In this document: positions 1-64,000 of the stretch, piece after piece | Layout of the letters: every line of letters starts with the position of its first letter | How positions within the stretch are numbered: the first letter of the stretch is position 1 | DNA from: Macrostomum hystrix | Lineage: Eukaryota > Animalia > Platyhelminthes | DNA length: 64,000 nt | Reading direction: 5' to 3' | NCBI GenBank assembly: GCA_950097015.1 | Contig: CATNEN010000025.1 | Coordinates: 7,440,001 to 7,504,000, forward strand | Notes under the pieces: generated by a model | Seen by the model: the letters and a program-made list of their open reading frames with translations, nothing else | The model's database searches: none | Told to the model about the DNA's origin: nothing | Position numbers and translations under genes: made by a program

Positions 1-11974: not shown

Positions 11975-12835
11975 CCGATCCCGATCATCTTTCGGGAACC
12001 CCGAACCCCTTCCCGGTCATCTTTCGGGAACCCCGAACCCCTTCCCGGTCATTTTTTTCGGGAACCCCGAACCCCTTCTCGGTCATCTTTCGGGAACCCC
12101 GAACCCCTTCCCGGTCATTTTTTATGGAACCCCGAACCCCGATCCCGATCATCTTTCGGGAACCCCGAACCCTTCCCGGTCATCTTTCGGGAACCCCGAA
12201 CCCGGTCATCTTTCGGGAACCCCGAACCCTTCCCGGTCATCTTTCGGGAACCCCGAACCCCTTCCCGGTCATTTTTTCTGGAACCCCGAACCCCGATCCC
12301 GATCATCTTTCTTGAACCCCGAACCCTTCCCGGTCATCTTTCGGGAACCCCAAACCCTTCCCAGTCATCTTTCAGGAACCCCGAACCCCTTCCCGGTCAT
12401 TTTTTCGGGAACCCCGAACCCCTTTCCGGTCATTTTTTCGGGAACCCCGAACCCCTTCCCGGTCATTTTTTCTGGAACCCCGAACCCCGATCCCGATCAT
12501 CTTTCGGGAACCCCGAACCCTTCCCGGTCATCTTTCGGGAACCCCGAACCCTTCCCGGTCATCTTTCGGGAACCCCAAACCCTTCCCAGTCATCTTTCGG
12601 GAACCCCGAACCCCTTCCCGGTCATTTTTTCGGGAACCCCGAACCCCTTTCCGGTCATTTTTTCGGGAACCCCGAACCCCTTCCCGGTCATTTTTTCGGG
12701 AACCCCGAACCCCTTCCTGGTAATCTTTCTGGAACCCCGAACCCCTTCTCGGTCATCTTTCGGGAACCCCGAACCCCTTCTCGGTCATCTTTCGGGAACC
12801 CCGAACCCCTTCCTGGTCATCTTTCGGAAACCCCG
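11975..12835. repeat. ~32-bp minisatellite (GGGAACCCCGAACCCCTTCCCGGTCATCTTTC)n
   Basis: Tandem repeat with length variants; it explains ORF 11937..12947. Confidence 0.92.
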
Positions 12836-12840
12836 AAGGC

Positions 12841-12854
12841 ATTGCCATGGTAAC
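12841..12854. promoter_or_regulatory. Candidate RFX X-box motif ATTGCCATGGTAAC
   Basis: Matches RYYNYY-AT-RRNRAC consensus; ~740 bp upstream of the GPCR start. Motif match only. Confidence 0.25.
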
Positions 12855-13594
12855 TTTACTTTATTTGCAGGCTTGAAGCTTGACCCTAATCGTACGACAA
12901 GCACAGAATTATCGTTTCCTCTCCGCGGAATCGAGCCCAAGACGTGACCCGCTATTAAATTTGGCTAGTATTAGAGATTATAAAGCATAGAACTGGCGCA
13001 CTGTAAATCATAGCATCGAGGGCCCGGTTTTAAGACGAAAAAGATCCTCACTCGATAGAATAATCTGATAACAAAGACTACTTCCGCAATAACAAACACG
13101 TCAGTAATTCAGACGACTCAAAACATATTTCAACAGGCATTTTCCCGCTAGCAATATTAGCTGATTAAAAAAAGACTGAGAATAATTACATTTTCGCATT
13201 TTATTCCTGCAATATATCGTTTCGAAGAGAAACGCAGGGGTCCGTTTGTCACACTTGCAATTTTTCTATCTAATTAGATATTTTTTTGATAAAAAACTGA
13301 CAGAAAAAATACACCGACGTCACTTTCAAACTGCGGGTACTCCAAGCAGCGTTTCCCCTTTCTCTCACTCTCTCAGTCCTATAGACTTGTTGATTCCACT
13401 TCTGCCCTCTTGAAAAATTCTCCCAGAAGCATCAAATCAGCTACCGGAGCGGGCCGCCATTGGTCAGAGGGTATGGGCTTGGGGGTAGGTAGGCGTTACA
13501 AAACAGCATTCCGCTTTATATTTATTACTGCTGCCAGACGTCTGCTTTGTAAACTATATCTGCTTTGGATTCTCTTACTGACAATCGCGCAGAC

Positions 13595-14830
13595 ATGGAA
13601 CCCGACGGCTCCGGTCCGTACAGGACCTGGCTGGCCCGCCTCAACCTGCTGAACGCGCCGCTGCTAGCTCTGGGCATTGCTGGCAATTTTGTGAATTGTT
13701 TGGCATTCTCGCAGAGAGCCGTATGGCGTCACAGCCTGACTGCGGCGCTGTTCGCCCTGTCCCTGAACGACCTGCTGCTGCTGTGCGCCTACACCGCCGT
13801 GTCCTACTCGAGCCTGCAGATCGGCAGTGCGGTCGGCTGCTTCGCCAGCCAGTTCGTCTATGGCAGCCTGTCGCTGCTCAGCCCCTGGCTTCTAGTCGGC
13901 ATCACCGTAGACCGGCTGGTCCATGTCGCCGACTTCTCGTCACTAGCCAGGCGACTTCGGCCGGGCTTTGTGGCTGCCGCGTTGGCCGCGCTCAGCGCCA
14001 GTCTGAACCTCCACGTGGCCTACAGCATCGTGTACCAGCCGGACCCCATTCACAATGGCACCATGAACTGCATGCCTCGGCCCGGCGCGGAGGGCTTCGC
14101 TCTGGCCGACACGGTGGCCACCGCCCTTCTACCCGGCGCACTCCTGGTGCTACTGAACTCGGCCGTCTACCACGTCGCTAGACGGGCCGGCCGGCTGCGT
14201 CCACGGCCGGAGGGCGAAGCCGGTGTCGAACAGCCGCCAGGCAGGCGTTACCCGCTCAGCCGGATGCTCCTGAGCTTCTGCCTGGCATACCTGCTGCTCA
14301 ACCTGCCCAACTACGGAGTCATCTGCGCCGGCCTGCTGCTGCAGCGGAGCAGCGTTAGCATCAATGGTGAGCACTTCAACCTGGTGCGTAGCGCCTGCCA
14401 AACACTGTACCTGGCTCACTTCTCCACCAATGGCGTCATCTATGCCTACTGCAACCGCAAGTACCGCGTGGCACTTTCATTGCTGGGCCGCAAGGCGCGT
14501 CATCGACTGGGCCGACTGCCGCGCCTTCTCAGGCGCCTTCTGACGCGCCTGCGACCGCGCGCCCGACCCCGATGGCCTCTCGGCGGCCATCAATTTGTCA
14601 CCTTCGTGCCAATCAACCCGACGGCAGCGGCCGGAGCCGACATCGGCGCCACAATCGGACAGTCCAGCAGCATCTGCCGGTGCTGCCGATGTCAACAGCA
14701 GTTGAACTTGCCACATCCAGCCGCAGCTGTCGCAGCTGTCGCCGCCGCGATCGCTGCCGGTCAAGATTCTGGCCCCGAAGGCGACCTCGTTGTCGGTTGC
14801 CAACAGATGAAACCGACAGTATCTAGCTGA
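13595..14830 (+). CDS. Class A (rhodopsin-like) GPCR, probably peptide-receptor type, intronless, ~411 aa
   Basis: Seven hydrophobic segments; GN in TM1, LSLND in TM2, TVDRL in TM3, CLAYLLLNLP in TM6, TNGVIY in TM7. First ATG at 13595 (CGCAG|ACATGG); the ORF track start is a TTG. Confidence 0.88.
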   Translation: MEPDGSGPYRTWLARLNLLNAPLLALGIAGNFVNCLAFSQRAVWRHSLTAALFALSLNDLLLLCAYTAVSYSSLQIGSAVGCFASQFVYGSLSLLSPWLLVGITVDRLVHVADFSSLARRLRPGFVAAALAALSASLNLHVAYSIVYQPDPIHNGTMNCMPRPGAEGFALADTVATALLPGALLVLLNSAVYHVARRAGRLRPRPEGEAGVEQPPGRRYPLSRMLLSFCLAYLLLNLPNYGVICAGLLLQRSSVSINGEHFNLVRSACQTLYLAHFSTNGVIYAYCNRKYRVALSLLGRKARHRLGRLPRLLRRLLTRLRPRARPRWPLGGHQFVTFVPINPTAAAGADIGATIGQSSSICRCCRCQQQLNLPHPAAAVAAVAAAIAAGQDSGPEGDLVVGCQQMKPTVSS

Positions 14831-15529
14831 TTGACATGTCACACGCTTTTTCTCTTTTGCTTTTTTTCTATTGACATTCGGAGCTTGGCTGGTCGCATTA
14901 ATCTTCTGCTATCAATCCTAATTGCAGTGCGTACAATTTTTGTTGAAATTCAGCTTTCACAAGCCCTCACTGACCCGACCCGATAAGCAAAATCAATTTC
15001 AGTCCTGCCACTCTTACTGCACTCAGCGGGTGGGGCAGACTGACTGTGAGGGACTGCCCATAACCATACGGGTGCGTCCACTGCAGGACAGACAGATTGG
15101 ACAGGCAGAACCTATTTTAAATCTTTGGGGTGTTTCGATGTCAGTAAAGAACGGAATGAAGCCAAATCTTACAAGTTGAAGTCGAAAACGTCTAAACACC
15201 CGTTTGTTAAGACTCATGTTTTTTTTAATATGAATAAAACAAGGCAGTAAAATAAAATTACAAAACCTAATTTAGCTATCTAGTCCTCGCTAATTTTTAC
15301 ATGGAAAATTTGCACACGAGAACTCATAGAAAACAAATATATAGTATAAAAATTGTACGCAGAAAAATTAGAACATTTTTCAAACAAAATTAAAAACAAT
15401 AAATTTGCACAACCCTTCAACACCAGAAGTCGGATAAAAATATCATTTTCGAAAATGTTTTATGAACAAACTGGAAGGTTCATGTTTGAAACTAATAAGT
15501 GCTATCACATAGGAGCATTTGCAGGAGCA

Positions 15530-16650
15530 AATGAGGAAGGTGTCAGGAGGAAGGTGTCAGGAGGAAGGTGTCAGGAGGAAGGTGTCAGGAGGAAGGTGTC
15601 AGGAGGAAGGTGTCAGGAGGAAGGTGTCAGGAGGAAGATGTCAGGAGGAAGGTGTCAGGAGGAAGGTGTCAGGAGGAAGGTGTCAGGAGGAAGATGTCAT
15701 GAGGAAGGTGTCATGAGGAAGGTGTCAGGAGGAAGATGTCATGAGGAAGGTGTCAGGAGGAAGGTGCCAGGAGGAAGGTGTCAGGAGGAAGATGCCAGGA
15801 GGAAGGTGTCAGGAGGAAGGTGCCAGGAGGAAGGTGTCAGGAGGAAGATGCCAGGAGGAAGGTGTCAGGAGGAAGATGCCAGGAGGAAGGTGCCAGGAGG
15901 AAGATGTCAGGAGGAAGGTGTCAGGAGGAAGATGCCAGGAGGAAGGTGTCAGGAGGAAGATGTCAGGAGGAAGGTGTCAGGAGGAAGGTGCCAGGAGGAA
16001 GGTGTCAGGAGGAAGATGCCAGGAGGAAGGTGTCAGGAGGAAGGTGTCAGGAGGAAGGTGTCAGGAGGAAGATGTCAGGAGGAAGGTGTCAGGAGGAAGG
16101 TGTCAGGAGGAAGGTGTCAGGAGGAAGATGTCATGAGGAAGGTGTCATGAGGAAGGTGTCAGGAGGAAGATGTCATGAGGAAGGTGTCAGGAGGAAGGTG
16201 CCAGGAGGAAGGTGTCAGGAGGAAGATGCCAGGAGGAAGGTGTCAGGAGGAAGGTGCCAGGAGGAAGGTGTCAGGAGGAAGATGCCAGGAGGAAGGTGTC
16301 AGGAGGAAGATGCCAGGAGGAAGGTGCCAGGAGGAAGATGTCAGGAGGAAGGTGTCAGGAGGAAGATGCCAGGAGGAAGGTGTCAGGAGGAAGATGTCAG
16401 GAGGAAGGTGTCAGGAGGAAGGTGCCAGGAGGAAGGTGTCAGGAGGAAGATGCCAGGAGGAAGGTGCCAGGAGGAAGGTGTCAGGAGGAAGGTGTCAGGA
16501 GAAAGGTGTCAGGAGGAAGATGCCAGGAGGAAGGTGCCAGGAGGAAGGTGTCAGGAGGAAAGTGTCAGGAAGAAAATGTCAGGAGGAAGGTGTCAGGAGG
16601 AAGGTGTCAGCAGGAAGGTGTCAGGAGGAAAATGTCAGGAGGAAAATGTT
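15530..16650. repeat. 14-bp minisatellite (GTCAGGAGGAAGGT)n, ~80 copies
   Basis: Tandem repeat with a 434-bp internal block duplication. Confidence 0.95.
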
Positions 16651-16660
16651 AGGAGCGGAG

Positions 16661-17080
16661 TCAGTGCTGAGTTGGCTCAGATGCAGAGGCTGACTCTGAT
16701 GTCGCGCCGGCAGCAGGTCGCTGAACGCCGCCGCCGCGCCTCGCACCGGCAGTTGTCGCAGCTGAAGCGGCCGCCGTCGCCGCAGCCGCCTGCCTGCGCC
16801 AGGCCTCGTAGGCGTCGCGCATGTCGCTGGCGGCAGCTCGGAGGCGACGGACGCTCTCTAGGTGGGCTTCCTCGGCTCGATTCAGCCGTTCGATGTTCTC
16901 GCTGTGAAGTCGGGCGCGGCCGGACTCCGACATAGCCCGATAGCGCTGAACTGCGGCCCGGCACTCGGGCGCCTGGCCGGCCTCCTCACGGGCGACTGTC
17001 AGCTCCGCCTGCACACGGGCGTCGGCGATGGCGCCGGCGGCGGCACCGGAGCGCTCGATTAGGCGAATTACTGAGTCCAT
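16661..17080 (-). CDS. Orphan 139-aa predicted alpha-helical/coiled-coil protein, single exon
   Basis: MDSVIRLIERSGAAAGAIADARVQAELTVAREE...EEAHLESVRRLRAAASDMRDAYEAWRRQ...; GC-rich like neighbouring genes; AAAATGG start context; strong acceptor TCTGTTTTTCAG ~60 nt upstream. Confidence 0.5.
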   Translation of the reverse strand: MDSVIRLIERSGAAAGAIADARVQAELTVAREEAGQAPECRAAVQRYRAMSESGRARLHSENIERLNRAEEAHLESVRRLRAAASDMRDAYEAWRRQAAAATAAASAATTAGARRGGGVQRPAAGATSESASASEPTQH

Positions 17081-17180
17081 TTTAGCTGCCGATGAGACGG
17101 ATGGTTTCTGATGAACTTCCGGAGTGAGTTGAGCGGCTGAAAAACAGATCGTTTCAATAAACGCGGGCAACAGTTAGGCT

Positions 17181-18515
17181 GATCCTTCAGGCTGTGCTTC
17201 CGCTCTCCCAGATCCTTCAGTTTGTGCTTCCACTCTCCCAGATCCTTCAGGCTGTGCTTCCACTCTCCCAGATCCTTCAGTTTGTGCTTCCACTCTCCCA
17301 GATCCTTCAGGCTGTGCTTCCGCTCTCCCAGATCCTTCAGGTTGTGCTTCCACTCTCCCAGATCCTTCAGGTTGTGCTTCCACTCTCCCAGATCCTTCAG
17401 TTTGTGCTTCCACTCTCCCAGATCCTTCAGGTTGTGCTTCCACTCTCCCAGATCCTTCAGTTTGTGCTTCCACTCTCCCAGATCGTTTCAAGATGTGCTT
17501 CCACTCTCCCAGATCCTTCAGTTTGTGCTTCCACTCTCCCAGATCGTTTCAAGATGTGCTTCCACTCTCCCAGATCCTTCAGGTTGTGCTTTCACTCTCC
17601 CAGATCCTTCAGGTTGTGCTTCCACTCTCCCAGATCCTTCAGGTTGTGCTTTCACTCTCCCAGATCCTTCAGGTTGTGCTTCCACTCTCCCAGATCCTTC
17701 AGTTTGTGCTTCCACTCTCCCAGATCCTTCAGGTTGTGCTTCCACTCTCCCAGATCCTTCAGTTTGTGCTTCCACTCTCCCAGATCGTTTCAAGATGTGC
17801 TTCCACTCTCCCAGATCCTTCAGTTTGTGCTTCCACTCTCCCAGATCCTTCAGGTTGTGCTTCCACTCTCCCAGATCCTTCAGTTTGTGCTTCCACTCTC
17901 CCAGATCCTTCAGGTTGTGCTTCCACTCTCCCAGATCCTTCAGTTTGTGCTTCCACTCTCCCAGATCGTTTCAAGATGTGCTTCCACTCTCCCAGATCCT
18001 TCAGTTTGTGCTTCCACTCTCCCAGATCGTTTCAAGATGTGCTTCCACTCTCCCAGATCCTTCAGGTTGTGCTTTCACTCTCCCAGATCCTTCAGGTTGT
18101 GCTTCCACTCTCCCAGATCCTTCAGGTTGTGCTTTCACTCTCCCAGATCCTTCAGGTTGTGCTTCCACTCTCCCAGATCCTTCAGGCTGTGCTTCCACTC
18201 TCCAAGATCCTTCAGGCTGTGCTTCCACTCTCCCAGATGCTTCAGTTTGTGCTTCCACTCTCCCAGATCCTTCAGTTTGTGCTTCCACTCTCCCAGATCG
18301 TTTAAAGATGTGCTTCCACTCTCCCAGATCCTTCAGGATGTGCTTCCACTCTCCCAGATCGTTTAAAGATGTGCTTCCACTCTCCCAGATCCTTCAGGAT
18401 GTGCTTCCACTCTCCCAGATCCTTTAGTTTGTGCTTCCACTCTCCCAGATCGTTTAAAGATGTGCTTCCACTCTCCCAGATCCTTCAGGCTGTGCTTCCA
18501 CTCTGCCAGATCCCA
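17181..18515 (+). repeat. 30-bp minisatellite (GATCCTTCAGGTTGTGCTTCCACTCTCCCA)n, left arm of inverted pair
   Basis: Tandem repeat with a 31-bp GATCGTTTCAAGATG variant. Confidence 0.95.
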
Positions 18516-19268
18516 GAAAAAAATGAGCTACAAAGTAATGAAGACCCGTACAATATTGTGTCCAAAAACTCATGTGACAATTTTGGCAGTTATCGCTGAA
18601 AACATTTTCTGTTTTGTCCATTGTCAAATTATAATTCATTGAGTTCGTTTTTTCATCCTAAGCGCGACATGCATTTATTGTTCCGCAATATTCCAAAAAT
18701 TCCCAAATGCGGGATCCCAAACTCCTCTCATAAAATCCCAAAGCAATTTTTTTATCCCTCATGGACTCTAGAACTGTATATTGCACTAGACAATAAGGCT
18801 GTGTGTGTGTGTGTGTACGCGTGAGATACACACTTATACCCCTACAATGAGAACCCTATTTTAGATAGGTGAAAAGAGAGAAAACAATTATAACAGAACT
18901 CCCTATCTGGGCATATGGGTCCGAAATGGGAGTTTTATCCCCAGATGCTATATTCAGAGCTCCATGGCAGAGTACTCATTAAATGGGAACTCAAAAAAAT
19001 TGAAATTAGTTACTTGTACGATGAGAGTGCTGTCAGCAACTAAGTCTCAAACCTTATGCTAGACTGAATAATTCTGTTCTGTGTTCTGTTCTCAATGTAG
19101 CCAGGTGGAGAAATTCGCGAAAAAATAATTTTCTTGAGCAGACAATTAATGAAGACAGACAAGGCAATTGTATCAAACTAACTCATTGGCACTAATGGAC
19201 TAGCAATACTCGAGGCTTGAAGACAAAGTCCTGAGTTTCTCAGCCCAAAAAGCAGTCCACCTTAAAAA

Positions 19269-19997
19269 TGGAATCAGGGAGAGGGGAAGCACAATCTGAA
19301 GGATCTGGGAGAGTGGAAGCACAACCTGAAGGATCTGGGAGAGTGGAAGCACAACCTGAAGGATCTGAGAGAGTGGAAGCACAGCCTGAAGGATCTGAGA
19401 GAGTGGAAGCACAGCCTGAAGGATCTGAGAGAGTGGAAGCACAGCCTGAAGGATCTGAGAGAGTGGAAGCACAGCCTGAAGGATCTGAGAGAGTGGAAGC
19501 ACAGCCTGAAGGATCTGGGAGAGTGGAAGCACAGCCTGAAGGATCTGAGAGAGTGGAAGCACAGCCTGAAGGATCTGGGAGAGTGGAAGCACAGCCTGAA
19601 GAATCTGAGAGAGTGGAAGCACAACATAAAGGATCTGGAAGAGTGAAAGCACAACTTGAAGGATCTGGGAGAGTGGAAGCACATCCTGAAGGATCTAAGA
19701 GAGTGGAAGCACATCTTGAAGGATCTAAGAGAGTGGAAGCACATCTTGAAACGATCTGGGAGAGTGGAAGCACAACCTGAAGGATCTGGGAGAGTGGAAG
19801 CACATCCTGAAGGATCTAAGAGAGTGGAAGCACATCTTGAAACGATCTGGGAGAGTGGAAGCACAACCTGAAGGATCTGGGAGAGTGGAAGCACATCTTG
19901 AAACGATCTGGGAGAGTGGAAGCACAACCTGAAGGATCTGGGAGAGTGGAAGCACAGCCTGAAAGATCTGGGAGAGTGGAAGCACAGCCTGAAGGAT
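19269..19997 (-). repeat. Same 30-bp minisatellite in inverted orientation, right arm
   Basis: (GAAGGATCTGGGAGAGTGGAAGCACAACCT)n is the reverse complement of the 17181-18515 unit and includes the same 31-bp variant. Confidence 0.95.
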
Positions 19998-20579
19998 TTT
20001 TCACGTAGATGTGTAATCAGTCAACAATTCTTGCTTACCGCAGTGAATGCCTAAGGAGAGAAGTCCAGTAAATACAAAGATTGAAATGACTCAGCCCAGC
20101 CCTGCTTTGAGAAGGTTTTTCTCACCAATAAATGGCCAGCGAATGTTGTTCATTTTTATGCAAAGACTTATTAACGGCAATCGGAAGATTCTGATGTGGG
20201 GTTAGGCAGACTGCAGAAAAACAGAGAACCGGAGAGAGAGATAGAGAGAGAGGGGTGAGGAGCTCGGAATGGAATTCGCAAATTCGCAAAGGCAGGAATG
20301 AGAATGATTCAGGTATCTGCACTGCAGGCAGGAAGAAGGGAAAGTTTTCAGCCATTTGGCTGTGCGGCTGTGTGCGCCCTGTGTTTGGCTTGTCTGCACA
20401 CGCGCAGGTCAAAGCCGCAAGGCACTGCTCAGCGGTTAAATAAGCTAACTAATTTAATAGCTCCTCTTTACTTCTTACCTGCAGAAAAAGTAATATGCGC
20501 ATCTTTGCGCTTAAATTCATCTTCATTTATTTTATAGTCAGGTGAGACCCAATCTCTAGATGTTAGAGGCCGTGTTTTA

Positions 20580-21077
20580 CCATACTACTACTGCTACTAC
20601 TACTGCTGATGCTGCTGCTGATGCTACTGCAGCTACTACTACTGCTGATTCTGCTGCTGATGTTGCTACTGCAGCTACTACTACTGCTGATGCTGCTGCT
20701 GCTGTTGCTACTGCAGCTACTACTACTGCTGATGCTGCTGCTGCTGTTGCTATTGCAGCTACTGCTACTGCTGATGCTGCTGCTGATGTTGCTACTGCAG
20801 CTACTACTACTGCTGATGCTGCTGCTGCTGTTGCTACTGCAGCTACTACTACTGCTGATGCTGCTGCTGCTGTTGCTATTGCAGCTACTGCTACTGCTGA
20901 TGCTGCTGCTGATGTTGCTACTGCAGCTACTACTACTGCTGATGCTGCTGCTGCTGTTGCTACTGCAGCTACTACTACTGCTGATGCTGCTGCTGCTGTT
21001 GCTACTGCAGCTACTACTACTGCTGATGCTGCTGCTGCTGTTGCTATTGCAGCTACTGCTACTGCTGATGCTGCTGC
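20580..21077. repeat. Compound trinucleotide-derived array (GCT/ACT/GAT)n
   Basis: Patterned triplet repeat abutting the LINE 3' tail. Confidence 0.9.
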
Positions 21078-23257
21078 TTCTTCTTCTTCTTCTTTATTCA
21101 GACCTCGCGCAGGTCAGAACAGCGGTTCTGATAGGGGCTGGGGCGGCCAGCGCCCCCATGCTCCGCAGAAGGGAAATGGCCTTGCCGGGCTGGCGCAGGA
21201 GCTCCTGGTGGTCCGTGCCAACCAGGGCAAGGCGTTTTGCGTCGCCCCGAGGGCAGTAGAGTATGGCGTGGTGCGGCGTGTCCACGGCTCCGCAGTCGGC
21301 GCAGAGTTCGTCTTCCGCGAGGCCGAAGCGGTGCAGCGTCTCGCGACAGAGGGTTGTCGCATTGGCACGCAGTTGGTTTGCAACCACGATTTCGGCACGA
21401 TTGCGGGCATCCCCGAAGGTCGGCCAGGTGGCGCTTGGGAGGCTGCGCGCGTCGAGCCTCTGCCGCTCACGTCGAATGGCGGCTTTGGCCGTGTCCAGCG
21501 GGATGCCGACGTCGGAGTGCTCGAGGAGCACCGCCTCATTTGCTATCCCGTCCACAACCTCGTTGAGCTCGAGGCCGCAGTGGGCTGGCACCCAGCACAG
21601 CTCGACCTTTCTCGAGGTGCGGAGGAGGTGGTGCCAGCAGGAGCGGCCGAGATCTGTCCGCTGCAGCAGGGGGCCAGCTTGGAGGGCCTGCAGAGCGCTG
21701 AGGCTGTCCGAGTGCACTCGTGCAGTTGCCCCTAGCTCTGGCGGCAGGTCGGCGATGGTGGTGAGGGCCTCACGGAGGGCGCAGAGCTCGGCCTGAAAGC
21801 TGCTGCATAGTTGCCCCGCGGCAGTGCGGCGTATGAGGCTCTGGAGCCGGCTGATAACAACGGCGGCGCCTCCGCCCGGGCCGGTGCCGTCCCGCACCGA
21901 TCCGTCGGTCCAGGCCTCGATGTCGCTCGGTGGGCGGCCTGCAAGGGCCCGTCGCGCTGCCTTCGCCCGGGCCTCCGGTCCGTCGGACCTGGTGGCTGCT
22001 CTGGCGATGTCCAGGTCGAAGGCAACGTGGTCAATCCGGGCGTCACAGGGTGCGCACCCGAGCTGCGTATCGATGCGAGGGAGGCCGTCCAGGACCTGGC
22101 AGACGTCGGGCTCGGTGGCTGCGCGGCGCCAGCAGCCTCGGAATGGGCGCGTAAAGGTCGCGCGAATCGACGAGGGCCCCCGACGTGCAGGCGGCGATGT
22201 CCGCGCCGCGCTCAGCTTGTTTGCGGAGGTAGGCCTCATGGCAGCGGCTTTTGAGTCGGGGCTGGGTGGCGCGGCAAAGGCTGGCGCGGGCTGGCGTGTC
22301 GGCGGGGAGGCGTAAGACCCGCTCGCGCAGGCAGGCGGCCCTTTCGGTGACCAGGTGGCTGAACGGCGTAAGGTCAGCCAGTTTGAGGACTGCTCTAGAG
22401 TCCGATGGGAGAATGCAGCCCGTGATGGCCCGGGCGCAGGCCAGCTGCTGGCGCTCGATGGCGAGGCGTGTGGACGGCGCAGCGCCTGCAGCCCAGACTG
22501 CACATCCGTACTCAGCGACCGGGCGGATTGTGCTGACGTACGCGGTGCGTAAAGTTCGCATGTCTGCCCCGGTTGTGCGGTGGCTAAGCGCGACCAGGGC
22601 TCGGCGCCGGCTGGCCATTCGGCTCTTGACGGCAGCTGCGTGTCGGCCGAAGGTGAGCTGGTCGTCGAGCTTGACGCCCAGGAAGGTGGGGGCGTCTTCG
22701 AAGGCGAGAGGCGAGCCGTTAATACTGAGGTTTACTTGCTTTTACCCCCTGGTCTCGCGTGCATCCAGGCTGAAAGTGCCATAGACGCATTTGCTGGTGC
22801 TCAGCACGACCTTCCGGGTGTATCACCAGTCTGCCGCGGCGTCCAGGGCTGGCTGGAGGAGGCGAGCGCAATCGTCGAGGCTGCGGGCGGTGGCCAGCAG
22901 AGCCGAGTCGTCGGCGAAAAGACTCAATGCGCAAATTGGGGCTGCCCGCGTGATGCACTCCTGGAGATCGTTGACAAAGGCGATCCACAGGAGCGGGGCA
23001 ATCACGCTGCCTTGTGGGAGGCCCTCGCGGAATATGCGTTCTTTGCTTACGCAGCGCCCCCAGCGGACCTGGGCTCGCCGGTCGGTCAGGAAACCGCGGA
23101 TCCACCGGATGGTGCAGGTTGGGACGCCCAAGCGGGCGAGTTTGGCGAGCAGGGCTTTGCGCCACACCTTGTCGTAGGCGCACTTAAAATCCAGCAGGCA
23201 AAGGATCGCTCGGTGGGCTGGGTGGTGCTCCAGGGCGTCCAAGATGTCCTGGCAGAC
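21078..23257 (-). mobile_element. Decayed, 5'-truncated non-LTR retrotransposon (RT + RNase H + CCHC; I-group/Ingi-like)
   Basis: RT motifs LLDFKCAYDKV, GLPQGSVIAP, LFADDS, FLGVKLD; in-frame stops near 22823 and 22738; frameshift before RNase H (AWTDGS, FQAELCAL, HSDSLSAL, WVPAHCG); C-terminal CADC..HHAILYC; AATAAA plus (GAA)5 tail. Confidence 0.92.
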
Positions 23258-23730
23258 TCTCACTCCCTTCTCTCACTCCTTTCTCTCACTCCCTTCTCTC
23301 ACTCCCTTCTCTCATTCCCTTCTCTCACTCCCTTCTCTCACTCCCTTCTCTCTCACTCCCTCCTCTCTCACTCCCTTCTCTCACTCCCTTCTCTCACCCC
23401 CCTTCTCTCACTCCCTTCTCTCACCCCCCCTTCTCTCACTCCCTTCTCTCACTCCCTTCTCTGACTCCCTTCTCTCACTCCCTTCTCTCACCCCCTTCTC
23501 TCACCCCCTTCTCTCAGCCCCTTCTCTCACCCCTTTCTGTCTCCATTCTCTGACTCCCTTCTCTCACCCCCTTCTCTCACCCCCTTCTCTCAGCCCCTTC
23601 TCTCACCTCTTTCTGACTCCCTTCTCTCACTCCCTTCTCTCACTTCCTTCTCTCACTCCCTTCTCTCTCTCCCTTCTCTCACTCCCTTCTCTCACTCCCT
23701 TCTCTCACTCCTTTCTCTCTCACTCCCTTT
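23257..23730. repeat. 13-bp pyrimidine-rich minisatellite (CACTCCCTTCTCT)n
   Basis: Tandem repeat at the LINE 5' junction. Confidence 0.9.
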
Positions 23731-23767
23731 AGACCACGACAGTATAAAGACGACGGTTTCAAATACC

Positions 23768-24130
23768 CACTGCCTACTTCACGATGGCTCCCAAACCGAA
23801 TGACCGATTTTCATAAAAGTCCACCGCATGGATCGCAATTGTCCTTTACGATCAACAATCTTTCAAAGCCGTCCGACGTCGGCATCGTCAAGATATTCAG
23901 AGATTCTTGTAGGAGACCACAGTGACAAGGACAACTGACATTGCTCTGTATAAACCTTTATGACGAGTCCATATTGGTCCAGTAATAATGAACCATAATA
24001 GCCGAAATGGTTACATGATGAGACTGAGACTTTTGCCACCAGACAACCGATGAGAATCGTTGAATATCCCGACGACGCCTATGTTTTGTGATTCTGGAAG
24101 TTGCTTTCTTGGTTAGAGTAGAAAATTTAG
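23768..24130 (+). mobile_element. Palindromic MITE-like repeat, copy B
   Basis: CACGATGGCTCCCAAACCGAATGACCGATTTTC...GGCATCGTCAAGATATTCAGAGATTC...GAGAATCGTTGAATATCCCGACGACGCC; homologous to 30877-31322. Confidence 0.65.
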
Positions 24131-24494
24131 AGTAGGAAATTAGAGTAGGAAAATGGGGATATTTGGGAATACCCAGTGGCGTCTTCGGACCGCCCTGCAG
24201 AAAATTAAAGTAAGTCAAGTTTATGCTTTGATTTACTTTTTCGACCAGTTATGAGGTCCAACAAAGCATAACTTCATAATTTTTTATTTCGAACATTATT
24301 GAGGAAAACATTTTTTTACAACACGTCATATAAAATTCAAACGTATGTAGAGACACTTTTAAAATAAAAAATATGTGAAAAACAATCATTTCTAATTTAA
24401 ATGCAGTAAACACGAAGGTTAAGATTTGTTAATTAGGCTCTTGGCTGTTTTGTAAAGCACGTTTTACGAGTCCAGTGGTTATTATAAGTGTCTG

Positions 24495-26765
24495 AGGATA
24501 ATTTAAAGTCTGAGGATAAATCTACTATCTGAGCATAATTCTACAAGTTTGAGGATAATTCAAAAAGTCTGAGGATAATTCTACAAGTTTGAGGATAATT
24601 CAAAAAGTCTGAGGATAATTCTACAAGTTTGAGGATAATTCTACAAGTTTGAGGATAATTCAAAAAGTCTGAGGATAATTCTACAAGTCTGAGGATAATT
24701 CTACAAGTTTGAGGATAATTCAAAAAGTCTGAGGATAATTCTACAAGTCTGAGGATAATTCTACAAGTTTGAGGATAATTCAAAAAGTCTGAGGATAATT
24801 CTACGAGTTAAAGGATAATTCTACGAGTTAAAGGATAATTCTACGAGTTAAAGGATAATTCTACGAGTTAAAGGATAATTCTACTAGTCAAATGATAATT
24901 CTATGAGGCCAAGGATAATTCTACAATTCAAAGGATAATTCTACGAGTCAAAGGATAATTCTACGAGTCAAGGGATAATTCTACGAGTTAAAGGATAATT
25001 CTACGAGTTAAAGGATAATTCTACGAGTTAAAGGATAATTCTACTAGTCAAATGATAATTCTATGAGGCCAAGGATAATTCTACGAGTCAAAGGATAATT
25101 CTACGAGTCAAAGGATAATTCCACGAGTCAAAGGATAATTCTACGAGTCAAAGGATAATTCTACGAGTCAAAGGATAATTCTACTAGTCAAATGATAATT
25201 CCATGAGGCCAAGGATAATTCTACGAGTCAAAGGATAATTCTACGAGTCAAAGGATAATTCTACGAGTCAAAGGATAATTCTACGAGTCAAAGGATAATT
25301 CTACGAGTCAAAGGATAACTCTACGAGTCAAAGGATAATTCTACGAGTCAAAGGATAATTCTACGAGTTAAAGGATAATTCTATGAGGCCAAGGATAATT
25401 CTACGAGTCAAATGATAATTCTACGAGTCAAAGGATAATTCTACGAGTCAAATGATAATTCTACGAGTCAAATGATAATTCTACGAGGCCAAGGATAATT
25501 CTACGAGTCAAAGGATAATTCTACGAGGCCAAGGATAGTTCTACGAGTCAAATGATAATTCTACGAGTCAAATGATAATTCTACGAGTCAAATGATAATT
25601 CTACGAGTCAAAGGATAATTCTACGAGTCAAAGGATAATTCTACGAGGCCAAGGATAATTCTACGAGTCAAATGATAATTCTACGAGTCAAAGGATAATT
25701 CTACGAGGCCAAGGATAGTTCTACGAGTCAAATGATAATTCTACGAGTCAAATGATAATTCTACGAGTCAAATGATAATTCTACGAGTCAAATGATAATT
25801 CTATGAGGCCAAGGATAATTCTACAATTCAAAGGATAATTCTACGAGTCAAATGATAATTCTATGAGGCCAAGGATAATTCTACAATTCAAAGGATAGTT
25901 CTACGAGTCAAATGATAATTCTACGAGTCAAATGATAATTCTACGAGTCAAATGATAATTCTACGAGTCAAATGATAATTCTACGAGTCAAATGATAATT
26001 CTACGAGTCAAATGATAATTCTATGAGGCCAATGATAATTCTACAATTCAAAGGATAATTCTACGAGTCAAATGATAATTCTACGAGGCCAAGGATAATT
26101 CTACGAGTCAAATGATAATTCTACGAGGCCAAGGATAAATCTACGAGTCAAAGGATAATTCTACGAGGCCAAGGATAATTCTACGAGTCAAATGATAATT
26201 CTACGAGGCCAAGGATGATTCTACGAGTCAAATGATAATTCTACGAGGCCAAGGATAATTCTACGAGTCAAATGATAATTCTACGAGTCAAATGATAATT
26301 CTACGAGTCAAATGATAATTCTACGAGTCAAATGATAATTCTATGAGGCCAAGGATAATTCTACAATTCAAAGGATAATTCTACGAGTCAAATGATAATT
26401 CTACGAGGCCAAGGATAATTCTACGAGTCAAATGATAATTCTACGAGGCCAAGGATAATTCTACGAGTCAAATGATAATTCTACGAGTCAAATGATAATT
26501 CTACGAGTCAAATGATAATTCTACGAGTCAAATGATAATTCTATGAGGCCAAGGATAATTCTACAATTCAAAGGATAATTCTACGAGTCAAATGATAATT
26601 CTACGAGGCCAAGGATAATTCTACGAGTCAAATGATAATTCTACGAGGCCAAGGATAATTCTACGAGTCAAAGGATAATTCTACGAGGCCAAGGATAATT
26701 CTACGAGTCAAATGATAATTCTACGAGGCCAAGGACAATTCTACAATTCAAAGGATAATTCTACG
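24495..26765. repeat. 20-bp minisatellite (GGATAATTCTACGAGTCAAA)n, >110 copies
   Basis: Tandem repeat; unit variants change progressively from left to right. Confidence 0.95.
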
Positions 26766-27911
26766 AAACCATTGGTAATTCAAAGACGATAAGTTCATGC
26801 TGTTTCTCGGAACTTGTGAAAATCCGAATTTCACTTCATAACTCCAGTAATCAGAGAACAGAGAAACCTCAGTATCGATCGGTTCAAAATGAATCAACTA
26901 TTTTATTCTTTCATGAGAAGAGAAACATTTTAATGTCGAGCTCTTAAAATGTCTAAAAATGGACTAGCAGAATTGAACAACAGATTGACGTGAAGAATTG
27001 AAAAAAACAGTTAGACTTTATCAACGGGCAAAAAGGCTTTAAAATAAGCTCTGAAATCAGTAGCAGTTTTCTTAGCTGTATCACAATAGCGCAGGACTTG
27101 AAAAGAATTAGCTTAAAAAATAGAATCCTATAGAGCGATTGAAAATTCCAAATCTGAGTCATTTATCGAGCTAGATGACAATAAAAACTAGTTAAATAAA
27201 GAATCTTCACAACTTTACTATTTCGACTTTTCAAACAATGTTGACAACGTCAATTAAAAAATAGTAAAAAATCTAATTCGACTAAGAAATCTTAAGATAG
27301 GAGTGTCCGTTAAAAAATAATACAGGGGGGGGGGAATTGATGAAGAAAATGTCAGTCCGCTACTGTTTTTGTGAGCTGTGAAACTATTTTATAACACAAT
27401 CTTAGACCATGAAAATTTCCATCTAGTTTTTTGTCAGAGAAAAAATGCTCTCTTATTAAAAAATAAGTTCAAAAGTTCAACACGACGGAAATTAAACACC
27501 TAGCTTGTTACTCGTAAGTACTAGTTACTTTCTTAATTCACCTAATTCGCCTAACCCTTTTAATCTGCTGGCCTTCATCTACAATTAATTATCGATTTAT
27601 TTTCCTTACCCAATTAAGCCCCCTGGTTAGTCGACCTCGCTTTTATCTCAATGTACACTGCACCCCTCTTTGTCTACCCCCTCAGCCTGCTTATCATGTC
27701 CGGGCAGCCCTGTGCCTTCGTTATTATCAGCGAAATATTTGTTTTTAGTTATGAGTCAAAGGGGGCCTTTAGCTCGCGCCCCCTTTCTTTTTTGCGTCGG
27801 TTGTCTGTGCCGCCCATTTAATAAAAATTCATTAACAGCTCTAAAGTTTCGCAACACTCTACTAAGTGCTGCTAAGTGCTACTAAGTAGTATGAGCAGCA
27901 CATTCTGGTTG

Positions 27912-28580
27912 TTAGGTTTGCGGCGGATTCCAAGCGGAAACGCCAAGGTCGAATGTGAAAGCGCCGCCGCCGCCTCCCCCGCTGCCGCTGGCGACTCCGC
28001 CGCCTCCGCCGGAAATGATATTGACAACTTGTCCAGTTTCATCCGTCAGGGAGATTGCTGGCGAGGTCGGAGCGACCGCGTACGCGACGGCGGCGGAGGC
28101 AGCTGTAGACAGAGAGCCGGATCGAATCTTGGCATTCAGCGCCTCGATCGCAACCAGGTCCATCTGGTCGTCCGAGTCGGTGCAGTCAGCGCCTACCCCG
28201 GCCGGGTTGACAATCGACCAATTAGCGACTCGCGGCTGAAGGCCCAGAGGCAGCAGCAGCGGCAGCGGAGCCGGCGGCGGTAGGAGGTCCATTGCGGCTG
28301 CCGCCGAAGCAGCGGCCGCCGCTCCACCCGGATCGGAGCGAGCCTGACTAGCTCGACGGGATGTGTCCGCCGCTGCCGAAATGAGCTCGTGCAGAAGAGC
28401 AGATCGGCTGGCGACTGCTCCTCCGCCGCCGCCAGTGGACGAAGCCGACGAGCCTTCGCTGCAGCGGCGACGAGCGGCGGCGGCGGCTGCCGCAGCAAGA
28501 AAGTGCTGAGAAAATGTGGAGGACGGCTTTTCAATGCCGCCGCCAGTCAGTCGGCCTCCCCAAGCACTGCCACAGCCGAT

Positions 28581-28628
<48 letters not shown>

Positions 28629-31600
28629 TCGCTCCGAACAGCTACCGTGTCGGCGGAGAAACAGCTTTTCACCTGTTAAATCAAATATTAGTTTTTTGTT
28701 GTTTTCAACATGGCAGGAGAAAGTTTCAGCACAAAATCATCATTAATAAGGCAAAGGAGAATTAACCATGGCAGTGTCAAATAGACATCAAAGGCACCCA
28801 GGTACCACGCAAGTAGTGCAATTGGGCTTTGATTTTGATTAAAAAACTGCCTAGATAGGAACCTAAATGAAGCCGTATTGATTGCTTTATACTTGGACAA
28901 AGTACGAGTATATATCTGCTATGAAATAGTGGAATAGCAAAACATAGTGCAACTATGAGACACACGTGAGCATTCTGTCACTCGGCTGTTAGACACACGA
29001 GCATTCTGTCACTCGGCTGTTAGACACACGAGCATTCTGTCACTCGGCTGTTAGACACATGAGCATTCTGTCACTCGGCTGTTAGACACATGAGCATTCT
29101 GTCACTCGGCTGTTAGACACACGTGAGCATTCTGTCACTCGGCTGTTAGACACACGTGAGCATTCTGTCACTCGGCTGTTAGACACACGTGAGCATTCTG
29201 TCACTCGGCTGTTAGACACATGAGCATTCTGTCACTCGGCTGTTAGACACACGTGAGCATTCTGTCACTCGGCTGTTAGACACACGAGCATTCTGTCACT
29301 CGGCTGTTAGACACACGAGCATTCTGTCACTCGGCTGTTAGACACACGAGCATTCTGTCACTCGGCTGTTAGACACACGTGAGCATTCTGTCACTCGGCT
29401 GTTAGACACATGAGCATTCTGTCACTCGGCTGTTAGACACACGTGAGCATTCTGTCACTCGGCTGTTAGACACATGAGCATTCTGTCACTCGGCTGTTAG
29501 ACACACGTGAGCATTCTGTCACTCGGCTGTTAGACACATGAGCATTCTGTCACTCGGCTGTTAGACACACGAGCATTCTGTCACTCGGCTGTTAGACACA
29601 CGTGAGCATTCTGTCACTCGGCTGTTAGACACATGAGCATTCTGTCACTCGGCTGTTAGACACACGTGAGCATTCTGTCACTCGGCTGTTAGACACACGT
29701 GAGCATTCTGTCACTCGGCTGTTAGACACACGTGAGCATTCTGTCACTCGGCTGTTAGACACATGAGCATTCTGTCACTCGGCTGTTAGACACACGTGAG
29801 CATTCTGTCACTCGGCTGTTAGACACACGAGCATTCTGTCACTCGGCTGTTAGACACACGAGCATTCTGTCACTCGGCTGTTAGACACACGAGCATTCTG
29901 TCACTCGGCTGTTAGACACACGTGAGCATTCTGTCACTCGGCTGTTAGACACATAAGCATTCTGTCACTCGGCTGTTAGACACACGTGAGCATTCTGTCA
30001 CTCGGCTGTTAGACACATGAGCATTCTGTCACTCGGCTGTTAGACACACGAGCATTCTGTCACTCGGCTGTTAGACACACGTGAGCATTCTGTCACTCGG
30101 CTGTTAGACACATGAGCATTCTGTCACTCGGCTGTTAGACACATGAGCATTCTGTCACTCGGCTGTTAGACACACGTGAGCATTCTGTCACTCGGCTGTT
30201 AGACACATAAGCATTCTGTCACTCGGCTGTTAGACACATGAGCATTCTGTCACTCGGCTGTTAGACACATGAGCATTCTGTCACTCGGCTGTTAGACACA
30301 TGAGCATTCTGTCACTCGGCTGTTAGACACACGTGAGCATTCTGTCACTCGGCTGTTAGACACATAAGCATTCTGTCACTCGGCTGTTAGACACATGAGC
30401 ATTCTGTCAGTCAACAGGACAAAAACACAAACAAGGCAGAACAGAACTGTTGTCTCGATTTCTTATGCAACAAATTGAGTCCTCGCAGTAAGAGCCCGTT
30501 CATACGGCTGTGAGCCAATTCAGGCCGAGAGTCAAAATATATTTAAGTTTAACAGAGCGATAAGGAAGGGGGGTTGGCGGTACGATAACAAGAGTGCGCG
30601 ACTGAGGGTAGGAGAGGAGGCTAGAACGTGAGCGGCGGACCAATCAGAGAGGAGGAAAGAAAGAAAGGATAGAGAATGAGAGATCAGCCGCAGAGATAAA
30701 GAGAGAGAAAGAACTAGATTGAACTGGACGATGTAAACAAGAAAAGTGCAGAGAACGAAAAAGTGAATAGAGGACAGAAGGCAAGACAAAAGTCGCGACA
30801 ACTGTCATTAATTGAGATAAGTAGGAACAATACGAGCTCGTAAGCAGGCCTATAACAAATACACTTGAAGTTGAAGCACGATAGCTCCCAAACCGAATGA
30901 CCGATTTTCGTGAAATTGCTACATATGGATCTAAATTTTCTGACCTTTACGATCGAATAACTTTCAAAGCCGCCCGAAGTCAGCATCGTCGAGATAGTCA
31001 GCGATTCTTGTCGGAGACCCTGGTGACAAGGACAACTGACATTGCTCTGCATAAACCTCAAGAGCGAATCCATATTTATTTAATAATTAACAATATAACC
31101 AATACGAGTGCAATATGATAAAAAACAGCCGATATGCTTACATTATGAATATTTGTGAGCAAAAAACTAATGCGCATTTTGGTGTTTTTTGCCACCAGAC
31201 ACCCCGACGAGAATCGTTGAATATCTCGACGATGCCGCTCTTATGTGATTCTCCAAGTTGTTTCCTCTGATAGGGTGGAAAACTTTTAAACCGTGTTCAT
31301 GGCGATCGGTTGAATATTTTGGCTGATACAGAACTAAGAATAATGTAATTTAAAGTATTTCTATTGTGAATAAACTATAATATAGATCTACTATAGTTAT
31401 TAAGGCTTGCACCAGAAAGCAATAATTTGTACTTGTACACCGCGAGACAGAAAGCGAAACAGCGGACAGTTAAAATGCAATAAGGCACAAGAAGGCAATC
31501 ATGACACTTCATTTGGCAATTTCTATGTTTACCAGTTTGTGTTCGGTGACGAAAGCTGGAGAATGCGTCCACTAGAGAAAAATAGAAACTCAATAATTGT

Positions 31601-34600
31601 TTTGAATGGATAAACTTGCATGGACTTAAGTTGGACTAATGGAAAGCAGGTGAACAGAGTGACGACAGAATGGGTAGAGGGGGAGAGAGGGAGAGGGGAG
31701 AAGAGGGATAAAGGGGAGAAGACAGAGATGGAAGAGGAAGTGAGAAGGGAAGAGAGGGGAGAAGATGGAGAGGAGAACGGAAGGAGAGAATGTTTTGGAG
31801 AGTAGAAAAGAGGAAAGGAAGTAAATTGGATGTGATTTGAAAGCGAGACAAGTGTTCCTAAATAGTATGCAGTTAAATTTAGATAATTCCTGAAATATCA
31901 AACTCCAAAAAACGAAGCTTAAAAATCGTTCAGTAAAACGATCAGCAATTAAAAATTTTTGAGGGAAATAGAAAATTGCGTAGATTTTTTTAACTGAAAA
32001 CTAACGTGGCAAGTGCAGCATGGACTAGGGGGGGTGCTGGAAAAAAGAAACAAAATAGACAGCTAAACAAGATTAGGAATAAAGTATAAGCAGAACACGA
32101 TGAGATAGCGAGAGAGAATGAGAATAGAAGCGGAGTCCAGGCTGGCGGAAGGCACAAAATAATTCTATTTTTGGGTTGCAAAAGCAGCGCAACCCAGACT
32201 AGACTTGTACAGCCGGATCTGATGGCGATGAGAACAGACACTCGGACTGACTTCTGTCGGCTCTGCTGAACGACAATGGCGGGCCTGGGGCTGGACTAGG
32301 CCCTTGTATTCCACAGACGCAGACACCGCCCACGCATTTGAAGGAAGAAGCTCAGGAAAGGAAAAACCGAATCAAAGAGAAAGTAGCCTACCAAGTAAAA
32401 ATATCCCAAACCGGGATCTGAACTCACTGGAAGTCCCCGAGGTGGCCGCCGAGCTGCTGCTCAATCTGCGGCGCGGCTGTCCAGACGTTGATGCGCTGCG
32501 AGATCGCGACGACAACGACAAAGGCGGAGGAGGCGGCGATGCCTGCCTTCCTGTCTGGAGCGTCGGGTGCGGCAGCTGGCGCGGACAGCCGGACGCCGAC
32601 TCCTCCGGGCAACTGCTGCCACCAGGCTGTGGCACCGCCAGCGGCCCTCCGGCTCGAGCGGCGCCGTCCGACGCCCGACGAGGCAGCAGCGGCTGAGCCG
32701 TCGGAGCTGACAGCAGCTGCAGCGCCGGCTGGGTCGACCGTCGCGACGTAGCCGCGACCCGATCGTCGCGGAACAAAACGTCTTCCTCGGCTTGGTCCAT
32801 CGGCGAATCCTCGACGAAAACGTCGCAGTCGCCGTCGGCGTCGCCAACGCACAGGAGGTGCTCGGCGATGCTGTAGGCGCCGGATAGTTGGTCGCAACGA
32901 CCGGAGCGAACGGCTTCGTCGACACGGTCGGTCGCATAGCCCAGGCCTGACAGGCGGCCCAGCACTCGAGGCGACACCTCAGACAACATCGGCGACAGAC
33001 AAGTCGACACCGACGATTCCTCCTCGTGGCTAGCGATGAGGTCCAGGAAGCGTCCACTGTGCGGACTTTCCAGCATCCAGGGCTCGGCGCAGGCCTCGCG
33101 CAGGCTGAATCGCTTGTCGGCGGCTGGGTGGAGCAGGCCCCGGAGGAGGCTCTCGCAGCCATGACTCAGGTAGAACGGATAGCGGACCAGGCCGCGAAGT
33201 ACGCTGGCCCGGATGCTGGCCAGATGGTCGCCGCAGAATGGGAACGCGCCGCAGACTAACACGTAAAGAATAACTCCAAGACTCTGCGGGCAGTGGAGGT
33301 TAGGATTGGGGTCAAGTCGCCACGTCGTCCCGAAGGGATCAAGTAGAGATGGGATCAAGTCGAGATGGGATCAAGTCGAGATGGGATCAAGTTGAGATGG
33401 GATCAAGTTGAGATATAAGCAAGTCGAGATGGGATCAAGTTGAGATGGGATCAAGTTGAGATATAAGCAAGTCGAGATGGGATCAAGTTGAGATATAATC
33501 AAGTCGAGATGGGATCAAGTCGAGATGGCATCAAGTCGAGATGGGATCAAGTTGAGATGGGATCCAGTTGAGATGGGATCAAGTTGAGATGGGATCAAGT
33601 TGAGATGGGATCAAGTTGAGATGGGATCAAGTTGAGATGGGATCAAGTTGAGATGGGATCAAGTTGAGATGGGATCAAGTTGAGATGGGATCAATTTGAG
33701 ATGGGATCAAGTTGAGATAGGATCAAGTTGAGATGGGATCAAGTTGAGATGGGATCAAGTTGAGATGGGATCAAGTTGAGATGGGATCTGTCACAAAAAC
33801 TCCAAAGCTCACCCAGACGTCGACTTTGGTGCCGTCGTACATTTCGCCCCTAAACAGCTCCGGGCTGGCGTACTGAGGCGATCCGCAGTGGGTGCTGAGT
33901 AACCGGTCAGTCGGCATGAAGTTGCAGAAGCCGAAGTCGACCAGCTTGAGTCGACCATGCGAGTCTAACAAAAGATTCTCAGCCTTCAAATCTCTGTGGG
34001 CGATGCCGCGGCTGTGACAGTAGGAGACCGCGCAGACCGCCTGCCAGAACAACTCACGAGCCTCCGATTCTGCCAGCTGCTTCTCCTTAGAGATGTAGTC
34101 TGGAAATTCAAATGATTAGCTAGGAGATTAGCTAGGAGATTAGCTAGGAGATTAGCTAGGAGATTAGCTAGGAGATTAGCTAGGAGATTAGCTAGGAGAT
34201 TAGATAAGAGATTAGCTAGGAGATTAGATAACATATTAGCTAGGAGATTAGATAATAGATTAGCTAGGAGATTAGATAAGAGATTAGCTAGGAGATTAGC
34301 TAAGAGATTAGCTAGGAGATTAGCTAGGAGATTAGCTAGGAGATTAGATAAGAGATTAGCTAGGAGATTAGATAACATATTAGCTAGGAGATTAGATAAT
34401 AGATTAGCTAGGAGATTAGATAAGAGATTGGCTAGGAGATTAGCTAGGAGATTAGCTAGGAGATTAGCTAGGAGATTAGCTAGGAGATTAGCTAGGAGAT
34501 TAGATAAGAGATTAGCTAGGAGATTAGATAACATATTAGCTAGGAGATTAGATAATAGATTAGCTAGGAGATTAGATAAGAGATTGGCTAGGAGATTAGC

Positions 34601-37600
34601 TAGGAGATTAGCTAGGAGATTAGCTATGAGATTAGATAAGATATTGGCTAGGAGATTAGATAAGAGAAGATTAGCTAGGAGGTTAGATAAGAGATTAGCT
34701 AGGAGATTAGATAAGAGATTGGCTAGGAGATTAGCTAGGAGATTAGCTATGAGATTAGATAAGAGATTAGCTAGGAGATTAGATAAGAGATTAGCTAGGA
34801 GATTAGATAAGAGATTGGCTAGGAGATTAGCTTGGAGATTAGCTATGAGATTAGATAAGATATTGGCAAGGAGATTAGATAAGAGATTAGCTAGGAGATT
34901 AGATAAGAGATTAGCTAGGAGATTAGATAAGAGATTGGCTAGGAGATTAGCTAGGAGATTAGCTATGAGATTAGATAAGAGATTAGCTAGGAGATTAGAT
35001 AAGAGATTAGCTAGGAGATTAGATAAGAGATTGGCTAGGAGATTAGCTAGGAGATTAGCTATGAGATTAGATAAGAGATTAGCTAGGAGATTAGATAAGA
35101 GATTAGCTATGAGATTAGATAATATATTAGCTAGGAGATTAGATAAGAGATTAGCTATGAGATTGGATAAGAGATTAGCTAGGAGATTAGATAAGAGATT
35201 AGCTAGGAGATTAGATAAGAGATTAGCTATGAGATTAGATAAGAGATTGGCTAGGAGATTAGCTAGGAGATTAGCTATGAGATTAGATAATAGATTAGCT
35301 AGGAGATTAGATAAGAGATTGGCTAGGAGATTAGCTAGGAGATTAGCTATGAGATTAGATAAGAGATTAGCTAGGAGATTAGCTAGGAGATTAGCTATGA
35401 GATTAGATAAGAGATTAGCTAGGAGATTAGATAAGAGATTAGCTATGAGATTAGATAAGAGATTAGCTATGAGATTAGATAAGAGATTAGCTAGGAGATT
35501 AGATAAGAGATTAGCTAGGAGATTAGCTAGGAGTTTAGCTAGGAGATTAGATAATAGATTAGCTAGGAGATTAGATAAGAGATTAGCTAGGAGATTAGCT
35601 AGGAGATTAGCTATGAGATTAGATAAGATATTGGCTAGGAGATTAGACAAGAGAAGATTAGCTAGGAGGTTAGATAAGAGATAAGCTAGGAGATTAGATA
35701 AGAGATTGGCTAGGAGATTAGCTAGGAGATTAGCTAGGAGATTAGCTAGGAGATTAGCTAGGAGATTAGCTAGGAGATTAGATAAGAGATTAGCTAGGAG
35801 ATTAGATAACATATTAGCTAGGAGGTTAGATAAGAGATTAGCTAGGAGATTAGATAAGAGATTGGCTAGGAGATTAGCTAGGAGATTAGCTATGAGATTA
35901 GATAAGAGATTAGCTAGGAGATTAGATAACATATTAGCTAGGAGGTTAGATAAGAGATTAGCTAGGAGATTAGATAAGAGATTGGCTAGGAGATTAGCTA
36001 GGAGATTAGCTATGAGATTAGATAAGAGATTAGCTAGGAGATTAGATAAGAGATTAGCTAGGAGATTAGATAAGAGATTGGCTAGGAGATTAGCTTGGAG
36101 ATTAGCTATGAGATTAGATAAGATATTGGCAAGGAGATTAGATAAGAGATTAGCTAGGAGATTAGATAAGAGATTAGCTAGGAGATTAGATAAGAGATTA
36201 GCTAGGAGATTAGCTAGGAGATTAGCTATGAGATTAGATAAGAGATTAGCTAGGAGATTAGATAAGAGATTAGCTATGAGATTAGATAAGAGATTAGCTA
36301 GGAGATTAGATAAGAGATTAGCTATGAGATTAGATAAGAGATTAGCTAGGAGATTAGATAAGAGATTAGCTAGGAGATTAGATAAGAGATTAGCTATGAG
36401 ATTAGATAAGAGATTGGCTAGGAGATTAGCTAGGAGATAAGCTATGAGATTAGATAAGAGATTAGCTAGGAGATTAGATAAGAGATTAGCTAGGAGATTA
36501 GCTAGGAGATTAGCTATGAGATTAGATAAGAGATTAGCTAGGAGATTAGATAAGAGATTAGCTAGGAGATTAGATAAGAGATTAGCTAGGAGATTAGATA
36601 AGAGATTAGCTAGGAGATTAGATAAGAGATTAGCTAGGAGATTAGATAAGAGATTAGCTATGAGATTAGATAAGAGATTGGCTAGGAGATTAGCTATGAG
36701 ATTAGCTATGAGATTAGATAAGAGATTAGCTAGGAGATTAGATAAGAGATTGGCTAGGAGATTAGATAAGAGATTAGCTAGGAGATTAGATAAGATATTA
36801 GCTAGGAGATTAGATAAGAGATTGGCTAGGAGATTAGCTAGGAGATTAGCTATGAGATTAGATAAGAGATTGGCTAGGAGATTAGATAGGAGTTTAGCTA
36901 GGAGATTAGATAAGAGATTAGCTAGGAGATTAGATAAGAGATTGGCTAGGAGATTAGATAAGAGATTAGCTAGGAGATTAGATAAGAGATTAGCTAGGAG
37001 ATTAGATAAGAGATTGGCTAGGAGATTAGCTAGGAGATTAGCTATGAGATTAGATAAGAGATTGGCTAGGAGATTAGATAAGAGATTAGCTAGGAGATTA
37101 GATAAGAGATTAGCTATGAGATTGGATAAGAGATTAGCTAGGAGATTAGATAAGAGATTAGCTAGGAGATTAGATAAGAGATTGCTATGAGATTAGATAA
37201 GAGATTGGCTAGGAGATTAGCTAGGAGATTAGCTATGAGATTAGATAATAGATTAGCTAGGAGATTAGATAAGAGATTGGCTAGGAGATTAGCTAGGAGA
37301 TTAGCTATGAGATTAGATAAGAGATTAGCTAGGAGATTAGCTAGGAGATTAGCTATGAGATTAGATAAGAGATTAGCTAGGAGATTAGATAAGAGATTAG
37401 CTATGAGATTAGATAAGAGATTAGCTATGAGATTAGATAAGAGATTAGCTAGGAGATTAGATAAGAGATTAGCTAGGAGATTAGCTAGGAGTTTAGCTAG
37501 GAGATTAGATAATAGATTAGCTAGGAGATTAGATAAGAGATTAGCTAGGAGATTAGCTAGGAGATTAGCTATGAGATTAGATAAGATATTGGCTAGGAGA

Positions 37601-40600
37601 TTAGATAAGAGAAGATTAGCTAGGAGGTTAGATAAGAGATAAGCTAGGAGATTAGATAAGAGATTGGCTAGGAGATTAGCTAGGAGATTAGCTAGGAGAT
37701 TAGCTAGGAGATTAGCTAGGAGATTAGCTAGGAGATTAGATAAGAGATTAGCTAGGAGATTAGATAACATATTAGCTAGGAGGTTAGATAAGAGATTAGC
37801 TAGGAGATTAGATAAGAGATTGGCTAGGAGATTAGCTAGGAGATTAGCTATGAGATTAGATAAGAGATTAGCTAGGAGATTAGATAACATATTAGCTAGG
37901 AGGTTAGATAAGAGATTAGCTAGGAGATTAGATAAGAGATTGGCTAGGAGATTAGCTAGGAGATTAGCTATGAGATTAGATAAGAGATTAGCTAGGAGAT
38001 TAGATAAGAGATTAGCTAGGAGATTAGATAAGAGATTGGCTAGGAGATTAGCTTGGAGATTAGCTATGAGATTAGATAAGATATTGGCAAGGAGATTAGA
38101 TAAGAGATTAGCTAGGAGATTAGATAAGAGATTAGCTAGGAGATTAGATAAGAGATTAGCTAGGAGATTAGCTAGGAGATTAGCTATGAGATTAGATAAG
38201 AGATTAGCTAGGAGATTAGATAAGAGATTAGCTATGAGATTAGATAAGAGATTAGCTAGGAGATTAGATAAGAGATTAGCTATGAGATTAGATAAGAGAT
38301 TAGCTAGGAGATTAGATAAGAGATTAGCTAGGAGATTAGATAAGAGATTAGCTATGAGATTAGATAAGAGATTGGCTAGGAGATTAGCTAGGAGATAAGC
38401 TATGAGATTAGATAAGAGATTAGCTAGGAGATTAGATAAGAGATTAGCTAGGAGATTAGCTAGGAGATTAGCTATGAGATTAGATAAGAGATTAGCTAGG
38501 AGATTAGATAAGAGATTAGCTAGGAGATTAGATAAGAGATTAGCTAGGAGATTAGATAAGAGATTAGCTAGGAGATTAGATAAGAGATTAGCTAGGAGAT
38601 TAGATAAGAGATTAGCTATGAGATTAGATAAGAGATTGGCTAGGAGATTAGCTATGAGATTAGCTATGAGATTAGATAAGAGATTAGCTAGGAGATTAGA
38701 TAAGAGATTGGCTAGGAGATTAGATAAGAGATTAGCTAGGAGATTAGATAAGAGATTAGCTAGGAGATTAGATAAGAGATTGGCTAGGAGATTAGCTAGG
38801 AGATTAGCTATGAGATTAGATAAGAGATTGGCTAGGAGATTAGATAGGAGTTTAGCTAGGAGATTAGATAAGAGATTAGCTAGGAGATTAGATAAGAGAT
38901 TGGCTAGGAGATTAGATAAGAGATTAGCTAGGAGATTAGATAAGAGATTAGCTAGGAGATTAGATAAGAGATTGGCTAGGAGATTAGCTAGGAGATTAGC
39001 TATGAGATTAGATAAGAGATTGGCTAGGAGATTAGATAAGAGATTAGCTAGGAGATTAGATAAGAGATTAGCTATGAGATTAGATAAGAGATTGGCTAGG
39101 AGATTAGATAAGAGATTAGCTATGAGATTAAGTAGAATATTGGATAGTATAATAAGTAGGAGGACTAGCTGGGAGACATGCTACGTAGGCAGAGGATCTG
39201 GGTGATTAGCTAGAAATTGTAGGATGGGTCAAATTAACTAATAGATGTGAAGAACCGGATCAACGAGTATGAAGTAGCCAAAAAAAATTGACCCTTGATG
39301 GAACTGTGGTACCAATAAAGTACAAAAGAGGGCATTTTGAAATTAAATAAATGTTAAACGCAGAAAAAAAACAGAACGATAATTGATAATTGATTTCAAA
39401 ATTTAATCGCAAATATTAGCACTGAGAAAAAAACCATCTGAAAAAGTCTCTGGCGGGATTGTGAATGCCTGCAAAAAATTGACAATTCCTTTAAAAATGT
39501 CGAATATTATGCCCCGCTAAAAATAGGCAAGAAACAAACAAAAATAATTTTTTCAATCAATCTACGCAAAATGATTTAAAAATACGCTAGTAGTTGCCAC
39601 AGAAAGTGCTCGCGCCTTTGCTTTGAATGGAAGCGGAGGACTCTCGATTCTAAATTTAAAGCAGACTTTGCCGCCAGACAGTTCAGAGGACGCAGTGGGT
39701 TACCGCTTCATTGCCAGAATCGAGCAAGAAGAGATTCAACAAAAGCAAAAAATGGTCTAGAATCGTACAATGAATCGTATCAGGAATCGCATCAGAAACA
39801 GTTGCAGGAATCGTATCTAGAATCGCATCAGGAATCGTACCAAGAATCGTATCAAGAATCGTATCAGGAATCTTACCAGGAATCGTATCAGGAATCGTAC
39901 GAGTATCAACAATCGTATCAGGAATCATATCAAGAATCGTACCAAGAACCGTATCAGAAAAAGTTGCAAGAATCGTATCAGGAATCGCATCAGGAATCGT
40001 ACCAAGAATCGTACCAAGAATCGTATCAAGAATCGTATCAGGAATCTTACCAGGAATCGTATCAAGAAAATCGTATCAGGAATCATATCAAGAATCGTAC
40101 CAAGAATCGTATCAGGAACAGTTGCAAGAATCGTATCAGGAATCGCATCATGAATCGTACCAAGAATCGTACCAAGAATCGTATCAAGAATCGTATCAGG
40201 AAACTAACCAGGAATCTTATCAAGAAAATCGCACCAGGAATCGTACCAAGAATCGTATCAAGAATCGTATAAGGAATCGTATCGAGAATCGTACCAAGAA
40301 TAGTATCAGAAATAGTTTCAAGAATCGTATCAGGAATCGCATCAGGAATCGTACCAAGAATCGTACCAAGAATCGTATCAAGAATCGTATCAGGAATCTA
40401 ACCAGGAATCGTATCAGGAATCGTATCAAGAATCGTATCAGGGATCATATCAAGAATCGTACCAAGAATCGTATCAGAAACAGTGGCAAAAATCGTATCA
40501 GGAATCGTAGCAAGAGCAAAGATTTAAAAAAAAATTATCAGGAATCGCAGCCAGAATCGCCTGAGAGAATATTTTTGTACTTCAATAATAATCGCTTTTT

Positions 40601-42992
40601 TAAAGAGGCTGAGAAAAGCAGAGAGGATTTTTTGACGCGGCCAATTATTGGAAAAGCCTGAAAGCTGGGATATTTATGGATACGGGAAAACGTCAAGCGT
40701 GGCGACGAGATAAAAATTTCCTAGAAATAACTGAATGTCAGTCAGCCGGGGTTTTCAAAAGCCTTGCACCTGCAGCTCAGCCTCTTAAAAGCGAATTGGA
40801 TTGTTGGAATTGTTGTTTTTTATTTAGAAACCTAACAGCCTCAGCCCAATGCTCATCCGAGCGGATATGAGTACGCTCTCTAGGTGATTTGCGCCCGAGA
40901 CTGCCTAAAAATAGTTGCTAGGGGTGGGCAGGAGGATGGGAGAAACCCGACGAAAAAAGGACAGGAAAATTTAAAATGGGATATTAAAACGGATTAGAAC
41001 GAACGGGGAACAGATCAAAGCGGTGTTTGAGAACTCATTGGCAATGGCTTACCAAACAGCTCGCCTTTGGGCGCGAATTCCATTGCTAGACAGATGTGGC
41101 TCTCAGTCTCAATCACTTCGTATAGGCGAATAATGTGCGGATGATTCAACAGTTTCATGGCTGAGATTTCTCGCTGCACTTTAACCAGATTCTTGTCTCC
41201 AAGGAGCCGTTTGTCCATTAGCTTTATGGCGACCTGCTCAGACGGTTTGGAACGGGTCTTTAATTATTTTTTATTACTGATAAATAACGCAAATAGATAA
41301 TAAACTTCGTGATAAAATAGCCTAAAATATCCCAAAACAAAATGGATCCCAACTACTAAATTACACATCCCAAAACACCATGGATACCAAACCCAAGCCT
41401 TAAAGTTTCTAAAACACAATTGATCCCAAATCCTAGCTTACAGATCCCAAAACACGATGAATACCAAATCCTAGCTTAAAAGATCCCAGAGGGGCAATAA
41501 ATCCCAAATCCTTGCTTAAAAGTTCCCAGAGGCACAAAAAATCCCAAATCCTAGCTTAAAAGTTCCCAGAGGCACAATAGATCCCAAATCCTAGCTTAAA
41601 AGTTCCCAGAGGCACAAAAAATCCCAAATCCTAGCTTAAAAGTTCCCAGAGGCACAATAGATCCCAAATCCTAGCTTAAAAGATCCCAGAGGCACAATGG
41701 ATCCCAAATCCTAGCTTAAAAGATCCCAGAGGCACAATAGATCCCAAATCCTAGCTTAAAAGCTCCCAGAGGCACAATGGATCTCAAATCCTAGCTTAAA
41801 AGATCTCAAACACTATGGATCCCAAATCCTAGCTTAAAAGATCCCAGAGGCACAATGGATCTCAAATCCTTGCTTAAAAGCTCCCAGAGGCACAATGGAT
41901 CTCAAATCCTTGCTTAAAAGTTCCCAGAGGCGCAATAGATCCCAAATCCTAGCTTAAAAGATCTCAAACACAATGGATCGCAAATCCTTGCTTAAAAGAT
42001 CCCAGAGGCACAATAGATCCCAAATCCTTGCTTAAAAGATCCCAGAGGCACAATGGATTCCAATTCAGGTTAAAGGTTCTTTATTTCGATATTTCGTTTG
42101 CTATATCGAAATGCCGATCCTAAGATTTTATTCTCTGTTTTGAGACACTCTCTCGGTAAATATTATGAAAATTATGAAAATTTGACAAATCTGATACTTT
42201 ATTAAATGAAAAAATGTATATGCTAAGCTTCCAGAAGCAGATAGTCAGCAGATGGGGATGAATATCCACACCGCCGATTCCAAGCTTCAAGTTTCTCCAG
42301 GATTAGGTTTCATGGCAAGGAGCATGATAATAGAAAACGGGGCGCTAGGGATTAGGGATTACGCTTTTCTGAATTTAAGCTCGTATTCGTTCGCTAACTC
42401 TGGGTAACCCTGCGGCAGACATACTCGTACTTCACGAATCCCAAGCTTCAAAAATCCCAAAAATTATTGATTCCCTAACTTCACGCCCACAATCAGGATC
42501 ACCAGACTTCTAATTCCCAACTTCCCGATCCCCAAACTTCTAATTCCCAAACTTCCCGATCCCCAAACTTCTAATTCCCAAACTTCCCGATCCCCAAACT
42601 TCTAATTCCCAAACGTCTAATTCCCAAACTTCCCGATCCCCAAACTTCCCGTTCCCAATCCTAAAAGTACAAGTATTGTAGACCCCAGATCTCACCTTGG
42701 TCTTCAAGACCGAATGGCATGCTAGTTTAACAACGGCGAATGTGCCCTTTCCGATGGTGTCAAGCAGTTTATAGGAGCCTATCTGCTTGGTCGTAGCGAC
42801 GGCGCCAGCGGCAATGCCTCCTCGCTGGTTGTCGCCAGAGCAGGTCGGATGCGGCGCAGCCAGGCCACAGATGTCCACGGTTCCAAAGCTGTTCTCCAAC
42901 AGTTCAACATCCGTGGCCGAATCCGAGCTAGTGTCCGTGGCCATGGACTGTACAGTGGCGCTAGATTCAACACTAGACTGGCGCGACTCCAT
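27912..42992 (-). CDS. SIK: Salt-inducible kinase-like (AMPK-related) Ser/Thr kinase, 793 aa, 5 exons (42992-42696, 41233-41053, 34099-33813, 33283-32428, 28672-27912)
   Basis: GKGTFAVVK, VAIK, HRDLKAENLLLD, DFGF, LSTHCGSPQYASPE, DVWSLGVILY, UBA-like segment, RRASD motif. All junctions GT-AG and phase-consistent (0,1,0,1); total 2382 nt. Confidence 0.88.
28965..30410. repeat. 31-33-bp minisatellite (GAGCATTCTGTCACTCGGCTGTTAGACACACGT)n, SIK intron 4
   Basis: Direct tandem repeat. Confidence 0.95.
30877..31322 (+). mobile_element. Palindromic MITE-like repeat, copy C (most complete), SIK intron 4
   Basis: Long imperfect inverted arms; core GCATCGTCGAGATAGTCAGCGATTCTTGTCGG (~30982) versus CCGACGAGAATCGTTGAATATCTCGACGATGC (~31204). 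Confidence 0.65.
33335..33790. repeat. 16-bp minisatellite (GAGATGGGATCAAGTT)n, SIK intron 3
   Basis: Fills nearly the whole 529-nt intron. Confidence 0.95.
34112..39135. repeat. 12-bp satellite (GATTAGCTAGGA / GATTAGATAAGA)n, ~5 kb, SIK intron 2
   Basis: Tandem 12-mer variants with a 1958-bp higher-order duplication. Confidence 0.97.
39750..40550. repeat. 12-bp minisatellite (CAGGAATCGTAT / CAAGAATCGTAC)n, SIK intron 2
   Basis: Tandem repeat; it explains the QESY/RIRN ORFs. Confidence 0.9.
41330..42060. repeat. 40-bp minisatellite (ATCCCAAATCCTAGCTTAAAAGTTCCCAGAGGCACAATAG)n, SIK intron 1
   Basis: Tandem repeat, degenerate at the edges. Confidence 0.9.
42500..42660. repeat. Short ~31-bp repeat (TTCTAATTCCCAAACTTCCCGATCCCCAAAC)n next to SIK exon 1 donor
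   Basis: About 5 tandem copies. Confidence 0.8.
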
Positions 42993-45343
42993 TTTAGGTT
43001 TGAATATGCTAGAGGCACTATGCTTCTAGATAATGTGTAGTATTTTAGACCACTGATCTAATAATTACTACATAATAATTCGGCTGCAATTCTGGGAGAA
43101 AAATGAAAATATTTATCAACCAGCTGTACAGATAAATAAATATAGATAATTATCATAACAATAACTGCTTTGTTAACCAATCAAGTATTAACTTTTATAT
43201 AAACAATAATTAAACCATGTTAAATAAATGTAAAAAAGAATTGATACTAATTTTTAATGAAACAATCAGCTAAAAAGAATATTAAGACTGCAGTTAAATT
43301 TTGTTATAGAAATCCACAATTAAATGGTCCATTCAAAATAATAGGTAGGAAATAATACTAATGGCTTAAATTATCCAAAAGTCTATCAGCAAACAATCAG
43401 CACAAGAGAATTATGTGACAGACACTTTTATACATTTTATAGCTTCTGGGTGTGTAGTGATACTAAAAGTGAGGCTTAAAGCCTATCTTGCTAGCTACAT
43501 TTATTGCCAGGGCCACAGATTAAAAAAACTAAAATTTTAATAAATTACATGCGTTTTTACATAGCCAATAAGGAATTTCTAATATACTAAAAATGAAAAT
43601 CTTGCTTGGTTGCTTGCTTGTATTTAAAATAGCTAAATATATATGGACTATCATTATTAAGCTAGAAGAAATAGTTAACTAGCTGGGTAACTTATAAATA
43701 TAAGGTCAACAGTAAATTAAAATGCAGTTACTGTCGCAATGAAATGTTATATAAGGAAATCAATTTATTTGACAAAACAACTTTCGATGGGTTTAGCAAA
43801 TTTTGGTGCAGTATTTCAAATTACAATGTCAAGCTGCAACACAAATCAACTGATTGGCCGTTAGATTAGGGAAACTGATATTTTGTCTAATTTCTGGTGT
43901 TCTCCTAACATCATAAGTTTATGAAGCCTAATTTATTTTAAGAAAATATAATACATTTGCTTGACTGTCTCCATTGTGGCTAGCAAAAATGTAAACAATT
44001 CTCGCAACGCAGATTCGTTAAAACGAAAGATTTGCAAAAATCAGGAGTCATTATCTGATAATGTTAATAATTTCGCTTATTAAGTTTGACTTCAAACTTC
44101 AACTTCAACAATCAACACATTGCGAAGAAAATAAGCTTCTAAGAAACTCTTGCTTTTGAATTCACGCGAGCTGCATGTGCACCATGCAAATCTATTTTTC
44201 GTAGTCTGAAGTCGTTCCCGAGCGGAGCGATATTTATATCTGCTGCGGAAATTACAATAATAGACAATAGCGAGAGGAATTATTCTACGAGCTATGGAGA
44301 CTCAGTATTCCCCATGCTACCGAACACAAGGCGTAAGCAATCAGACAAATATATATTCGGATATATATGATCGGAGCCAGGCACGATTCAAATAAAGAAT
44401 ATGTAATGCCAACTATACATTGGAATATTGCTTTTGATTGGCTGATTGGAACGAAGACAAAGATAGAGAAAAACTGTCTATCCTTTCGACTTTGTTGCTG
44501 TTGATTTGTTTGGCTTGAATTGCCACTACGCTATGATGTTTTTTCCATTCCCACGTGTATTATGTTTTAGCCGAAAACAATAGTTTCGAAAGTAAGCTCT
44601 TGTCCAAAGAATTTCAACGGCGATGAAAACAAAGCTGTATTTATTTTTAATGCTGTGTTGACATCCTCGTTAAAAATACTAACGTACCGATCCTGTCGTG
44701 CTAAAGGATGATAAAGAATTAAGTGCCTCAGTAAATGCAAAAAATCTTATAAAGATATTGTTTTACCCTCTATATCTTTAGAGTAGTACCTTACGTTGTA
44801 AGTAGTAGTACATGTAGTAGATTGGCTCAGGCAAGAAGCCTGTTTTTTCAATATTATTCTACATTATACAATTTATTAAAAATATTATTTTTTACTACTG
44901 TAACCTGTAGTCACAACGAAATTTCAAATAAAGTATCATATAAAAGCTAAAATTTTACCCTGAAAAATAAGGGCAAACTTCAAACGGCTTTAAGCTTATT
45001 AGACATAAACAAAAAACCGCGAAACAAGTCGTTATATTTAAAAAATGACTATCTAGTTACTTTTTGATAAATTTCTGTGATTCTATAGCGTAAAGAAATA
45101 TGAAATTTTAACAATATACATTTGTAGATTTAGATTTCTTGATTTCATTAAAGCAAGGCTTAATATGAATCTGCATGCAGTTTTCACAGTTTTCACAAAT
45201 AAATATGGAGCTGCAAATGTTTCTTAATTACCGGATGCAACATTTCAAATTACATCTTTTGGGAAGTCAGCAACCCTTCAAAATTCATGGCTTAAGGTCA
45301 GTCATGTGCTGCAGTCCTTGGTAAGTCAATGAGTGTGTCCTAG

Positions 45344-46321
45344 TCAGTCAGTACTAAATCGTCGCCTCGGCTGGCAGGTGAAGAGGCCAACCAGCGATCG
45401 CCGGAAGGTGGTGTTGAAGGCCAGGAAGATGGCCAGGTTACAGAATACGCCGAGGCAGGCCCAAGCGGAAGCGGCATAGTAGAGACACAAACCCAAGTAG
45501 AAGAGGCTTCCAGTACTGCTACTAGCACTAAGAGACGCATCCAACAGGCCCAGCTGCATGGCGGCCAGAACTGCCGCGTAGGGAGCATTGAAGACGGCGC
45601 TGGCCAGTGCAGCCAGCAGCAGGGCTCGCGTCAGCTGACCGCGGCGCCTGCCGCCTAGTAGTCTATAGATGCAGTACACACTGAGTACTAGGTTAAGCGC
45701 CACAGGGAGCACGTAGGTTAGTGCCAAGGTTTCGAAAATTGCGTAATAAAGAAAGGCCTGGCGCCGTTCGATGGCGCAGAGCATGTTGGCCTGGTCGGTG
45801 TCGCCGTTCGGTGGGCCGACAAAGACTAGGCGCGGCGAGGCGGCTACAGCCAAGGCGCAGAACTCGGCTCCGCTTAGCAGGAAGCCGCCGCGTAGGCGAC
45901 TGAGGCTGCCACGCCGCTGCCGGCTGAACGGTCGACAGACGGCGGCGCAGAGCTCGGCAGACATAGTCACCACGGTCCAGCTGGATACGGATTTGCACAG
46001 GAAGTAGCCATAGTACAGAACTTTGCAGAGTGCCGCGCTACTATCCGAAGGCAGGCCACCAGACCTAATAAGCTGGGTGATGGCGGCCAGGCAGATGCTG
46101 TGCAAGGAATCGCTAATTGCCATGACAACCAGGTACCAGTGACAGGAGTAGCGCATACCCCGATGCAGTAGAGTCAGGACAACCAATAGGTTGGCCAGGC
46201 AGCTAAGCACACCTGTTGCCAGGTAGAGTCGAAATTGGTGCGGTCGCCAGTCTCGCTGGGTCTCGTAGCACAGTGGACAGTCGGCTGGTTCTACGGGGCA
46301 GCTCTGATTGGCTGCCACCAA
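45344..46321 (-). CDS. Class A GPCR (orphan, peptide-receptor-like); 7TM region uninterrupted, true start not identified
   Basis: LANLLVV (TM1), MAISDS (TM2), extracellular Cys, MSAELCAAVCRPF (TM3), FNAP (TM6), CNLAIF (TM7). No in-frame ATG before TM1; the ORF track start is TTG. Confidence 0.8.
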   Translation of the reverse strand: MVAANQSCPVEPADCPLCYETQRDWRPHQFRLYLATGVLSCLANLLVVLTLLHRGMRYSCHWYLVVMAISDSLHSICLAAITQLIRSGGLPSDSSAALCKVLYYGYFLCKSVSSWTVVTMSAELCAAVCRPFSRQRRGSLSRLRGGFLLSGAEFCALAVAASPRLVFVGPPNGDTDQANMLCAIERRQAFLYYAIFETLALTYVLPVALNLVLSVYCIYRLLGGRRRGQLTRALLLAALASAVFNAPYAAVLAAMQLGLLDASLSASSSTGSLFYLGLCLYYAASAWACLGVFCNLAIFLAFNTTFRRSLVGLFTCQPRRRFSTD

Positions 46322-46609
46322 ACTGAGCGAAGCGCTTATCAGTCGGAGGTCAATGCTGCGATTGGTTGATAAATGGATTTTAAGTTTTGCAAAATGTCTA
46401 CTTATACTAAAAATCCTTGATGTATGTATTGATGAGATGGCTAATACGCTCGTATCAGTTATTCATTAGCAAATTCTTTAATTGTGAACCATGTGAGACA
46501 ATTGCATAATTATATTTATATATATCAACTGTACTTTGTAAATGGATTAATTTGTATTTTGCCATTTATAATTTGTAATGATGTAATTCGTAAAACCCCT
46601 ACCAAGACA

Positions 46610-46745
46610 TGATTGGGCCATAGACTATTAATAAGTCGGAACTTCGAGTCTCACCCCAAGGTAGACAATTTGGTCTTTGAGCAGGTCACTTAATTTCCTA
46701 GTGCTTCAGTTTACCCAGCTACAAAATGGGTGCCAGCATTCCCAG
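46610..46745 (+). mobile_element. Degenerate SINE-like fragment with CORE-like segment
   Basis: TTCGAGTCTC B-box remnant, then TTGAGCAGGTCACTTAATTTCCTAGTGCTTCAGTTTACCCAGCTACAAAATGGGTGCCAGCATT, shared with 48590-48826. Confidence 0.5.
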
Positions 46746-47645
46746 TCTCCAGTACACAGTCTTTGTTTGCTGCCTTAGACAAAAATTCGTAATATATAAT
46801 CAGACTCACCCTGGTGGAATATTTGAAAAATTTGAGCTTTGTGTACTCATTGTGTATTATTGTAGGACTCTGAGCACAATACTCGTGAGCAGCCAAACAC
46901 TTGAGCTAAAATTGGCTGCCGCAATTGGTTCTATTTGCAGTTATAATTGTTCTCAGATTTGGTGAAATTTAGGATTTATAGTCATCTGGCCGCTCTCCCA
47001 CCGAATGCACCGCTGTGTGACTGCCAAAATACTCGCATGTCAGTTGCGAATTACAATTAACTCCGCTTGTAATTGTTTTGTACTTTTACTGGCCAAGTAC
47101 TATAAATTTAATCTTCAGCCAATGCTAGTGGCACTGATAAATTATAAGCTTTGCATTTATAAAAGCAGTTCAATTCATAGAAAAGATTACTACCTTGATA
47201 ACACTGTACACGATAATCGAGCTAATATTTTTTACCAAATTAAAATAAGTTTAGCAGTTAAACTGTATATAAATTATCTTACCTATTCAAAGCCGTTTAA
47301 AAATCTTAAAATACATTCTTTATGTATGAAAACCAAATGATTACGAGTAGATAGTGGGGCGAGTGGAGTGGGTAGTTGAGGTGCGTGTCGGTGTGTAAAG
47401 GGGGGAGTAGAAAGTAGGGCGGGTGGAGGCGTGAAAACTAGGGTCACAAGGGAGTGAGGTGGGTGGAGGCGTGAAAACTAGGGTAACCAGAGAGTGAGGT
47501 GGGTGGAGGCGTGAAAATAATTAATGGTAAAATGTTTACCAGTTTGGCGATGAGTTAATGGGACAGTATAGTATTCCACTAAATATCTAAAAACGTCTAA
47601 TTTCTAAGGTCCATCGAGTTCTTGAAGCCGAATTCGATCCCCGCA

Positions 47646-48983
47646 CTACATCAGCTTTGCCAGATTCTGCGGATTCTCTATGTAGGCCTTGGCCAGCTCC
47701 ACCACCTTGTTCTTGGCCGCCTCAACAAGTCTCTGGCGCTCCATCTCAATGACCTTCTCGGTCAGCGGCTCAATCCAGGAGGCCGCCGAGCTGCCGTCCT
47801 GGAACCCAATCTCGGCGTTAAGCTCCGGCGGGTCGTCGAGGCGGAATTCGGTGACCGTCAGTCGTCGGTCAGCCAGGTCGCCATTAAAGCTCAGGCGGAG
47901 CACGAGAGGCGGGCAGGCGACGGTGAAGATTGGATTAGCGCCCAGGCAGCAGCTCACGGTGGCCTGGCCATTTATCGACGCCGTCACCGGGCCGATGGCC
48001 AGGGCTAGGTCTACGAATATTCTGCTATTGCCTTCGACTCGAATAGACACGCCATTATTGCTGTCCGCATTGTGCAGCCGCACGCTGGCCAGACCGCGGA
48101 CGCTGCCGTCGTGCAGCCTGCGATTAAAAATTTTCAAGGTGAGGATTGACATTGTGAGCGAGTGATTTAGGATCAGCACTCCTCGATTATTTTTACCTTG
48201 CGTTTCCAGGCAACGGCAGGCAAGCCACCTGGGCAGTGAATGCTACGTTGGCCTCCGGCACCTGGATGGGGTCCAAGCCGGCGTCAGCAATGGCCGAGTT
48301 AAGGTGTGCCGCCAGCTTTTCAACCAGCTCCTTGGCCTTCTCCTTGGCTAGGCGTTCGCCGAACTGGCTAGCCACTCGGCCGGCGACGTTCACGGCAACG
48401 TCCTTGATGTCCGCAACGTCGCGTATCTTTGCCAGCTTTTTCAACTCGTTCTGATTGTAAATTGGCGAGTCATAAGGCTGGAAGCTTTGTTTTTTGTGAG
48501 GCCTCCTATTCAGATGTTCCCGTGTGCGTAATGCAAAAAAAGAATACTAATTGATTACACCTGCCCTAATCTGGCCTGGTGTGCAGCTGTCAGCACTGCC
48601 GCAGCTATTGCGCGGCGCATCTGAAGGCTGCGTACGGCTGCTCAGTCCATGGACTTGGGGGGACGCCACACCCACCCTCAATTATCCTAATGCTGGTACC
48701 CATTTAACAGCTGTGTGAACTGAAGCGTCTTACTAAAATACACATATTGTTACAGTGGAGTCAGGATTCGAACCCCTGACCTCCAAGTCATGAGTCCGAG
48801 AATCTAACTACTAGGCTACAATCCACGGCGTGTAGGTAAATACCCTTTCAAGTACGAGCTATCATGCATATCTGCTAGTAGAAAACTGTACGATTACTTC
48901 CTTTTTTAAAAACGAATTCCTATAGTATAGTTTCACAACAATAGAAATAGAATTAATCTAATTATCAAGAGCAGACTCACCAT
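47646..48983 (-). CDS. TULIP-fold (Grp7 allergen/JHBP/BPI-like) lipid-binding protein, 242 aa, 3 coding exons (48983-48981, 48450-48197, 48117-47646), no signal peptide
   Basis: ATG|GTGAGT micro-exon; ACAATCAG|AAC; GCAAG|GTAAAA; TAATCGCAG|G; total 729 nt. GLDPIQVP..G.ARL.DGSVRGLASV motif, beta-rich core and long C-terminal helix. Gene structure is well supported; the fold call is by eye. Confidence 0.65.
48590..48826 (-). mobile_element. tRNA-derived SINE-like element in intron 1 of the TULIP-like gene
   Basis: 72-nt tRNA-like head (48826-48755) with A box TAGCCTAGTAGTTAG and B box GGTTCGAATCC but poor D and anticodon stems, followed by GCTTCAGTTCACACAGCTGTTAAATGGGTACC. Confidence 0.65.
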
Positions 48984-49962
48984 TTTGTATTGATGGGGTG
49001 GGGTATGTAAGTTCTGGGTTACGCTTTAGTTAAATATGTAAGTTTGCACTCATTGCTGTATGCGACTGCGTGCTCAACTCATTCTTTTACAGAACGCCAA
49101 GCAGTTTAAAGCAAAGGACAGCATATTAGCCGTCTACTCTGCTCCTTATCGAAGGATAAGAGAGAGAGAGGGGGGGAGAGACTGAACCACGAGAAGGCAT
49201 GGTCGCGAAGAAGGCCTCTTTTATCTTCTGCCTATCTGAGTATGGGCCCTAAAAATTCAGCTAGCCAATTTCAATTGCAATGCAGTAGGTACCGACCTTT
49301 TTGTAAAGATCTAAGTAAAATGTTTAGCCCGAAACTCCGATTATGAAATTACGAAAAAAATACGAATCATATTAATCTGAATTTTACCAAATAAATTAGC
49401 TTCAAGAACTTTCGAATTCGGTGTAAATATTCAAAGTTCATCAAGTTAATTAGAAATGAAAATACCACAAAATATTAAAAGTTGAGAGAATACATTTCTC
49501 TATCATTGACTGAAACACATAAGAAGCTTTTTTTAACTTGATTGTGTAATAAATCAAAGCAAGATTTTTGTCAGTAATGAGCCACTATACTCGTACTGTT
49601 ATCCCCTGAAACTTCTAGTGATTTTGCAACATTTTCTTGTTTATTCTCTGATTTGCGGATTTCTCGAAAATGTACTTTTATAGAAAATTCAAGAAACTGA
49701 AAGAAAAGGACACTATTTTTTGTATACATTAAGGCAAAGAGAGAGAGAGAATGGCTAGCTCTAGCTTAGCGGACCTGTGCTTCATTTCCATAGACTATCA
49801 ATAATAGGAGGGTAGACGGAGGGCGCTTCAAACTTTTGTCTATGGCCGGGACTGCGGCACGATCAGGGGCAGATAAGGTCCAGTCTTGATGTCTAACTGC
49901 GCTCCCGCTTTCTGTAAAGATTCTAACCTAATTATTATTCTTACACGCGGTCACAAGAGCAG

Positions 49963-51345
49963 ATGAAACGGCTATTTAACTACTTTATGAAAGATTCGGT
50001 TAGAAGTACCGAAGACGAAAGCTTCGTAGAAAAGGCATCAGAAATTCAAGAGGACTACCCATCTGTGCTAACGCCAGTTTTAGAAGCCATTGAAGCCATC
50101 GACACTGAAGCTGAAGACATGACAGTAGCTCGCAAGCTGAACGACAGCGATGACCATTCACCTGGTCTTTCGCAGATGACAACAGAAATTGCGAGTAACG
50201 AGCTGCAGGAGCAGCAGCAGCAGCAGCAGCAGCAATACCAGCAGCCGCAGCAGCTACTTGCAGCATCGTCACTTTCGTTGCAGCAACAACAGCGGCAGCC
50301 AGAAACTGTTAATTCCAAGGAGTCATACGCTGATGTCAGCAATGCCACTTCAGCCGCGGTCGCAGTCATCGCTTCACCATCAGAGGAGTCACTAAGTCCA
50401 TTTGGCAACGGAGATGAGACCAATGCTGGAAGCGCGGCCGTCAGTAATGAGGACCTAAAAACAACAGCAACCGCCAGCACTGGCAGCGCATGTGGCAGCA
50501 TCTCTAGCAGTGGTGGCCTAGTTGGGGGCAGCAGCGGAAGTGGCAACGGCAGTGTCATCAGTAACGGCGTTGTGGGCGAAAGCACTAGCACAAACTCAAA
50601 CAGCTGGGAGCCAAAGGTGAAGGACACAAATATTGCGGAGAAGGGCGACTCTTTAAGGATCACAATGAAAGATACTGGCGATATGCCGTCAGGAAAGCTT
50701 GGCAAGCCTGAAGTGATACATCCTCTCCAGAATTCGTGAGTTTGGCACTAAATTTGATCCCGATGAACTTTTTATAGATTTTTGTGTAAAAAACAACAAG
50801 CCAACAAACAAACTCCTTCCAGCTGGGGCATCTGGTGCTTCATGCAGAACCGCAGCCAGGACTGGCACGAGAACGTCCGGCACATCAGCAACTTCTCCTC
50901 GGTTGAGGACTTCTGGTCGCTGTTTAATCACATCCAGACAGTGGATAATCTACCAATTGGTTGCGACTACTACATCTTCAAGGCCAACATTCAGCCCATG
51001 TGGGAGGACAAAGCCAACGTGAATGGCGGCCGCTGGCTGCTGAAGGTGCCTCAGTCGCAGGTAAACTTTGTGCAGCTGTGGATCGAGACCCTCCTGCTGC
51101 TGGTTGGCGAGGCATTCGACACCGAGTCGGACTCCATCTGCGGCGCCGTCGCCCAGGTTCGACGCGGCTTCAACAAGATCAGCATTTGGACTAAGGAGGC
51201 TGCCAACCGCAAAGCATGCATGCGCATCGGCTACAGGTGGAAGGCCTGTATAAAGACGTCAGCTCCTATTCACTACGAAGCGCACCTGGAGGTTAATAAT
51301 AGAAAGGGCGGACGACGAAGCAACAGTGTGTATTCTATCAACTAA
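49963..51345 (+). CDS. EIF4E: Class I eIF4E cap-binding protein with long low-complexity N-terminal extension, 431 aa, 2 exons (49963-50735, 50823-51345)
   Basis: HPLQNS|W across intron TC|GTGAGT..TTCCAG|C; WGIW, QDW, EDFW, PMWED, GGRW, KISIW motifs. Confidence 0.92.
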
Positions 51346-51584
51346 TGAAGTCAATTGATTTTTTTGATTTTTGAAACTGGATCACAAACGCAACAATAAA
51401 TTGTTATCGTTGGTTTTTGTCTAATCTGTTGTTGCTTTCTAGATCAATAATTATATTGTTATGAATCGTTGTTTAAGACAAAATATATATGTTTAAGAAT
51501 TGTTTATTGGGCCCCCAACCGACTGACTCAATTTTCTCAACTCAACTTCCTCAAGTTCGTTTTCCTGAAATCTGACAATAGCCC

Positions 51585-52338
51585 AAACCTGTGTCTATAA
51601 CCATAGCCAGAGCCTGTGTCTATAACCATAGCCAGAGCCTGTCTATAACCATAGCCAGAGCCTGTGTCTATAACCATAGCCAGAGCCTGTGTCTATAACC
51701 ATAGCCAGAGCCTGTGTCTATAACCATAGCCAGAGCCTGTCTATAACCATAGCCAGAGCCTGTGTCTATAACCATAGCCAGAGCCTGTGTCTATAACCAT
51801 AGCCAGAGCCTGTGTCTATAACCATAGCCAGAGCCTGTCTATAACCATAGCCAGAGCCTGTGTCTATAACCATAGCCAGAGCCTGTGTCTATAACCATAG
51901 CCAGAGCCTGTGTCTATAACCATAGCCAGAGCCTGTCTATAACCATAGCCAGAGCCTGTGTCTATAACCATAGCCAGAGCCTGTGTCTATAACCATAGCC
52001 AGAGCCTGTGTCTATAACCATAGCCAGAGCCTGTGTCTATAACCATAGCCAGACCCTGTGTCTATAACCATAGCCAGAGCCTGTGTCTATAACCATAGCC
52101 AGAGCCTGTGTCTATAACCATAGCCAGAGCCTGTGTCTATAACCATAGCCAGAGCCTGTCTATAACCATAGCCAGAGCCTGTCTATAACCATAGCCAGAG
52201 CCTGTGTCTATAACCATAGCCAGAGCCTGTGTCTATAACCATAGCCAGAGCCTGTGTCTATAACCATAGCCAGACCCTGTGTCTATAACCATAGCCAGAG
52301 CCTGTGTCTATAACCATAGCCAGAGCCTGTGTCTATAA
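51585..52338. repeat. 25-bp minisatellite (CCTGTGTCTATAACCATAGCCAGAG)n with 23-bp variants
   Basis: Direct tandem repeat. Confidence 0.95.
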
Positions 52339-53699
52339 TCGTATATTCATACTGGTGTTGAAAATCCAATGCTCCAAACTGACTACTTTTGCTGCCAGTA
52401 GGCGGGCTAAACTGTGTCAAACTTGCCAACAAAAAAATAAGAAATGCTTCTGTTGACTACACGTTCAATCGAAACAATCAGTTATTTATAGTTCTCGTTT
52501 AAACAAAATTTAATGACGTATAAAGCTGACGTATAAAGAAGATGGTAAATTGTAGTAATTATTGTCCATCGCTTCGTCTATGAGCGAACCATATTTCAGT
52601 AATTAAATCAGTTTATTGAGCAATAGTGGTAGCAGCATGTCAGCTCGTACATAATATCAGGTTTATTATTGCATTTTCGAGCGAGATAACTTTTGCTGTA
52701 GTTGATGCAGATTTTCTCCTATAATTTTCTGCGTCCATCAGTCCAATAGTCCATTGTCATTTCATTCAAAACAACGTTACTTCTTTAACAATGTTTTTTT
52801 CTCTTAAAAAAGACACACTCGGCAGTGGTCTTCCTCTACTCCGAAAGTAATTTAATTGAGCTGGCTGGCCGAGATGGGAGACAGAGAGAAAAGAGGTGTG
52901 TCATGGCAACCAAACGGCCAGCTATTTATGGGCCGAAAGCCATCATCGCTGAGCAGGTTGAGAACTCTATCTATATCTGTCGCTATACTCAAACTACTCC
53001 TCTTTGGAGTACTAGTGAGCATGAGAAGTGCCGTTTTTGTGTCTGCACTTGCTTGTCTATATATTCTGTGCACCCCGACTTCTCTATTTTACGTGGCTAT
53101 GCTCAAACGCTGCTCATATTTTGTCAAAGAAATGAGAAATCCACGCTGCCCTTAGCATTCATTATTCCTATTATCGTGTCAAACGCCACCTCTTTCGCCG
53201 GACATCCACCCCACACGCAGCCGCTCCTGTTCTTCATCTGCTGGTTGATAGACGAAATCGGAGAGTGTTATTTGAGCTGAGCTGAGCAAGCAGGCCGTGG
53301 TCTAGAATGAGCTTGGATGCAAAATGAGTTGATTCCTAAGCGTCGCTAGTATTTTTTTTCTTGCCTCGCTGCATCGTCCTGAGACCAACCACAAAAGCAG
53401 AGAGTTGGAGCGAGAGAACGCGAGAGGTGGTGGGTGGCTGGTGAATCCGCGGCGGAGCTGGGGTGGCTGCCGTCAGTGGCAATGAAGAATGTACGCCTGC
53501 TCAGGCCGGGACGGAGGGAGGTGAGAAGGCGACAGAGTGAAGTGGAAGCGGTGACTGTGGGGGGGGGAGCGATAGCCATTCAACCAGAAACGAGGGCCGC
53601 ATAAATAAGAAATAGGAAGGCTGGCTGGCGGACATTAGTTAAATCACTGCAGCTCATTTTAATTCGAAAATCTTCTTTAAAAAAAGATTGACAAGAAAG

Positions 53700-54866
53700 A
53701 TGAGCAAGAAACCTGTGCGAATCCCGCCAGGCTTCAAGGAGCTGCTGCAGGAGTTTACAGTCTCCGTGCTGCGAGAGGCACCGGATGACGTCGTTGATTT
53801 CGCCATCGAATATTTCACCCGGATGCGCCTGAGCCGGATGCATCACTCGGAGGCTGGCGGCGATGACGACGCTGGCAGCCGCGGCGGCGGCGGCTCCGAT
53901 GCCGAGTCAGACTTCGACGAGCCAATGCCGCCGCCGATGCAGAATCGCGGACCTCGACGCGTCGCCGTGGCTGGCGAGAGCTTCGATCCGGAGAAAGAAG
54001 ACGATGACGAGACTCCGATCACCATTCATCCCAAGACGGAGGACCAGCGGCGGCGCCTCAACGAGGCCGTCAAGCACATCCTGCTGTTCCGCTGTCTGGA
54101 CGAAGACCAGATGCATGACGTCATCAACGCCATGTTCGAGCGGCGCTGCGAACCGGGCGACCGCATCATCACCCAAGGCGAGGACGGGGACAATTTCTAT
54201 GTGATCGAATCCGGCCTCTACGACATCTACGTCCTGATCAACGGCCAGGACACCAAGGTCGGCCAGTACGACAACAAGGGCTCGTTTGGCGAGCTGGCGC
54301 TGATGTACAATGCGCCCAGAGCCGCCACCATCACGTGCGCCTCGCCAGGCAGCATCTGGGCCATGGACCGGGACACTTTCCGCCGCCTGGTGCTGAAGAA
54401 GGCCTTCCAGAAGCGCGTCATGTACGAGAACCTCATCGACTCCGTGCCGCTGCTGAAGGAGCTGGCGCCGTACGAGCGCATGAGCATCGCCGACGCGCTC
54501 AAATCCAAGATCTATGCCGACGGCGATAGGATCATTGCCCAGGGTGAGCCGGGCAACGAGATGTACTTTGTCGAGGAGGGCGAGGTACGCATCACCCGAC
54601 GCTCCGCCGACGGCGAGGAGGTTGAGATCTCCCGGCTGCACAAGGGCGGTTACTTTGGCGAGCTGGCCTTGCTGACGAAACAGCCTCGGGCCGCCAACGT
54701 CTACGCCTGCGGCGGCCGCTGCAAGGTGGCCGTCCTGGACGTCGGCTCGTTTGAGCGTCTACTCGGCCCCTGCCTGGACATCATGCGGCGATCTATCGAC
54801 ACCTACCAGCAGCAGCTCACCAGCCTGTTTGGCAGCTTGGAAGCCGTGCCGGATCTGCGCGGCTGA
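53700..54866 (+). CDS. PRKAR2: cAMP-dependent protein kinase type II regulatory subunit, intronless, 388 aa
   Basis: RIIa dimerisation/docking domain [32 protein letters not shown]; hinge [13 protein letters not shown]; two cNMP domains with [15 protein letters not shown] and [16 protein letters not shown]. Confidence 0.95.
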
Positions 54867-57114
54867 ACGCTGGGCAACTTCTCCGGATAACTGAAATATT
54901 GCATGCCTACTATACTCTTGTTTTGACTTCTAAGTAAGTTAAGATGCTTCTAGGCGCAAATCAAACAGCAATTAGTAGTTCATCAGCCGGAGGGAAAATT
55001 AGTCTTTCTCAGAAATAGGAAATGAAATTGGGAAGAGAAGTGCCCACTCGCTCGCCTAACTAACACTGATTGCCTCTCGGAACTAAGAAAATAATGTTTC
55101 TACAAAGTCCTTCGCCTCACGCAGCAATCCCCGTCCTGTTCCTCTCCCATTTTGAGCGTGATTTAGCGTCATCATCGTTGCTATTATTTTTTTCTTCATT
55201 TTCTACTATGCTGCAAGAAAGTTTAAATTCGTGTGTTAGACTTTTAAGGTGTACAGAAAATCTTGCTCCATTTTCCTCTCCCACCTTTTTTTCTGTATTT
55301 TATTTACCAGCTCCTCAAAAATGCGCTGAATTTTCATTGCAAAATGAAACAAGTTATAGATATGTTATAGATATCGGGAAGAAGTGACAATAATTTAAAT
55401 ATGTAGTAGTAGTAGTGCAAGTATAACAAATTGTAGTAAGAGAATAAACCTCCATTTCTCTCGATCCACATGTTGTGTGCATGCTTAATTTCTTTTGTAC
55501 TTTAATTATAGCTATAGCTTATCTATGGCAAAAATATTTGATTTGTTTTAGTATACTTACAAATGAAAGTAAAAGTACATATCCTTCTATATTAATTGAT
55601 GTTTAAATATACTCTGACCCATCCAGTCGAAGCTTCGGATTTAATTTTGACAGATCAATCCGGAAATTTTCGGTAATTGAGTCTGTTAATTATATATGAA
55701 TTGAAATTTATAATTCAGATCTAGTTTCAATTATTACTGTTCAGATTTTGTATTCTGTGTAAAAACAATTTCTCAATTATATTTTTGATATAAATACAAT
55801 AAAATACAATAAAACTTCTCGGCACTTTGTTATAATGTTACTGTAAATACAAGACGAATTGGTGGAAACACCGAAAAACTGATTAGACATTATAAACATT
55901 TAGAACAAAAATTCTTAATTAGAACAGAGAGTTTAAAGTAGCTCTTCTCTTGACAAGCCTTTTTTGTTTTTCGTTGACGTCAGAAGCCAGCACTGCCTCG
56001 CCTCTCTACTGAGCAGCACCTTGAGCAGAAACGAAGTTAGAGAGAATTTTTTTCATAAAATGCCGCGGGTTCATTAATTTAGCTTCAGTCTGCTAAGCGA
56101 ATCGTGAGACTATATGAAAAAGCAAAAATGGTCATTTATTGCCTGAACGAGGTGCATGTGTGTGTTCTTATCTTTTTGACAGTGTCAAAGCAGACAAACC
56201 AGCCGTTGCCACTCAGGGTTTGTTTGTTCCTTATCTAATATTCTGCTAATACTGTCTCTTCAAGCTACATGTTTCTTAATCTTGCTGCTTCTATACGCAG
56301 AATGTTCGGGGAGCCTCACTATTATTACAAGAATTCTAGAAGCGCTGCTGAAGGATATGTATATGAAGCAGGGTGATTTATAACACATTTTCTGATTTAA
56401 CAGCTTCGTGTTTTCCTCTCACATTTCTGCTTTCTGTCATTTATTTCTTTCTTCTCATGATCTGTCGCTATCATAGCGATATGTGGACGTAAAGTCCGCG
56501 ATTTTATTTATATAATCGAATTGATGGTTGCAAAAGTCGAAACATTTTTTAAAACCAGCCTTTAAATTGTGATTCTATATAAGATTTGGGAGTAACTAAG
56601 TTAAGATTATCTAAAAATAGCAGCAAAAAGACCCAACCTGGACCACTCTAATAATAGCACCGTCAATTCTTGACTTGCTATTTTCTGTTTAGAATTGTTC
56701 AGCTCATCTCTGGGCGGGTTGGCAGTTGCACAACTACAAATCTAATTAATCGCTGGTTCCGTCGCTTATTATGTAAAGAGGAAGAGAAAGGACCTTCTCC
56801 TAGTAAACCCTTTTACCAATTTATTATTATCTTGGTTCGCTAATCTGTTTCTGTCCATGAGGCCACGAGTTATCCTCGTACTTACGGCCTATCTCGCAGG
56901 CCCAATTTCTTCTTTAGGCATTTCTTCTTCCCAAGTCCTCCGCTAATTTAATGTAGCTCGTAGTTTTTAGCACTGCCTAGAAAAGAGAGACTGCGTGCCA
57001 CTTTGAATTTGTCAGTTTTGGGGCTTTGGTCTGAGGTCTTTGAGATTTTTAGCGACCTTCTATCTGTGCGAAGGCGGGGATGCTTCTCAAAAACTAGGAT
57101 GCATGAATTGGTGT

Positions 57115-58845
57115 GAAAATCTGTTACGATCTGTACTAGATCCACAGAGAATCTGTACTAGATCCACAGAGAATCTGTACTAGATCCACGGAGAATCTGT
57201 ACTAGATCCACAGAGAATCTGTACTAGATCCACAGAGAATCTGTACTAGATCCACAGAGAATCTGTACTAGAACTTCAGAGAAACTTTACTAGATATTCA
57301 GAGAATCTGTACTAGAACTTCAGAGAATCTGTACTAGATCCACAGAGAATCTGTACTAGATCCACGGAGAATCTGTACTAGATATTCAGAGAATCTGTAC
57401 TAGATCCACAGAGAATCTGTACTAGATCCACAGAGAATCTGTACTAGATATTCAGAGAATCTGTACTAGATCCACAGAGAATCTGTACTAGATATTCAGA
57501 GAATGTGTACTAGATCCACAGAGAATCTGTACTAGATCCACAGAGAATCTGTACTAGATCCACAGAGAATCTGTACTAGATCCACAGAGAATCTGCACTA
57601 GATATTCAGAGAATGTGTACTAGATCCACAGAGAATCTGTACTAGATATTCAGTGAATCTGTACTAGATATTCAGAGAATCTGTACTAGATATTCAGAGA
57701 ATCTGTACTAGATCCACAGAGAATCTGTACTAGATCCACGGAGAATCTGTACTAGATATTCAGAGAATCTGTACTAGATCCACAGAGAATCTGTACTAGA
57801 TATTCAGAGAATCTGTACTAGATCCACAGAGAATCTGTACTAGATATTCAGAGAATCTGTACTAGATCCACAGAGAATCTGTACTAGATCCACAGAGAAT
57901 CTGTACTAGATCCACAGAGAATCTGTACTAGATATTCAGAGAATCTGTACTAGATCCACAGAGAATCTGTACTAGATCCACAGAGAATCTGTACTAGATC
58001 CACGGAGAATCTGTACTAGATCCACAGAGAATCTGTACTAGAACTTCAGAGAAACTTTACTAGATATTCAGAGAATCTGTACTAGAACTTCAGAGAATCT
58101 GTACTAGATCCACAGAGAATCTGTACTAGATCCACGGAGAATCTGTACTAGATATTCAGAGAATCTGTACTAGATCCACAGAGAATCTGTACTAGATCCA
58201 CAGAGAATCTGTACTAGATCCACAGAGAATCTGCACTAGATATTCAGAGAATGTGTACTAGATCCACAGAGAATCTGTACTAGATATTCAGTGAATCTGT
58301 ACTAGATATTCAGAGAATCTGTACTAGATATTCAGAGAATCTGTACTAGATCCACAGAGAATCTGTACTAGATCCACGGAGAATCTGTACTAGATATTCA
58401 GAGAATCTGTACTAGATCCACAGAGAATCTGTACTAGATATTCAGAGAATCTGTACTAGATCCACAGAGAATCTGTACTAGATCCACAGAGAATCTGTAC
58501 TAGATCCACAGAGAATCTGTACTAGATATTCAGAGAATCTGTACTAGATCCACAGAGAATCTGTACTAGATCCACAGAGAATCTGTACTAGATATTCAGA
58601 GAATCTGTACTAGATATTCAGAGAATCTGTACAAGAACTTCAGAGAATCTGTACTAGATCTTCAGCGAATCTGTACTAGATCCTCAGAGAATCTGTACAA
58701 GAACTTCAGAGAATCTGTACAAGAACTTCAGAGAATCTGTACTAGATCCTCAGAGAATCTGTACAAGAACTTCAGAGAATCTGTACTAGATCCTCAGAGA
58801 ATCTGTACAAGAACTTCAGAGAATCTGTACTAGATCCTCTGAGAA
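57115..58845. repeat. 22-bp minisatellite (AGAGAATCTGTACTAGATCCAC)n
   Basis: Tandem repeat with a 770-bp block duplication. Confidence 0.95.
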
Positions 58846-59384
58846 TTGTTGAAATGTAAAGAAACACAAAATTCGCATTCTACACTACTCAAAGCAGTAA
58901 AATATACTTCAAGCATGCATTTGGACTAGCTTAAAACGTCTAAAATGTATTGTAATTAGTGAAAGTAAATTTTGTTCGGTTGAGCTTAATAAAAGCCCGA
59001 ACGATTGGCTAACGAAAGGGTCAACCAATCAGACCTTTAACAATCAAAATACTGGAAATTAAAAGTATTTTTTCTAATATTTAACTAGAAAGCTTCATTT
59101 GCCCAAGTCAATAGGGAAGGCTCAGATATAATTGACTCTTAGTTCGGATCATCCAGAGGTGAGTAATTATAGGTTTTCAGTTGGACATACTTTTGTGTAC
59201 TTCGATTCATATTTGACATGAAAGTGCTCAGCTTATATAAAATTTTATCAATTAATTTAATTTGATTGATATGATAATTTCAATTTCAAGATCAAGACAC
59301 CAAGGTACCGAGCATAATCACAATTATAGCAGTGAGTGGAAGTTAGGATCCTGCAAAAGAACCTGATTATGGAGATTATGCAAC

Positions 59385-59630
59385 CTGTTGCAGATTCTGT
59401 ACAAGTATCTGTTTTGTATCAGATTCTGTACAAGTATCTGTTTTGTTGCAGATTCTGTACAAGTATCTGTTTTGTTGCAGATTCTGTACAAGTATCTGTT
59501 TTGTTGCAGATTCTGTACAAGTATCTGTTTTGTTGCAGATTCTGTACAAGTATCTGTTTTGTTGCAGATTCTGTACAAGTATCTGTTTTGTTGCAGATTC
59601 TGTACAAGTATCTGTTTTGTTGCAGATTCT
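59385..59630. repeat. 29-bp minisatellite (GCAGATTCTGTACAAGTATCTGTTTTGTT)n
   Basis: About 8 tandem copies. Confidence 0.9.
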
Positions 59631-59729
59631 TGAGAAGCTTCCGCAATTAACTCTATTGAAGAATCAGTAATATATATATATCATGTAAAGAAAATTATTG
59701 TATATTTGTACAATAATCTGTAATGCATT

Positions 59730-60465
59730 ATGTAACAGAATCTGTCCTGGATTCTGTACAGGAATCTGTTTTGGATTCTGCACAATAATCTGTAATATAT
59801 TCTGTACAAGAATCTGTTTTGGATTCTGTACAAGAATCTGTTTTGGATTCTGTACAAGAATCTGTTTTGGATTCTGCACAATAATCTGTTTTGGATTCTG
59901 TACAAGAATCTGTTTTGGATTCTGCACAAGAATCTGTTTTGGATTCTGTACAATAATCTGTTTTGGATTCTGTGCAATAATCTGTTTTGGATTCTGTGCA
60001 ATAATCTGTTTTGGATTTTGTACAATAATCTGTTTTGGATTCTGTACAATAATCTGTTTTGGATTTTGTACAATAATCTGTTTTGGATTCTGTACAATAA
60101 TCTGTTTTGGATTCTGTACAATAATCTGGTTTGGATTCTGTACAAGAATCTGTTTTGGATTCTGTACAATAATCTGTTTTGGATTCTGTACAATAATCTG
60201 GTTTGGATTCTGTACAAGAATCTGTTTTGGATTCTGTACAAGATTCTGTCTTAAATTCTGTACAACAATCTGTCGTGGATTCTATACAAGAATCTGTTTT
60301 GGATTCTATACAAGAGTCTGTAATGGATTCTGTACGAGAGTCTGTCATGAATTTTGTACAAGAATCTGGCCTGGATTCTGTATTAGAATCGGTAATAGAG
60401 TCAGTACAAGAATCGGTATTGGGGTCAGTACAAGAATATGTAGTGGATTCTGTACAATAATCTGT
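59730..60465. repeat. 24-bp minisatellite (GGATTCTGTACAATAATCTGTTTT)n
   Basis: Tandem repeat ending ~35 nt before the class C GPCR ATG. Confidence 0.9.
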
Positions 60466-60500
60466 TGCATATTTTATTTTAGCTAGCTGACAACTCAGCC

Positions 60501-64000: not shown

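Follow-up and report, generated by a model that had tools for sequence, protein, structure and literature searches.

The Gene for an RII-Type Regulatory Subunit and Its Surroundings

The window, that is, the whole stretch of 64,000 nucleotides of Macrostomum hystrix DNA that was analysed, contains on its forward strand a gene for a PKA regulatory subunit of the RII type. The open reading frame starts with ATG at 53700, runs uninterrupted to the stop codon TGA at 54864–54866, and encodes 388 amino acids (hereafter, the window protein). The gene and its parts, each with the evidence on which it was placed, are as follows:

53700–54866 (+): RII-type PKA regulatory subunit, complete single-exon coding sequence of 388 codons plus TGA (ORF list, Pfam, phmmer against PDB, dN/dS)
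53715–53825 (+): D/D domain of the RII type, residues 6–42 (Pfam PF02197 and alignment to RIIalpha)
53955–53969 (+): inhibitor site RRVAV, residues R86, R87, V88, A89 and V90, with the codon GCC of the P-site Ala89 at 53964–53966 (sequence, structure alignment, contigs and hinge alignment)
53955–53996 (+): extended inhibitor segment, residues 86–99, with four clade-diagnostic positions, 89, 91, 94 and 99 (column-by-column comparison of 33 Ala/Gly rows with 85 Ser rows; hinge alignment)
54285–54329 (+): phosphate-binding cassette of cAMP-binding domain A, residues 196–210, Glu and Arg intact (alignment to RIIalpha and RIIbeta)
54654–54698 (+): phosphate-binding cassette of cAMP-binding domain B, residues 319–333, Glu and Arg intact (best Pfam stretch at residues 272–355; alignment)

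In the Pfam search, the RIIa domain (PF02197) was found at residues 11–42 with an E-value of 2.8e-10 and a score of 40 bits against a cut-off of 22, and cNMP_binding (PF00027) was found in two stretches with 145 bits. The inhibitor site is encoded by CGA CGC GTC GCC GTG at 53955–53969, in the frame of the ATG at 53700; the sequence-only reading, in which the codon at 53964–53966 had been called GCC and hence Ala, is borne out by the sequence. In the catalytic cleft, the inhibitor site is docked by Arg-Arg and the P+1 Val. Both the Arg-Arg (P-3 and P-2) and the P+1 Val are present in the window protein, while its P-site is without a phospho-acceptor.

A gene for eIF4E (Pfam IF4E, E 7e-51) is located at 50782–51345 (+), 2.4 kb upstream of the RII gene. 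In addition, two long, single ORFs with 7TM receptor domains of the rhodopsin family were found at 45344–46321 (−) and 13565–14830 (+), and at 9306–10196 (+) there is an ORF that carries an RNase H domain and probably belongs to a retroelement. Positions 34114 to 39130 are taken up by satellite DNA, an array of about 5 kb built on a 24/48-base unit, in which the 24-base unit recurs about 209 times with 90% matches. On either side lie further arrays, whose units are 16 and 12 bases long (33335–33788 and 39760–40509). It is because of the satellite array that an extreme skew of G over C of 0.45–0.7 and spurious long ORFs appear between 34 and 40 kb.

Reality of the Alanine Codon

The stretch is contained in 14 public runs, which come from five studies. 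Four of them, covering three studies and three organism labels, were compared with the window over 53600–55000 in the form of Logan contigs, not raw reads; these contigs drop rare variants, the RNA and DNA labels of the runs are uncertain, and X1 may be the sample from which the window was assembled, and hence possibly non-independent. The contigs are:

X1, record 1, 53600–54263: 0 differences to the window
X5, record 13, 53647–54263: 0 differences to the window
X9, record 22, 53902–54250: 2 differences, none in the hinge
X10, record 9, 53676–54497: 8 differences, none in the hinge

No alternative letter at 53964–53966 is listed in the contigs of these four runs, which show GCC and not TCC, the codon that had been named beforehand as speaking against an alanine here. 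Because contigs stand in for raw reads here, and the assembly may derive from X1, their agreement alone is modest support for GCC, and the comparative evidence is far stronger. In the hinge of the Macrostomum lignano gene, which reads CGC CGA GTA GCC GTG, the Arg, Arg and Val codons are synonymously changed and the Ala codon GCC is kept. The earlier caveat that one T>G substitution, or an error in sequencing, would give this codon is thus excluded by conservation, with GCC in M. lignano and Ala or Gly in 33 related proteins. A true Ser hidden by faulty sequencing or assembly, or by a one-base variant private to one individual, is already refuted as an explanation: TCC and GCC are indeed one base change apart and X1 is possibly the assembly's own sample, but the contigs of four runs and three studies are without an alternative letter, GCC is also found in the syntenic gene of M. 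lignano, which is identical at 87.6% of its nucleotides, and five M. lignano paralogue entries and 27 further flatworm-clade proteins have Ala or Gly.

Assignment of the Window Protein to RII

Textbooks separate the two types of subunit biochemically by the inhibitor site, a substrate in RII and a pseudosubstrate in RI. A survey published in 2025 and based on 1122 PKA-R sequences called RRx[A/G] of RI and RRxS of RII "entirely conserved" in metazoans (PMC12608923). When the window protein was compared with solved structures by phmmer, it scored 407 bits with RIIalpha, 390 with RIIbeta, 238 with RIalpha and 227 with RIbeta, and the RIIalpha match placed its residues 6–379 on RIIalpha 4–393. In the HMMER alignment, RRVAV lines up column for column with RRVSV in RIIalpha and with RRASV in RIIbeta, which agrees with the earlier claim that Ala stands at the site of the autophosphorylated Ser of RIIalpha. 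The isolated RII D/D structures 2izy and 2hwn match the window protein with about 48 bits; among the best 60 of 83 matches (E 1e-10), where these RII D/D structures appear, no isolated RI D/D structure was found. Moreover, Val6 and Ile8 of the window protein are hydrophobic positions aligned with Ile3 and Ile5 of RIIalpha.

The best matches of the window protein from other phyla in the word search are all named type II. In the trees, which were built without RI sequences, the window protein falls within a set of named RII from six phyla, protist-like proteins serving as outgroups, and the neighbours of its Ala/Gly clade are the RII of cnidarians, arthropods, molluscs, annelids and vertebrates. 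In the exhaustive search of cluster representatives, the best 150 were listed, down to 255 bits, RI being expected at about 238 bits. P0184 has an RI-like hinge, yet it is equidistant from RI and RII (270 vs 255 bits), and it therefore served as a distant outgroup only.

The assignment "RII, not RI" is supported by the score gap, by the D/D domain and by the nesting among named RII. The sequence-only reading had described the D/D and cNMP domains as RII-like, and Pfam, the scores and the tree position confirm it; a placement with RI, which would have spoken against it, is contradicted by the scores and by the nesting among RII in trees without RI sequences. It is extremely improbable that the window protein in fact belongs to RI, or is a chimera of RI and RII, and has been wrongly read as RII, in which case its pseudosubstrate would be ordinary. 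RRx[A/G] is the hallmark of RI, and the trees took in no RI sequence; against this stand the full-length scores (407/390 bits for RIIalpha/RIIbeta vs 238/227 for RIalpha/RIbeta), a D/D domain that aligns from RIIalpha residue 4 and matches isolated RII D/D structures, and a clade nested among metazoan RII, with best matches in other phyla all named type II.

The RII hallmark, RRxS with an autophosphorylatable Ser, is absent (RRVAV, Ala89). Among the features of RI, the pseudosubstrate RRx[A/G] is present, and the RI-type D/D and the overall RI sequence are lacking. Judged from its sequence, the window protein is RII by descent and architecture and is not RII by the biochemical definition, by which alone it resembles RI; it is an RII variant and not a canonical RII, because the biochemical hallmark RRxS is absent. 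With mammalian RIIalpha and RIIbeta (PRKAR2A and PRKAR2B) it shares full-length homology, the N-terminal RII D/D, the acidic linker, Arg-Arg at P-3/P-2, Val at P+1 and two intact cAMP cassettes, whereas its P-site is Ala and not Ser, and its P+2, P+5 and P+10 are clade-specific. With Ala at the P-site, RII-style single-turnover autophosphorylation and phosphatase reset are impossible at that site. RIalpha and RIbeta have the same non-phosphorylatable RRx[A/G] site, and the trematode RRAGV resembles the RIbeta-type Gly site; in contrast to them, the window protein has an RII-type D/D, it is far less similar to them than to RII, and scores and trees argue against RI descent.

The M. lignano Counterpart and Purifying Selection

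The exact window protein is absent from the databases, and its best match is a protein of M. lignano with 94% identity. The M. lignano gene likewise consists of one exon, and upstream of it, too, lies eIF4E (L001, 3339–4674). Alignment between the two loci is confined to the coding parts, and the intergenic DNA does not align. The lack of an exact database match and the unaligned intergenic DNA point to a Macrostomum relative, or else to a diverged duplicate region, as the source of the window. Over the coding sequence, the two genes are 87.6% identical, with dS 0.63, dN 0.033 and dN/dS 0.053, which shows that this RII-derived subunit is under strong purifying selection.

The single exon could be taken as the mark of an intronless retrocopy that is decaying and has lost its Ser by drift. 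This explanation is very improbable: the ORF and the two cAMP-binding cassettes are undamaged, comparison with a counterpart that is itself single-exon and shares the eIF4E neighbour gives a dN/dS of 0.053 at dS 0.63, Ala/Gly is common to distant flatworms, and other genes of the window are also long single ORFs. As single-exon genes seem common in the window, an intronless RII gene is not unusual there.

Distribution of Ala/Gly and Remodelling of the Hinge

The P-site column was read in an alignment of the window protein and its 120 best word-search matches, with three long, very divergent proteins left out of the count. One of them is the 670-residue P0029; two of the three carry Ala or Gly, and these proteins, probably non-animal, were used as outgroups. 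In the flatworm clade, Ala or Gly was found at the P-site in 33 of 33 rows (window protein included), while all 85 of the other RII-like rows, from cnidarians, annelids, molluscs, arthropods, a hemichordate and vertebrates, have Ser. The named members of the flatworm clade are distributed as follows:

RRVAV: window protein and five M. lignano entries
RRAAV: trematodes Opisthorchis and Calicophoron
RRAGV: trematodes Fasciolopsis, Paragonimus and Schistosoma
RRQGV: cestodes Taenia, Mesocestoides and Spirometra
Ala or Gly at the P-site: monogeneans Protopolystoma and Cichlidogyrus

The rest of the 33 rows are transcriptome proteins that cluster with named flatworms. Besides the P-site, the clade is marked by P+2, which is always Ala, P+5, which is always Ser, and P+10, which is Lys. 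When the 33 rows were compared with the 85, 11 clade-diagnostic positions were found in all, and four of them (89, 91, 94 and 99) fall within 11 residues of the inhibitor segment. At the level of the alignment, the comparison shows that the whole inhibitor segment was remodelled, and then frozen, in the Ala/Gly clade. The sequence-only reading of an RII with an RI-style site therefore stands in its sequence-level core; the protein is, however, no one-off hybrid or recent point change, since Ala/Gly is the conserved state of a whole flatworm RII clade.

Ser-Bearing Paralogues in Flatworms

More diverged flatworm RII proteins of the Ser type were found by the exhaustive search of cluster representatives and by name look-ups:

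P0272 and P0152 (BOX15_Mlig009670g2), M. lignano: RRPSV
P0175, Schistosoma intercalatum: RRHSV
P0171, Calicophoron daubneyi: RRPSV
P0212, Clonorchis sinensis: RRKSV

Two of these paralogues were checked against solved structures, P0272 scoring 309 bits with RII vs 228 with RI, and P0171 312 vs 208; both are much less similar to vertebrate RII than the window protein is. In addition, the Ala/Gly clade includes a second schistosome paralogue, a very diverged one, which is represented by P0271 (Heterobilharzia americana; also P0251) and whose hinge RRQGVMGVSIDPEK contains RRQGV. It follows that schistosomes possess at least two RII-type subunits that cannot be phosphorylated, besides one of the Ser type.

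Every named flatworm protein among the 120 best matches has Ala or Gly, from which it might be thought that flatworms gave up RII autophosphorylation altogether and that the Ala/Gly lineage is their only RII. There is very little probability left for this, as RRxS proteins of the RII type occur in M. lignano, Schistosoma, Calicophoron and Clonorchis; the loss of all Ser-type RII in flatworms is ruled out at the sequence level by these coexisting paralogues. The alignment of hinges across flatworms and paralogues, which had been proposed as a check, upheld the expectation in 33 of 33 clade rows, with the restriction that the lineage is not the sole RII of flatworms. Moreover, RI is present in all sampled phyla, flatworms included (PMC12608923), so the Ala/Gly RII lineage is not a substitute for a lost RI.

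Trees of RII-Type Subunits

The hinge columns were removed before every tree. In a quick IQ-TREE analysis of 121 rows, the flatworm-type Ala/Gly rows form one group, and the trait needs two changes. A further quick tree, for which representatives were added, has 111 rows, and in it 34 Ala/Gly rows group as a single clade at SH-aLRT 97. The careful tree, of 64 rows, supports the Ala/Gly clade with 96/86 when one odd neighbour row is counted in and with a moderate 87/68 alone, and it joins all flatworm RII-type rows, Ala/Gly and Ser, in one clade with 100/99. The tree suggests that the Ala/Gly and Ser RII of flatworms arose by duplications within the flatworm lineage, which is uncertain because of long branches and several rows without an assigned organism.

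P0029 (670 aa, UPI0005FF18AC) has an RII-type D/D followed by four cyclic-nucleotide-binding domains. Its first pair of these domains is degenerate, with 25% identity to the query, and its second half shares 53% identity with the window protein. In its second hinge, MPRQSV, Ser is kept and the P-3 Arg is lost, that is, a degenerate Ser hinge. In the careful tree it adjoins the Ala/Gly flatworm clade.

Other exceptions at the P-site were also observed. P0190, a EukProt protein attributed to the jellyfish Sanderia malayensis, is RII-like (297 bits with RIIalpha vs 209 with RIalpha) and has the hinge RRQAVAAESYDP with RRQAV; its closest BLAST matches are cnidarian RII, and in trees it stands apart from the flatworm clade. 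Because it is cnidarian-like and lies outside the flatworm clade, an independent change is likely, and the replacement of Ser by Ala probably happened more than once, unless P0190 is contamination. Like the window protein it is of the RII type with an Ala P-site, but it looks like an isolated case and not a phylum-wide lineage. P0234, RII-like and nearest by BLAST to arthropod (tick) RII, reads RRGDV, and the Asp at its P-site may act as an inbuilt phosphomimic. P0166, RIIalpha-like and vertebrate-like, has the hinge RRKLF, perhaps from a model or frame error.

Proposed Mechanism

The main reading, to which a probability of about 0.8 is given from comparison of sequences, is that the gene is a functional member of a flatworm-wide RII-type lineage in which RRxS became RRx[A/G]V before macrostomids and parasitic flatworms diverged, and that this state has been kept by purifying selection. 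A wider reading has slightly better than even odds: the best-conserved RII lineage of flatworms would have been a pseudosubstrate since before the split of macrostomids and neodermatans, diverged paralogues would have kept the phosphorylatable site, and type II PKA would have been split anciently into phosphatase-independent (fast-resetting) and phosphatase-gated forms.

Following mammalian biochemistry, the subunit would dimerise and dock to AKAPs through its RII-type D/D domain, RRVAV would plug the catalytic cleft, and the binding of cAMP would release the catalytic subunit. In the absence of P-site phosphorylation, the slowly reassociating phospho-RII state would never be entered. Because the P-site cannot be phosphorylated, recapture of the kinase after a cAMP pulse is predicted to be fast and to need neither calcineurin nor other phosphatases. 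The phosphatase-gated mode may, by conjecture, be left to the Ser-type paralogues. The earlier proposal of AKAP anchoring with neither autophosphorylation nor calcineurin reset is, by this analogy, a reasonable one.

It has been reported that dephosphorylation of wild-type RII is required for its reassociation with the catalytic subunit (PMC5987717). RIIalpha S98A gave low PKA activity on which calcineurin was without further effect, that is, it was like a permanently dephosphorylated RII (PMC8560092). In RIIbeta S112A, "a pseudosubstrate version of RIIbeta", the kinetics of catalytic-subunit binding were barely changed (PMC4497662). These mutants carry the same one functional change in an otherwise RII protein, and no better model is available for the behaviour of the flatworm subunit. 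They are, however, laboratory point mutants, whereas the flatworm change is natural, is spread across the sampled flatworms, and stands beside other fixed hinge changes and Ser paralogues.

On another account of the mechanism, the subunit acts like RI: a tight holoenzyme would need MgATP trapped over the pseudosubstrate, and cellular ATP would become part of the regulation. Ala or Gly at the P-site leaves space for the gamma-phosphate of ATP, as in RI, and in this clade the entire inhibitor segment, beyond the P-site, is remodelled. However, S112A alone barely altered the binding kinetics of mammalian RIIbeta (PMC4497662); this account is considered unlikely, and fast recapture, as predicted by analogy with the mammalian pseudosubstrate mutants, remains the preferred mechanism.

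Significance for Flatworm PKA

PKA is essential in schistosomes and is a proposed drug target, and in these studies its regulatory subunits were left uncharacterised (PMC2724707, PMC3542114). In the schistosome phosphoproteome, PKA regulatory subunits are phosphorylated, the main text of that study not giving the sites (PMC7089424). A literature search, for which most subscription journals were outside reach, found no description of the flatworm RII hinge, and an earlier notice of it is possible.

The flatworm lineage, the best conserved among the RII of the sampled flatworms, is a conserved exception to the rule "RII = substrate, RI = pseudosubstrate", one that is clean and testable and is not a new kind of system. 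The role of RII autophosphorylation has so far been addressed only through point mutants, and the flatworms offer a natural experiment on its purpose, that is, on termination kinetics, calcineurin cross-talk and calcium effects. The finding bears on schistosomes, liver flukes and tapeworms: if it is true, the type II holoenzyme of parasitic flatworms would differ from that of the host at the active-site interface.
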